A DNA stretch of 64,000 bases from an uncultured delta proteobacterium (GTDB lineage Bacteria > Myxococcota_A > Polyangia > Fen-1088): NCBI GenBank assembly GCA_963737265.1, contig CAVTRY010000011.1:1280001-1344000 (forward strand), written 5' to 3'. Positions 1 through 64,000 of this stretch are shown here, one piece after another (within the stretch, counting starts at the first letter, position 1; every line of letters starts with the position of its first letter). Below the pieces are notes generated by a model that saw nothing but the letters and a program-made list of their open reading frames with translations, was not told the origin of the DNA and did no database searches. A program made the position numbers and the translations under genes.

Positions 1-1
1 G

Positions 2-106
2 ACCGGAGAGCTGCAATACCAGACCGCCATGCCCACCTGGACCTCTGTCGCCCTGGGGCTTCTCTTCACAGCGGCGACCCTGGCGGATCGCCAGGCGTGG
101 TTCTGA
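2..106 (+). CDS. 3' end of an upstream gene (partial, hydrophobic C-terminus)
   Basis: Frame 2 reads TGELQYQTAMPTWTSVALGLLFTAATLADRQAWF* with TGA at 104-106. Confidence 0.4.
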   Translation, partial: TGELQYQTAMPTWTSVALGLLFTAATLADRQAWF

Positions 107-200
107 CGACCACACATGTACGTCCAGCGTCCCGCCCGGCCCGCGAGGTTTTCCCATTCGTAACAGATCCTTCACGTGACAGCTCGTATGATTAGTCGCT

Positions 201-2049
201 TTGGAAGGTTTGGACAGCACCCCAGAAGAAAACCTGGAAAGGGCCCTGGTCGATGGGCGATGCGACTGGCGGGAGGAGGCTGTGCGCAACATTATCGACA
301 AAGAGCAGATCACGCCGCATTTTCAGCCCATCGTCGATCTGCACCACGGCAAGGTGATGGCCTGGGAAGTCTTGTCGCGCGGGCCGGCAGCTTTTTCCTC
401 GCCGTCCGAGATTTTTGCCAAGGCGGAATCTCTCGGTCTGCTCTCGGAGGTCGAAAGCGTCTGCCGCAACGTCGCTTTGCGCACCATCGCGCGCTTCCCG
501 TTGCCGTTGCGGTCGCGCTCGTTCTTCATCAATGTCAGCCCGAACGTGATTGGCGATCCGCGCCTACTCAATGGGCACATGCAGGCAGAGCTGGCGAACC
601 TTGGGCTCGATCAGCGTAACTTCGTCATCGAAATCACCGAGCGCGAGTCCATCGTGGACTACACCGCTTTTGAGCGCCAGATCCGCTACTACGTCGAGCA
701 GGGATTCAAGATCGCGCTCGAACGACCTGGGCGCTGGCCACTCGGGCTTGGTCACGTTGGTCACGTGCTCGCCGCACTTCATGAAGCTCGACATGACCCT
801 CGCGCGCGACATTCATCGGCACGCCTACAAGCAGCACCTGGTGAAATCGCTGATTGCGTTTTCGGCCAGCGTGAACGCCTCGCTCATTGCCGAGGGGGTC
901 GAAACCTGGGCGGAGCTCGAGACATTGGCGCGTTTGGGCGTGCGCTACGCACAGGGCTTCCTTTTCGCACGGCCGGCCAAGGCTCCGTCGGAGGTCTCCG
1001 ACGAGATGCGCCTCGAACTGCGACGGATCACGCGTCAGTTCCACTACCGCGAATCCGACCTCAACGAGACCGTCGGTCCGCTCGCGATCCGTTGCGGGGC
1101 CATCCGCGAAAAGGAAAAGCGCGGCGAGGACGTCAATCGCATCTTCGGGCAGAACCCGTCGATCGATCATCTGACCGTCCTGCGCGGAGAACGCCCCATC
1201 GGCCTCATAACACGCCAGGACTACTTCACCAAGACTGGCGGCCCGGTTGGCTATCACCTGTTTCAATGGAGGCCAGCCGAGGAGCTGGCACGGTCGGCAC
1301 CACTCATCGTCGAGAATTCGATCAACGTGACGGCGCTCGCGAAGCTGGCCATGCAGCGGCCACCGGACGAGTTGTACGATCCGGTGATCGTTGTCGACGC
1401 CGACGGCAAACTGGTCGGAACCGTGACCATTCGCCAGCTGATCGTGCGCTCGACCGCGCTCGAGGTTCAATCGGCGCAGGGATCGAGCCCGCTCACCGGA
1501 TTGCCCGGCAACCGCAGCATTGAAAGCTGGATCCTGAACGCGCTCGATCAACCGGATTCCCATGTGCTCTATGCCGATCTCGATCGCTTCAAAGAGTACA
1601 ACGATTGTTATGGCTTCCTGCGCGGCGACGAGATGCTGCGATGTCTCGCGCGCGTGCTGTCGCGCGTGCTGTCGACCCTCTCAGCCGAGGCCAAGCTGGG
1701 ACACATCGGAGGTGACGATTTCGTCATCGTGTCGCCCACGCCAGTTGCCGCCGAGAGCGTCGGGACGCTGTGCCGGCAATTCGATCTCGCCAAGATCGAG
1801 ATGTTCGACCCGGCGGACGCAGAACGCGGCTTCTTTCGCGCCACGGACCGCCGCGGCCAAGAAGTCGAGGTTCCGCTGGTTACCTTGAGCGTAGCGGTGG
1901 TTCCGCGCGAGGCCGCGCAGACCGCCGATCACCCGGGCGCCCTGGCGCAGATGGCCGCGTCGCTCAAACGCAAGGTCAAGCAGATGACCGCGGCCAGTCG
2001 AAAGAGCGAGTTTCTGTTCGAGCGCCGCGGAGTGCGGCCCGTGAGTTGA
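201..2049 (+). CDS. EAL-CBS-GGDEF diguanylate cyclase/phosphodiesterase (frameshift at ~721, probably a sequencing error)
   Basis: FQPIVDL..WEVLSRGP, FINVSP, VIEITE in ORF 201; DLGAGHS, MKLD, IAEGVET, YAQGF, CBS-like pair, SPLTGLPGN, YADLDRFKEYND, GGDDF in ORF 550. Removing one A at 721 restores KIALDDLGAG. Confidence 0.9.
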
Positions 2050-2651
2050 TAGCGGACGCCACCGTGCGAAACAGGACGCAGAAAGCCCGCGCCGAGATCC
2101 GCCACGAAGGACTGCTGTCGCCGCTCTTCGGCTGGCGCTATCCGCTGGTCGTGGCGGCGATTGCGACGCCGCTGTTTGCGATCTATTGCTATCCCTATAC
2201 CGACGGCGGTGCGATGGCCGCGGGCATTCGCGCCTATCTTTCGGGTTACGCCAAGCTGGTAGGCATCGCGATCTCCGTCTTCGACCCGCACGCCGTGGTC
2301 CGTGGCAGCCGCATTGACGGCAATACGTTCTCGATGAACATTGTCAAGACCTGCGACGCCATGGAGGTCAATATCCTGCTTGCGGCGTCGCTTGCCGCCT
2401 TCCCGATGCCAGCGCTGCGGCGAGTCCTCACGGTCCTCACGTCCGTTCTATCACTCGTCCTTCTCAACATTGTTCGCCTGTGCGTGCTCTACTGGCTGGG
2501 GGCGCACGCGCCGGCTTGGTTCGATCGCGCGCACGAGATTCTCGCGCCTTTGTTCATGGTCGTCTGCGCTCTGGCAATCTTTGTCGCCGCCACCCTGCGT
2601 GCGAACCCACGACCTCGACAATATCCTGCCCAGACGAGCGCAATGCTATGA
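2046..2651 (+). CDS. exosortase/archaeosortase family protein (exosortase H-like)
   Basis: Short multi-TM protein with Cys-Arg-His triad in family context: IVKTCDAME, LNIVRLCVL, FDRAHEIL; start TTG 2046 or GTG 2064. Confidence 0.8.
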   Translation: MIADATVRNRTQKARAEIRHEGLLSPLFGWRYPLVVAAIATPLFAIYCYPYTDGGAMAAGIRAYLSGYAKLVGIAISVFDPHAVVRGSRIDGNTFSMNIVKTCDAMEVNILLAASLAAFPMPALRRVLTVLTSVLSLVLLNIVRLCVLYWLGAHAPAWFDRAHEILAPLFMVVCALAIFVAATLRANPRPRQYPAQTSAML

Positions 2652-3331
2652 CGGCGGGCCGACGGCGCAGGCCGCTTTGTTTCGCCGTCCTACTGATTCC
2701 GCTGCTGATCATTTTTGCCTGGCCGTTTGACCTGGTCGGGCGTGGCTATCGTTCTTTGGTCTGCAACGCGATCAACGGCTCGATCATGAATTCCACGCTG
2801 ACCGCCAAAGTAGCCCGGCTGTTGCCCGACCCGCGGCCCGGCCCCGACTGGCGCGCCATCGTCGCGGTGTGGAATCAAACCACTCGTTCGATCGAGGAAC
2901 GCTTCCCGCTCGACCTTCACCAGCTCTTCTACTTGCCAGCGGCTGTGTTTTCCGCGTTGACCCTGGCCGGCAAGTGGACATGGGGCGGCAAGCGGGTTGT
3001 GTGGAAGCTGCTAATTGGCGTCGCTCTATTTCAATTGCGGCCAATTCCAATATTCGTTGCCCGGGAGCGCGCGGTTGTCGGCGTCTTTCAATACGACGGA
3101 GCCTTCGACGTTTTCCTCGTGCTCTTCAATCGAAGCCTGGTCGCCCCGCTCGGTATGGCCTACGCGCTGCCTGTTCTTTTGTGGTTCGGCCTGTTTCGGC
3201 GATCAATTGCGTCGGCCGCAAGGACCTCGACCCTGCCGTCTCACGCGAAACGCGCCAACCAGAGCGAGAGCGCCGGTCAGCACCCAGATCGCGAATTGCG
3301 GGACCGGCACGGCCACGGGCAGCGGTCCTGA
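2648..3331 (+). CDS. membrane protein, exosortase-associated-like
   Basis: ATGA overlap with the exosortase stop; about 4 hydrophobic segments. Confidence 0.6.
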   Translation: MTAGRRRRPLCFAVLLIPLLIIFAWPFDLVGRGYRSLVCNAINGSIMNSTLTAKVARLLPDPRPGPDWRAIVAVWNQTTRSIEERFPLDLHQLFYLPAAVFSALTLAGKWTWGGKRVVWKLLIGVALFQLRPIPIFVARERAVVGVFQYDGAFDVFLVLFNRSLVAPLGMAYALPVLLWFGLFRRSIASAARTSTLPSHAKRANQSESAGQHPDRELRDRHGHGQRS

Positions 3332-4636
3332 TGTCGAAACCGAAAAGTCGAACTGTTTGCTTGCGCCCAGGGCATCGGTCACGATGGCCGACACGGTGAA
3401 CGCGCCGTTCGCCCCTGCGGGCGCAGTCCACACCACGCGCGAGGTGCCTGTGGCGTCAACCTGATTTGACAACGTGCCGGCTGGCGAGAGCCATTGAAAG
3501 GTGAGCGGACTGCCCTGCGGATCACTTGCCTCGACGGAAAAGCTCACGCTGCCGCTTGCATCGACCACGCTCGTTGATTGCGCGCTGAGGGTGACGGCAG
3601 GCGCTTCGATGGGAACGGTGTTGCCAACTGGCAGGGTCGTCTGACCGGTGGTCGAACCGCCGCGGCCGTCGCTGACGGCCACGACGAAATCGCAACCAGT
3701 GTCGGTCGCGCCGGCTGCCAGTGTGAAGGTGGTGGCCGCCGTCGTTGTGCTCGAAAAGGCGCCGCGCGAGCACGTGCTCGTCCACGCGAACGAAAGGGCA
3801 TCGTCGTCGGCATCGGTGGCATCGACCACAAGGGCTGTCGGCAGACCGGGTACGAGGTTGCCTGGGTTTGCGCCAAGATTGGTGACGATGGGCCAGTCAT
3901 TGAACGAGACCTCGACGTCGGCCTGTCCGACATCGCCATTCGCCGAGACGTGCACCACCAGCGATGCCGACGTCGCCGCTCCGTGATCGTCGGTCACGGT
4001 AAGGACCAGGGTCTGGTCTCCCTCGGTGGATGGCGCGGTCCACTGGGTCGTGGCGTTTGAAGGCGCCGAAAAGCCATCCGACGCCGGACTCGCCGACCAG
4101 GCGAATACGATGGTGTCATCCGCGTTCGGGTCGTGGGCCGTGGCCTCAGCGATGATGGAAGCTCCGGGTGCGATGGTCGTGGACGACAGCACCAGGGAAT
4201 CGATGACGGGAGCCAGATTGTCGACCGAGAGATCAACCTGGGCTTGTCCGGCCGTGATGATGACCGCTGCCACCTGAGCCGACGCGACCGTGATTCCCGA
4301 GGCGAAGCCCGCGTCGTCGAGAGCGTCGAGGGCCCTGCCCTGTATGCCGACCTTGAAAAGGTAGTCTCTTCCGACGGGCAACGAGGCGATAACCGCGCCC
4401 CACGTTCGGTTATCTCCGCGATCGGAAAGTCGAAACGTTCTCGATGCCGACAGGGCGGGACCGCTGACCGTGGCGACGACGACGCCGCGATCGACCGCGC
4501 CGCGTGGTCGGACCGACAAGTTTACGCTGCCGGTTTGATGTTTCTTGCCACTGCAAGCCGCTACGGCCGGCAGCGCGGCCAGGACTCCGATCGCAAGTGC
4601 GGCGGGAATCCGCACTTTTCCATTGGAAGGGAACAT
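3203..4636 (-). CDS. lipoprotein with three Ig/PKD-like domains and a C-terminal sorting signal (IPTL-CTERM-like)
   Basis: Lipobox AVAAC; three repeats of the N.P.I...A.D.D.D.L.F.W...W.AP type; C-terminus VAVPVPQFAIW + TM helix + RVRR. Confidence 0.8.
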   Translation of the reverse strand: MFPSNGKVRIPAALAIGVLAALPAVAACSGKKHQTGSVNLSVRPRGAVDRGVVVATVSGPALSASRTFRLSDRGDNRTWGAVIASLPVGRDYLFKVGIQGRALDALDDAGFASGITVASAQVAAVIITAGQAQVDLSVDNLAPVIDSLVLSSTTIAPGASIIAEATAHDPNADDTIVFAWSASPASDGFSAPSNATTQWTAPSTEGDQTLVLTVTDDHGAATSASLVVHVSANGDVGQADVEVSFNDWPIVTNLGANPGNLVPGLPTALVVDATDADDDALSFAWTSTCSRGAFSSTTTAATTFTLAAGATDTGCDFVVAVSDGRGGSTTGQTTLPVGNTVPIEAPAVTLSAQSTSVVDASGSVSFSVEASDPQGSPLTFQWLSPAGTLSNQVDATGTSRVVWTAPAGANGAFTVSAIVTDALGASKQFDFSVSTSGPLPVAVPVPQFAIWVLTGALALVGAFRVRRQGRGPCGRRN

Positions 4637-5149
4637 AGCGAGCCTCCGTGGGTCCGAGACGTTGCGGAGGTAACCTATGCCTCACCCGAAAGAGATTGTG
4701 TCACGCCTGTGCAACGTTCCGGCATACCTTCAGTCATCACGACAGCTACTGCCGAGTGAGAAGGAGTACCGAATAGGCGATGCCGTCATCGGTGTGAACG
4801 CCGGTCGCGAGCGAGGCATGGGCACGCCGACACCTGTATGCCGCACTGTCCTTCTCTCGTATGCTGCGTTGTCTGCGATCGATCAAACGAACCGGTTTCG
4901 GGGAGAAATAGACAGCAGTCACACAATTGTTCTTTTTGTGACACGATTGTTGTTTTTTCCGGTCTAGCAGCGCCTGCCTATCCTCGAATACTATGTCGCA
5001 GTCTACCCGCGATCACTTGCGCCGATACTATTGGAAGACACCATTAACCGTCAGAACGGTCGGCCGCCGACCGTGGCCGACGTCCGAGAGAACGACCGCC
5101 TCTTTCCGCACAGCCAAACAAACGGACCGCGGAGATTTGGAATCAAGTC

Positions 5150-7429
5150 ATGGACCAGGCTCAACAGCGCTTCAATGTCAGCGAGGGCGGCGCCCCGCCA
5201 GACGGCGAAGTCGCGCCCGGACCGTCGAGCATGCTGGGAACGACCGATCCAGCTTCGTCCACCCCTGCGCCGCGGTCGGTCAGTCGTGAGCGTCTGATCA
5301 ACAAGCTCAACTACCTCAACTTCCAGAACAGGACCGTCCTGCTCGCCTTCGAGCATGTACGGTACGGACACACGCTGCGGGTGGCGGCCATGCCGCAACC
5401 GTGCCGGGAGAACCGCCTGCGCTGCACCTGGGTCGACTCGCGCGCCGGCCGTGCAATCTGCAGGTACTACGTCTTCTCCGCCCTGTTGATCCCGGACGAG
5501 CAGAAGCTGCTACAGGGCACAGGTCAGGTGATATCGGTGGACGAAGAAGGGATCGTCATCGAGCTTCCCGAGGAATGCACAGAGGTCCTGTCCCGCAGGG
5601 TCGTGCGGAACCCCTCCAGAGACATTCAGGTTCAGCTCCTCAAAAGCGGCTCCAGTTTCGAGGGCACGCTGGTAGATTTCAGCCCGCTCTCGTTCCGCGC
5701 ACGCGTTCGCACCTCGCCGCCACAGACCTTTGGCTGGCTGAACGCTGGCGCTCCGGTGATGGTCGTTCTCTCGAAGGACAGGGAGATTCTCTACTCGGGC
5801 GACTGCAGGATTGTCAGCAAGACCGGCGGACGGAAATCCCGGGAGTACGTACTCGAACCGACGCAGGGTCGCATCCAGCGCTTCGAGCGCAAACAGTACC
5901 GCAGCGTTCGCCGGCAATTCGTTCCCCAGCCGACCATCGTGTTCGAGCACCCGCTCACCGGCAGGCTGGTATCGCTCAAGGTGCTGGACGTTTCCGGCTC
6001 GGGCCTGGCGGTGGAAGAGAATGCGCGCAACGCCGTTCTCATGCCGGGCCTGATGATCCCCCGGCTCGATCTCTGCCTTGCCAGCAACTTGAAGTTGCCC
6101 TGTCGAGCCCAGGTCGTCTACCGCCAGGTGCTGGATCCCGAGTCCGAAGATCCCCGCATCAAGTGCGGGCTGGCACTGCTCGACATGGATGTCGCAAGCC
6201 ATGTCCAGCTGGTGGGGCTTCTGCACCAGACCGCCGACCGTCGATCCTATGTCTGCAACCAGGTCGACATGGACGAACTGTGGAGTTTTTTTTTCGAGAC
6301 GGGTTTCATCTATCCGCAGAAGTACGGCTTCATCCAGAAGAACCGGGAACAGATCAAGCAGACCTACGAGAAGCTCTATACTCGCAACCCTAGCATCGCT
6401 CGCCACTTCATTTATCAGGACCGGGGCAAGATACTCGGCCACATGGCCATGGTGCGTTTCTACGACAGCACATGGCTGATTCACCACCATGCGGCGCGCA
6501 CCAACTACACCTATAAGGCCGGCCTAACCGTACTCGATCAAATCGGTCGTTTCATCACCGACTCCTGTCGCTTCCCCTTCATGCACATGGAGTACCTGAT
6601 TTGCTTCTACCGGCCAGAGAATCGCTTCCCCCAAAGCATCTTTGGCGGCGCATGCCGCAGCATCGACGATCCCCGAAAATGCTCCGAGGTTGTCTTCGCC
6701 TATTTCCATGTGCAATCCGACCGAAGCGATGTCCAAGGCAGCTTGGGCGACTATTGCCTGAGTCCGGCCGACGATGACGATCTGCGCGAGCTATCCAGCT
6801 TTTGCCAGCACGAAGCGGGTGGGTTGATGATTGGCGCGCTCGACCTCGAACCGGGCGAGATCGAGCATGGTCGCAGGGGCGCAGGCGGGCTTTGCCCACG
6901 GCCTGACGGCCTGCAGCCGGAGCGCGCGAAACCGAGCGCGGCGAGCGGCGTGGAGGGTGGCGGGCAGGGGCCGAGGGATTGGGAACCCTTCCAGGGTTCC
7001 CATATCAGCGATCTAAGCGAGGAATTCGGCAAGCTCGGATTGAAGCGAGAACGCCAGCTCTACGCGCTCAAGCGGAACGACCGCCTGCAAGCCATCGCGA
7101 TGGTCAATCTCGCCGATATCGGGCTCAACCTTTCCGATCTAACCAACTGCATCACCCTGTTCGTGCTGGATCAAGAAGACCTGACAAATGAAATAGTCTA
7201 CAATGCCCTCTCCGTTCTGATGAAGAGCTTAGGTCAGGAACAGCTGCCCGTTCTGATCTATCCCGAAGTAGCTGCCGAAAGCTTGAAGATACCGGTCGAG
7301 AAGCGTTACGTGATGTGGTCTCTCATGCCGCATTTCTCGGATGGTTTTCACCACTACACGAACGCGGTTCTTCGAGCGGTTCGAAGGAACGGGGGCACCC
7401 ATGACAACCGACGGCCGCCGCCTGTATAA
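5150..7429 (+). CDS. tandem PilZ-domain protein with C-terminal GNAT-like region
   Basis: RRVVR..DFSPLS and RSVRR..DVSGSG PilZ motifs; C-terminal RHFIYQ..ILGHMAMVR..WLIHHHAA pattern (GNAT fold is inference). Confidence 0.75.
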   Translation: MDQAQQRFNVSEGGAPPDGEVAPGPSSMLGTTDPASSTPAPRSVSRERLINKLNYLNFQNRTVLLAFEHVRYGHTLRVAAMPQPCRENRLRCTWVDSRAGRAICRYYVFSALLIPDEQKLLQGTGQVISVDEEGIVIELPEECTEVLSRRVVRNPSRDIQVQLLKSGSSFEGTLVDFSPLSFRARVRTSPPQTFGWLNAGAPVMVVLSKDREILYSGDCRIVSKTGGRKSREYVLEPTQGRIQRFERKQYRSVRRQFVPQPTIVFEHPLTGRLVSLKVLDVSGSGLAVEENARNAVLMPGLMIPRLDLCLASNLKLPCRAQVVYRQVLDPESEDPRIKCGLALLDMDVASHVQLVGLLHQTADRRSYVCNQVDMDELWSFFFETGFIYPQKYGFIQKNREQIKQTYEKLYTRNPSIARHFIYQDRGKILGHMAMVRFYDSTWLIHHHAARTNYTYKAGLTVLDQIGRFITDSCRFPFMHMEYLICFYRPENRFPQSIFGGACRSIDDPRKCSEVVFAYFHVQSDRSDVQGSLGDYCLSPADDDDLRELSSFCQHEAGGLMIGALDLEPGEIEHGRRGAGGLCPRPDGLQPERAKPSAASGVEGGGQGPRDWEPFQGSHISDLSEEFGKLGLKRERQLYALKRNDRLQAIAMVNLADIGLNLSDLTNCITLFVLDQEDLTNEIVYNALSVLMKSLGQEQLPVLIYPEVAAESLKIPVEKRYVMWSLMPHFSDGFHHYTNAVLRAVRRNGGTHDNRRPPPV
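6866..7003 (+). repeat. putative in-frame palindromic insertion (135 nt) inside the PilZ gene
   Basis: CAT at 6866-6868 and 7001-7003; terminal hairpin TGGGAACCC-TTCCA-GGGTTCCCA at 6980-7002; encodes a Gly/Arg/Pro-rich low-complexity stretch. Confidence 0.5.
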
Positions 7430-9450
7430 CAGTCGAATCATCGACAATTACATACGATTGATCGCCAAGAAGTATCCGGAGATCCAGGTTTCGGATCTGC
7501 TCGAGTATGCCAGCATGACCGCCCACGAGGTGGCTGACGAAGGGCACTGGTTCACGCAGGACGAGATCGACCGCTTCTACGCGAAGCTCTCAGAACTCAC
7601 GCGAAACCCGCTCATCGCGCGAGAGGCCGGTCGCTATGCGGCGCACCCGGACGCCATGGGGGCAATGAAGCTCTTTTTCCTGGGAACGGTCGGGCCCGGC
7701 AAGGCCTACGAGCTGATTGGAAGGGGTGCGCGCCGGTTGACACGTTCCTCGACCTACGAATCGCGAAGCCTGCGCTCGAACAAGGTCGAGGTCACAGTCG
7801 CCTTCGGGGAGGGCGTGGAAGAAAGGCCCTATCAATGCGAGAACCGGATCGGTTTCTTTGAAGCGATCTCTATACTCTTCGCTCGCAACGCGCCGGCAAT
7901 CGAGCATCCGGAGTGCATCTTCCGAGGCGGGAAGACATGCCAGTACATCATCTCCTGGAGCGCGTCGAAAGCAGACTTGTTCAAGCGAGCGCGTAACTAC
8001 GCGGCGGTGTTCTCCGTCCCATTGGTCATCCTGGCTGCCATGGTCGCTCCCCGGTTCGGGCTTGCCCAGTTGTTGCCTGTGGTGATTGCGATTTTGTCGT
8101 TCCTCACGTCGCTCTGCCTTTCGCTGGAAAAGAAGGACATGGCCGCAAGCCTGAACAGCCTGTGCGACTCGACCCATCAACTGGTCAACCAGATTGAGAT
8201 GAACCACAACAATGCGGTTCTGACCAGCGAGATCGGCCAGTCCATCAGCAAGCGTTCTGGGTCGGTGGATGTCCTGCCCAGCGTGGTGAAAGCCTGCAAG
8301 AAGTGGCTCGACTACGATCGTTGTATGATCCTCCTAGCGGATAGCGGCAGAAGACACCTTGTTTTCGGCGCCGGCTATGGCCACGACGATCGGCAGATCA
8401 AACTCTTGCGGCAAACCGCCTTTCACCTGGACAAAGCCGGGATCGCGGGGCGTTTTCGTAATTTGTTTCAAGCAGCAGAGGTCGTTTCTCGTGAGCAACG
8501 TGGAGGAGATCGAAGACGCGCTCTCTCTCAAGAGTATGTCCTATGCCAAGGAGCTGGATGCGGAGTCCTTCATCTGCTGCCCCATCGTCAGCAACGGGGA
8601 ATCGATCGGCGTTCTGGCGGTAGACAACGTCAAGACCAAGCGGCCACTGGTCGAGACCGATCGCAATTTGCTGATCGGCGTGGCCTCCGTGGTCGGCATC
8701 AGTTTGCGCAACGAGGAGCTTCTCAAATCCAAGGACCGCCAGTTCCGCTCCATCCTGCACGGGCTGGCCGCCAGCATCGACGCACGCGATCCGCTCACCC
8801 GGGGGCACTCGGAAAAGGTCACGGAGTACACGCTGGGAATCTGCAACGAGCTTGGTTTTTCGCCCGAGCAGCGCGAGGTGATCTCGACCGCGGCGCTTTT
8901 GCACGACTACGGCAAGCTCGCGGTGCCGGACGCGATCCTTCGCAAGCCCGGCCTCTTGACTCCGCGCGAGCGGGAGTTGGTGAAGATTCACGCGGAGCAG
9001 ACCGAGAGGATCCTTCGCCAGATCAGCTTCGAGGGCATCTACCGGCAGGTTCCGGCCATCGCCGGCGCGCACCACGAAAAGATGGACGGCAGCGGTTACC
9101 CGCGCGGACTCAAGGGAGAGGAGATCCCGCTGGGAGCCCGGATCATCGGGGTGGCCGACTTCTTCGAGGCCATCACTGCCAAGCGCCACTACCGCGAGCC
9201 CATGCGCAGGGAAGAGGCCATCGCGCTTCTGAGGCGCGAAGCCGGCAAGAGCTTCGAGCCCCGCCTGGTGGACGCCTTCCTGCGCTATTACGAACAAGCC
9301 TATCCCGCGCAGCTCGAGCTCATGGCCCCGGTGTCCGTGCAACAGCCCGAGGAGACTCCGGTGCCGAAGACGCCGGTCGCGCTGATGCTAGGCCAGCCGC
9401 CCGAGGAAACTCCGGCACCGAAGACGCCGGTCGCGCTGAGGACTGCTTAG
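7401..9450 (+). CDS. membrane HD-GYP phosphodiesterase with N-terminal V4R/HNOB-like sensor, 2 TM and GAF (frameshift at ~8433)
   Basis: IEHPECIFRGGKTCQYIISW (V4R-like), TM pair, FICCPI..IGVLAVDN GAF, LLHDYGK, HHEKMDGSGYPRGL; removing one A at ~8433 gives HLDKPGSRGVF. Confidence 0.88.
9345..9439 (+). repeat. 54-nt-period duplication encoding PEETP(V/A)PKTPVAL twice
   Basis: Near-identical 41-nt copies begin at 9345 and 9399. Confidence 0.85.
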
Positions 9451-10253
9451 ATGGGTTTCTTCCCCTTGCACATGATGAGAGGCGTGTAGATGAATCGCCG
9501 GGGGTGATCGAGAAATGCGACCAGCTCGCGGCGAAAGTCCTCATATCCGCCTGGGTAGCCTTTCGCGAAGACGCCCGGAGTATTCCGAGTCGCCTCCGCC
9601 TTGGACAGCCAGTTGAAACGGTCGATCTCGGACAGTTCTCCGTAGATCAGGTGATGGGCCGACATTCGCACCTCGATATCGACGCATCCCAGGTCGTAGA
9701 GGTAGCTGTAGAGCTTTCTGCCGACAAAGGGGTCGAAACCGTTTTGCTTCTGCATGGCGAGCACCATGTCCCCCATCGTCTTTTCCAGACGCTCGCACGC
9801 GCCGAAGTGCCCCAGGCAGTTTTGGTCGAGATCGATCAGGCAGATGGTTCCGCCCGGTCCGAGGACCTGGTAGGCGTTCTTCGCGATGGCGAACGATTCA
9901 TCGGCGAAATACTCGAGCAAGAACCGGCTCCATACCAGGTCGATCCGACCCAGGTCGACGAGCGGGTCGCGAACATCTCTTTGCAGGTAGGTGATCCCGC
10001 TATTGGAGAATCTCTCCCTGGCGTACGCGATCCGCTGCGGCGAGCCGTCGATCCCCACCACCTCGCCTCCTGGCTGGGCGAGGCGGTTCAGGATATGGGT
10101 CGTCTTTCCGGCGCCGCAGCCGAGGTCGGCCACCCGTATACCTGGAACGACCCCGGCCCAGCGGGCCTGCTCCTCTACCGTTCCGGAGTCGGTCTTGAGG
10201 TCGAGCCGGAGGGACTCCTCCTCGCTTTCCATGAAGTAGGTGGGACCACTCAT
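9447..10253 (-). CDS. class I SAM-dependent methyltransferase
   Basis: VADLGCGAGK, VVGIDGS, DLVWSRFLLEY, LGPGG; alternative start at 10313. Confidence 0.9.
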   Translation of the reverse strand: MSGPTYFMESEEESLRLDLKTDSGTVEEQARWAGVVPGIRVADLGCGAGKTTHILNRLAQPGGEVVGIDGSPQRIAYARERFSNSGITYLQRDVRDPLVDLGRIDLVWSRFLLEYFADESFAIAKNAYQVLGPGGTICLIDLDQNCLGHFGACERLEKTMGDMVLAMQKQNGFDPFVGRKLYSYLYDLGCVDIEVRMSAHHLIYGELSEIDRFNWLSKAEATRNTPGVFAKGYPGGYEDFRRELVAFLDHPRRFIYTPLIMCKGKKPI

Positions 10254-10490
10254 CGCCGGATCGGCTCCCGGATCAGGCAAGGAGGATACGCGCGCAGGCT
10301 TTTGCAGATCCATGGGCGTAGTTGAGGTAAGAACGTAAGAACGAATCGAAACACTTGTGCAACAAACCAGATTTGCCAACGCGCTCAGGCCCCAGAAACC
10401 GGGTCAAGCGCGCTGCGACGACGCTATTGGGACGAACCTGACTCGCTCAGTCACAGTTCTCCGACGCTCAAAAAAGCCGCTTCGATTAGA

Positions 10491-10620
10491 GTATGGCCAG
10501 GCGACGGCCACGGCGAGGTGGGAACGGATCTCGCCGGCCGACCCGGCGGCGATGCGGTAGTGGTGCGGACGATCCTGACCCGACAGACTTGCGGCGGCGA
10601 CGGCGATCGACGCGGGCTGG
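10491..10620 (-). pseudogene. degenerate four-helix-bundle (23S rRNA IVP-like) gene fragment
   Basis: ASIAVAAASLSGQDRPHHYRIAAGSAGEIRSHLAVAVAWPY resembles the family motif IAxGSxxE; no start or N-terminus. Confidence 0.5.
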
Positions 10621-10655
10621 TAGTGCTTCCGTGCGCGCCATGCGATAGTCGAGTC

Positions 10656-11708
10656 GTGGTTCCTCCGAGTTTCATTCCCGAGCTCGTGCCGGTGCACTTT
10701 CCGGAGCTGGAAAACGCCGTCATCGAGCCGCTGGGCAACGGACTTATCAACCAAACTTTCCTGGCCGTGGCGGACGGGAAACGCTTCGTGTTGCAGCGTT
10801 TGGCCCCCATCTTCGCGCCGCGTATCAACGAAAACATCGCTGCCGTGACTCGCGCCCTGGCGACAGCCGGGCTTACCACGCCATCGCTCGTCGCAACCCG
10901 CGAAGGACGGCTGTGGCTCGACCTTGGTCAGAAAGACGGCGTGTGGCGCCTGCAGACCTTCGTGGCGGGCCATTCTTTCGACAAGGTTCACAGCCTCGCG
11001 CAGGCGCGCGCAGCCGGCGCCCTGGTGGCGCGCTTCCATCGCGCCCTCGAAGGTGTCGCGCACCCATTCGTCGGCATTCGCGAAGACGTGCACGATACGG
11101 CGAAGCATCTTGTTCGCCTGCGCGCAGCGCTTTCCCGCCACGCCGACCACCGTCTGATTCCCAAGGTTCGTCCGCTGGCCGAATCGATCCTGAGCCGGGC
11201 TGAAAAGCTCCCGCCCCTGCCGGAGCTACCGCCGCGCATTTGCCACGGCGACCTCAAGCTCAACAACATTCTCTTCGCCGGCGCCGAAGCCCCAGCCTCG
11301 GAGGAGGCTCTTTGTCTCATCGACTTGGACACCGTCGGTCCCATGTCGCTGGCCTATGAGCTCGGCGACGCCTGGCGATCCTGGTGCAACCAGAGCGGCG
11401 AAGATGCTGCGCAAGCGAGCATCAATCTAGCCGCCATGCGAGAGTCGCTCGCGGGCTATACCGCCGCTCTCGGGCGCGCCCTCGCCGAGCGGGAGCGTCG
11501 CGCATTGTTGGGCGGAGTCGAGTGGGTAAGCCTTGAGCTGGCCAGCCGTTTCGCCGCCGATGCTCTCGATGAGCGCTACTTCGGCTGGGATCCCTTGCGC
11601 CACGTCAGCCGCGGCGACCACAACCTCGTCCGCGGGAGTGGACAACTGGCCCTGCACGAGGCCTTCGTGGCAACCCGAGCCGAGCGGAAAAACATGCTCG
11701 GGCTATGA
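10656..11708 (+). CDS. aminoglycoside phosphotransferase-family kinase (NahK-like)
   Basis: LGNGLINQTF, HGDLKLNNIL, LIDLDT; start approximate. Confidence 0.85.
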   Translation: MVPPSFIPELVPVHFPELENAVIEPLGNGLINQTFLAVADGKRFVLQRLAPIFAPRINENIAAVTRALATAGLTTPSLVATREGRLWLDLGQKDGVWRLQTFVAGHSFDKVHSLAQARAAGALVARFHRALEGVAHPFVGIREDVHDTAKHLVRLRAALSRHADHRLIPKVRPLAESILSRAEKLPPLPELPPRICHGDLKLNNILFAGAEAPASEEALCLIDLDTVGPMSLAYELGDAWRSWCNQSGEDAAQASINLAAMRESLAGYTAALGRALAERERRALLGGVEWVSLELASRFAADALDERYFGWDPLRHVSRGDHNLVRGSGQLALHEAFVATRAERKNMLGL

Positions 11709-11753
11709 ACACTTATCGGAGGTAGTTCCGTTAGCTTGCTCTCATGGTGATAA

Positions 11754-13517
11754 CTAGCTCTTGCGGAACGGGTGGCCGCGGCGGGCTTGGTAGGCTTCGA
11801 GGTAGAGGCGCTCATAGTCAGCGGCGGCCCGATCCCAGGAGAAATCCTGCTGCATGGCCCGTTTGCGCATGGCCGCGATGTGCTGGGGCCGGTCGAAGTA
11901 GGTCGACAGCGCCCAACCGATGGTGTCGGCGATGGCCCCGGGACTAAGATCCCAGAAGATGAATCCAGTCCCATTTCCATTCGACTGATCGTAGTTCGAT
12001 ACGGTGTCGAGAAGGCCACCCGTGCCGCGCACGATGGGCAAGGTGCCATAGCGCTGACTGTACATCTGGTTGAGTCCGCAGGGCTCGAAACGCGATGGCA
12101 TGAGCAGAAAATCCACCCCGGCCTCGATCCTGTGCGCCAGTCTCTCGTCGAAGCCGATGAAGGCGCGGAACCTGTCGCCGCGCACGGCCGCCAGATGGGA
12201 AAAGAAACGCTCGGCTTCCGGATCGCCATTGCCGAGCAAAATCATCTGTAAGTCCCAAGCCAGGATCCGGTCCAGCGCGTGCGCCAGCACGTCGAACCCC
12301 TTCTGTGGAGTCAAGCGTCCGACCACGCCGAAGACGGGCACGTCGGGACGAACCGGCAACCCGAGCTGCTGTTGCAGGGCCGCCTTGCACGTCGCCTTAG
12401 CCGTGAAGTCGTCTGCGCTGAAAGGCGCCGCGATGTACGGATCTTGGGCTGGGTTCCACTCATGCGTGTCGATGCCGTTGAGCACGCCGCGCAAGTCGTG
12501 GCTGCGTAGAGCCAACTCACCGTCCAGACCGAAGCCGTAGGCGGACGTCTGAATCTCGCGGGCGTAGGTCGGACTTACCGTGGAAAGAAGGTTCGCATGC
12601 CGGATCGCGGCCTTCATCAGGTTCATGTCGCCGAAATGTTCGAACTCGAAGGAATTGTAGTGCTGCGATCCGAGGCCCGTGATGAACAGTGCCCCGCTTT
12701 CGAAGTTCCCTTGGTAGGCCAGGTTGTGAATCGTGAACAGGGTTCCCGCACCGTGAAGTGGCTTCGACCATTCGACCGTGTTCACGTACACTGGCACGAG
12801 CGCGGTCTGCCAGTCGTTGGCGTGAATCACATCGGGAATAAATCCGAGGGTCTTGCATGCCTCGAGCGCGGCGCGCGAAAGAAAAGAGAAGCGTTCCAGG
12901 TTGTCGGGATAGGCTTGGCCGGGCGGACCGTAGAGATAGGGACGGTCGAAGAAGCGGTTATACTCGATGAAGTAGACTGGAACGTCGCTGCCCGGCAGAT
13001 GGCCCATGCGCACGCCGGCCCGGGCCTGCCCAAAGTACATGGGCACGGACAACATGCCGTCCAGGCGTTCAAGCGTGTTCCAGGGGATGCCTTGATAAAG
13101 CGGCATCACGACGCGTATGTCGATTCCGCGCTGGCGCAAGGCTCGCGGCAACACGCCCGCCACATCGGCAAGACCGCCCGTCTTCCTGAAGGGCGCGATT
13201 TCCGAAGCTACAAACAGCACCTTTAGCGGAGCCGGGCCAGCTTCCGTCACGACGCGCGTCGATGTCACAACCGTGCTGTGAATCGCTGCGGATCTTGCCT
13301 CCCGGACTACGCTCGTCGCCGAAGGCGCTACCTTCGCCGCCGCCTCAACCGCGCGGGCGGACTTCGTCTTCGCGGCTGTCTTGCCGCCCGTGTTTTTGCT
13401 GCCGACTTTCAACGTGGGGCTACTGGGCGTGTCGCTGGTGCGCGGGGGCCGAGCGGAGCCGCTACGACGCGTAGATCCGGTAGTCGATGTCCGGGAAGAT
13501 GTTGTCTTGTGCTTCAA
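11754..13517 (-). CDS. glgA: glycogen synthase
   Basis: KTGGLADV, IHANDWQT, TIHNLAYQG, MPSRFEPCGLNQ; low-complexity N-terminal extension, start uncertain. Confidence 0.95.
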   Translation of the reverse strand: MKHKTTSSRTSTTGSTRRSGSARPPRTSDTPSSPTLKVGSKNTGGKTAAKTKSARAVEAAAKVAPSATSVVREARSAAIHSTVVTSTRVVTEAGPAPLKVLFVASEIAPFRKTGGLADVAGVLPRALRQRGIDIRVVMPLYQGIPWNTLERLDGMLSVPMYFGQARAGVRMGHLPGSDVPVYFIEYNRFFDRPYLYGPPGQAYPDNLERFSFLSRAALEACKTLGFIPDVIHANDWQTALVPVYVNTVEWSKPLHGAGTLFTIHNLAYQGNFESGALFITGLGSQHYNSFEFEHFGDMNLMKAAIRHANLLSTVSPTYAREIQTSAYGFGLDGELALRSHDLRGVLNGIDTHEWNPAQDPYIAAPFSADDFTAKATCKAALQQQLGLPVRPDVPVFGVVGRLTPQKGFDVLAHALDRILAWDLQMILLGNGDPEAERFFSHLAAVRGDRFRAFIGFDERLAHRIEAGVDFLLMPSRFEPCGLNQMYSQRYGTLPIVRGTGGLLDTVSNYDQSNGNGTGFIFWDLSPGAIADTIGWALSTYFDRPQHIAAMRKRAMQQDFSWDRAAADYERLYLEAYQARRGHPFRKS

Positions 13518-15048
13518 CGGATGCCAGGTACTGCTCGTCCACCTTCCCCTGCTTCAGATCATCGTAAAGCCGGGAGAAGCGGATCACGTGTTCGTTGAAT
13601 CGTCGGGTCGCATAAGGAACTGTTGTTCCGGTGGACATAATGAAGGTCCAGTCGCTCGCCTGGGCAAGCATGAGCTCGCGCGCCGCCTGCTTGAGCGCGC
13701 GCACCGTCAGCGGATTCGACGCGCCCCAATGGCCGCGGGCCAATTCGACCATGCGCTCGCCCGCGGCGTGGATGTGGCGCCAGGTCCAGGCATTGGTTTC
13801 GTTTAGCCACTGTTCGCCGTAACCCTTGAGCCCCCACGACGACGCGCACGGCGTGGCGAGCTGGTTGGTGGCGTGCTTGTCGAGGTACTCGCTCGGCGTG
13901 ATGGGCTGCACCGTGCTTTGATCGAAGTGGAGCTGCCGGAAGAGATCGGCCAGGAAGATTGGGCCTTCGTACCACCAGTGGCCGTACAATTCGGCGTCGT
14001 AGGGGCTGACGATGATGGGCGGGCGATCCATGCCTGCGGCCAGCCGCTCGACCTGTTTTTCCATGTTGCCGCGGAAATGCGAGGCGTGCAGCCCGGCCTT
14101 GCCGCGCGCGACGTCGGGATCGTAGACCCACTTGTCGTGCAACTTGCCATGGGTGATGGCGTGGTACTTGAATCCGGTGTACATCCGGTGCCCTTCCGGG
14201 TGGATGTGCGGGCCGATGTAGTCGATGGGCAGATCGAAGCCGATGTCGCGATAGAAATCGCGGTAGTGCGGATCGCCCGGATAGCCGAACTTGGCGCTCC
14301 ACACCTGCTCTGACGATTCCGTGTCGCGGCCAAACGCGGCCACGCCAGTCGCGCAGTAAATCGGCGCGTACACGTCGTACACGGGCCGCCGGTCAGCGAA
14401 CAGGATGCTGTGGCTGTCCACGAAGAAGTAGCGGATCGCGGCCTCGCGCAGAAGCTCGTCCACTCCCGGGGTGTAGCCGCACTCACCCAGCCACATGCCA
14501 GCCGGCCTGCGCCCGAAGTGCTTTTCGTAGTAATCGGCCGCGGTGTGAACTTGGGCGCGCAAGGCAGCCCAGTTGCGATCGAGTAGCGGAAAAAATGCGT
14601 GGGTCGCCGTCGAGGTGATGACCTCGAGTCCGCCAGCGTCCTGAAGCTTGCGAAAGGCGCCGACTAGGTTGCCTTCGTGGCAGCGCCAGGTGTGGCGCAG
14701 GCTGTGAAAGCGGCTGTGGTACATCTCGGCGAGCCTGCGGTAATGCGGCTCGCTCTTCGTCCGATCCATTTCCTTTTCGGCCAGAAGGATCAGGTCGTCG
14801 AGGTGGTCGGCATAGCGCACCTTAAGCAGGTCGTCGGTCAGCATCGCGATGAGCGGCGCGGACAGGGAGACCGTGCAGCGATAAGGCACGTGGTCGGACT
14901 GCAACCCTTCGAACATTTGCAAAAGCGGCAAATACGTTCCGGTGATGGCCTCGTAGAGCCATTGTTCCTCCATCACCGTCGGATCCTCGGGGTGACGGAC
15001 GAAGGGAAGGTGAGCGTGCAAAACGAGAGCGAAGTATCCGGTAGGCAT
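13462..15048 (-). CDS. GH57 1,4-alpha-glucan branching enzyme (DUF1957)
   Basis: LVLHAHLPFVRHPE, GMWLGECGY, PYDAELYGHWWYEG, LAQASDWTF, DNIFP. Confidence 0.93.
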   Translation of the reverse strand: MPTGYFALVLHAHLPFVRHPEDPTVMEEQWLYEAITGTYLPLLQMFEGLQSDHVPYRCTVSLSAPLIAMLTDDLLKVRYADHLDDLILLAEKEMDRTKSEPHYRRLAEMYHSRFHSLRHTWRCHEGNLVGAFRKLQDAGGLEVITSTATHAFFPLLDRNWAALRAQVHTAADYYEKHFGRRPAGMWLGECGYTPGVDELLREAAIRYFFVDSHSILFADRRPVYDVYAPIYCATGVAAFGRDTESSEQVWSAKFGYPGDPHYRDFYRDIGFDLPIDYIGPHIHPEGHRMYTGFKYHAITHGKLHDKWVYDPDVARGKAGLHASHFRGNMEKQVERLAAGMDRPPIIVSPYDAELYGHWWYEGPIFLADLFRQLHFDQSTVQPITPSEYLDKHATNQLATPCASSWGLKGYGEQWLNETNAWTWRHIHAAGERMVELARGHWGASNPLTVRALKQAARELMLAQASDWTFIMSTGTTVPYATRRFNEHVIRFSRLYDDLKQGKVDEQYLASVEAQDNIFPDIDYRIYAS

Positions 15049-15053
15049 GACGG

Positions 15054-16766
15054 CTATTCCTTGTTACCGAGTCCTGAACCAATCGAGTCGGGGGACGGAT
15101 AGTGGCCGTCGGTCGAGGCGTGCGATGCCGGCGCCTCGCCGTTTGACTGGCCGCCGGCCAGCCGACCTTCGCTGCCCCCACCCAGAACTTGTTCGCTCGC
15201 GCCACCCAGCCGCAATTCGCTGGCGCCCCCTATCAGCCGTTCGCTTGCCCCGCGCAGACGCAGCTCGCTCGCGCCCTGATACTGGGTTTCGCTCGCGCCA
15301 CGCATCTTGTACTGGCTCGCCCCCATGAAGAGTCGTTCGCTTGCCCCGCGCGCGCGAAACTCACTGGCACCCAAGAAGAAGACCTCGGACGCTCCGCCCA
15401 GCCGCAGCTCGCTGGCATAGCGCCAGCGCTGCTCGCTCGCCCCCATGAGCAGCCTTTCGGAGCTACCCGGAATCGCGTATTCCCTCGCCTCGGAACCCAC
15501 GATGTCCGCCGTCTCCTCGGAGATCCACGAGCGATAGATTTCCCACCGTGCGACCACCGCGCGCCCCTGGAAAGAACCGACACCCCTGATCACAACCTGC
15601 CACGGACCGTGCACGATGTGGGTGCGACCGCCGACGCGATAGACGCGCGCCGGCCCGACGAAGTCCTCGCGGACCGGCTCGGGAGCGCTGACCGGATAGG
15701 TGAACGGTCCCGCCTCCCAGGCCGAGACCATAACCGGACTTTCCCAGTTGATTTGGCGGTGAATCTCGGTCGTGCCGTCGGTGAAGTGCTCCTCCCATTC
15801 CACGACATCCTTGCGCCCGCCCTCGTCCGTAGTAATGGATTCCTCCCACGGCAGCAGTGCGACGTGGCGTCGCTGACCCGGTGCTGGGATTCCCGCCGTC
15901 GGCGTGGTCGCAGCTGCCGCAAGGCCCGGCGCTTGCCGGCGCATGTGAGGGCCGCGGCCCGCGTGTTCGACCTGGCCCAAGAACGAACGCACGCTCAGCC
16001 ACTCGGGCTCGCCCCACGGCGCCGGCTCGCGCCGCGAAAACTCCACCCGGCCGGAACGAACGATTTTTTCGAAGTAGCCCTCGTTCGACTTGAGGCCGAT
16101 GTCGACGAAGGCCGACGACGACGGTTTCCCAATCTGGAAAAACCAGTGTCGGTCGCCGCGGTCGATCCGATGGTCGAAGTAAGAATGGGCGTTGGTGCCG
16201 TCGAAAATACGATCAGTGGTGTCGTAGATGCGCAGATTCAGCCAGGCGTCCTTGCCCGCCGCGCCCAAATGCGCGCGAACTCGTTCGATCGAATCATCGG
16301 TGACCTCCCAGTAGACAAACAGTCGGTCGGGATCCACGTCCATTCCGGTCACGCGATCGTAGCCATAAGACCAGGGAATCGTCGCCGGAGGCTCGGCCTT
16401 GGCGTGCTCACGTACCTCGAACTTGTGCGACAGAACCGAGTCGGATCCATCGCCGGCATCGGGCGATTCCTTTTCGCCGTCGCCTGCGAGCAACCGTTCG
16501 CCTTGGGCGGGCCGGGGTTTCGCGGGCACCGGCGCAGGCGCCAGGCGCGCGCTGAAATCGTCGGCGACCCGCAGGGCGAGCTCTTCCTTGCTCAGCTTGG
16601 AAACTCCCTTTAGTTGCAACCGTTTGGCGCATTCGAAGAGCTGCCGCTGCGTAAATTTGGCCAGGCTCTTGCGATCGAGCTTGGTCAGCTCGTCGCTGTT
16701 TTTGATTCCTAGTGCCGCCGCGGCACGTTCAAGCACCTTGTCCTCCGATGGCTTACCTGTCCCCAT
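15054..16766 (-). CDS. DUF4912-domain protein with Rho-N-like N-terminus and GASE repeats
   Basis: VDPDRLFVYWEV..LRIYDTT..HWFF; SKLSKEEL Rho-N-like motif; upstream of the GH57 branching enzyme. Confidence 0.85.
   Translation of the reverse strand: MGTGKPSEDKVLERAAAALGIKNSDELTKLDRKSLAKFTQRQLFECAKRLQLKGVSKLSKEELALRVADDFSARLAPAPVPAKPRPAQGERLLAGDGEKESPDAGDGSDSVLSHKFEVREHAKAEPPATIPWSYGYDRVTGMDVDPDRLFVYWEVTDDSIERVRAHLGAAGKDAWLNLRIYDTTDRIFDGTNAHSYFDHRIDRGDRHWFFQIGKPSSSAFVDIGLKSNEGYFEKIVRSGRVEFSRREPAPWGEPEWLSVRSFLGQVEHAGRGPHMRRQAPGLAAAATTPTAGIPAPGQRRHVALLPWEESITTDEGGRKDVVEWEEHFTDGTTEIHRQINWESPVMVSAWEAGPFTYPVSAPEPVREDFVGPARVYRVGGRTHIVHGPWQVVIRGVGSFQGRAVVARWEIYRSWISEETADIVGSEAREYAIPGSSERLLMGASEQRWRYASELRLGGASEVFFLGASEFRARGASERLFMGASQYKMRGASETQYQGASELRLRGASERLIGGASELRLGGASEQVLGGGSEGRLAGGQSNGEAPASHASTDGHYPSPDSIGSGLGNKE
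15168..15467 (-). repeat. 13 x 8-aa (24-nt) xxxxGASE coding repeat
   Basis: GSSE RLLM GASE QRWR YASE LRLG GASE ... QVLG GGSE. Confidence 0.9.
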
Positions 16767-16863
16767 AGCGCAATGACATTAACCCATTAGCGGCGCTCCC
16801 GCCCGTTTCTAAGCTGTTTCGGGTCGCATTTTGGAACGCGACGCGCTGGCCCGCATTCCCGTG

Positions 16864-17199
16864 TCAAACCGCGCGGGGAAGAAAGGCAAATCCGACCGCG
16901 GCAAGCAGCAACGCGAACGCCACTAGGTGATTCCAACGTGGTGCCTCGCCCAGCCACAGCGCGGAGAAGCCGACGAACACGGCCAGCGTGATGACCTCCT
17001 GGATGATTTTGAGCTGGTAGGCCGTGAACTGTCCGTACCCCCAGCGGTTGGCTGGAACTTGCAAACAGTATTCGAAAAATGCGATGCACCAACTCGCCAG
17101 CACGACCTTCCACAAGGCCACGCCTCTGAAACGAAGGTGGCCATACCAAGCCGCGGTCATAAAAACGTTGCTGAGCAGCAGAAGAACCACCGTACGCAT
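16864..17199 (-). CDS. DMT family small membrane protein (DUF486-like)
   Basis: SNVFMTAAWYGHL, EYCLQVPANR, QLKIIQEVITL. Confidence 0.9.
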   Translation of the reverse strand: MRTVVLLLLSNVFMTAAWYGHLRFRGVALWKVVLASWCIAFFEYCLQVPANRWGYGQFTAYQLKIIQEVITLAVFVGFSALWLGEAPRWNHLVAFALLLAAVGFAFLPRAV

Positions 17200-17257
17200 G
17201 GGCCCTTGCCTACCAGGCATCGGGAAGTCGTACAACGCGTGCTATGGTTCGCACTCC

Positions 17258-18355
17258 ATGCGCATTGGCGATATCGATATCGGTCCGGGCGCGCTGCTCG
17301 CGCCCATGGAAGCGGTGACCGATCTGCCCTTTCGCACCGTGTGCGAGGAACATGGCGCCGCGTTGACCTACACCGAATTCCTTTCGGCGGAAGCGCTCAC
17401 GCGCGGGGCGGTCAAGGCCACCAGCCGCATGTTGGCCAGCTTGGGCGGCCAGCGCTTCGCGGTGCAGGTCTTCGGCCGCGAGCCGGAGGTGGTGGCCCGT
17501 GCGGCGCAGATGGCGGCGGACATCGGCGCGAGCATCGTCGACATCAACATGGGATGCCCGGCCCGCAAGGTGACGGCGGGCCTGTGCGGTTCGGCGCTCA
17601 TGCGCGAGCCGGATTTGGCGGCACGTATGGTGGACGCCGTGCGCGCGGCCCTGCCCGCCAGTATTCCCGTGACGGTCAAGCATCGCGCCGGCTGGGACGA
17701 TCTTTCGCAAAACGCCGCGGCATTTGCGCGCAGGATGGTCGGCGCGGGCGCTGCGCTCATCACCGTGCACGGACGCACGCGCGCACAGGGTTTCTCGGGC
17801 GGTGTCCGCATGGCGCCCATCGCCGAGACGCGCGCGCTGTTGCCACGCCGGATCCCCGTGGTTGGCAACGGCGACGTGAATTCCGTTGCCGACTACCTGG
17901 ATATGAAGCGGGAGACCGGCTGCGACGCAGTGATGATCGGCCGCGCCGCTCGCGGCAATCCGTGGCTTTTTCGCGACGTCCGCGCCGTCGACGAAGGCCT
18001 GCCCGTTCCCGCACCACCGGGCGTGGACGAACGCCGACGGGTGTGGCGCCGACACGCCGATCTCGTCGCCGAATACGCCGTGCCCAAGATGGTGTTGCAC
18101 GAGCTGCGCAAGACGTTGGCCTGGTACTCGCGCGGGCTTCACGGCGGCGCAAATCTGCGCCATCGTTGTTTTTCCGAGGACAGCCCGCAAGCCTTGCTCG
18201 ACATGGGCGAGGCGTTCTTCGCCGATCTAGAAGAACGCGAAGCAAGCCACGTTGGCGACCTGCGCGAGCCGCCGGTACCACTCGAAATCAAGTGCTCGGA
18301 TCGCCACGCGCGCCGCCAGAGCCGCATCGAGGAGATCGCAAGGTGCAACGGTTGA
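17258..18355 (+). CDS. dusB: tRNA-dihydrouridine synthase B
   Basis: LAPMEAVTDLPFR, DINMGCP, VHGRT, NGDV, MIGR. Confidence 0.88.
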   Translation: MRIGDIDIGPGALLAPMEAVTDLPFRTVCEEHGAALTYTEFLSAEALTRGAVKATSRMLASLGGQRFAVQVFGREPEVVARAAQMAADIGASIVDINMGCPARKVTAGLCGSALMREPDLAARMVDAVRAALPASIPVTVKHRAGWDDLSQNAAAFARRMVGAGAALITVHGRTRAQGFSGGVRMAPIAETRALLPRRIPVVGNGDVNSVADYLDMKRETGCDAVMIGRAARGNPWLFRDVRAVDEGLPVPAPPGVDERRRVWRRHADLVAEYAVPKMVLHELRKTLAWYSRGLHGGANLRHRCFSEDSPQALLDMGEAFFADLEEREASHVGDLREPPVPLEIKCSDRHARRQSRIEEIARCNG

Positions 18356-18768
18356 TCCCGCTTTTTCTGGCTGCGATCTTTGCTCTTGCGGGCTGCGACG
18401 ATCGCTCGTACCGCGACATCGGCGCGGCCATCAACGTCCTCACCAAACAGAGCGAGGAGTTGCCCGGCCCGGCCATCGCGCGTCTGCGCCAGATCGGCCG
18501 CCGGGCGGTACCGCAGATTGAGACCGCCATGCACACCGCCTCGGCGCGCGGAAAAACCAACCTCATCTCGGTGCTTGCCGCCATCGGCGAACCGGAATCG
18601 GCCGCCATTCTCCAGCACTTCGCCGTCTACGACGCCAGTCCCGAGGTTCGCGCCGCGTGCGAAGACGTGCTTGGGCAATGGGCGGCAGCCGCCGACCGGC
18701 GCAGCCAGCCCGCAAAACAAGCCATCGCGAGAATCCAAGAAAAGCGCAAGCTCGGCCAGGCCGAATAG
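18343..18768 (+). CDS. HEAT-repeat lipoprotein
   Basis: GTG start, lipobox LAGC, helical repeats (D.SPEVRAA). Confidence 0.7.
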   Translation: MQRLIPLFLAAIFALAGCDDRSYRDIGAAINVLTKQSEELPGPAIARLRQIGRRAVPQIETAMHTASARGKTNLISVLAAIGEPESAAILQHFAVYDASPEVRAACEDVLGQWAAAADRRSQPAKQAIARIQEKRKLGQAE

Positions 18769-18790
18769 GCAATCCAGGGTCTCCAAGAGA

Positions 18791-18833
18791 AAGGCCGAGA
18801 AACCTGCTCCGGATGGAGCGGCTTCTCGGCCTT
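18791..18833. terminator. hairpin between convergent genes (putative bidirectional terminator)
   Basis: AAGGCCGAGAA...TTCTCGGCCTT inverted repeat with inner GCTCC/GGAGC stem. Confidence 0.55.
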
Positions 18834-18856
18834 GAATCAATCCGGGCTCTGCAGCC

Positions 18857-22468
<3,612 letters not shown>

Positions 22469-22605
22469 AGCGTTGGTCCTCCCGTAAATTGCTCTATCTG
22501 GGATCAAAAAGCGCCCTGTTCTTACGTCTGCGGCCCGAGGGGCGCAACACAATTTTCGCCCTGCGGGACAGCGCAAGTCACCGATCGAAACACACGAAGT
22601 CCCAT

Positions 22606-23796
22606 CTACATGCGCGGGATGGGAAATGGATAGTCCGGGCGGGCAAACAGAAAGCCCTGGAACCAATCCGCGCCCAGCTCGATCAGGGTCTGGCATTCAT
22701 CCTGGGTTTCCACGCCTTCCGCAACCAGCGGCGTGCCGAGCTCGCGACACAGGGTGGCCAATGCCTGCACCATCTTGCGCTTGGTCGGCGCGCGATCGAT
22801 GCCGCGAATGAGCGACATGTCCAGCTTCACCGCGTCAGGTTCAAGCGCGGCAAAACTATTCAGACCGGAATAGCCTTCGCCGAGGTCGTCGACCGCGATT
22901 TTGTAACCGAGCTTGCGCAGCCGCCCAATGCGATCGTGCGTATCCGGGATCTTCTCGATTGCCATGCGCTCGGTGATCTCGAAGTGGATGCGCGGTGCAA
23001 AAGGCGCAAGCGGGTTGCTCGGATCGTACAGTTGTTCGTCGAGCAGGTCGAGCACGTGCAGGTTGATGAAGACCCCCGGCAAATCGGGATGGTTCGCCAT
23101 GATTTCCGCGATCATTCCGCGCGTCTTTTGGCCAAGGGTGTGCACTTCGCCAAGCGTCTCCGCGACGTTGAGAATTTCAGTGGGTAGATGCACCGTGGTG
23201 TCCGTCGTCCGCATGAGCGCCTCGTACGCAACCACGGACTTGGTCGACCATGAGACGATGGGTTGAAAAGCCATCCACAGGCCGGCAATCGCGCGATTGA
23301 ACTGCTCGCGCAGCACATCGTGCTGTCGCGCCAGCCTTTCGCTCGTATCGAGCAGCTGTCGCTGCCGGCGCACCAAGTGGTAAGCGTGGACGGTCCGCTC
23401 CAGGACTTCCTTGAGCTGCGGCAGCGAGAGCGGCTTGATAAGGTAGCTTTGCGCGCCCCATTCCACCGCGAGGCGCGCGGTTTCGAGCTCCGGGCCGCCG
23501 GTCATCAAAATGACGGGCACGTCCATGTCGCGCCGGCGCACCGCGCGCAAGATTTCGAGCCCGCTGGTGGTCGGCATGTTGATATCGCTGAGGATCACAT
23601 CGAAAGATCGCTCCTTCGCCATTTGTAGCGCCGACTCACCGGTCGTCGCCTCCACGACCTCGTAGTTCCAGGTGCGCAACATGCGAACGCACGCGCGCAT
23701 AAAGGCATCGTCGTCGTCCACGACCAGCACGGCAGGCCGCGGCTCATCTGCCTGAGAGCTCAAGCCGTTGTGCTCGCCTGTCTCTATTGAACACAC
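22606..23796 (-). CDS. response regulator receiver + EAL phosphodiesterase
   Basis: VLVVDDD, SDINMP, YLIKP; FQPIV..YEALMR, VDDLGEGYS, VAEGVET; start approximate. Confidence 0.9.
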   Translation of the reverse strand: MCSIETGEHNGLSSQADEPRPAVLVVDDDDAFMRACVRMLRTWNYEVVEATTGESALQMAKERSFDVILSDINMPTTSGLEILRAVRRRDMDVPVILMTGGPELETARLAVEWGAQSYLIKPLSLPQLKEVLERTVHAYHLVRRQRQLLDTSERLARQHDVLREQFNRAIAGLWMAFQPIVSWSTKSVVAYEALMRTTDTTVHLPTEILNVAETLGEVHTLGQKTRGMIAEIMANHPDLPGVFINLHVLDLLDEQLYDPSNPLAPFAPRIHFEITERMAIEKIPDTHDRIGRLRKLGYKIAVDDLGEGYSGLNSFAALEPDAVKLDMSLIRGIDRAPTKRKMVQALATLCRELGTPLVAEGVETQDECQTLIELGADWFQGFLFARPDYPFPIPRM

Positions 23797-23947
23797 GTTA
23801 CGCACTGAACCATTCGTCAACGGATTCCAACTGCCCTTCCATCGGCAGGACGGCCCGGACATTGAGCGCGATGCCATTTGACCCGCGCCTGCGCTGGCCG
23901 CTCCGATCCCAGGACCAACGCGCTCAGCGTCAGTGTAGCATGCGCGG

Positions 23948-24862
23948 ATGTTTGGTCTTCGACCGTTGCTGCTCATCGCGCTCGGCGGATTCAGTGCTGT
24001 GTTCACCGCGCTGTGGGGGCGCGACGTCGCGAAAAAACGCGCACGAGCGCCCGAGGTGGATGTGCCTGACGAGGACGCTGCGTCCGCCCGGCCGGGCTTG
24101 CCGTCGCCAGTGCAAACCTTCATCGGATTCATCACCAATTTCTTCGACACGCTTGGGATCGGGTCGTACGCGACCACGACGTCCATCTACAAAGTGTTCC
24201 GCCTGGTGCCCGACCACCGAATTCCGGGCACGCTTTTGGTCGGTCACATGTGGCCGACGGTGGCCCAGGCGGTGATTTACATAACCATCATCCAGGTCGA
24301 GATGACCACGCTGGCGTTGCTCATCGGCGCGTCGATTTTGGGTTCGTGGCTGGGGGCGGGCGTGGTTTCGGCCTGGCCCAGGCGCAAGATCCAGATCGGC
24401 ATGGGGCTCGCGCTGCTGGGCGCATCGGGACTGATGCTAGCCAAGGCGGTGCACTGGCTGCCGAGCGGCGGCGACACGGTGGGGCTGCACGGCTGGCGGC
24501 TGGCCGCGGGGCTTGCCGGCAACTTCACCTTTGGCGCGCTCATGAATCTCGGCATCGGCGCCTACGCACCCAGCCTGATTCTCTTCGGATTCCTCGGCAT
24601 GAACATCAGGGCCGTGTTCCCGGTCATGATGGGTTCGTGCGCCTTCATCATGCCCACGAGCGGGATTCGCTTCATCGGCCGCGGTAGTTACGCTTCGCGC
24701 GCGGCCTTGGGCCTGGCCCTGGGCGGCGTGCCCGGAGTGCTACTGGCGGCCTACGTGATCAAAGAGCTGCCGGTGAGGTATCTTTTGTGGTTGGTCATCG
24801 CAGTGGCAACCTACAGTGCCGTGGCCATGCTTCATTCCGCATGGACTGATTGCAAACAATAG
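23948..24862 (+). CDS. TauE/SafE family membrane transporter
   Basis: [29 protein letters not shown]; multi-TM. Confidence 0.8.
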
Positions 24863-24870
24863 AAATCACA

Positions 24871-26385
24871 ATGGGCAACCCACTCTTCGCCACCAAATCC
24901 GTCGACAAGCTCCGCTCGGACGCCGAGTACAGCTACGGCTTCAAGCGCAGCCTGGGCGCCTTCGATTTGGTGCTGCTCGGCATCGGCGGCATCATCGGCA
25001 CCGGCATCTTCGTGCTTACCGGCCGCGCCGCCGCCGCCAACGCCGGACCGGCCGTTGCGCTTTCGTTCACCGTCGCCGCCGTCGCCTCGGCCTTCGCGGG
25101 GCTGTGCTACGCCGAAATGGCGTCCATGATTCCCATCGCGGGCAGCGCGTACACCTATGCCTACGCAACCATGGGCGAGCTGGTCGCCTGGATCATCGGC
25201 TGGGATTTGATTCTGGAATACCTGGTGGGCGCCGCCACGGTGAGCGTGGGCTGGTCGGGCTACGTGTGCGCGTTCGTGAAAAACGTGACCGGCCAAGAGC
25301 TGTCGTCGACCTGGACGCGCGCCCCTTTCATCTGGGACGAGGCCACGCACCACCTGCAATCCACCGGTGCCATCGTCAACCTGCCCGCGGTCGTCATCGT
25401 CCTGGCGGTAACGGCCATTCTTATCGTCGGCATCAAGGAATCGGCGCGCTTCAACGGCATCATCGTCTTGGTCAAGGTCGCCGTCGTGCTGATGTTCATC
25501 GTGGCGGCTGCGCCCTTCGTGCGCCACGAAAACTGGGTACCGTTCATTCCACCCAACACCGGCACCTTTGGGAAATTCGGCATCTCCGGCATCCTGCAAG
25601 GCGCCACCATGGTGTTCTTCGCCTATATCGGCTTCGACGCGGTCTCGACCGCAGCGCAGGAAACCAAGAACCCGCAGCGCAATCTCCCCATCGGCATCCT
25701 CGGCTCGCTCGTCGTGTGCACCGTGCTCTACATCGCGGTCTCGCTCATCCTGACCGGCGTCGTCCACTACACCAAGCTGTCGGTCCCCCACCCCATCGCC
25801 GTCGGCATCGCGGTCACCGGCTCGCACCTGCTCGAAGTCGCCGTCGAGGTGGGCGCCATCGCCGGTCTGTCGTCGGTCATGCTGGTGCTGCTGCTCGGCC
25901 AGCCGCGCATCTTCTTTTCTATGGCGCGCGATGGCCTATTTCCGCCCTTTGCCGCCAAGGTTCATCCGCGCTTCGGTACACCCCACGTCACCACCCTGGT
26001 TACCGGCTGCGTGTGCGCCGTGGCCGGCGGCGTGCTGCCCATCGACATTCTCGGCGAGCTGACCAGCATCGGCACCCTATTCGCCTTCGTCCTGGTCAGC
26101 CTGGGCGTGATGATCCTGCGCCTCAAGCGCCCGGATATTCCGCGTTCCTTCAAAGTCCCCGGTGGCCCCTACGTCGTCCCCATCTGCGGTGTCCTCACCT
26201 CGGGCACGCTCATGTACACCGCCACCACCCACACCATCATCCGCCTCTTCGTCTGGATGGCCATCGGCCTGGTCATCTATTTCACCTACGGCGCGAAACA
26301 CTCCGTCCTGCGCACCGGAAAAGAGCCCGCCATTCCCTTCGCCGATCCCCACACCGAAACGCCGCCGCCGCGCTTGATTGACTGA
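24871..26385 (+). CDS. APC-family amino acid permease
   Basis: [38 protein letters not shown]. Confidence 0.95.
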
Positions 26386-26521
26386 GCGCCTCAACACCAC
26401 CGCAGCTGGCGTTCGGCTGGCCTTCCATCGAGTAGCACGAAGGGCGACGCCTACCGGACGGGGTTGCAGCTTGAAGATGACTATTTCGTCGTCAAGGCCT
26501 GGCTCACCCAGATCGGAGAGA

Positions 26522-27685
26522 CTATTTCGGCGCTTTCCACACCCTGCCGTCATGGTTCTGATTCACTCCGGACTCGACCCAGTACACGTTCTGACTATCC
26601 ACCACGATCCCCTTTGGATTCGTGAGGCCGGTAGCAATGATCGTCGGTGAATTATTGCAGCCATTGATGGAACACTTGCGAACGACGCCAGCTCCGTCGC
26701 CAGGTCCGGACTCTTGCAGTTCACGAGCCTCCGTCCAGAATAAATTGACGCCGTCGGTCGCGACGCCACCCGGGGCGTAGAGGTCAGTGGCTATGTCGAG
26801 AACCGTTGGCTGGTTTCCACATCCCGACTTCGCGCAGGCAAACATCTTGCCTTCCTCGAAGAAGAGCATATCCACATCAAGCGCGATCTGTGCCGCTCCT
26901 GTCTCGGTCGCTGTGCTCGTCTCGACGGCGACTGGGACACCGTTGCACCCTGCCTTGGGGCACTTCCAGATTGCCCCATTTCCGACTGAGTCCACCGTCG
27001 CCCAATAAATGTCAGTTTGGTCCATGACGAGTATAGTGGAATCGACGTTAGTCCCTTGCACCGATACCAGTTCTACACCTGGAACGGAACCGGAAACCCC
27101 ACAGGTGTCAACTGCGGGTGTTCCCGTCGTCCAATAGGCATTCGTCCCGTCAGCAACGATTGCCGAAACGCTGCCCACAAAAAGCGACTGTGGGCTACTT
27201 CCACACCCGTTTATTGAACACTTGAATAGCTGTTGCCCTCCCATCACATCCGGCACACCGGTCGTCCAATCGCTCCAATACACATTGAGGCTGTCGGAAA
27301 AGAACGGGCAAGATGTGTAGTAAGCCGACACTCGATCGGATGCCAAGACAGTCGGGATGCCTGCACAGCCATCCTTCGCACATTTCATCACCTGCCCGTG
27401 CACCCATGGTTGCGGCACAGTGTAATCGGCAGGGGCGGTGCCGAGATCAAACCAGTAGACGTTCGACTCGTCTACCGCCAGCGCTGCCGGAAAACTCAGT
27501 CCTGCAGCCAGTATCGTAGGCTGAGCTGCGCCGGCCTGTGCGTCTAAGTCTATACTAAAATCGGAAGCGTCGCCACCATCACGCAGCGTCGAAGCATCAC
27601 CTTCGCTTCTTAGGGCTGTTATTGCCTTCGAGTTACACGCCAATGGGACACAAGGCAGAAGCCAGAGTAGGTAGCAGGATTGCAT
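26522..27685 (-). CDS. lipoprotein with Cys-containing beta-propeller repeats (DUF5050-like)
   Basis: Lipobox VPLAC; repeated D..NVYW and KCxxxGC motifs. Confidence 0.7.
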   Translation of the reverse strand: MQSCYLLWLLPCVPLACNSKAITALRSEGDASTLRDGGDASDFSIDLDAQAGAAQPTILAAGLSFPAALAVDESNVYWFDLGTAPADYTVPQPWVHGQVMKCAKDGCAGIPTVLASDRVSAYYTSCPFFSDSLNVYWSDWTTGVPDVMGGQQLFKCSINGCGSSPQSLFVGSVSAIVADGTNAYWTTGTPAVDTCGVSGSVPGVELVSVQGTNVDSTILVMDQTDIYWATVDSVGNGAIWKCPKAGCNGVPVAVETSTATETGAAQIALDVDMLFFEEGKMFACAKSGCGNQPTVLDIATDLYAPGGVATDGVNLFWTEARELQESGPGDGAGVVRKCSINGCNNSPTIIATGLTNPKGIVVDSQNVYWVESGVNQNHDGRVWKAPK

Positions 27686-27742
27686 GTGTCTCTTTTCGCG
27701 TCCGTGGGGACTCTTACCGCCGAATGTGGAACCAACAACAAA

Positions 27743-29929
27743 TCACGGTTGACAGCAAAGAATCGCGTGGGGGGGCACCTGTCTGACCATCGCTTTGGTG
27801 GATTATAGTGCTCACGCCGGCAACATACGACCCGCTCGGGCACTGTCCCTTGTAGTAGGTATAGTCCCAATCCGGACTGCCGTATCCAGCAGAGTCTCCT
27901 GAGTAGAAGACTTGCTTAGCACAGTTACTCTGGGAATGTGCGGTCACGGCCAGCGGGCAGCACAGCAGTTCGTCAAGGTATCCCGGCGTGTTGGAATAAA
28001 ATTGCGTCTGCGCGATGCCTTGGACAATCTCTCGCGCACCACACTCCCCCTTCACAAAATTTGGGTCCCAATCATAGCCACTATTGGGCGCCGTCCGGTT
28101 GTCCCCGCCATGAAATGACAACGGGTAACAACTGGACGGCGAAGTGAGGGCTTTCCCCTGTGGGCCACATTGAACGGCGTGGGCCTGGTTTAGCGCGCCC
28201 TTATACTTTGAGAGCCCGGTAAGGTACGCTCCTTGGTAGCACTCCCCCTTGTACTCTCCGTTGGCCCAATCATAAGGCAGCGGGTTCCATTGAGTACCGT
28301 AGTCCCCGAGCCAGAAGACCCGAGGTGCATTGCCGAAATAGAAGCCGCCACCAGAAGGTGTCACGAGTGCGTAGTCACTAGGAACAGTCGAGCCGGTGGC
28401 GCTTGAAGAGGTCCTTGTCCCAATATGAATGTGCTGTCGCTCCCTTTAGCTGTTACCACGAATGTGTTTCCCGGGAAAAAGTACGAGGCCTGACCGGAAC
28501 CGGCGTTGGGGTCGGCGCCGCTCCCCATTCGAGTAAGCCAACTGGCAGGTGTCGTGGGAAGTTCCGCCACTTCGCCACCAATCTGAAAACCATCTGCCGA
28601 TGTTTGGAAACTGCCAGTGTAGTCGCTCAACAAGAAGTAGCCAACCATTCCTCCTGTGGAATTTGGTTGTCCCGCATTGAAGACCACTTACACATACCAG
28701 CCTGGCGGATTAGCCGTCGCGCTCCTTGCTACGCTGACCAATATGGTCTGCTGCGTTCCTCCCGGGTTGCCGTAGTAAGAGATGGTCACATTGGGGCCTG
28801 TGGGGGCGCCAGGGAGAGTGTGAAAATTAAGTTCGTCATGATAGCCATTGTTGGTTGCAAGAACCTTAAAATGCAAGTTAGTGTTCCCGTATTCCGTAGC
28901 TACCATCGAGCCAACCTCAAGTGTTCTCATGCAAGGGATCAGGTTTTGGCCAACTTGATCATTGTTGCAGGTCGTGATGCCCTGCGAGTTGAGTCCGCAA
29001 CCAGTCATTAGCCACAACTGATCGATGCTGTGGGAATATGTTACTTGGGTATCCTGAGGGGCCACCGGTTGATAGAGCATCCATTGCGCGTTCGCTTGGG
29101 TTATGCCCGCTCCAGTTCCGCTTAGCTCCGAAACTTTCACAACATGCGCATAGCCGGGCAGTTCCGCAAAACTCGGGCATTCGTACGCAGGAGGCGGGGA
29201 AGCGTGCCGCAGCGTCCTTGTCAGAAAGGCGTCGAGCCCTCCGGAGGCCTGAATATCAGCGACGCTCTGTCGCAAGATTGGTACCGTCCCTTCTGGGCAA
29301 GCTCGGGGCCTGCCGAACGCGTCCGGATATCCGTTGAACCAGAATTCATCGGTAGCCGGTCCCGTATTCAGAGCCAGCCCTAGCGGAGGGGGAGGGGGAG
29401 GCTGCGGAAGGGTAGTTAGTGGAGTTCCCTTCGAGGCGAGTTCCTTGGCCTCCGGTGTCGCGAAATAGTCCACGCAGTCGATTGTCTCCGCTGCCTTGGT
29501 CAGAAAGGAGTGTTTAACGTCAGAGGGAGAATACCGAGCACTGAGATATGCTTGTATTTTGGCGTTTTCCGCGGCGCTGAGTGGTGTGGAATTCTGCGTT
29601 GTCGTGGCAGAAACTCCGCCTACCGTTGCAGCTCCCATAGGGGCAGCTTTTGCGATGCTCGTGCTCGTCGAAGTTGCGGTCACGGTTGGAATGTTTGTAT
29701 CCGCGCTGGGTTCCCCCGATGCGGTGCCAGTGCCAGAGAAGGTTCCGGTCGCTGTAGCGATTCCGCCGCCATCGACCCCTCCCAGTCTCGAGCTCGCTAG
29801 GTTCACAGCCACGCGAGCCTGACTCTTACTGGTGTCAGACTGCATCTGCCCGCAGCTGAGGAAAGAACAAGCCAATACAAGCGTGGCAAGAGACCGATTC
29901 GTTGACATGGCTCCTCCTGGAGGTCGCAA
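27743..29929 (-). pseudogene. neprosin-family glutamic peptidase lipoprotein with C-terminal Cys-rich triple repeat (in-frame stop and frameshifts; pseudogene or read errors)
   Basis: Pro-domain TIDCVD and CPEGTVPILR; catalytic HSIDQLW, TLEVG, VGYF, GGEVA, RMGSG, ASYF, FYFG; TAA at 28688-28690, frameshift at ~28364-28447, G7 run at ~27769-27775. Confidence 0.75.
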
Positions 29930-30084
29930 CTCGGCCGGCGGAAATGCCCGGTCATCAGCTAGATTATATCAGACCTATCAGGGAAAACAGACCACGTCAA
30001 GTCTGGAGTCTACCCGATTTGGTGGACGGTCCCGATAGCTGAGTCCTGGATCTGTGGTGATAAGCAAGACTCTATCTCGACGGC

Positions 30085-31401
30085 TTACTGCAAGCAGAAG
30101 ATCTTGAGCGAACCTTGCGGCTCGCCCACGGCGATGCGGCTGCCGTCGGGAGAGACCGCCACGGCGCTCGCGTTCTCATCCCAGGCGTTGACGAGCGACC
30201 CGTCGCTGAGCGAGAGGAGCAGGACTCGTGGTCCTGCAGTGACGACCGAGGTTCCGTCGGGGGTGATGGCCAGCCCGCACACACTATCGGCAGCGATGGT
30301 TTGCGTAGTCTGATGGCTCTGCAGGCTCCACAGCTCCACCCCAGTGGCCACGTTCGCGGAGGCCAGAAGGCTTCCGTCGGGCGAGAATGCCACGCCATTG
30401 ATCGTGGTTGCCGTATTGTTGCCCGTGAGCGGCTGTAGCTCGGTGCCCGATGCCACATCCCAAAGTCTGACGGTGGACGTGTCCCAGCCCGCGCTGGCCA
30501 ACGTCTGACCGTCCGGGCTGAACGCTACCGCAGTGACGTAGCTGACGTGCCCCGAGAGCACGTGCACAAGCTGGCCGCTGTCGAGGCTCCACAGTCGGGC
30601 GGTGTTGTCGATGTTGGCGCTGGCCACGGTGTGGCCGTCAGGCGAAATGGCTATGCCGTAGGTGTAGTCTGTGTTCATGGTACGCAGCAACGTCCCATCG
30701 GTGAGCCAGACCGTGACGAAACCGTCGTTGAAGGTCGCGCTGCCCCCACCGGTCACCAGGGTCTGGCCATCCGGTGTGTAGGCCACGGAGGTCAGAGGCG
30801 ACGAGCTGCCACTCAACGTGACGACCAGCGTTCCATCGCTGACGCGCCAGATCTTGGCCACGTGGTCGGTTCCCGCACTGGCCAAGAACTGCCCGTCGGG
30901 AGAAAAGGCTACGCCGCCAACGGCGGCGCTGTGGCCAAGAAGCACTTGATTAGTACAGGCGGGCTTCTGGGTGTCAATCATGACCTCAGCCAACTGTGCG
31001 TCTGGAGCGCCAGCATCTCGGCGAGTTACTCCGGCCGTGGCAATGCTGTACGGAAAACCGCCAGCAGACGTAACGCCGCCAAAGGCGACAACACCCGCGG
31101 TGGAGGCATGCCCGCCCGTGGCAATGTTGTACGGAACCTGTCCGCCCATATATGTGCCGTATGAAAGGGCTCCGCCCTGGGAAATGTCGTATGGAACCTG
31201 CCCGCCTGATGCGACCTGTCCTGCTGTGGAACTGCCGTAGGGGACTTGTCCACCCGCGCCGCCACCCTCGGCCGTGATTCCTCCAGTGCCCAGTCTGCCC
31301 GATTGGCTCGCACCCGGCTCGCCGAGAGGTGTCCGCAATCCGCATCCTGCCGCGAGCAGAAGTGAAAGAGTCAGCAACGAATGTAGGCGATTTGTCTTCA
31401 C
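30085..31401 (-). CDS. WD40-repeat lipoprotein
   Basis: Lipobox AAGC; GH...V..VAFSPDG..LAS...D....W repeats; Gly-rich linker with GGQVPY repeats. Confidence 0.9.
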   Translation of the reverse strand: MKTNRLHSLLTLSLLLAAGCGLRTPLGEPGASQSGRLGTGGITAEGGGAGGQVPYGSSTAGQVASGGQVPYDISQGGALSYGTYMGGQVPYNIATGGHASTAGVVAFGGVTSAGGFPYSIATAGVTRRDAGAPDAQLAEVMIDTQKPACTNQVLLGHSAAVGGVAFSPDGQFLASAGTDHVAKIWRVSDGTLVVTLSGSSSPLTSVAYTPDGQTLVTGGGSATFNDGFVTVWLTDGTLLRTMNTDYTYGIAISPDGHTVASANIDNTARLWSLDSGQLVHVLSGHVSYVTAVAFSPDGQTLASAGWDTSTVRLWDVASGTELQPLTGNNTATTINGVAFSPDGSLLASANVATGVELWSLQSHQTTQTIAADSVCGLAITPDGTSVVTAGPRVLLLSLSDGSLVNAWDENASAVAVSPDGSRIAVGEPQGSLKIFCLQ

Positions 31402-31554
31402 GTGAACCTCTTGCCTTGACGCTGAATTCGCCCGGCGGTCCGAATGATAGCAGGTCTCACCGTCCCGGAGCGAAAGGCTATGACCTGACGCGCCCTTCAG
31501 GCAGCGAGGCGTTCGTACCCGGTTCGTACCGGTTGAGACGGTCCTGCTGGGCCA

Positions 31555-32145
31555 GTCGGGTCGGGGACCGGCGCGGTGGTGTACAGGACGCCCCTTGGCT
31601 GTCTCCGCCGTTTCCGGCTTCGTGCCCGTTTAGGGGTTCCATCACTCCGTCTCCGGCCCCCGCCACATCGAACCGGACAGGCGGATTTCCCGCATCACGG
31701 CTCACCGCGAAGGCTTCTTCCATCGGGGTTATGGGTCCGTTCAGCCAGGGCATGCTTTCGCGCTCCAGTACACCACGCGGTAGTCTCGAAAGAGGCCGCA
31801 CGTTCCGTACACCACGGCGCTCCTCCACCGCTTCCAGCCGAATCCCTCGCGCTTGCACTTCTTGGCCGCCAGTCGCCTCACCTTGCGTTCGACCTCGTAC
31901 TTGATTTTGCCGAACGCCGTCCCCGAGTTGCCGACACGAAAGTAGTTCACCCAACCCCGCAGGACGGAATTCACCTGCGCAACCGCCACTGGCATAGGCA
32001 GATGGCGGCTCCGGCGCAGCATGTTTCCGACTTCCTTTAGGACAGCAATGATCTTCTTCGGTCGCGGGGTTCTGCTCGCATACCATGTTCCAGTCTTCGA
32101 ACTCCGTTCCCAACGGAACTCGAATCCCAGAAACGCAAAGCAGCG
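31555..32145 (-). mobile_element. 5'-truncated group II intron (RT domain 7 + maturase domain + RNA domains V and VI)
   Basis: FAFLGFEF..LRGWVNYF..GFGWKRW reading frame; domain V GAGCCGTGATGCGGGAAATCCGCCTGTCCGGTTC at 31670-31703; 3' end CCCGAC at 31555. Confidence 0.88.
31741..32145 (-). pseudogene. group II intron RT/maturase C-terminal fragment
   Basis: Lacks RT0-6 including YADD; no endonuclease domain. Confidence 0.85.
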
Positions 32146-32295
32146 GTGGAGAGGCAGGCAGCAAGGAGCACGATCGGCCGAAGGGACCGAAGCACATCCG
32201 CCTCCAGTGAGCCGCCATCCGACGGCAAACTACATAGTAGTCGATCCATCAGCGGCGACGCGCACGCGCCGCCAGTCAGCGGCTTGTTCGGCGCT

Positions 32296-32691
32296 TCAGT
32301 TGATGTCGTGAACCATGTTGTGGCACTTGTCCGGCGCACGCCCTTCCGATACGCCTCCAAGCAGGTCGAGCTTGTTCTTCCGACGGTATCGCTCCCATTC
32401 ACGCTCCCGGTCTTCAACCGCTTCGATGGTGTCGATGCCAAAACGGCGCACGGAGATCAACATGGCCCGAACCGAAATGACGGGCGGCTTTGCCGGGCCC
32501 ACGTGACCACACCCCGGACAGCGGAACACAGGAGGTAGAATCCCACGACCCTGGCGAATCTCGTCGAGGCTGCTCTGGAGAAGGTCCCGAAGTTCCACGA
32601 CAGATTGCCAAGAGAGATCCTGGCGCCATCGACTTCGCAGCATGTCCACGATCTCTGGGAACCAAATTTGGCTGCGCTCACCTGCTGCCAT
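32296..32691 (-). CDS. hypothetical protein with CxxC
   Basis: Strong RBS GAGGAGG before the ATG; globular composition; CPGCG. Confidence 0.75.
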   Translation of the reverse strand: MAAGERSQIWFPEIVDMLRSRWRQDLSWQSVVELRDLLQSSLDEIRQGRGILPPVFRCPGCGHVGPAKPPVISVRAMLISVRRFGIDTIEAVEDREREWERYRRKNKLDLLGGVSEGRAPDKCHNMVHDIN

Positions 32692-32736
32692 GCTGCCTCC
32701 TCTTTGCGGCGATGGTCTTGTTCGCGTTGGACATGC

Positions 32737-34626
32737 TCACCTTCGCCGTCGCCTCGTCGCCGGCGCGGGTGGCGGCGCGCCCAGGGCGGTCAGGGCGGCG
32801 TCGATGTCTTTGATGATGCACGAGTTGCCGCCGCCGCCGATAAGTCCGCCGAGCAAGCCGCCGCGACTGTAGCGGGCGCGCCTGAGGTGCTCGATGGCAC
32901 GCGCGTCGCCGGACGCGCCCAGCTTTTGCACGGCGATGCGCTTTTCGTCGCACGTGCGGCCTTGCGAAAGATCCAAGGCGTAGCTGCTGACGGCATCGAC
33001 CTTTTGTTTGCAAGCCAGCGCCTCGCAGGCTTCGCGCGCGGATTGGCGGAACTCGATGCGCCGGTCATCGGAGGCAAGGTCGGCCAAGATCTCGCACGCA
33101 GGTTTGCCGACTTGTTTGATCAAGACATCCAGGGCTAGCGGGCCCAGCCGCTTGTCGCCGAGCTGGGAGCGCACGTTGACCAAAAGAGCCGCGTCGCCGC
33201 GCAAGCCGGGATCGAGCCGGAGCGCTTCTTCGTAGGCCTGCAAGCCCGCCTCGGCGTTCTTGTCGGCGAAGTTGAGATTGCCGAGCAGATAGCGCACGCG
33301 CGCCTCGTCGGGATGGGCAGAAATCTGCTGCATGATGAGGACGCGCGCTTCGGTGAAGAGCCCCTTGGCCATGGTCTCTTCGATCTGTTTGATGGGCGAC
33401 TTCAGCTCGGCCGCGACCGGCTTGGGCCGCGGCGGCTCCAGCTTGGGCGAGGCGCCCTTGTGTCCACCCCGCGCTAGGACGAGCACGAATAGCAGCAGCA
33501 CGGCAATGCCCGGAACGACAAAGCGCCGCAACGCCTCGGGCACGTGCTTGAGTAGGGGATGCGCAACCTCGTCGATCTTGGCCTTGGCCCGACAGATGCC
33601 AGTCCAGGTCCGGCGCGCAAGCGCGACCACCGCCGGCCGCGTCGCCCAGATTTTCGCGCCTGCGGAAAAGCCCATGCGTATCGACGAGGCGGCAATGCGC
33701 GCGCCCCGCTCGGCCACGTCCGTGCGCGAACGCTCGATGGCTTCGCGAAACTCGGTTGCGCTTGCGTAGCGCCGGTCACGCTCCTTGTCGAGCACGCGCA
33801 TCACCACCGCTTCCAAGGCCGGCGGAATTCTGGCCTCGGGCGCGGCCTCAGCAAAACGGGGCGGCGGCGTGGTGATCTGCATGCCGAGCAGCTTCACCAG
33901 ATCGTCGCTCTCGAACGGCTTTCGGCCCGCCAGCATTTCGAACAGGATGATTCCGCACGAATAGAGATCGGCGCGGCCGTCTGCCTCTATCCCGGCCGCC
34001 TGCTCGGGCGACATGTAGGCCGGCGTTCCGAAAATCATCATCCCGCGCGTGAGCGGTTCGTCGCTGCCCGACGCCTGGGTCATCTTGGCGATGCCGAAAT
34101 CGAGGATCTTCACCGTCTCGGGCTGGCGCGGATCGGGATCTTTCACCAGCATGACGTTGGCTGGCTTGAGGTCGCGATGGATCACGCCTTGGCCATGGGC
34201 ATGTTCGAGAGCGCGCAGGATCTGGCCGGCGATGTGGCAGGCGCGCGCGACGTCCATGCGCCCCTCGCGGTCGAGCACCTCGGCCAGTGGCTCGCCGGCG
34301 ACGAATTCCATGACCAAGAACAAGCCGCCGATTGGATCGTGGCCGAAATCGGTGACCGAAATGATGTTCGGATGGTTGAGGCGACTGGCGGACTGCGCCT
34401 CACGCTCGAAGCGCCGCGCCGCATCAGGCACGTCGCTGAACTCCGCGCGCAACAGCTTGAGCGCGAGCACCTTCTTCATCAGGGTGTGCTCGACGCGGAA
34501 CACGGTTCCCATCCCGCCCTCGCCGATGCGCGCCAGGATGCGATAGCGCTCGCCGATGATGGCGTCGGCGAGCGGATCCTGCTCGACTTTCACCATCTGG
34601 GTCGGTTCCGTCTCTCGGTCGGACAT
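32737..34626 (-). CDS. membrane Ser/Thr protein kinase with C-terminal TPR/HEAT-like region
   Basis: [32 protein letters not shown]; TM segment. Confidence 0.93.
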
Positions 34627-34900
34627 GCTTTTGACCCGGCAGAGTACCACCGCCGCGGCGGGATATGCGAGCGTCAGGCGGCAATCGTGTGCGTTGCACG
34701 TGCCCGGGTTTTCATCCATCTCTCGGCGGACACACCCATGCGTGGCACGTCTCCCGACCCGCTCTGAGATGCCCTTGGGTTTCCGGCTGCTTCGGGCCGA
34801 ACCCACTCCGAACGGCTCGGGCCGACTTTCACCACGGGCTGCTACCGCAATATCAAGTGAGGCGCCTGGGTCGTCTTCGTGCTATGTCTCCGCCGCCCGT

Positions 34901-36781
34901 ATGAGTAGTACCGCCATTTCAACATCCCAATTGTCCGAACCCACCCCGCGCCGAAGCGATGTGCGGAATATCGCCATCATCGCGCACGTCGATCACGGCA
35001 AAACCACGCTGGTCGATGGATTCTTGCGCCAGGCAGGCACCTTCCGCACCGGCGAGGTGGTCGCCGATTGCGCGATGGATTCGAACGACCTCGAACGCGA
35101 ACGCGGCATCACCATTCTGGCGAAGTTCACCGCCATTACCTGGAAGGGTACCCGCGTCAACATCGTGGATACCCCTGGCCACGCGGATTTCGGCGGCGAA
35201 GTCGAACGCGTTCTCAAAATGGTCGATTCCGTGCTTTTGCTAGTCGACGCCTTCGAAGGCCCGATGCCGCAGACTCGCTTCGTCACGCGCAAGGCGCTGG
35301 CGTTGGGGCTGCGGCCCATCCTCGTGGTCAACAAAATCGATCGCGTGGGTTGCGATCCGGATGGCGCCGTCAATGACACCTTCGATCTCTTCTGCGCTCT
35401 CGGCGCCAACGAAGAGCAGCTCGATTTTCCCGTTATCTATGCCTCGGGTCGCGAAGGCTTTGCCGTGCGCCACCTGACCGACGAGCACAAGGATCTGTCA
35501 CCGCTGCTCGACCTCATCGTCGAGGCGGTGCCGCCGCCCGCCGCCGACGTGGAAGGTCCGCTCGCCATGCACGTGGCAACCCTCGACTACGACGATTACT
35601 TGGGCTACGTCGCCATCGGCCGCATGTTGTCGGGGCGCGTGCGCCAGGGCGAGCGCGTTCTGTGCGTCCACCGCGACGGCAAGCGCGAAGAATTCCGCGT
35701 GGCCAAGATCCTCGGCTACCAGTCGCTCAAACGCTTCGAGCTGTCCGAGGCCGTGGCGGGCGACATCTGCGCCATCACCGGCATGCAGGATCTAACCGTC
35801 GGCGAAACCATCACCGACATCGCTCGCCCCATCGTCCTGCCCCTGCTCGAAATCGAGGAGCCGACGGTGAAGATGCAGTTCATCTCCAACAACGGGCCGT
35901 TCGCGGGCAAGGAAGGCAAGTTCGTGACCTCGCGCAACCTGCGCGAGCGCCTATTCAAAGAGCTCAAGTCCAACGTCGCCCTGCGCGTGCTCGAGACCGA
36001 ATCGCCCGACACCTATGAGGTTCTCGGGCGTGGCGAGCTTCACCTTTCCGTGCTCATCGAGACCATGCGGCGCGAGGGGTACGAGCTCATGGTTTCCCAG
36101 CCTCAGGTCATCTTCAAGCAAGGCCCGAACGGCGAGAAGCTGGAGCCCTATGAGGATGTCGTGATCGACGTCGACGAGAAGTTCACAGGCGCGGTCATCG
36201 AAGAGCTGGGCCGCCGCGGCGGTCGCATGTCCGAAATGGGACCCGAGGGCGAAGGACGCATGCGCCTCGAATACGCCATGCCGTCGCGCGGGCTCATCGG
36301 CTACCGCTCGCAGTTCCTCACCGATACGCGCGGCACCGGCATCTTGCACCACAACTACAGCCACTACGGCCCCTACGCCGGAGTCTTCAAAGGGCGAGCC
36401 AACGGGGTTCTCATCGTCCAGGATCCCGGTACCACCAACACCTACGGCCTGTTTTACCTGCAGGAGCGCGGCGCGCTTCTCCTGGGTCCCACCATTCCGG
36501 TGTACGGCGGCCAGATCGTCGGATTGCACTCGCGCACCAACGACCTCATCATCAACCCGTCGAAGGCCAAGAAGCTCACCAACATCCGCACTACCTCCGC
36601 GGACGAAAAGCTCTTCCTCACCCCACCCATCGAGCTGTCGCTCGAGGCCGCGCTCGAACTCATCAACGAGGACGAATTGGTGGAAGTCACGCCGAAGAAC
36701 ATCCGCCTGCGCAAGCGCATTCTCGACCACAATGAACGCAAGCGGGTCGAAAAAGCCCGCGGTGTAGGATCCGAGGCCTAG
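34901..36781 (+). CDS. typA: translational GTPase TypA/BipA
   Basis: [50 protein letters not shown]. Confidence 0.97.
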
Positions 36782-36789
36782 CTAGCGCG

Positions 36790-37761
36790 GTGAAGAAGAT
36801 CCTGTGGAGGGTCATCCTCGGCGTCGCGGCTGGCGTGGCCATCTACGTCGGCTTTTCCATCTGGGCCGACGCCCGCAACGTCGGCCGCGCTCTGGCTGAC
36901 TTCCACTGGCCGATCGCGCTCGCCGCCCTGGGCTTGGCGTCGCTCAACTACGTCGTTCGCTTCGGGCGCTGGCACTACTACCTCAAGGTCCTCGGTCTCA
37001 AGGTTCCCGTGGGTCACAGCCTGCTGGTGTTTCTCGGCGGATTCTCGCTCACCGTGACCCCAGGCAAACTCGGCGAAGTGGTCAAGGCGCTCCTCCTGCG
37101 CGAGTCACACGGCATCCCCGCGGCAAGGACCGCGCCCATCGTGATCGCCGAGCGCTTTACCGACCTCGTGGGTTTGCTCCTGCTGGCCTGCGTGGGCATC
37201 TTCACCTTCAAGATCGACCCGCGCTTCCTGCTGGTGGGCGCCGGGCTGATAGGTTTCGGGCTGGTTGTCGTCTCGGTGGCGCCCGTCGCCGCCTTCGTCC
37301 TGCGCCTGGCCGCGCGCATTCCCGGCGTGCGCCGTTTCGCGCCTAAACTCGAGGAAGCCTACCGCACTACGGCCGAGCTACTGCGCCCACGCCCACTCAT
37401 CCTCGGCGTGTTGCTGTCGACCGTCAGTTGGTTCTTCGAATGCACGGCCTTCTGGGCCGTGGTGCATGGCTTTTCGGGGGCTTCCATCGACATCCAAGCT
37501 GCCACGTTCATTTACGCATCGATGACCGTGGCCGGCGCGCTCTCGTTCCTGCCCGGCGGGCTCGGCGTCACCGAGGCTGGCATGCTGGCCATGCTGGGCG
37601 AGCTTGGCACCGGCTGCAATCGCAGCGTCGCCGCCGCCGCCACCTTCGTCACGCGCCTGTGTACGCTGTGGTTCGCCGTTCTGCTCGGTATCGTCGCCCT
37701 GCTGATCTTCGCCCGGCAGACCAAGATCACGGTGAAAATCCCCGAAAAGACCCAAAAGTAG
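36790..37761 (+). CDS. lysylphosphatidylglycerol synthase TM-region (UPF0104) flippase-like protein
   Basis: RW..YL, TPGKLGE, ERFTD, PGGLGVTE. Confidence 0.88.
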   Translation: MKKILWRVILGVAAGVAIYVGFSIWADARNVGRALADFHWPIALAALGLASLNYVVRFGRWHYYLKVLGLKVPVGHSLLVFLGGFSLTVTPGKLGEVVKALLLRESHGIPAARTAPIVIAERFTDLVGLLLLACVGIFTFKIDPRFLLVGAGLIGFGLVVVSVAPVAAFVLRLAARIPGVRRFAPKLEEAYRTTAELLRPRPLILGVLLSTVSWFFECTAFWAVVHGFSGASIDIQAATFIYASMTVAGALSFLPGGLGVTEAGMLAMLGELGTGCNRSVAAAATFVTRLCTLWFAVLLGIVALLIFARQTKITVKIPEKTQK

Positions 37762-37947
37762 CAGCGCCAGTCTTCATTTCGCGACCCGCCGCCAGGCCAG
37801 CCGTGGCGATAACGGGCTTGTCATTGATGTAACCGGGCTAACGTCCCGAGATCAAACAGAAACGGGCTAAAGCTCCAGCTCGCTTCCGCCGAAGCATCTG
37901 CAATCGCGTTTTTGCACCAGCCCTCCTGACAGACAAGGACGTGTCCC

Positions 37948-38307
37948 ATGGCAGACGAGCTACGAATCAACATCTATAAAATCACCCGCGGCGCTTGCCG
38001 GAAGCTTCCAGGCCAGTGCCCCCATTCCGTATGCCGCTTCAACCTGACCGCCGAACGCCGGGACAACCGCGGCGCCAAGCCGTCGGAGATGCACCTTCCC
38101 GTCGTGCGCGAGGCCTGCGCCCTCGAGGCGGCGGAGCTCGGCGGCATGACCCTGGAGGAAATCGCCACGCGACTGTCGCTCACGCGCGAGCGCGTGCGCC
38201 AGATCGAGCTCGGCGCGCTCAAGAAGCTGTGGATGCGGCTCGGCGGGGCCGAAGGCGAAGAGGAGACGACGGTCGAAATCCGCCGGCCCTCGCGCATCGC
38301 CGCCTAG
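37948..38307 (+). CDS. stand-alone sigma-70 region 4 HTH protein with Cys-rich N-terminus
   Basis: MTLEEIA..LSLTRERVRQIE; four N-terminal Cys; RBS AAGGA. Confidence 0.85.
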   Translation: MADELRINIYKITRGACRKLPGQCPHSVCRFNLTAERRDNRGAKPSEMHLPVVREACALEAAELGGMTLEEIATRLSLTRERVRQIELGALKKLWMRLGGAEGEEETTVEIRRPSRIAA

Positions 38308-38309
38308 CC

Positions 38310-38873
38310 CTATTCTTTCAGCTCGACCGACAACGACATCGTAATGTCCGTCGTCCAACTCGTGTTGGGCAACTGCCCACCTAGGTTGAACGTCACGACG
38401 ATCTTGCGCTGTTGCGTTTTGTCCGGCCGGAGAAGCGGCAGCATGTCCACCGGCTCTGGTAAGGGTACGGAAAAGACCGCGCCGCTGGGCGCGGTACCAC
38501 GCCGTTGGAAATCCGCGATCTCCACCTGCCGGTCGGACGGAAAGGCATCGACCGTATTGGTCGGCACGTAGGCAACCACGTGGAGGGTCTCGATGAAGGA
38601 AAGATTGGCGATACCACTCTTGGCTGTCAGGGTTAGCTTGTTGAGGTTGACCTCGGCGACCTGCTCCTGAAACGCGGGACTCGAGCTTGAACCTAGCTTG
38701 CTGCTGTCGAAGGCGAAGGAAAAGGGCACGGACATCGAGCCCGCGGGACCTGCCGCCGGCACCACAATGTCCGGACGAAGAACCTCGACATCGGAAAACT
38801 TCGCGTCGACGATGGGCGTGCATCCAGCCAGCGCCAGCACGGCCCACAGCCAGGCACAGGCGAAGGCGCGCAC
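38310..38873 (-). CDS. hypothetical lipoprotein
   Basis: Lipobox LAGC; beta-rich. Confidence 0.75.
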   Translation of the reverse strand: MRAFACAWLWAVLALAGCTPIVDAKFSDVEVLRPDIVVPAAGPAGSMSVPFSFAFDSSKLGSSSSPAFQEQVAEVNLNKLTLTAKSGIANLSFIETLHVVAYVPTNTVDAFPSDRQVEIADFQRRGTAPSGAVFSVPLPEPVDMLPLLRPDKTQQRKIVVTFNLGGQLPNTSWTTDITMSLSVELKE

Positions 38874-38876
38874 TAT

Positions 38877-39635
38877 CTAGAGTCCCCCGAACATGTAAAT
38901 CAGGCCAACCTTGGCCGACATCGTGTGTGCATTCACGCTGCCGTCCTGAGTGATGATCACGGAGGTGTTCGACTTGTCGATGACGACAGGTTGCGGAGCG
39001 CGCACGGTGCCGCGTAGATAGGTGTAGCCCCCGTGAGCAAACAGCGTGACGCTACCGATGGTCCAGTCGTAGCCGACGTGGGCGTTAAAGTACGTGTAGC
39101 CGAGCTGTTGAACGTAGGGCGCGACCCAGGATGGAACGCTGAAGAAATAGCGAACCACGCTCGTGGTGGCGGCGGTGTTGCAGTGGCCAACCTCGAAGCT
39201 GAAGGAAGGTCCCCAGCCCATGGGAACGAAGGACAAGCCACCGCGATAGTCCAAGCTCGCCGAATTGGATCCGGCCGACAGTCCGAGCCGCAACCATTCG
39301 GCGGGCGCAAGGACCACCCCCACATTCAGCCCGTCGGGCATGCCAACGTCGCTCGCCACGCCAAAAATATGCCGACTTGGTTCCTCCGACCTCGATGCGC
39401 GGGCTGCAATCACTGGCGTGGACAAGTCACCCTGGGTGCCGCCCGACGGCGTCGGAGTCGGGGCAGACGCCGGGGCGGGCACGACGGGGAGCGCGGGCCG
39501 ACGCATGGGCGTATAGGTAACTGTCGCGGGCGCGGACGGCGCGGCGGGCTCGGCCAGCGCCCCACCCGCACCGAGGACGAGCGCCGACCAGGCGATGAGC
39601 CCGCAGCCACAGGCAGGTCCGCGTCGTGACGACAT
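38877..39635 (-). CDS. exported protein, probable outer-membrane beta-barrel
   Basis: Signal peptide, Pro-rich linker, amphipathic strands ending VGLIYMF. Confidence 0.65.
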   Translation of the reverse strand: MSSRRGPACGCGLIAWSALVLGAGGALAEPAAPSAPATVTYTPMRRPALPVVPAPASAPTPTPSGGTQGDLSTPVIAARASRSEEPSRHIFGVASDVGMPDGLNVGVVLAPAEWLRLGLSAGSNSASLDYRGGLSFVPMGWGPSFSFEVGHCNTAATTSVVRYFFSVPSWVAPYVQQLGYTYFNAHVGYDWTIGSVTLFAHGGYTYLRGTVRAPQPVVIDKSNTSVIITQDGSVNAHTMSAKVGLIYMFGGL

Positions 39636-39856
39636 CGACGCAATGATACCACCGGGCTTGACGGCGCGACGTCAGACTCCTGGTCACGGTGCAAATGTGG
39701 TGCGGTACCGCACATTCACGAGCACGCTTCTCGGTCATTCGCCGAGTGGAGCGAGAGGAGCAAGGCAGTCTTTCGCCAGCGTCACCCGAAAAATCGGTGC
39801 CGCACAAACGCGGCAATGAACGAATTCAGAGATATAATGCCGCCGGATTTAGAAAC

Positions 39857-41111
39857 ATGGATGATCCACGTCTACTCGCATTTATTATGGCTGGGGGCAA
39901 GGGAGAGCGGCTCTTTCCGCTGACCCGCGATCGCGCCAAGCCGGCCGTGCCCTTCGGGGGCCGCTATCGCATCATCGACTTCGTGCTGTCGAACATGCAC
40001 AACTCGGGTATCCGGGCTATCTACGTGCTCACCCAGTACAAAGCCCAGTCGCTGGTCGAACACACCCAACACACGTGGGGCACGCGCAGCACGCACGCCG
40101 ACTTCGTCACCATCGTGCCCGCGCAGATGCGCATGGGCGAGAGCTGGTATCGCGGGACCGCGGACGCCATTCACCAAAATTTTCACCTGGTTGAGGACTT
40201 TCGCCCCGATGTGGTGATCGTGTTCGGGGCCGACCACGTCTACAAGATGAACGTGCGCCAGATGGTCGAGTTCCACCTGGAAAAGGACGCGCTCGCCACC
40301 ATCGCCTGCCTGCCCGTGCCCATCAGCGAGGCTTCGCAGTTTGGCATCGTCGAAACCGACGTGAACGGGCGTGTCACCGGGTTCCAAGAAAAGCCAACCA
40401 GCAACGTCGTCACGATTCCGGGCGACCCCAATCACGCCCTGGCCTCGATGGGCAACTACACCTTTGCGCCTCTTCCGCTTCACGACGCCTTGGAATCGGA
40501 TTCGCAGCAAGATACCCACCACGACTTCGGCAAGAATATCCTGCCGTCGCTGGTCAAGAGCAACCGCGTATTCTGCTACGACTTCTCCCGCAACCGCATC
40601 CCCGGCGTCACCGAGAAAGGCGAGCTCGCCTATTGGCGCGACGTCGGAACCATCGAGGCCTACTACGAGGCCAACATGGATCTCAAGAACGTCCAACCGC
40701 ATTTCAACCTCTACAACTGGGAATGGCCCATCGTCAGCGTCAACTATCCCGATCCGCCTTCCAAGTTGGTTTTCGACGATGAACGCCGCCGTGGCATGCT
40801 CGTGCAGTCCATCATGTTCGAGCGGCTGCGTGATCGCCGGCGGCTTCGTCAAGGACTGCGTGCTCGGCCGCAACGTGTGGGTCGACGAGGGCGCCGAGGT
40901 CCGCGATTCCATCCTCTTCGACAACGTCCACGTGGGCAAAGGCGCGCGCATCCAGCGCGCCATCGTCGACAAGAACGTGCGCGTGGCCCCTGGCGACCAC
41001 ATCGGGCACGACCTGGCCCGCGATGCCGTCCGCCACCACGTCAGCCAGGGAGGAATCACCGTGGTCGGCAAAGCCCGTGACACCTGGCTAACCCGCGCCC
41101 GGAATTTTTGA
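39857..41111 (+). CDS. glgC: glucose-1-phosphate adenylyltransferase, copy 1 (frameshift at ~40817)
   Basis: MAGGKGERLFPLT, RAKPAVPFGG, WYRGTADA, FQEKP, YWRDVGT; removing one T gives SIMSSGCVI. Confidence 0.92.
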
Positions 41112-41180
41112 CATCTTTCGCCACGCCAAGAGGCGCGCCCGTGCAAATCGGGGCCGACCACGGTACAGTCGCCTCCGCCG

Positions 41181-43403
41181 ATGAAGAAACGCCAACCCAT
41201 CGCCCTGGTCGTCCATGGCCATTTCTATCAGCCACCCCGAGAAAATCCCTGGACGGATCACGTAGCGCGCGAGCCGAGCGCCGCCCCGTTCCCTAACTGG
41301 AACGCGCGCATTCACGCCGAGTGCTACCGGGCCAACGCCTACGCCCGCATCTACGGCCCCAAGCAGCACATCGTCTCGATCGTCAACAACTACGCGAAAA
41401 TGTCGGTCGACCTCGGTCCCACCTTGGCCCGCTGGCTTACACGCCACGACCCACAGGTGATGCGGCGAATCGCCGCGGGCGACTTCGACCAGCAGATGCT
41501 TCTCGGCGCCGGTGGGGCCATGGCCCAAGTCTGGGGACACGCCATCGCACCGCTGCTTTCGGCGCACGACCTGCGCACGCAGATTCTCTGGGGTTTGCAG
41601 GATTTCCGCCGACGCTTCGGCCACGACAGCGCCGGTATTTGGTTACCCGAAACGGCCGCCAACCGTCAAACCCTGGCGGCGCTCATCGACGCTGGCGTGC
41701 GCTTCACCATCCTGGCGCCCGAGCAAATCGAGGCCGTGCGCCCGCCCGACGGCACCTGGCAAGAAGTCACCACGGATAGCGTGGACACGGGACGACTCTA
41801 CCGATGGTCCCATCCCGACGGATCCGGCCGATCCATCACCCTCGCCATCTTCGACGGCCCGCTGTCGCGCGACCTGGCCTTTGGCACCGCCACCCGCGAC
41901 GCCACCAGCTTTCTCGAAGCCATGCGCCGCTCGGCCGAACGTTCGAAGGTCGATGGCAAACGCCTGGTGCTGGCGGCCTCGGACGGCGAGCTTTACGGCC
42001 ACCACAAGAAGTTCGCGGATCTGACGCTCGCCTACGCGGTGGCCGTGGCGGCGCCGACCGAGGACATCGAGGTCACGAACCTGGACGCGTTCTTGGCGAG
42101 CTCCCCGCCGACCTGGGAAGCTCGTCTGCGCCCGGGACCGAACGACGAAGGCACGGCCTGGAGTTGCGCCCATGGTCTCGGCCGCTGGCTACGCAATTGC
42201 GGCTGCCGCATGCAAGAGGTGAAGGGAAGCAGCCAGGCTTGGCGCGCACCCCTGCGCCAAGCGCTCGATCTCCTGCGCAACCGAGCCGTCGTTTTCTTCG
42301 AAGACGCCGCCGGCGATCTGTTCGCCGATCCGTGGCAGGCGCGCGATGCCTACGGGGAAGTCGCGGATGAGCCTCCCGAAGCACGAAAGAAGTTCCTGCG
42401 CGCGCTCGGCCGGCCCGACCTGCAGCGGGATCGCGGAGCGGCTTCGACGCGTGCCCTTCTGATCATGGAAATGCAGCGATCCTTGCTGCTGATGTACGCG
42501 AGCTGCGCCTGGTTCTTCGACGACATCGCCGGGCCCGAAACCGCGATCGTCTTGCGCAGGGCCGCCCATGCCATGGAGTTGTGGAAGAACCTCGGCGGCC
42601 GGCCGCCCACCAAGGCCGTCGTCGACATCCTCGCCAAGGGCAGCAGCAACCAAGCCAGCCTGGGAACCGGAGCGGACGCCTTTGCACGCGCCTCGGCCGA
42701 TCACGTGTCTCCCGAGCGCGCGGTGGCACGCGCGGCTTTCTCGCGGCTGGCAAACACGGGCACGGCGTCCGGGAACACAGACGTCCCGGGTTTCGCTGTG
42801 AATCTCAGTCACTCCACCAGGCGGAGCAAACGCCAGGGTCTCGCGGGCAAGGCCGCTGTCACCAACCAGCGCACGGGCGAAACCACGGTGCTGGCGTTCG
42901 CCGCTACCCACGATGGCAAGGCTGCATTCATCTGCCATGTCCACAACCAACACCTTGGGCTCGATGATCTCGACGACGAGGCCAAGCAGGCGTTACGCTT
43001 TGGCGCCCTGGTTCGCATGGCTGCGGACGCCACCACGGCAGTCGGATGTCGTGCACTGCTCACGGTGGCGGACAAGCTCGGCACGTGCAGCGCCAACGAA
43101 CAGACGGCGCTGGCCGGACTCTTTACCCGCGCCCTCGCCGTCTTTCTCGAACAGCGGCGGGCCTACGCGCAGGCCGACTGGCAGCTTGCGCTAGACCTCG
43201 GCGAGCGTGCCGGCCCGGTACAGTCGTCAGATGATTGGCGGCGCGTGCAGGAGATCGTCTGGGAACACCTGGAATCGCTGCGCGCCTCGCGCAAACCGCT
43301 ACCCGAGGCCCTGCGCGTCCTGGCGGAACGTCTCGATTTAGTCGAGCGCGTGGAACCCGCCGAACCGGTCGACAGCCCGACCGGCAAGCCCGCCAAGCCC
43401 TGA
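41181..43403 (+). CDS. GH57-family DUF3536 protein
   Basis: VHGHFYQPPRENPW, GIWLPET, DGELYGHH, AWSCAHG, MYASCAWFFDD. Confidence 0.9.
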   Translation: MKKRQPIALVVHGHFYQPPRENPWTDHVAREPSAAPFPNWNARIHAECYRANAYARIYGPKQHIVSIVNNYAKMSVDLGPTLARWLTRHDPQVMRRIAAGDFDQQMLLGAGGAMAQVWGHAIAPLLSAHDLRTQILWGLQDFRRRFGHDSAGIWLPETAANRQTLAALIDAGVRFTILAPEQIEAVRPPDGTWQEVTTDSVDTGRLYRWSHPDGSGRSITLAIFDGPLSRDLAFGTATRDATSFLEAMRRSAERSKVDGKRLVLAASDGELYGHHKKFADLTLAYAVAVAAPTEDIEVTNLDAFLASSPPTWEARLRPGPNDEGTAWSCAHGLGRWLRNCGCRMQEVKGSSQAWRAPLRQALDLLRNRAVVFFEDAAGDLFADPWQARDAYGEVADEPPEARKKFLRALGRPDLQRDRGAASTRALLIMEMQRSLLLMYASCAWFFDDIAGPETAIVLRRAAHAMELWKNLGGRPPTKAVVDILAKGSSNQASLGTGADAFARASADHVSPERAVARAAFSRLANTGTASGNTDVPGFAVNLSHSTRRSKRQGLAGKAAVTNQRTGETTVLAFAATHDGKAAFICHVHNQHLGLDDLDDEAKQALRFGALVRMAADATTAVGCRALLTVADKLGTCSANEQTALAGLFTRALAVFLEQRRAYAQADWQLALDLGERAGPVQSSDDWRRVQEIVWEHLESLRASRKPLPEALRVLAERLDLVERVEPAEPVDSPTGKPAKP

Positions 43404-43513
43404 TCCCGCGACAGGCGCAGGGGGTTCGTGGTCGCACCGTGGCCGTGGCCGGAGCGATCACCGTCGGCCACACCGACGGCCAGGATCACGTTTCGCAGGA
43501 TTAGGCCGAATAG

Positions 43514-43948
43514 CTACGGCTTGGCCATCTTTTCACAATCGGCCATGCCCGCGACCGGTGCGCCCGCGACCAAACGTCCGCTGCTGTAGTCGCCTTCGGC
43601 GACCAAGCTTCCAAGAGCATCCCACTGCTTCCACTTGCCGAACTTGGCCCCGCCCGTGAACTGACCGTGCACCCACGCCTTGCCGCTCGGGTGCCACGCC
43701 GTGAACGACCCTTCGGGCTTGCCGTTGCGGTAGCCGCAACTCTGCCTGAGCTGCGTGCCGCCGGTGTGCCATTCCACCCACTGCGAACGGAGCTTGTCAC
43801 GCGATTCACACCACAGCGATTTCCCCGCCACGGATCGCGCCGCGACCGGCGACGTGCCTTGCGGGCAAAAGGGCGACGTCTCGTGCTTGCAAGCTAGCAA
43901 GCCCCACAGAACCGGCACCATCACGAGCACATAGCGCGGCATGGACAT
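43514..43948 (-). CDS. MORN-variant (YwqK-like) repeat lipoprotein
   Basis: Lipobox LLAC; G.F..WH..G and G.W..W...G repeats. Confidence 0.75.
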   Translation of the reverse strand: MSMPRYVLVMVPVLWGLLACKHETSPFCPQGTSPVAARSVAGKSLWCESRDKLRSQWVEWHTGGTQLRQSCGYRNGKPEGSFTAWHPSGKAWVHGQFTGGAKFGKWKQWDALGSLVAEGDYSSGRLVAGAPVAGMADCEKMAKP

Positions 43949-44058
43949 GCAGTGTCTCCTGGCCCTTAGCATCGGAAGCATTGGCAGGAATATCAAGTGG
44001 AGAGCGTTGCGACTTCGTTGACCGCCCGCACCCTTTGCGCAATCCTCGAAGACGCGTG

Positions 44059-44772
44059 ATGGTCGAGGAAGAACACAACGCAGCCGCTTGTCCGCGCATT
44101 TCCGTCGTGGTCATGGCCTTCAACGAGGCGGCCGGGCTCGCGCCGGTCGCGCGCGAAATCCTCGACCAGCTTTGCCGACTCGGCGCCACCTACGAGATCC
44201 TCATCGTCGACGACGGCAGCTCGGACGGCACCGGCCGCATCGCCGACGAATTGGCCGCGACCTTGCCCGGCGTGCGCGTGTGGCACCACGACGTCAATCG
44301 AGGCCTTGGCGCCGTCTACCGCACCGGCTTCGCGCAGACGCGCGGCGACCTGCTGACGTTCTTTCCCGCCGACGGCCAGTTTCCCGCCACCATCATCGGC
44401 CTCTACCTCGGCGCCATCGCCGACACCGATATGATACTCGGCACCCTCCCCGACCGCCGCGGCTCGCTCGTCGCCAAGGCGCTGTCCCTCGCCGAGCGCT
44501 TGCTTCTGCGCGCCCTTTTCGGCCACTTCCCCCGCTTTCAGGGCATCCTGATGTTCCGCCGCTCGATGCTCGACTGCACGACGCTGGTTTCCCAAGGTCG
44601 CGGCTGGACCGTGCTGATGGAATTCATCCTGCGCCAGGCGCGCGCCGGCGCACGCATCAAGAACATTGCCATCACCATGCGCCCGCGTGCGAGCGGCACC
44701 TCGAAAGTGAACAACCTGCGCAACATCACCTCGAACCTGCGCCAGATGTTCGCGTTGCGGCTGTCGCTGTGA
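44059..44772 (+). CDS. GT2 glycosyltransferase (DPM-synthase-like)
   Basis: SVVVMAFNE, IVDDGSSDGT, NRGLG; PADGQ in place of the usual DAD. Confidence 0.88.
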   Translation: MVEEEHNAAACPRISVVVMAFNEAAGLAPVAREILDQLCRLGATYEILIVDDGSSDGTGRIADELAATLPGVRVWHHDVNRGLGAVYRTGFAQTRGDLLTFFPADGQFPATIIGLYLGAIADTDMILGTLPDRRGSLVAKALSLAERLLLRALFGHFPRFQGILMFRRSMLDCTTLVSQGRGWTVLMEFILRQARAGARIKNIAITMRPRASGTSKVNNLRNITSNLRQMFALRLSL

Positions 44773-44789
44773 TACGTGGCAGAGGCTGC

Positions 44790-45200
44790 GAAAGTATTGA
44801 ACGGTAGCCGGACGGCGAACGGGGCCGGGCCACGCCGAGCCTCGACGAACGATCTCGCCCCGTAAGTATAGCCCAAATCCTCGCGCAACCGGCTATTCAG
44901 CCGACTGGTGACCATTTCTCCCAAGAGCTGGTTCATCAATGCCATCGCACCAAAATCGGCATCCGACACGGCCGGCCCGACCGCGCGGCGATGGTGAACA
45001 GCGATTGCGACAGCGTGGGTCGGTCGATGATGGTAATGGCGGCGGATGGTGGACCGCCCAAGGGCGCCTCAGGCGCCGGATCGCGCTCGGGCGCCGGTGC
45101 GCGCGAACCGGTGAAAGCCGCCTGAGCCAAAGTGGTCAACTGAACCATCGCGACATCACCCACCGCCACGACAACGGTCTGGTCGGGCGTGACTTGCTCT
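44790..45200 (-). pseudogene. M16 peptidase C-terminal-domain fragment
   Basis: PDQTVVVAVGD..IIDRP..QS, frameshift, then MNQLLG..SRLNSRLREDLGYTYGA; no start or end. Confidence 0.7.
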
Positions 45201-45411
45201 GCGAAGCAGCGCGATCAGCGAAATGACGAACGACCACACGCCCCTTTCCTGATTCTCTTTTGGACCGTGGCCGTGATGGCCGCTGTGATTCAAGGCAAAC
45301 AAGCGCCATTCTACAGGCTTATCAGCCTTCGCAATAGGGCGGTCGCCGTCCACAGCCCGTAGGCTTTGGCTTGCCGGTCACCGCAGACGCGACGCCGTTG
45401 TATTCTTTTCT

Positions 45412-46128
45412 TCAGTTGAAGGTCGCGGAAAATAGCAGCGAAGCTGCGGTTGCGGTCATGCGGGCGTCAGCCAATGGATCCCTCATGCTCGCCACGTGAA
45501 CCTGACCGGCAAGCCCTATGCCCAAACGCCGGCGCACCCACCATTCCTTCCCGACCATGAAGCTGGCGCCGACGCCGAGGTCGGTATCGCCGGCGGAAAC
45601 ATCGGTGCCCGTGTAGCTTACGTACACCTTGCTGAAGGCCAAGGTACCCGAAAGGTAAACATTGATTGGCTCGATGTAGTACGCAATGCCCGGGCCGAAT
45701 CCCAACAAGGTGAGATCGTAGCCCGACGAACCCACGCCGCCGCCGCCACTGACGTCGGCGTCGGTGATGGTCGTGCCGAGGATTTCGCCAAAGATGATTA
45801 GGTCAGGTGCGACGGCGCCGCCGAATGCACCGCCGAAGGTTCCACCAACTCCGGAGAAAGTTAGGCCGGCCTCCGACGCGCTCAGGTAGCCGAAGCCGGC
45901 ATCGAATCGCACGAAGAGGCCACTATGCGGAGCGTAGTCGTAGTAGTACGGCGCTTCTTGGTGGTGCCGGTAGTATCCCGGTGGCGGGGCCGGCGGGGGA
46001 CCATACCCAGGCGGCGGGGGGCCATAAGCGGGTTCGTAGTACGGTTGGGCAAGAGCTGGGCGTTCGCAGAGCAGCACTGCGCCGCTTGCGAGAGCAAACA
46101 GGAAGAGCAATCGAGAGGTTAGGTGCAT
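45412..46128 (-). CDS. outer-membrane beta-barrel protein with Pro/Tyr-rich N-terminus
   Basis: Signal peptide, YGPPPPGY, GPGIAYY, VGKEWW, C-terminal ATFN. Confidence 0.8.
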   Translation of the reverse strand: MHLTSRLLFLFALASGAVLLCERPALAQPYYEPAYGPPPPGYGPPPAPPPGYYRHHQEAPYYYDYAPHSGLFVRFDAGFGYLSASEAGLTFSGVGGTFGGAFGGAVAPDLIIFGEILGTTITDADVSGGGGVGSSGYDLTLLGFGPGIAYYIEPINVYLSGTLAFSKVYVSYTGTDVSAGDTDLGVGASFMVGKEWWVRRRLGIGLAGQVHVASMRDPLADARMTATAASLLFSATFN

Positions 46129-46434
46129 GCGCCAATTCCTCCTAGATGAGATCGGAAAGACCGAATAGCGGTTTCGGCCCAACCGTCGATGAATTCTTAC
46201 TACCTTTGACGGCCGGGCGCCCATCGGTATTCAAAGATGTTCTCGCAATGCGCCACGGCGCATTGCCCTGCCAAAGCGCAAGGGACACGGCCCTCCCTTC
46301 AACAATCTTCAAGACGGGTCCATTTATGGACACGTCTTGAGTGGAAATTTGGCCAAGACCGGGCAACGTGGGACGGTGGCGTTGCAGTCCCGGCGAGGTC
46401 CTTCGGGACTTGGCTATTCAGAAAGGCGACACGC

Positions 46435-47724
46435 ATGGCAGTCAATACGAAGAACGTTCTCAGCGTCATCTTAGGCGGCGGCGCGGGCACTCGATTATTC
46501 CCGCTCACCAAGGATCGGGCCAAGCCCGCGGTGCCGCTGGCGGGCAAGTACCGCCTGGTGGATATCCCCATTTCCAACTGCATCAACTCGGAGCTACGCA
46601 ACATCTACGTACTCACGCAGTTTCAGTCCGCCTCCATGCACAAGCACATCTCTGGATCCTACAAATTCGACCCATTCACCGGCGGCTTCGTCGAGATTCT
46701 GGCCGCGCAGCAGACCTTTTCCGACGCCTCGTGGTGGCAGGGCACCGCGGACGCGGTCCGCAAGAACATGATCCACTTTCTGACCCACGGGCCAGAGTAC
46801 ATTCTGATCCTGAGCGGCGACCAACTGTACCGCATGGATTTCCGGGACATCCTGCAGCAGCACCAAGACACCGGCGCCGAGATCACCATCGCCACGATTC
46901 CGGTGATTCGCCGCGACGCCAGCGCTCTCGGCATCATGCAAATGGACGCGGATCGTCGCATCCACCGCTTCGTCGAGAAACCCAAGGACGAGGCCGTGCT
47001 GGACAGTCTGCGCCTGCCGCGCGAGTGGTACGGCCGACTTCACCTCGGAAGCAAGGACGACCTGTACCTTGCCTCCATGGGCATCTACGTCTTCAACCGC
47101 GACGTGCTGGTGCAGGTACTCGAGAACGACCAAACCGACTTCGGCAAGCACATCATTCCGGGCGCCATCGGTTCTCGCTCGGTGTTTTCGTACGTGTTCC
47201 AGGGCTATTGGGAAGACATCGGAACCATTCGCGCCTTCTTCGAGGCGCATCTGGACCTAGCGGCGGAGCTGCCGCGCTTCAGTTTCTTCGACATGACGGC
47301 GCCCATTTTCAGCCGCCCGCGCTGGTTGCCCGGGTCGAAGATCAACGGCGGCACCTTGGATCACGCCATGCTGTGCGACGGTTGCATCGTCAACGGCGGG
47401 CACATCGAAAACTCGGTCATCGGCATTCGCAGCATCATCGGCATCGGCTGCAAGATTTCGCGCACGGTGATGATGGGTTGCGACTACTACGAGTCGATGG
47501 AATCCATTCAATCCCACGAAGCGCAAGGCTTGCCTCGCATCGGCATCGGTAAAAACGCGCGCATCGAAAATGCCATCATCGACAAGAACGCGCGCATCGG
47601 CGACGAGGTCGTGATTTCGCCCGCTGACAAGGCCGACAATGTCGACCATCCGCTCTACTACATTCGTGACGGCATCGTGATCATTCCAAAGAACGCCGTC
47701 ATCCCATCCGGAACTGTTATCTGA
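46435..47724 (+). CDS. glgC: glucose-1-phosphate adenylyltransferase, copy 2
   Basis: ILGGGAGTRLFPLT, KPAVPLAGKYRLVDIPISNC, ILAAQQT, SGDQLYRMD, YWEDIGTI; RBS GAAAGG. Confidence 0.95.
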   Translation: MAVNTKNVLSVILGGGAGTRLFPLTKDRAKPAVPLAGKYRLVDIPISNCINSELRNIYVLTQFQSASMHKHISGSYKFDPFTGGFVEILAAQQTFSDASWWQGTADAVRKNMIHFLTHGPEYILILSGDQLYRMDFRDILQQHQDTGAEITIATIPVIRRDASALGIMQMDADRRIHRFVEKPKDEAVLDSLRLPREWYGRLHLGSKDDLYLASMGIYVFNRDVLVQVLENDQTDFGKHIIPGAIGSRSVFSYVFQGYWEDIGTIRAFFEAHLDLAAELPRFSFFDMTAPIFSRPRWLPGSKINGGTLDHAMLCDGCIVNGGHIENSVIGIRSIIGIGCKISRTVMMGCDYYESMESIQSHEAQGLPRIGIGKNARIENAIIDKNARIGDEVVISPADKADNVDHPLYYIRDGIVIIPKNAVIPSGTVI

Positions 47725-47825
47725 AGACGTGTCCATCAATCGCTCCCGTCTGCGCAAAGGACGAAAGCGCCAGAATCTCAACCACCTGCATGGCCGGCAC
47801 CGGAAATTTCAGCCGCGCTTGTATT

Positions 47826-48148
47826 AGATAGACAGTGACGTTTGTGGCGTCTGGGAAACCGATTTGCGTTGTCTTCTTCAAAGTGGTGCCGTTGTAGACC
47901 TGGATGTGGATGTGCGTCGCGCGCGGACTGTACCAGCCCGGGTAGATGCACTTGAAGGTCACTTGCCCCGCGCTGTCCGTGGTCTGCACGCCGCGCAGGT
48001 AGGTCGTCGAGGTCGAGCCTTCGTTCGTGCTGTTGGCGTACTCGGAGTACACCCCGCCCGCGTCGCAACACCAGATCTCGACGTGGGCGCCCGCGATCGG
48101 CGCGCACGCGTTGGCCGCGTCCACGATGGTGAGGGTCAACGTCAGCAT
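47826..48148 (-). pseudogene. intradiol ring-cleavage dioxygenase-like fragment
   Basis: VEIWCCDAGGVYS, LRGVQTTD, IYPGWYSPRATHIH; homology lost at both ends. Confidence 0.7.
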
Positions 48149-48484
48149 GACTGAACACTCCTGCCTACTGGAAGGTTTCACGCGATGGTCGTCCTTGGTA
48201 TCTGGCTGAGATCGATTCCGCGGGATCGCGCTCGAACCGCAATCCGCGGTCCGCTTGGTGGCGCGACAGTGTGGGGCGCGCCGCCTCGCGATCCGCCCTG
48301 GCGGAGGTCGAATTGCCGTGTCGGATTGCTGTGGACTCGACGAGGATAGCGAGCGGGCGGCAAGGGCAAGGTCGAGCTCATGTTGAAGGCCAAAGGGGAT
48401 GGCAAGACGGTGTCCTATCGAACCGAGGTGGCGATTGCGGACGAAATACGCCGGCCTTAGACAGCCACTACCGTTTTCAAGGCA

Positions 48485-48865
48485 GTGGCCATATTGACGT
48501 TTCTGCTGGGCGCGGTGCTGCACTCGCTCAACATCATCCTCGGGCCGCAGCGCTTCCTGCGTGACGTGTTTTCCCCTCGTGTGGAGGTGGTATTCGCGAT
48601 GCTCATGATCATCGCGTCGGTGTCGGGCTGGATGTCGTGGAAGCGCTTCACCGGCAATCCGTGGATGCGTGTCGTCTATGGCTTCGCGCTGGTGCTGATC
48701 ACCCTGAGCATTCCGATCCACGTACGCTCGGTGGTCATCTGGAGCACCGCCTGGGTCGGCTCGTTCCCGAAATACTACAGCCACGTCGAGGTGCCGATGT
48801 TTCTCGCGCTGATGGTGCTCGTGAGCCGCCTGCGTTTTCACGGTCCCCCGCATGGCGACGATTGA
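48485..48865 (+). CDS. small 4-TM membrane protein
   Basis: Four hydrophobic segments; start uncertain (in-frame TAG at 48458). Confidence 0.55.
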   Translation: MAILTFLLGAVLHSLNIILGPQRFLRDVFSPRVEVVFAMLMIIASVSGWMSWKRFTGNPWMRVVYGFALVLITLSIPIHVRSVVIWSTAWVGSFPKYYSHVEVPMFLALMVLVSRLRFHGPPHGDD

Positions 48866-48989
48866 CAGCGGCGCGCCGCTATTGCGCCAGCGCGGCCGTC
48901 GCGACCATGAACCACGCGGCGTGTGGGATCCACTGCTCGACCGAGCGCCAGTCGTCGCCGCAGGTGCTATAGGGCGTGAGCCCCGGGCT

Positions 48990-49733
48990 ATGAACATCAC
49001 CTTCGACAGATCGGCAGCGGCATGCGCAAAACCTGCGACCGGTTACACCTATGCCCGCCGGGAGCCGGAAAAGACTGCCCTTTTCCAGGTGCTCCAGCAG
49101 CACCTTCTGACCTTCGCGCAAGAGTGGACCGACAAGTCCGACGGCCGCACGCTGCCCAGCTTCGTGACCGACGAGCTGCACGACTTCCTAGGCTGTGGAA
49201 TCTTGGCGCGAGGCTTCGCGCAACTTTTGTGTAAGACCTGCCACCAGCGGTATGCAGTGGCCTGGAGCTGCAAAGGTCGCGGCTTCTGTCCGAGCTGCGG
49301 CGGCAGACGCATGAACGCGGGCGCCCTGACTCTGGTCGACCACGTCCTGCCCGAAGTGCCCATCCGACAATTCGTGCTGACCGTGCCTTTCTCGCTGAGA
49401 TTTCCCTTGGCCTTCGACGGAAAATTGCTCGGCCAAGTCCTGCGCATCTTCATCGACACCGTGGCGTCCAACTATCGCAGGCGCATGGCAGATCGGGGTA
49501 TTGCCGACGGCGAGTCTGGCGCCGTCACGGTCATCCAGCGCGCCAACAGCGACCTGCGTCTCTCCCCGCATTTTCATGTCCTCCAGCTCGATGGCGTGTA
49601 CGCCCCTGGCCGCGACGGCGGTTCCCCCATCTTCCACCCGGCGCCGGAACTTACCCAAGAGGATGTCCTTGCCATCGTCGAACACACCAGTAAGCGCATC
49701 CTCCGCTTCCTAAAGCGTCGCGGGGTCATCAGC
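48990..49733 (+). pseudogene. IS91/ISCR-like Y2 transposase, N-terminal half
   Basis: Zn-binding CG..C..C..SCKGRGFCPSC, RQFVLTVP, HUH motif PHFH; homology ends at RRGVIS. Confidence 0.85.
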
Positions 49734-49930
49734 CCGCGATGCGGGAACTTGCGTCCGCGCCGCCATCAGCCCATCCGAGGCAGGTGTCGAAATGGATCTC
49801 GGTTCGATCCCACCCCCAGCGTCGAACCGGCCCAAGCGCAGGTGGAAGGCGTTGTCGTCGAATCTCTCGCTGACCTTCGCGCCAACAAGCTGACCTGCCT
49901 CCTCTCCCGCGCGCGGATCCCAACCCGACC

Positions 49931-49965
49931 TTGACTAAGCTAGCCTGTTAATCTAGCCTGTTGTC
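49931..49965 (+). promoter_or_regulatory. putative sigma70 promoter with direct-repeat operator for the TA operon
   Basis: TTGACT-17 nt-TAGCCT ending 6 nt before the ATG; CTAGCCTGTT at 49940 and 49953. Confidence 0.55.
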
Positions 49966-50217
49966 ATGAAGACGAGCGAAGCATCGATGGGCGCCTTCGA
50001 GGCGAAAAACCGATTCTCGGAGCTGATCGAGCGGGTTGGCCACGGCGCCGAGGTCATCATCACCAAACACGACCGTCCCGTGGCCAAGCTCGTTCCCGTT
50101 TCCGCCTCCCTGGATGCGGAACGGCAAAGGGCGACGATCGAACTGCGCGCGCTAAGCAAACGCTACAGCTTGAAGGGCCTTTCTCTTCGCAAACTTGTCG
50201 AAGAAGGGCGCCGGTGA
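49966..50217 (+). CDS. Phd/YefM family antitoxin
   Basis: EAKNRFSELIERV..G.EVIITKHDRPVAKLVP. Confidence 0.93.
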   Translation: MKTSEASMGAFEAKNRFSELIERVGHGAEVIITKHDRPVAKLVPVSASLDAERQRATIELRALSKRYSLKGLSLRKLVEEGRR

Positions 50218-50633
50218 GTCTGGAATTCGTGCTCGATTGCTCGGCCACTTTGCCGTGGCTTTTCGCCTCGGAGGCAACGCCTGCAACCCATCGACTGCTC
50301 AACCAACTCTCCCATGGCGCGAAGGCCTGGGTGCCGAGCCTCTGGCACTTGGAGGTGGGCAACGTGCTCCTGGGCGCGCAACGCCGGGGGCGAGTGGACA
50401 AGGCGGGGATTGAGAAGTTCTTCGCCAGCCTTGCGGTCTACGACATCGAGGTCGACTGCAAAACCGTCGCCCTTGCCTGGTCGAAGACGTTTGCCCTCGG
50501 CGAGACGTTCGGGCTCACAATCTATGATGCCGCCTATCTGGAACTGGCCTTGAGGCGGGGCATTCCACTCGCGAGCCTGGACAAGACGCTCGTCGCGGCA
50601 ACAAAAAAAGCTGGCGGCCGAGTCCTTCTTTAG
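50214..50633 (+). CDS. vapC: PIN-domain VapC toxin
   Basis: FVLDCS, EVGN, LTIYDAAYLELA, LASLD; GTGA overlap with the antitoxin. Confidence 0.92.
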   Translation: MSLEFVLDCSATLPWLFASEATPATHRLLNQLSHGAKAWVPSLWHLEVGNVLLGAQRRGRVDKAGIEKFFASLAVYDIEVDCKTVALAWSKTFALGETFGLTIYDAAYLELALRRGIPLASLDKTLVAATKKAGGRVLL

Positions 50634-50744
50634 TTGTCCCGGAGATCCCTGGACAAGCTGATCTAGTTATTCCCGTGGGGGAAGAAGCTGTAGGAAAAGA
50701 CGCTGCCAAATCGGTCGAAGGTGATGGCGCCGAAGAGATTCACC

Positions 50745-50962
50745 GCAATGCTCCACGAGCGTGACGGCTTCGCGGTAGGGCGACGGCAAGCGAGCAATGA
50801 AGGGAGCGATACAGGCGGTCAGCTCGTGGGCGGTATCGGGTTCCTCATCGCTCACCGGCCGCTCCCCATCGGCGAGCTTCGAGTCGCGCGCTTGTGCCCG
50901 GTAGCGGTCGGAGATGGCATTGCGAACCACCCGGTAAATCCACGGTCCGAAGCGGTCCGAGT
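50745..50962 (-). pseudogene. ECF sigma factor (SigZ-like) internal fragment
   Basis: DRFGPWIYRVVRNAISDRYR...CIAPFIARLPSPYREAVTLVE. Confidence 0.7.
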
Positions 50963-51105
50963 ATCAAGGACGAGGCCATCGCCAAGAAGATCCTCGTGGC
51001 CATGCACCTGCCCGCAGAGGCACCCGAGCTTCACCCCGCGCGCCCGCCCGCCCGCCTCCCGCGCGCGAGCAGGAGGCGCGGGAGACGGAAGACTGGCTCA
51101 ACTGA
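50963..51105 (+). pseudogene. IS91-like transposase C-terminal tail
   Basis: IKDEAIAKKILVAMHLP..PELHPARPP parallels the tail of the intact copy (VQEPENIARFLRHLGEP..PPLAPARAPP). Confidence 0.65.
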
Positions 51106-51330
51106 TCAAGCGACCCGCGCAAGGCGCGATGGGGTAGACCACGCCCCGGTTCCCATGCCCAAGCGTTTTGCTGAACAGATAGAAGATCGAAAACAGCATG
51201 ATTACGATGTGCAGCGCGGTGGAGAACATGCTGGAACCGCGAGCCCACCATCGACTCAGACGGGACCATCCACGTCGGGCGTACCGCTCCGCACGCAACT
51301 TTTTCCGCAACCTGACCGACACGATCAACG

Positions 51331-52887
51331 GTGCATTCCTCAGCGCCGTTGCCCACGTCTGCCCTGGGCGCACGGGTGGCAAAGCCTGGCGTCGAGGGCT
51401 TCGTCTATTCGCGCAGGCAACCCGAGCTGGGCACTCTCCATCGGGTGGTGCGTGAAAACATTCGGACGCTCTACGCCGCCGCCGAGGACGGCTTCGCCGG
51501 GGCCAGGCTGCCCGAGTTCGTGCGCCAGGAGTTTGCAGGGTACTTGGATTGCGGCCTGCTATGCCGAGGCTTTGCAGCGCTCCGATGCGAGGACTGCGGC
51601 GAGCACATGGTCGTGGCGTGGAGCTGCAAGTCGCGCGGATTTTGCCCCTCGTGTACGGGTAGACGAATGGCACAGACCGCGACGAATTGGCTCGAACACG
51701 TGCTGCCAGCAACTCCCCTGCGACAGTTCGTGGTAACTTTCCCCTTCGAGCTTCGCCAGCGTCTGGCCTACGATGGCAAGACCCTCCGCGCGGTCGGCAG
51801 GATCTTCATGGACTCGGTTCTTGGATGGTATCGACGCCGAATGCGCGACGAAGGCATTCGCGACGGCCGCAGCGGTGCGGTCATGGTCGCGCAGCGGAAC
51901 AACGCCGACGTGAAGCTTAACCCGCACCTGCACGCCATTTTCGTCGATGGTGTCTTTGCGACCGTGCCCGACGGCAAGCCGGTCTTCCACGCCCTGCCAC
52001 GCCTCTCGACCGAGGAGGTCGGCGACCTCTTGCAGGTGGTGCGTGCCCGCGTCCTCGCACACCTCGTCCGCCGTGGCATCATCGAGCCTGGCTCCGACCT
52101 GACCGTGCTCGACGACGGCTTCGCCGAGCGCGAGCCGGCCCTGGCCCAGTTGGCCGCTGCCGCCGCGTCTGGCCTGCCGCCTGCTGGCCCCGAGTTGCGC
52201 CGCCGCCCCGAACCCGTGATGCTGCGCGGCCACCCCGGCGTCGAAGTGACAGCGCCCCTTTCCGTCACCGAGTTCGGGTTCTCCCTGCATGCTGCCACTC
52301 GCGCTGGCGCCGAAGACGCTCGTGGCCGCGAAGCCCTGTGCAAGTACGTGCTTCGCCCGCCCCTGGCCCAAGAGCGCCTGAGCCTCCTGCCAGACGGTCT
52401 GGTCCGCATCACGCTCCGCAAGCCTTTCCGAGACGGCACCTACGCCGTCGACATGGATCCGCTCTCGTTGCTTTGCCGTCTTGCCACCACGATTCCTCCG
52501 CCAAGGTTGCATGGGGTGCGCTACTCCGGTGTTCTCGCCCCCGCCGCAAAGCTCCGCCCTCTGATCGTGCCGCTACCCCCGCCTCCGCCCCAGGGCGATG
52601 CCGCCAAACCCGCAAGCACCCCCCCTACCCATCGTTGCGCCTACATCCCGTGTGCCATCCTCGCCAAGAAAACCTTCAAGGAAGACATCGACCGTTGCCC
52701 GAAGTGCGGGGGCAAGATGAAGCTCAAATCGCTGGTGCAGGAGCCCGAGAACATCGCCAGGTTCCTGCGCCACCTGGGAGAGCCGACCGAGCCACCACCC
52801 CTGGCCCCGGCGAGGGCGCCGCCCTACTGGAAGGTTCGCGAGCTGCGCCGCAAGCCCCATGCTCAGACCGATATGTTCCACGCCTAG
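51331..52887 (+). CDS. IS91/ISCR-like Y2 rolling-circle transposase
   Basis: SCKSRGFCPSC, NPHLH, GFSLHA, LCKYVLRPP, RYSGVLAP, CPKCGG. Confidence 0.92.
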   Translation: MHSSAPLPTSALGARVAKPGVEGFVYSRRQPELGTLHRVVRENIRTLYAAAEDGFAGARLPEFVRQEFAGYLDCGLLCRGFAALRCEDCGEHMVVAWSCKSRGFCPSCTGRRMAQTATNWLEHVLPATPLRQFVVTFPFELRQRLAYDGKTLRAVGRIFMDSVLGWYRRRMRDEGIRDGRSGAVMVAQRNNADVKLNPHLHAIFVDGVFATVPDGKPVFHALPRLSTEEVGDLLQVVRARVLAHLVRRGIIEPGSDLTVLDDGFAEREPALAQLAAAAASGLPPAGPELRRRPEPVMLRGHPGVEVTAPLSVTEFGFSLHAATRAGAEDARGREALCKYVLRPPLAQERLSLLPDGLVRITLRKPFRDGTYAVDMDPLSLLCRLATTIPPPRLHGVRYSGVLAPAAKLRPLIVPLPPPPPQGDAAKPASTPPTHRCAYIPCAILAKKTFKEDIDRCPKCGGKMKLKSLVQEPENIARFLRHLGEPTEPPPLAPARAPPYWKVRELRRKPHAQTDMFHA

Positions 52888-53084
52888 CCCAAGCAGCCCG
52901 TAGACCGCGCCGCCCGGGCCGCCGTCTGCCCGAAGACGCCATTGCCGCTCTATGCTGCCGCCCAAGGTGACCAAAACCCTGTCCTCGTCCCCTCCTTCTT
53001 GGGCTCCCTCCCCGGGCTGGCAACCCCGTCCAGGCCCTTCTCACCCGGTTTTCGAACCCTGGCCCCCGCTTGTTTCCCTTACGC
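51331..53084 (+). mobile_element. IS91/ISCR-like element (left end undefined; oriIS-like right end at ~53084)
   Basis: Transposase plus ~200-nt tail ending CGCTTGTTTCCCTTACGC exactly where the neighbouring gene is cut. Confidence 0.65.
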
Positions 53085-53637
53085 GTCCCAAGATTCGCCG
53101 AAGGCCAGCATGGCCTCGTAAAAGGTCAGGTTGTGGTCGGCCGGGATGCCTTCGTTGGCCTTCTTCAAACCCAGAAGAAGCCTTGGCGAGATGCCGTAGA
53201 TGTGGTTCTTCTTGTAGCAATCGTGGTTTCCCGTCACCGCGAACGCCGGTTTGCCTTTGCTCGCGTAGAAGTTCCGGATCGCCGTGAAGAAGGCGATGTA
53301 GTCGACGTAGGATTGGTAGTTGCGTTTGTAGTTGTTGTCGACGTCGACCAGATCCCAGATGGCGGCGGCGCTTGGAGAGCGCAGCTTTTCCGCGCCGACG
53401 CCGTTGTGATAGGGGAAGGCATTGTCGACGTGCTCGATAAGGTCGCCGACGACGAGCAGCACGTCGATGCCCTTGTTGTCGAGGGCATCGAGGATCGACA
53501 GAAATGAACGCTCGAAGGTGTTCATCATCGAGCCGATGACTGGCGATTCCGCGGTTCCGGATTCGGCATCGATCACGCGCGCCGGGGCTTTTGGCCAAGA
53601 GCTTCCAAGTTGCTTCCAAGTCGACGTCAGTACGCAA
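53085..53637 (-). pseudogene. orphan paralogous metallophosphoesterase module, truncated by the IS
   Basis: Collinear with ~56250-56790: KLLA.SPARVIDA.SGT.ESP.IG, GDLIEH, GNHD, HIYGISPR, ANEGIPADHNLTFYE; extra base at ~53585. Confidence 0.85.
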
Positions 53638-54844
53638 TCAGCAGCCAGTCGCCCTCGGTGCTTTGGCCGATGGCGAAGCGGGGGCGCTTGAAGTTGGTGC
53701 GAAACCTTTCTTGCTGTATGCCTTCGATGCCGTACACGACCTGGTCCTTCCTTTTTCGGCCATCCTCGCCGATGCCGACGAAGAGGAAGCATCGCTCGTC
53801 ATGAATCAGAAGAGGTCGTGCCCAGTCCTCGGAGGGGATAAAGTGGGCGAAGCTGCGGAAGCTCACCTTCCAGTTGGTTTCTAGCTTGCGGTTCATGCTG
53901 CGAACCGTGCTTTTGTCCGTTCCCTCATCGTTTCCCGAGGTGAATAGAAAGTCGTTGCCATGCGCATCCAACGGCTCGCTCGCCGGCAGCCACTTGGTCT
54001 CGTGCCGTGTACGAACCAGTCCGATGTCAGACGGCGTTCCAATCGGATTTCCTGCCCCGCTGCTCTCCGTCCAGAACCACTCCCACTTTTCCTTTACTGT
54101 CGAAAACGGCTTCTGCGCAACGATCCTCCCTGCCACGTCCAGCACCGTGGCTGTCGATGGAAAGACCCGGTCGTATCGTCCTGGGGTTCCCTTGTACGGG
54201 TATTGCTCCTGAAACATCTCGAGAATGAACACGTCGCCTTGCTGCGACACATACATTCTCGTATTTTCAGCCAAATAGCATGGTGCGGATGGCGTGTTTT
54301 TGGGGCAAAGATTGCCTTTCCGATTGCGGTCCAATGGTAGTGGCAGGAGCTGCGGCGGGCTTCCATCCAGAAGAAAGTGGTACAGGAACTTCTCGTCAAC
54401 GACCCAAAGTCCGTCAGGTCCGACCCGTGACATCGTGTAGCCGTTTCGACTGACACCAAGGTTGCGTGTTCGACACTTGCGTAGCGTGGCGACGTCCACC
54501 TCGATCACGTTAGCATCCGACGCTACGACCAGCCTGTTGCCGAAGAGATGCGAGGCGTGGATCTCCCCTTCGATTTCGAGTGGCACGCGAGCCAGCTCTT
54601 TGCCCTCCTTGTTCCACCGGACCAGGTCGCGGGCGCCGTCGGGTAGCTTGACCATCGCCACCATCGCCCCGCCAGGCAAAGGCTGTAGCGGTGGAATGAC
54701 CTCGCCCTTCACTGGCCAGCTCATCCTCCAGCCGGTCAGTTCCAGCTTTTGGCTCAGGCCGCGGACTGTGATCTTGTCTTCCTCGGCGTGGATCTCACCT
54801 GCCATCATGGTCAACCCCAAGAACAACGCAATGAATCGGTGCAT
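53627..54844 (-). CDS. exported beta-rich protein, putative immunity protein
   Basis: Sec signal MHRFIALFLGLTMMAGEIHA; 12 nt downstream of the phosphoesterase; function is inference. Confidence 0.7.
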   Translation of the reverse strand: MHRFIALFLGLTMMAGEIHAEEDKITVRGLSQKLELTGWRMSWPVKGEVIPPLQPLPGGAMVAMVKLPDGARDLVRWNKEGKELARVPLEIEGEIHASHLFGNRLVVASDANVIEVDVATLRKCRTRNLGVSRNGYTMSRVGPDGLWVVDEKFLYHFLLDGSPPQLLPLPLDRNRKGNLCPKNTPSAPCYLAENTRMYVSQQGDVFILEMFQEQYPYKGTPGRYDRVFPSTATVLDVAGRIVAQKPFSTVKEKWEWFWTESSGAGNPIGTPSDIGLVRTRHETKWLPASEPLDAHGNDFLFTSGNDEGTDKSTVRSMNRKLETNWKVSFRSFAHFIPSEDWARPLLIHDERCFLFVGIGEDGRKRKDQVVYGIEGIQQERFRTNFKRPRFAIGQSTEGDWLLIAY

Positions 54845-54856
54845 CTGCCCACGGTC

Positions 54857-57544
54857 CTATTGGTAGGTGGAGAATTGCTTCCGCCAGGTCCAGTCTGGGG
54901 CCTCGAACCGGAAGAGATTGGCCATCTCGCCGACCAACGTGCCGTCGTCATTTCGGTTGGGCTGGATTTCGTAGCCTTGCGCGCCGGAGGAAAAGTCGTT
55001 CCAAATCGAAGGCACGGCGTCCACCTCCAGATTCCACCTCGTTTGGTACTCGTAAATATCGTCCAGACCAGCGGCCCCGTGAAAGCCAAAGGACATAAAC
55101 CGCCCCGATCTGGGCCCAAGCTGCAACCAGATGGAAAAGCCGTGAGCCTGTTTTTCGGGCACCTCGAAGACGGCCCTTGCCGCCGTCGATGCCTTGTACG
55201 GATTGTTCCTGTCCTCGTACATGGCCGCCACAAATTCCGTCCGCGTCGTCTCAATCCGTTCCCAGGTCGAGGTCGGGGTTGGACAACAGAATAGAACCAA
55301 GTCATCCATGTCGTTGGCTAAATCGTTGTGAAAGTACTTGCTAAAGGTGATGGTGATACGGTGTCGAATCTGGTTGATCTTCGCCCGTTCGAACGGTTCG
55401 ACCTCAATCTTCTCGAAAACGTGCCTCTTCATCACGTGCATGTAGTCGACGGCCACGGCGAGCCTGGGCTTGTCGCGCTGGGCGCTCGACGGCACCACCT
55501 CGATGTTGGTGACGTGGCCCTCGGCAGACACGCGGGCGATGGTTCCGGACGGACGGTCGCTGCCCCACTCTGCGAACTCGTGGCTGAGATTCAGACGAGG
55601 GAGGGGGCCGGCGCAATCCGAGACGATGATGGGCGTGCGGCCTTTGATCTTGGACGCCGCGTCGGCGACCACGCCGCGGACGAGACGCAGGGCGTGGCCT
55701 TCGGTCGGGTACTGGTGGCCGGTGGGCTGCCCGACGAAATACAGGCCCTTGCGATGCGAGTGACCGGTGATGACCAGGGCCAGATCCTTGCCCGCCGCAA
55801 CCTGGTCGTAGAGCTCTTTTCGCCCTTTTTCGAAAGTACCCAAGTCGTAGTCCGAGTAGGGCTGGCCCTTGCGTATCAGGTGCTGACCAAGAAGGTCGGT
55901 CTCGCCGTTGTCGACTTTTCCAGCGACGGGTTCGTCGCCGCAGGCGATGGTGTCCTTGTAGCTGACCAGCGTGAAATGGGTCATGAGCACGATCTTCTTG
56001 GCGCCGATCGACTTGAGCAGAGTGAGCTGCTGGCTGGTCACCGACTCGTTTGCGCGGCCGAGGTGACCCAAACCCTGCCCTCCCGACCTGACGGACGGTA
56101 GCCAGTTGATCCGCTGCTCGTCCTCGCCCCAGCCCAGCCCCACCAGTCTCTGCTTGGGCAGCTCGAAGCTAAAATCGGAGAAAGGTGTGAACGCGGCATA
56201 AAACCATTCGAACGCGCTTTTCTTCATCAGCGGCAGGCTGCTGGTGTCCGCGTAGGATTCTCCGAAGCTCAAGATAGACTCGTAGAAGGTCAGGTTATGG
56301 TCGGCGGGAATGCCTTCGTTTGCTGCCTTGAGCTGGAGCGCGCGCGGCGAGATGCCGTAGATATGTCTGCCGCCATAGGCGTCGTGATTGCCCGCAATCG
56401 CGAACGCGGGCTTGGCGGTGCAGAAGTCCCGGATCAGCGTGTAGAAGGCGATGAGGTCGACATTCGCTTGGTAGTTCTGGCGGTAGTTGTCATCGACGTT
56501 CACGCGTTTCCACACCGCGGCCGCGCTCTTGGCGAGCTTTTCCTCTGTTTGCTCATCGGTTGGCAGGGGGGAGGCATTGTCGATGTGCTCGATCAAATCG
56601 CCCCCCACGAGCAAGACGTCCAGGTCGTCCCCTTTGCCCTTCATCTTAGCGAGGATCGATACAAGCGAGGAATCGAAGCAGCTCACCAACGTGCCGATGG
56701 CAGGCGACTCCGTGGTTCCGGACGGCGCATCGATCACACGCGCGGGGCTTCTGGCCAAGAGCTTCTGGCGGGCGTTGATGTGGATGTCCGAGACGTGGCC
56801 GTAGCTGACCTCGGACAGGGTCCCCCGTGGATACACATAGAGCGGGTGATAGGCCACGATGCGCTGGTCGAGGTCGACCCGCGAGTAATCCACACCCTCG
56901 CCGTCGAGCTCGAATTCGTGCGTGCCGAAGCCGCCGCTGCCTTGCAGGGCCGGGCCGTTCAGGCGCTTAAAAACCTTGCGTATCTGGAGGTCCTGATATT
57001 CGGAATTCCCTGAACCGTCGTCCGCGCCAGGGCTGCCCGCTCCCTGCGAAGCTGCCGCCAGGCAAGACTCGTGTACCTGGATGGCGTAGAAACCGTCCAG
57101 CTCCTTGGGCAGCCAGTTGGAAACCGTGTCGTGCAGGACGCCACGGAAGATTCCCTTGGTCTTGAGCTGGCCGACTGCATCGCGCTCCACCGGCTCGACC
57201 GCGATCTTGCCCGTGGGATCGTCGAACAAATCGTCGTCCGTCACGCGTTTCTTGGCATCGAGGCCGGGCGCGAATTTGAGGTGGCGGTTTACGTCGTCGA
57301 TGGCGAGAGCGGGCGACTTGGGCGCGGCCACCAGGAGCTCGATCATGCCCTTGTTCTCGCCGCGCACGTGCAGGTTGGGCGTCAGCAGCGAGGGAAACAG
57401 CACCACTGCCGGAATGTTCGGTCGCGTGTCGATGGTGTTGAGGTGCTCGGGGGCGACCTGGAATTTGCCCTGCGACGGATCGGGTCGCGACACGAACGAG
57501 AAGGCTCGCCACACCAGGTTGTAGATATCGGGTTTACTGGCCAT
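54857..57544 (-). CDS. large calcineurin-like metallophosphoesterase, putative effector
   Basis: All five motifs: SDIH, GDLIE, GNHD, THF, GHSH; no signal peptide; RBS AGGA. Confidence 0.88.
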   Translation of the reverse strand: MASKPDIYNLVWRAFSFVSRPDPSQGKFQVAPEHLNTIDTRPNIPAVVLFPSLLTPNLHVRGENKGMIELLVAAPKSPALAIDDVNRHLKFAPGLDAKKRVTDDDLFDDPTGKIAVEPVERDAVGQLKTKGIFRGVLHDTVSNWLPKELDGFYAIQVHESCLAAASQGAGSPGADDGSGNSEYQDLQIRKVFKRLNGPALQGSGGFGTHEFELDGEGVDYSRVDLDQRIVAYHPLYVYPRGTLSEVSYGHVSDIHINARQKLLARSPARVIDAPSGTTESPAIGTLVSCFDSSLVSILAKMKGKGDDLDVLLVGGDLIEHIDNASPLPTDEQTEEKLAKSAAAVWKRVNVDDNYRQNYQANVDLIAFYTLIRDFCTAKPAFAIAGNHDAYGGRHIYGISPRALQLKAANEGIPADHNLTFYESILSFGESYADTSSLPLMKKSAFEWFYAAFTPFSDFSFELPKQRLVGLGWGEDEQRINWLPSVRSGGQGLGHLGRANESVTSQQLTLLKSIGAKKIVLMTHFTLVSYKDTIACGDEPVAGKVDNGETDLLGQHLIRKGQPYSDYDLGTFEKGRKELYDQVAAGKDLALVITGHSHRKGLYFVGQPTGHQYPTEGHALRLVRGVVADAASKIKGRTPIIVSDCAGPLPRLNLSHEFAEWGSDRPSGTIARVSAEGHVTNIEVVPSSAQRDKPRLAVAVDYMHVMKRHVFEKIEVEPFERAKINQIRHRITITFSKYFHNDLANDMDDLVLFCCPTPTSTWERIETTRTEFVAAMYEDRNNPYKASTAARAVFEVPEKQAHGFSIWLQLGPRSGRFMSFGFHGAAGLDDIYEYQTRWNLEVDAVPSIWNDFSSGAQGYEIQPNRNDDGTLVGEMANLFRFEAPDWTWRKQFSTYQ

Positions 57545-57553
57545 GTGTTTTTC

Positions 57554-57724
57554 CTAGCGGGTGGGGAAGCGGGCGCCCGGGCCATAGCTTAGCCCATCGG
57601 CTCGCACGACAAGGTCAGGGGCATAAGAAACTCGTCTGGCTTCGGCCAAGAAGACCGGGTCGATTAGCAGCCGCTGCTCTTCGTCGGTGAGGGGTGGTCG
57701 GGCGGAGGGATTAGGGGGCGCCAT
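57554..57724 (-). CDS. 56-aa small ORF (below the ORF-track cutoff)
   Basis: AGGAG RBS + ATG at 57724; MAPPNPSARPPLTDEEQRLLIDPVFLAEARRVSYAPDLVVRADGLSYGPGARFPTR*; the stop overlaps the next RBS. Confidence 0.6.
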   Translation of the reverse strand: MAPPNPSARPPLTDEEQRLLIDPVFLAEARRVSYAPDLVVRADGLSYGPGARFPTR

Positions 57725-57757
57725 GGGTTCTCCTGCGGGCGGTTCGGCCGTGCCGGG

Positions 57758-58489
57758 TTACCTGCCGTGGGCCGCGTGGAGTGCGGCGAGGAAGTCGTCA
57801 TCGACCACGTCTTGGTCATCCAGCAGCTTGACCCAGCGGAAATGCGCGATGGCGGTGTGGGTGGCATCGTCGGCGTTTCCGTCGATCGGGCCCGTGTAGA
57901 AGCCGAGGTTCTGCAGGCGGGCTTGGATTCCCGAGGTGGTGTCGGACGGATCCAGTCCGCCCACGGCGAAATCGTAGGCAGCAAAGGGCTGGTCGGCGGC
58001 GCTCCCCGCGCGCGAGAGCTCGACGTGGACCTTGCTGGTATCGGGTGGCAAGTCGATTTCCAGTTTTCCGGTCGAAGGTAGCGTGCCCTCCACGGCGCCA
58101 CCGGTGTCAGGGGTTGCCTTGAAGGTGACCGGGTTCTCCTCGCTGCACTTGACTCCGGCGAAGCGCACGCGCAGCACCTCGGCCGCGCCCTGCACGACGT
58201 ATTCAGCCGCGCCACCCGGGACCTCCGCCTCGCGCGCGAGCTTGCTCGGGATGGCGACCTTGTCGCCCGGCAAGAGGATGTGGGCGGTTCCGCGCAACTT
58301 GCGCAGGTCTTCGTTCTTCGCAAAATCCCAAATGGTCTGCCAACGAATGAAGCCATGCGCCCGAGCGATCGTGGGCAACCGGTCGCCTTGCTCGACCGTG
58401 TACTGCGACGCCTCGCTACGCTCGTCCTCGGCCAGATCGAGCGCGCCATCCCCGTCCCAGTCGGCGCCATCGAGGTCGGGGAAGGTCAC
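57758..58489 (-). CDS. LysM + peptidoglycan-binding-domain protein (5' end possibly deleted)
   Basis: YTVEQGD.L.TIA..HG...LLPGDKVAIP LysM; GIQARLQNLGFYTGPIDG PG_binding_1-like. Confidence 0.85.
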   Translation of the reverse strand: MTFPDLDGADWDGDGALDLAEDERSEASQYTVEQGDRLPTIARAHGFIRWQTIWDFAKNEDLRKLRGTAHILLPGDKVAIPSKLAREAEVPGGAAEYVVQGAAEVLRVRFAGVKCSEENPVTFKATPDTGGAVEGTLPSTGKLEIDLPPDTSKVHVELSRAGSAADQPFAAYDFAVGGLDPSDTTSGIQARLQNLGFYTGPIDGNADDATHTAIAHFRWVKLLDDQDVVDDDFLAALHAAHGR

Positions 58490-58523
58490 CGTGAAGACGC
58501 CCGGTGAAGAGCTCGTCGCCCGA

Positions 58524-58656
58524 ACAGCGCGTGGAGGGGACTGAGAGCCTCGTATTCACCCTCGCGACACAGCCGACTGGCATCGAGCCTACCGACCAAG
58601 ATGACCTTGTTCTCGAGTTGCCAAAAAGGCGAGATGCCAAGCGAGGGGCCAAACAT
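58524..58656 (-). repeat. left arm of 133-bp inverted repeat (5' end of a paralog of the OmpA gene)
   Basis: 123/133 nt identical to 59087-59219 by hand alignment; starts at ATG preceded by AAAGGA. Confidence 0.9.
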
Positions 58657-58728
58657 GTGTGTCCTTTCACCTGCGCCGTCCGAGCTGGTGACCATAGTGA
58701 AGGTCGGCAACCGGCGAGAAGTCTACCA

Positions 58729-58977
58729 CTGAACCACCCGCTGTCTGCCGAACGCCCCGAGGGCGTTCTTGCGCAAATCCTAGACCGCGGCGAGATGTCC
58801 GCTTGGCGGGAGCTGTACCGCCTTGCCGGTGCAGACCCGGATCTGCGTGCGCGAATCGCCCGGGTGGTGGCGAAAGTGCCATTGCTCATGCCGAGGTTTT
58901 GGTCTGCGGCCCTGAAGAGTCTTGGCGAGCCGGTCGACCTCGGCATGGATCTGCCGCGAGCCGATCTCGGGCTTTGA
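58729..58977 (+). pseudogene. small helical antitoxin-like ORF without clear start
   Basis: VLAQILDRGEMSAWRELY resembles DUF6922-type antitoxin motifs (recalled, not searched). Confidence 0.4.
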
Positions 58978-59086
58978 TCTACTACCTCCGGGCCGTCGCC
59001 CCAAAAGGCCAGGGGGTTAGGGAAGAACTAGGCGCGGCCAGGCTGGACCAAAAAACAACTTCGTATAGCATGGCGCCATGGATTTG

Positions 59087-59219
59087 ATGTTTGGCCCCTC
59101 GCTTGGCATCTCGCCTTTTTGGCAGCTCGAAAACAAGGTCATCTTGGTTGGCAGGCTCGATGCCAGTCGGCTATGTCGCGACGGCGAATACGAGGCTCTC
59201 AATCTCCTCCAGGCGCTGT
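59087..59219 (+). repeat. right arm of 133-bp inverted repeat
   Basis: ATGTTTGGCCCCTCGCTTGGCATCTCGCCTTTTTGGCA (38 nt) is identical in both arms. Confidence 0.9.
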
Positions 59220-61411
59220 GGGACTTTCGCCGCCTGTGGCCGAGGCCGCCCTGGCGCATGCGGCGCTTCGCCGCCGACGCCCGGCTGTCGAGATTCCCGC
59301 TGTCGTCGCTCGACGATCGCAAAGTGGACGAGCTGATTGAAAGCGCCATCCGGCTCGGCGATTTGGTCGCCATCAGGAAGGTCGACCCGGCCGTGCTTGC
59401 GGCGCGGCCCGTGGATCCAGCCGTGGCGAAGCTGCGCCTGATTCGCGAGATCGAAGCCAAGACCGGCGGGAAGATGACCGAGTCGGGCCGTCACTACCGG
59501 CTGCTGCGCGACATCGACTTCGAAAAGTTCCCCGAGCGCAACTACTACTATGTGGTCCGCCAGGACGAGGCCAAGCAAGTCCTGGACGCCCTGGCCAAAG
59601 GGACCGGCACGTCCGGCGAGCTGGCAGCACTTTTCGCCAAGGCGCGCGACCAAATCACCCGCGACTGGCGTCGGCCCTTTTCATCGCCCGACGGTCTCAT
59701 CCTTCTTCGCCGCGCGCCGGTCGAGCGCGCGCCAGCGAAGGATACCGGACCCGCCATCACGCCGTCGCAGATGAAGGCGCTGCTCGATGCCGAAAAGCCG
59801 GTCACGTTCTTTGCCCGTTTCGTCGACGAGCACGGCAAGGGGCTGTCCGGTTTTACCGGCACGCTGGCGCACGGCTCGGATCCCGATAGCGACTTGGCGT
59901 TTCCCGGCAGCGGATTCGCCAAGGTCACCCTCAAGGGCAAAGCGCAGGCGTGGCTCACCCTGTCGGACGATGCGACCCAGGACTTGGTCGATGCCTTGAA
60001 AGCCCGCTGGAAGGAAATTCGCGGCAAGGTGGACAAGGCGTGGAAAGCGAAGGAAGAAGCGCTGGTCGAAGTGTCGTTCGAGAAGGGCAAGCTGCCCGAA
60101 CTGCAACTGGAAGCCGAGAAGAAGCACACCTTCATGCTCCGGCCCCCCGTGGCGTTGGCGCGCATGCACGGCATGTACTTCGATGCCAACAAATGCTTCC
60201 TGCTGCCCACGGCGATTGCCAGCCTTAAGCGTCTGGTCCAAATCTACGAGCTGCACCTCGATTCGGAGTTGCTGATCGTCGGCCACACCGACACGGCGGG
60301 CTCCGAGGCTTTCAACCTGGATTTGTCCGCCGATCGGGCCGAGGCGATGCGGGCATACCTGCGCGACGACGCCGACACCTGGCTCGCCTGGTGGAACGAA
60401 GGCGTCAGGAAGAGCAAACGCTGGGGCGAGCACGAGGATCTCCAGATGATCGACGCCCTGGTGCCCGACGACCGATTCGGCGACGGCAGTCACGTCAAAG
60501 CTTACCAGAACTGGCACAACGGCGAGGCGCCCGACGCGCGCCAAGAAGACCAGGCACGCGGCCAGCCCGACGGATGGGAAGAGCTGAAAGTCGACGGTAT
60601 CCTGGGACCGAAAACGCGCCGGCAACTGATCCTCGATTACATGAATCTGGCCGGCACGTCGCTGGAAGACGACGTGCGCGTAGTCACCTACGGTTGCGGG
60701 GAATACTTTCCGCTTGAAAGCGAGGAAGGCGAGGTCGATCAAAAGGCCGAGGACAATGAAGAGGTGCAATTCGACCGGCGCGTGGAAGTGTTCTTCTTCG
60801 CCAAACCGTTCGGCATCCTTCCGCCCGTGCCTGGGGTGGCCGACGGCGTGTCGTCGAAGACAGCGACCAAGGCAGCCAAGGGCGACAAGCTGTATCCCGA
60901 GTGGCGGCTGCGCGCATCCCGTTTCCATGCCGTCGAGACCGAGGCCGATGGTTTTCGGTTTCGCTTGTGCGACAGCGACCTTGCGCCCTATGCCAACCGA
61001 CCGTTTGCCTTGTGCCTGGAAGACTATCCCGAGCTTCGCGGTACTACCGACGACGGCGGCTTCGTCATTGTCGACTCGCCGCCGGCGGGTGCGCAAGGCT
61101 ACGTCGAGGTGTGGCCCGACGACGAGCTTCCCGAGGAAACCGTTCGCTGGGAGCTCGGCATCGACGCCATGATTTCGCCCGCAACGCCGCTTGGCGCATC
61201 AACTCGACTGTTCAATCTGGACTACTTCGCCGGCGAGCCGAGCGACGAAATGACGGACGAGCTGCAGGACGCCATCAGTTACTTCCAGGGCGACACCGCC
61301 GGGCTGGAAATTACGGGCGAGCTGGACGACGACACTTGCGCAGGGTTGCGCAACCTCCACGAGTGCGAGCCACTGGCCGCTTCCCCTGGCTCCGAGGAGC
61401 CGACCGGATGA
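59087..61411 (+). CDS. OmpA-C-like + peptidoglycan-binding-domain protein
   Basis: YFDANK..LLP, IVGHTDTAGS..NLDLS..RA, RRVEVFFF; VDGILGPKTR and C-terminal PG-binding-like motifs; no signal peptide; alternative start 59078. Confidence 0.85.
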   Translation: MFGPSLGISPFWQLENKVILVGRLDASRLCRDGEYEALNLLQALWDFRRLWPRPPWRMRRFAADARLSRFPLSSLDDRKVDELIESAIRLGDLVAIRKVDPAVLAARPVDPAVAKLRLIREIEAKTGGKMTESGRHYRLLRDIDFEKFPERNYYYVVRQDEAKQVLDALAKGTGTSGELAALFAKARDQITRDWRRPFSSPDGLILLRRAPVERAPAKDTGPAITPSQMKALLDAEKPVTFFARFVDEHGKGLSGFTGTLAHGSDPDSDLAFPGSGFAKVTLKGKAQAWLTLSDDATQDLVDALKARWKEIRGKVDKAWKAKEEALVEVSFEKGKLPELQLEAEKKHTFMLRPPVALARMHGMYFDANKCFLLPTAIASLKRLVQIYELHLDSELLIVGHTDTAGSEAFNLDLSADRAEAMRAYLRDDADTWLAWWNEGVRKSKRWGEHEDLQMIDALVPDDRFGDGSHVKAYQNWHNGEAPDARQEDQARGQPDGWEELKVDGILGPKTRRQLILDYMNLAGTSLEDDVRVVTYGCGEYFPLESEEGEVDQKAEDNEEVQFDRRVEVFFFAKPFGILPPVPGVADGVSSKTATKAAKGDKLYPEWRLRASRFHAVETEADGFRFRLCDSDLAPYANRPFALCLEDYPELRGTTDDGGFVIVDSPPAGAQGYVEVWPDDELPEETVRWELGIDAMISPATPLGASTRLFNLDYFAGEPSDEMTDELQDAISYFQGDTAGLEITGELDDDTCAGLRNLHECEPLAASPGSEEPTG

Positions 61412-62280
61412 CGAGGCGCCGCGGTATCTTCCTGGTTGCCTGGGTCGTTGGGGGATGGCTGGCGGCACTGGTCGCGGTGCCGCATCTGCGCTGGTGGATC
61501 GAGGAGCACAACCATCGCACGACAGGACCGTCGTACGGGCTGGCCAACGACGCGGCGGCGTCCCTCGCGGCGGCTCTCGATCAACCAGCGCGCGTTGCCG
61601 AGCTGGTGGCAGTTCCGGAATCCGAGCCCACGCCCGCGACCTCGTGCGAGCTCACCTGGACCGATCGAGAAAAGACCTATGTCTACGCGCAGCGGGCCTC
61701 GCGGGCAGCGCCCGAGACCGCGTGGCGGGCGGTCACGGTCGCCGGCAAGGCGATCCTCGGCCGCTATGTCGCGGACTTGTGGGCGGGCGACTGCAGGGAG
61801 AAGGGCTCCGACTACAAAAGGGACTGCACCGTGGTGGAGCGCGCGCGACTGGTCGAGCGGCGGGAGATCCCCGTGGCACCTTCACCCGACAGGGCGACAC
61901 CGCTGCTGCCCGGTGAGTGCACGCTCGGAACCTTCGCGGGCAAGCCAGGCGTCGTCGGCCGGTACAAGGTGACCCTGCCCGCGGAGCGCGAGATCACGGT
62001 GCGCGCATTCGTGATCCCGGCCACCGCGTTCCTGGCGTACCGGCTGTCGCTGCGCGGACAGGATGCCCCACACGTCGACAAGGAGAGCACCATGTTTCGC
62101 TCGCTCGGCCAGGGCGAATACGACCTGGAGGTCACCCTGCTACCCGCAGTCGGCGCCGCCGACCTGCCCGGCGAGTACAGCCTGCAAGTCCACTGGGGCC
62201 GCGCTGTCGGCCCTCGCTGTCCCATTCCGAGCTTCGACGAGAGCAACTGCTACGGCGTTCCGGGCGGGAAGCAGCCATGA
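61408..62280 (+). CDS. N-terminally membrane-anchored protein, paralog A
   Basis: ATGA overlap; TM helix; shared blocks with the next gene. Confidence 0.75.
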   Translation: MTRRRGIFLVAWVVGGWLAALVAVPHLRWWIEEHNHRTTGPSYGLANDAAASLAAALDQPARVAELVAVPESEPTPATSCELTWTDREKTYVYAQRASRAAPETAWRAVTVAGKAILGRYVADLWAGDCREKGSDYKRDCTVVERARLVERREIPVAPSPDRATPLLPGECTLGTFAGKPGVVGRYKVTLPAEREITVRAFVIPATAFLAYRLSLRGQDAPHVDKESTMFRSLGQGEYDLEVTLLPAVGAADLPGEYSLQVHWGRAVGPRCPIPSFDESNCYGVPGGKQP

Positions 62281-63158
62281 AGGCTAACGGATCGCCCATC
62301 GAACACCTCGCGCGGGCTGTCGGAGCCGTGGGCTGGGCGTGGGCGACGATCCTGCTCCTGGGGACGGTGCTGACCCTGGAACGCGACCGTGGGGCGCCGT
62401 ATCCGGCGGGCCAGTTGGGAGAGGCGTTTGCGAGCACAAAGCCAGTGGACCGTGAGATTTTCGGTCCAGTAGCCGATCGCATTCACGGGCGAAGTGTCTG
62501 CGACAAGATGTGGTTCGATGAAGATGCGGTGCCGATTCGCGGCATCGGACCCATGAACGGCTCAACGGCACCTGCATGGCTCACCCTGACTGTTGCCGGC
62601 CAGGTCTTTGTCGGCAGAGTCACCGTAGATCTGTGGAACGGAGTCGGGGCAGGAACCGGTGGCCTGGAATCCTCGACCAATTTCATCGTCGCCACCAACC
62701 TTCGCTTCGTGGAGCGCGTGCCGCCACCTCGCCCAGGCCCGCCCGGTTGGCGGGTCATTCGGCCAGGCGAGTGCGCCCTCGGCAGCACGGAGCCTCAGGA
62801 TGCTTCGGGTGTCGTCGGGCGGTTCTTAATCGACCTGCCGGCAGAACGATTCGTCAACATTGGATTCATGCCAGAAGCTGAAGGGGATTACACACCGATG
62901 GACTGGAAGCTCACTTTCGATGGGCAGGATGTCCGAACGGTCCAAGAGGACGAGTACAAAGAAGGCCGATATCGGCCGGAACGATCGGGACGATATGAGC
63001 TTACAGTCCGTCGAACCGACGGACCAGACGCCGGCCAGATACCCGGAAGGCCACGGCAACACTACAGTGTCCAGGTGGCATGGGGTGCGTCGATAACAGG
63101 ATCGTGTTCTCCGCCTGATAGCTATGGCAACTGTTTCATGGAGGTCCATCGTGAGTGA
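62277..63158 (+). CDS. N-terminally membrane-anchored protein, paralog B
   Basis: ATGA overlap; AW..TVAG..GR..DLW.G, PGEC.LG, GVVGR..LPAER, YS.QV.WG shared with paralog A. Confidence 0.78.
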   Translation: MKANGSPIEHLARAVGAVGWAWATILLLGTVLTLERDRGAPYPAGQLGEAFASTKPVDREIFGPVADRIHGRSVCDKMWFDEDAVPIRGIGPMNGSTAPAWLTLTVAGQVFVGRVTVDLWNGVGAGTGGLESSTNFIVATNLRFVERVPPPRPGPPGWRVIRPGECALGSTEPQDASGVVGRFLIDLPAERFVNIGFMPEAEGDYTPMDWKLTFDGQDVRTVQEDEYKEGRYRPERSGRYELTVRRTDGPDAGQIPGRPRQHYSVQVAWGASITGSCSPPDSYGNCFMEVHRE

Positions 63159-63490
63159 TTCACCGGGAAGATTTCGGCGCAAAGACGTGAAGGCGACAGG
63201 GGCCTACCAGAAAGCGGATACCAATGAGAAGCGTAATTACCCGCTGCCAAACTCGATCGAATACCAAGTTAGGCCCGAGATCGCCAAGACCCTGCGGGCC
63301 CCGTCCGTGCATAGCGTCGATCCTCATGGTACTTCGACGCTTGTTCAGAAAGAAGTGGCCACCCTCATCTACATGGACGTCGGTCGCTGGAGCGGCAGTG
63401 CACCAACGGAGCATGATACACAGTCGCATTGGGGCAAGCATCGCGACTTCGGAATCGTCTGCGGTCGCCTGGCCACACTCTGCACCTATA
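63151..63490 (+). CDS. 5' part of a hypothetical protein lost in the homopolymer tail
   Basis: GGAGG RBS + GTG overlapping the previous stop. Confidence 0.55.
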
Positions 63491-63530
63491 CAAAAAAAAA
63501 AAAAACAAGAACGCCCAACACGGAATGGAT

Positions 63531-63988
<458 letters not shown>

Positions 63989-64000
63989 GAGGTTAAGGAT

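Follow-up and report, generated by a model that had tools for sequence, protein, structure and literature searches.

The locus described here raises the question of whether a gene for a large metallophosphoesterase (MPE), followed by a gene for an exported protein and by a second, partial MPE copy, constitutes an effector-immunity system, and if so by which route such an effector would be delivered. The window, that is the whole stretch of 64,000 nucleotides which was analysed, had been described in the initial annotation as containing a minus-strand run of five genes, and all of these ORFs were found. Three of the five (the LysM/PG-binding gene, the 56-aa sORF and the second MPE copy) are remnants, while the 895-aa MPE, P0001 (54857-57544, minus strand), a candidate T6SS effector, and the 405-aa exported beta-propeller protein, P0002 (53627-54844, minus strand), its candidate cognate immunity protein, are intact. 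We consider it probable that the window locus belongs to a set of three T6SS cargo-effector modules which would act in the periplasm and which carry polymorphic immunity cassettes.

P0001 comprises an N-terminal domain (residues ~1-170), a linker (~171-181), the MPE core (~239-690) and a C-terminal domain (~691-895). The Pfam family Metallophos (PF00149) matches its residues 249-598 with 25.2 bits against a cut-off of 21.5 and is matched in all 24 members of alignment A1. As had been claimed from the sequence, the protein has no N-terminal signal peptide and carries all five calcineurin-like motifs (D253-x-H255, G315-D316, G385-N386-H387-D388, H523 and G594-H595-x-H597), and we found these metal-binding/catalytic motifs to be unchanged in 74 of 74 aligned MPE homologues. 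The double beta-sheet sandwich of P0001 superposes on solved calcineurin-like MPEs. In Foldseek searches with the whole model, in which the MPE core dominates the matches, the best match was SMPDL3A (E 1.3e-7), with SMPDL3B and acid sphingomyelinase also among the top matches; purple acid phosphatase and PhoD covered residues 52-689, and the Mre11 and SMPDL3B alignments extended to ~830, the latter thereby including part of the C-terminal region. Hints from the model, to be taken as leads only, suggest a PAP-like sandwich for the N-terminal domain and a capping-type domain at the C-terminus. A profile built from the 74 homologues gave no sequence match to PDB chains at E values up to 1, which sets the family apart from the glycerophosphodiesterase GpdQ (2dxl) and from Rv0805 (3ib7), both of them class III metallophosphodiesterases; unlike GpdQ and Rv0805, its core also bears large insertions and is flanked by domains of ~240 aa at the N-terminus and ~200 aa at the C-terminus. 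NCBIfam has no model for the MPE. The likeness to SMPDL3A/B and acid sphingomyelinase, together with the fact that some carriers are predatory or soil Myxococcota and that several loci lack an adjacent immunity candidate, would suit a T6SS effector whose main targets are eukaryotic or otherwise not bacterial, such as phospholipids or sphingolipids of membranes attacked in an acid-sphingomyelinase-like manner, a specialization which we hold to be quite improbable. The MPE is 10-12% identical to these enzymes, possesses neither a saposin nor a signal sequence and occurs in a bacterial T6SS context.

A HMMER search with residues 1-245 of P0001 against 1.84 billion representatives returned 75 matches, nearly all of them MPE proteins of ~850-1000 aa. 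Since the N-terminal domain is almost restricted to the MPE family, it is not a recognised promiscuous T6SS trafficking domain, and such a role was rejected. We likewise rejected the interpretation of one protein, P0072, as the MPE N-terminal domain joined to a MafB19-type deaminase toxin, as it consists of MPE residues 182-471 followed by a dCMP-deaminase-type domain; it is a lone metagenome case which begins at a contig edge and was left out of the evidence.

The P0002 gene starts 12 nt past the MPE stop and its product has a Sec-type leader (MHRFIALFLGLTMMAGEIHA/EED), so both the spacing and the signal peptide initially attributed to it were recovered. A signal peptide is also present in every one of the six P0002 paralogues of the genome, which are 41-81% identical to one another. 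P0002 has no family in Pfam, NCBIfam or PADLOC. Its AF2 model is all-beta (pLDDT 83.9) with BamB and clathrin propellers as the best Foldseek matches, and the ESM Atlas yielded unnamed or PQQ/BamB-like clusters only. We recovered 49 homologues, each at least 37% identical. When partner identity was compared with the identity of MPE segments in 10 toxin-partner pairs (45 comparisons), r was 0.95 for residues 691-895, 0.86 for 439-690, 0.26 for 239-438 and -0.10 for 1-170, a correlation with the C-terminal domain which physical linkage alone could produce or contribute to. When MPE residues 691-895 and mature P0002 were co-folded, each supplied as an alignment, the score was 0.00, a value which in a run without controls speaks neither for nor against their binding. 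P0002-type partners were found at 7 of the 63 related loci, all of them with MPEs at least ~40% identical, and most distant members of the family are without one. By a crude hydrophobicity rule for calling signal peptides in the relatives, ~140-aa signal-peptide proteins are encoded downstream of the MPE in L027, L035 and L056; lipoproteins of 341-470 aa occupy this place in L031, L038, L039 and L059, and the two Enhygromyxa loci (L010 and L011) showed no obvious exported gene 3' of the MPE.

The genome itself contains three MPE loci (the window, C12 and C23), each with its own partner protein, though the assembly has an estimated contamination of 7.6%, and the three loci might therefore stem from closely related strains and not from one cell. 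MPE codons 1-238 of the window are 99.2-99.4% identical in DNA to those of C12 and C23, and past codon 238 the identity is 67%, 59% and 58% in successive segments. The C12 and C23 genes are 97.5-100% identical to each other up to codon 690 and 65% identical after codon 721. In its enzyme module the window gene resembles that of L017, a metagenome relative (92% and 88% identity), more than it does the paralogues from its own genome, yet the N-termini of the window and L017 share no more than 77.5% identity. Among the alleles, a shared N-terminal region is joined to divergent C-terminal modules, and dN/dS in the diverged segments is 0.11-0.38. Furthermore, 3' fragments of the MPE gene are arrayed on both C23 and C12, each with a partner gene (a P0002 paralogue) behind it; the fragments begin at codon ~806, except for one long orphan on C23 which begins at codon 437. 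N-truncated MPE orphans also occur in the metagenome relatives L023 and L020. The common 5' ends, the swapped 3' modules and the fragment-plus-partner arrays at the three loci bear out the proposal of a polymorphic-toxin layout with orphan modules. Orphan toxin-immunity arrays are known from Rhs, CDI and MafB loci, which the MPE loci resemble in that the 5' region is conserved, the 3' module is exchanged and has its cognate gene downstream, and 3' fragments, each with an immunity-type gene after it, form arrays. On the other hand, the MPE loci lack an Rhs/YD shell, haemagglutinin repeats and a DUF1020 domain, what is swapped in them is the C-terminal domain, or the greater part, of a large enzyme and not a small terminal tip, and one enzyme fold is kept in all variants.

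Co-occurrence with vgrG, PAAR and other T6SS genes had been suggested as a check of the effector reading, and T6SS core genes (VgrG, TssB, TssC, Hcp or PAAR) indeed lie beside the MPE at 16 of the 63 related loci, and at 13 of the 30 that are at least 10 kb long; the remaining 47 of the 63, many of which are short contigs, had no T6SS core gene in the fetched DNA. The homologues adjoin T6SS genes and variable exported proteins, and not conserved housekeeping genes, so the context which the initial annotation had named as a refutation was not encountered. Gene orders linked to T6SS were confirmed by Pfam in L009 (PG_binding ... MPE-pentapeptide-ClpV-TssB-TssC-Hcp-VgrG), L012 and L015 (ClpV-VgrG-PG_binding-MPE-pentapeptide). 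A pentapeptide-repeat gene stands beside the MPE at 35 of the 63 loci, a PG-binding gene at 27 and either of them at 44, and LysM-MPE fusions were also found. The helper/pentapeptide/MPE operon is whole on C23 and in the close relative L017. The ~530-aa helper contains a small beta domain that recurs at the C-terminal ends of VgrG and PAAR proteins (helper residues ~240-300 match VgrG C-termini), followed by LysM and PG_binding_1; the ESM Atlas gave unnamed or PG_binding clusters only for this protein. Members of the family accompanied by T6SS genes come from Latescibacterota and Planctomycetota MAGs, and members without adjacent T6SS core genes were seen in Myxococcota and one Pseudomonadales MAG as well.

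In the source genome, whose GlgC has its nearest named match in a MAG labelled Polyangia (96%) and the next in Verrucomicrobia (~72%), T6SS genes do occur, with VgrG matches on C21 and at C11:984-1003 kb and PAAR matches on C21. No vgrG, PAAR or hcp lies near any of its three MPE loci; the nearest VgrG is ~330 kb off, on C11, and there is none on C12 or C23. This absence of an adjacent T6SS gene, along with the weak ZorB/MotB-type match that PADLOC reports, via the OmpA domain, for the OmpA-like neighbour encoded divergently from the run, could be taken to favour a conflict system unrelated to T6SS, whether one of anti-phage defence or one with a different secretion route, or else a plain operon for an envelope phosphoesterase. 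PADLOC, however, assigned no family to the MPE, P0002, the helper or the pentapeptide protein, the genome has no phage-sheath gene, the T6SS linkage recurs across phyla, and an MPE without a signal peptide is unlikely to serve a housekeeping role in the periplasm; we regard explanations of this kind as very improbable. As orphan effector loci are common, the missing vgrG/PAAR linkage in the source genome does not exclude an effector function, and T6SS is the likely delivery route.

In a rival reading, the pentapeptide protein, the PG-binding protein and the MPE would form a T6SS accessory or spike-support complex, similar in role to the Tvp/TagAB complexes, in which the MPE remodels the producer's own envelope or just occupies the baseplate cavity, P0002 being a periplasmic factor with no relation to it. 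In L009, L034, L042 and L055 the triad is embedded in a core T6SS cluster, with PAAR-like genes on one side and clpV on the other, and many loci have no evident immunity gene. TvpB and TagAB are described as pentapeptide accessory proteins of T6SS (PMC13373197, PMC13584744), pentapeptide proteins are documented spike-support factors (PMC13373197), and the MPE loci resemble Tvp and TagAB in encoding a pentapeptide-repeat protein in T6SS spike/effector neighbourhoods. Unlike Tvp, the MPE loci show no DUF2169 (TvpA) or DUF3540/DUF6484 (TvpC) partner among 77 neighbouring proteins scanned from 9 loci, the sole DUF6484 match (24.5 bits against a threshold of 27.6) lying within a VgrG, and the constant partner is the MPE itself. 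The invariant catalytic motifs also speak against an accessory complex, as does the missing signal peptide, which leaves the enzyme with no evident way into its own periplasm; moreover, swapped modules and arrays of fragments with their partners are the mark of effector-immunity pairs and not of structural parts. We judge the accessory complex to be improbable.

The reading of the locus as an antibacterial effector with exported immunity, which the initial annotation had advanced, is supported by the module swapping, the arrays and the T6SS-linked contexts. Periplasm-acting T6SS cargo effector-immunity pairs are known in the Tle phospholipases and their Tli immunity proteins. Like these, the MPE has no signal peptide, lies near vgrG/PAAR in relatives, and has an exported protein encoded directly downstream and adaptor-like genes upstream; unlike them, it has the fold of a binuclear calcineurin-like phosphoesterase and not of an alpha/beta-hydrolase or PLD enzyme, and its helper set consists of a PG-binding/LysM protein and a pentapeptide protein. 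While the gene anatomy, the mosaicism, the arrays, the linkage to T6SS in relatives, the fold and the conserved catalytic motifs were observed, we infer that the MPE is secreted and toxic and that P0002 confers immunity, and the substrate proposed below is likewise deduced. The ancestral operon, as preserved on C23 and in L017, encodes a ~530-aa helper, a ~370-aa pentapeptide-repeat protein of the type that supports T6SS spike complexes, and a ~900-aa binuclear MPE. A VgrG/PAAR spike would carry the MPE into the periplasm of a neighbour, where the helper would keep it at the peptidoglycan and the enzyme would cut a phosphodiester or phosphomonoester in an envelope component, most plausibly the head group of a phospholipid or a cell-wall precursor linked to a lipid. 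In the source lineage the producer would be guarded by P0002, the exported beta-propeller, probably through recognition of the C-terminal domain of the MPE. Diversity arises by recombination, with breakpoints at about codon 238 and codon 721-723, and orphan cassettes, each an MPE 3' fragment with a partner gene, are kept downstream.

A more specific version of this mechanism is possible, though we find it rather doubtful. Here, a spike-loaded three-part complex, which comprises the PG-binding/LysM adaptor with its VgrG-like connector domain, the beta-helix of the pentapeptide protein and the MPE, would anchor at the peptidoglycan of the victim through the adaptor, and the MPE would cleave a phosphodiester-linked envelope molecule (lipid II, an undecaprenyl-PP intermediate or a phospholipid head group); exported beta-propellers which read the capping-type C-terminal domain would provide immunity, this domain and the immunity gene would be swapped together and specificity thereby reshuffled, and the multi-phylum family would represent a new antibacterial chemistry. 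Among characterised T6SS effectors, peptidoglycan hydrolases, lipases, pore formers, nucleases and NAD(P)/nucleotide-targeting enzymes predominate, and the MPE family has no characterised member. Full-text literature searches turned up no toxin, be it of T6SS or of a polymorphic system, with a calcineurin-like phosphoesterase as its basis. If toxic, the family would add a novel target in the envelope to those of contact-dependent killing, along with a novel immunity fold pairing; it would provide a clean natural example of toxin/immunity cassette exchange at the domain level, and its conserved pentapeptide and PG-binding partners would amount to a new loading solution for large cargo effectors.

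In the window copy, the two helper genes upstream of the MPE are deletion remnants and the orphan a dead stump. Its 243-aa ORF (57758-58489, minus strand), previously called a LysM/PG-binding gene, reached the Pfam cut-off for PG_binding_1/2 only; the PG-binding assignment is thus retained, and the LysM assignment, at 14 bits against a cut-off of 20.9, is not. What the ORF retains is the 3' portion of an adaptor-like gene of 531 aa which is whole on C23, its product being 100% identical to residues 278-531 of the C23 protein, and a remnant of codons 4-52 of the same gene lies out of frame at 58516-58656 on the minus strand (tblastn, 94% over 49 aa), in a reading frame different from that of the downstream part. 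The gene has thus suffered an internal deletion that left codons 4-52 and 278-531. Similarly, the 56-aa sORF (57554-57724, minus strand) does exist as an ORF, but it is a deletion remnant in which 31 codons from the start (1-31) and 26 from the end (343-368) of a 368-aa pentapeptide-repeat gene have been joined; this gene is intact on C23, where it matches Pfam Pentapeptide_4; 312 codons have been lost in frame, seen as a 936-bp gap in the DNA alignment.

The 237-aa ORF (53079-53792, minus strand) had been taken for a diverged copy of the neighbouring MPE which begins at motif I and overlaps the partner's stop, and none of these three points could be upheld. The ORF contains an orphan-MPE stump of 525 bp (53081-53605, minus strand, by DNA alignment), corresponding to about codons 261-434 of the C12/C23 allele, which is 98.9% identical to C12:255981-256505 and C23:252907-253431 and only 70% identical to the window's own MPE gene. 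The homology begins at codon ~261, past motif I, and 22 nt after the P0002 stop, the overlap being due to mechanical ORF extension only. The stump has a 1-nt insertion and contains motifs II and III only, and its end coincides exactly with the end (~53087) of an IS91-family element (51260-53087, plus strand; transposase ORF 51331-52887; Pfam Y2_Tnp and Zn_Tnp_IS91) which truncates the orphan module and whose many ~99% identical copies in the genome share one common end point. Just upstream of the C23 orphan, where an IS91 end was looked for, the DNA instead matches an unrelated stretch of C19, which leaves unproven the idea that a single cassette was split into the window stump (last codon 434) and the C23 orphan (first codon 437). 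With both helper genes deleted and the orphan cut by IS91, the window module retains an intact enzyme and partner gene but may no longer be deliverable. Next to the run, the divergent OmpA-like neighbour, a 777-aa protein with Pfam OmpA and PG_binding_1 domains (59078-61411, plus strand), begins with ~235 aa that form the same domain as that with which the 531-aa protein starts (81% identity over 237 aa).

Five ORFs are packed in one tight run on the minus strand of the window: a 243-aa ORF (57758-58489), a 56-aa sORF (57554-57724), the 895-aa metallophosphoesterase (MPE) P0001 (54857-57544), the 405-aa protein P0002 (53627-54844), which starts 12 nt past P0001, and a mechanically called ORF of 237 aa (53079-53792). 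Upstream of the run, and divergent from it, lies the gene for a 777-aa protein with OmpA and PG_binding_1 matches in Pfam, and directly downstream, on the plus strand, that for an IS91-family transposase (51331-52887). As the initial annotation had proposed, P0001 is a phosphoesterase, since it matched Pfam Metallophos above the curated cut-off and all five metal-binding motifs were invariant in 74 of 74 homologues. The signal peptide predicted for P0002 was likewise borne out, a Sec leader being present in all six paralogues of the genome, which have conserved ends and 41-81% mutual identity; no family match to P0002 was found in Pfam, NCBIfam or PADLOC. In the 243-aa ORF, described as LysM/PG-binding, PG_binding_1/2 passed the Pfam cut-off and LysM stayed sub-threshold. 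The best reading, which we consider fairly probable, is that P0001 belongs to a candidate family of type VI secretion (T6SS) cargo effectors in which the active protein is a binuclear phosphoesterase. Two proteins, a helper of the PG-binding/LysM type and one with pentapeptide repeats, would be loaded along with the enzyme, which would act in the periplasm of the target and, in the lineage of the window, would be neutralised by the exported beta-propeller; the diversity of the family would come from exchange of the enzyme module, or of the C-terminal domain alone, along with the immunity gene. We rate the T6SS effector-immunity layout with orphan arrays as known, and the toxin fold, helper set and immunity family as new; searches of open full-text papers on metallophosphoesterase, metallophosphatase, calcineurin-like or phosphodiesterase proteins with T6SS or polymorphic toxins yielded no description of such a toxin.

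With tblastn and blastn, three copies of the locus were found in the 6.55-Mb assembly to which the window belongs, one in the window (contig C11) and the others on contigs C12 and C23. Only the C23 copy is complete; the proteins encoded there are a 531-aa PG-binding helper, a 368-aa pentapeptide-repeat protein, an 876-aa MPE and a paralogue of P0002. At the other two loci about codons 53-277 of the 531-aa gene are gone and the remaining 5' piece is out of frame, and an in-frame deletion of 312 codons has reduced the pentapeptide gene to the 56-aa sORF. The window locus thus kept the enzyme and partner genes and, because both helper genes are lost, may be stranded or in decay. The second phosphoesterase copy, earlier described as diverged, proved to be a piece of 525 bp (53081-53605) that matches codons 260-434 of the MPE genes on C12 and C23 at 98.9% identity and the MPE gene of the window itself at only 70%. 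Its homology starts 22 nt past the P0002 stop, beyond motif I, it has a 1-nt insertion and it ends at the common endpoint of the many ~99% identical IS91 copies; it is therefore the dead, non-functional stump of an orphan module.

The MPE proteins of the three loci are mosaics. Residues 1-238 are 100% identical in all three; at the nucleotide level the window and C12 share 99.2% identity over codons 1-238, 67% over 239-438, 59% over 439-690 and 58% over 691-895, and C12 and C23 are 97.5-100% identical through codon 690 and 65% beyond codon 721. The enzyme module of the window is closer to that of a metagenome relative, L017 (92% and 88% nucleotide identity), than to its in-genome paralogues, whereas the N-termini of these two share just 77.5%. 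This pattern requires recombination, with breakpoints at about codon 238 and about codon 720. The diverged segments have dN/dS values of 0.11-0.38, so that the modules are evolving as functional proteins. Partner identity followed that of MPE residues 691-895 (r = 0.95) and 439-690 (0.86) and not that of 239-438 (0.26) or 1-170 (-0.10) in 45 comparisons among 10 toxin-partner pairs, although linkage on the DNA alone could yield part of this correlation. The clearest case is C12 versus C23, where the cores are near-identical, the C-terminal domains 68% and the partners 52% identical.

Orphan modules form arrays on C23 and C12. On C23 the main MPE and its partner gene come first; next are an MPE fragment that starts at codon ~806, an orphan MPE that begins at codon 437 and extends to the end of the gene, with a second partner gene, a fragment of codons ~806-871 with a third partner gene cut by an insertion element and, beyond a gap, the fourth partner gene; the C12 array is similar. 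The same arrangement is seen in metagenomes: at L023 the 3' end of an MPE gene precedes a partner gene, which in turn precedes an MPE lacking residues 1-181, and at L020 a partner gene is followed by an MPE fragment. P0002 homologues are scarce, a database search returning 49, each with 37% identity or more, several sharing 'longest contig' values with the closest MPE homologues, which suggests adjacency and is not proof of it. A 538-aa metagenome protein, P0072, has MPE residues 182-471 fused to a dCMP-deaminase/MafB19-type domain, and its start (~182) coincides with that of the L023 orphan; this chimera could have arisen in nature by replacement of a module, or through misassembly.

The MPE family gave 131 database homologues, for which 63 loci were fetched (9 from species-representative genomes and 54 from metagenomes); 77 neighbouring proteins of the first nine loci were scanned with Pfam and the components so found were sought in all 63 by tblastn. 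Pfam placed the MPE in the order ClpV-VgrG-PG_binding-MPE-pentapeptide at L015 and PG_binding ... MPE-pentapeptide-ClpV-TssB-TssC-Hcp-VgrG at L009, and PAAR with an OmpA-like giant protein upstream of it at L012. The T6SS co-occurrence proposed for checking was found, core genes lying at 16 of the 63 loci and at 13 of the 30 that span at least 10 kb. The genome of the window has two TssC, two PAAR and several VgrG genes and lacks a phage-type sheath; no T6SS genes were found near its three MPE loci. A non-T6SS or housekeeping role we regard as very improbable. A pentapeptide gene occurred at 35 loci, a PG-binding gene at 27, either one at 44 and a P0002-type gene at 7 (tblastn, n = 63). Residues ~240-300 of the helper resemble a VgrG C-terminal extension, the C-terminal part of PAAR and small stand-alone proteins adjoining the MPE, and LysM-MPE fusions were found. 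Pentapeptide-repeat proteins TvpB and TagAB are described as T6SS spike accessory factors in PMC13373197, PMC13584744 and PMC7714669. The MPE might belong to an accessory, non-toxic spike complex, which we think unlikely. Elsewhere in the genome, genes with the helper N-terminal domain adjoin Imm71/Imm72-type and DcrB (Eag-like) proteins and a PLD fragment, which again is the company of an effector locus.

The AF2 model of P0001 (74 sequences) is confident (pLDDT 90.1, pTM 0.93), with residues 174-178 forming a disordered linker, and its top Foldseek ranks were SMPDL3A, Rv0805, Lmo2642, acid sphingomyelinase, GpdQ and purple acid phosphatases. An effector directed at eukaryotic membranes we hold to be quite unlikely. 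The P0002 model is an all-beta propeller (pLDDT 83.9), best matched by BamB and the clathrin terminal domain. In more distant lineages another exported protein is often encoded just past the MPE, or past the MPE-pentapeptide pair, as judged by eye and a crude hydrophobicity rule: lipobox proteins of 341-470 aa at L031, L038, L039 and L059, and homologous signal-peptide proteins of ~140 aa at L027, L035 and L056. No exported downstream gene was seen at the Enhygromyxa loci L010 and L011.

The ~235-aa N-terminal domain that the 531-aa helper shares with the 777-aa OmpA protein (encoded at 59078-59788 in the latter) has no family match and recurs in the genome in five copies or more, among them those at L071, L072, L073 and L074. 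A fourth helper-type gene (L004, G000:C11:487652-491128; 455 aa, 52-57% identical, PG_binding_1, acidic tail) precedes one for a 702-aa protein without family match and not an MPE, which may be a different cargo that uses the same helper. Some much longer MPE family members (1268-1455 aa) occur at L016:7760-12127, L030, L044, L047 and L052, and the extra N-terminal part in L016 resembles the 1172-aa OmpA-like protein after PAAR in L012.

A poly-T run of ~450 nt (63533-63986), with a short poly-A before it (about 63492-63505), almost certainly results from an error of assembly or of the reads, and because of it the last kilobase of the window has 30% GC and an AT skew of -0.57. Since this run is implausible and assembly contamination is estimated at 7.6%, the three MPE loci might derive from closely related strains, which would not weaken the polymorphism argument. 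Insertion elements are very abundant in the genome and several interrupt the arrays of MPE and partner genes on C12 and C23; a 2.5-kb element has more than 20 copies, one outside the window at C11:1350918-1353419, and an ORF within its C23 copy matches Mu-transposase/rve domains. A second IS91-family transposase gene lies in the window (48852-49934, plus strand), and between the two is a type II toxin-antitoxin pair (49966-50633, plus strand), in which the gene for an 83-aa PhdYeFM antitoxin precedes that for a 139-aa PIN-domain toxin.
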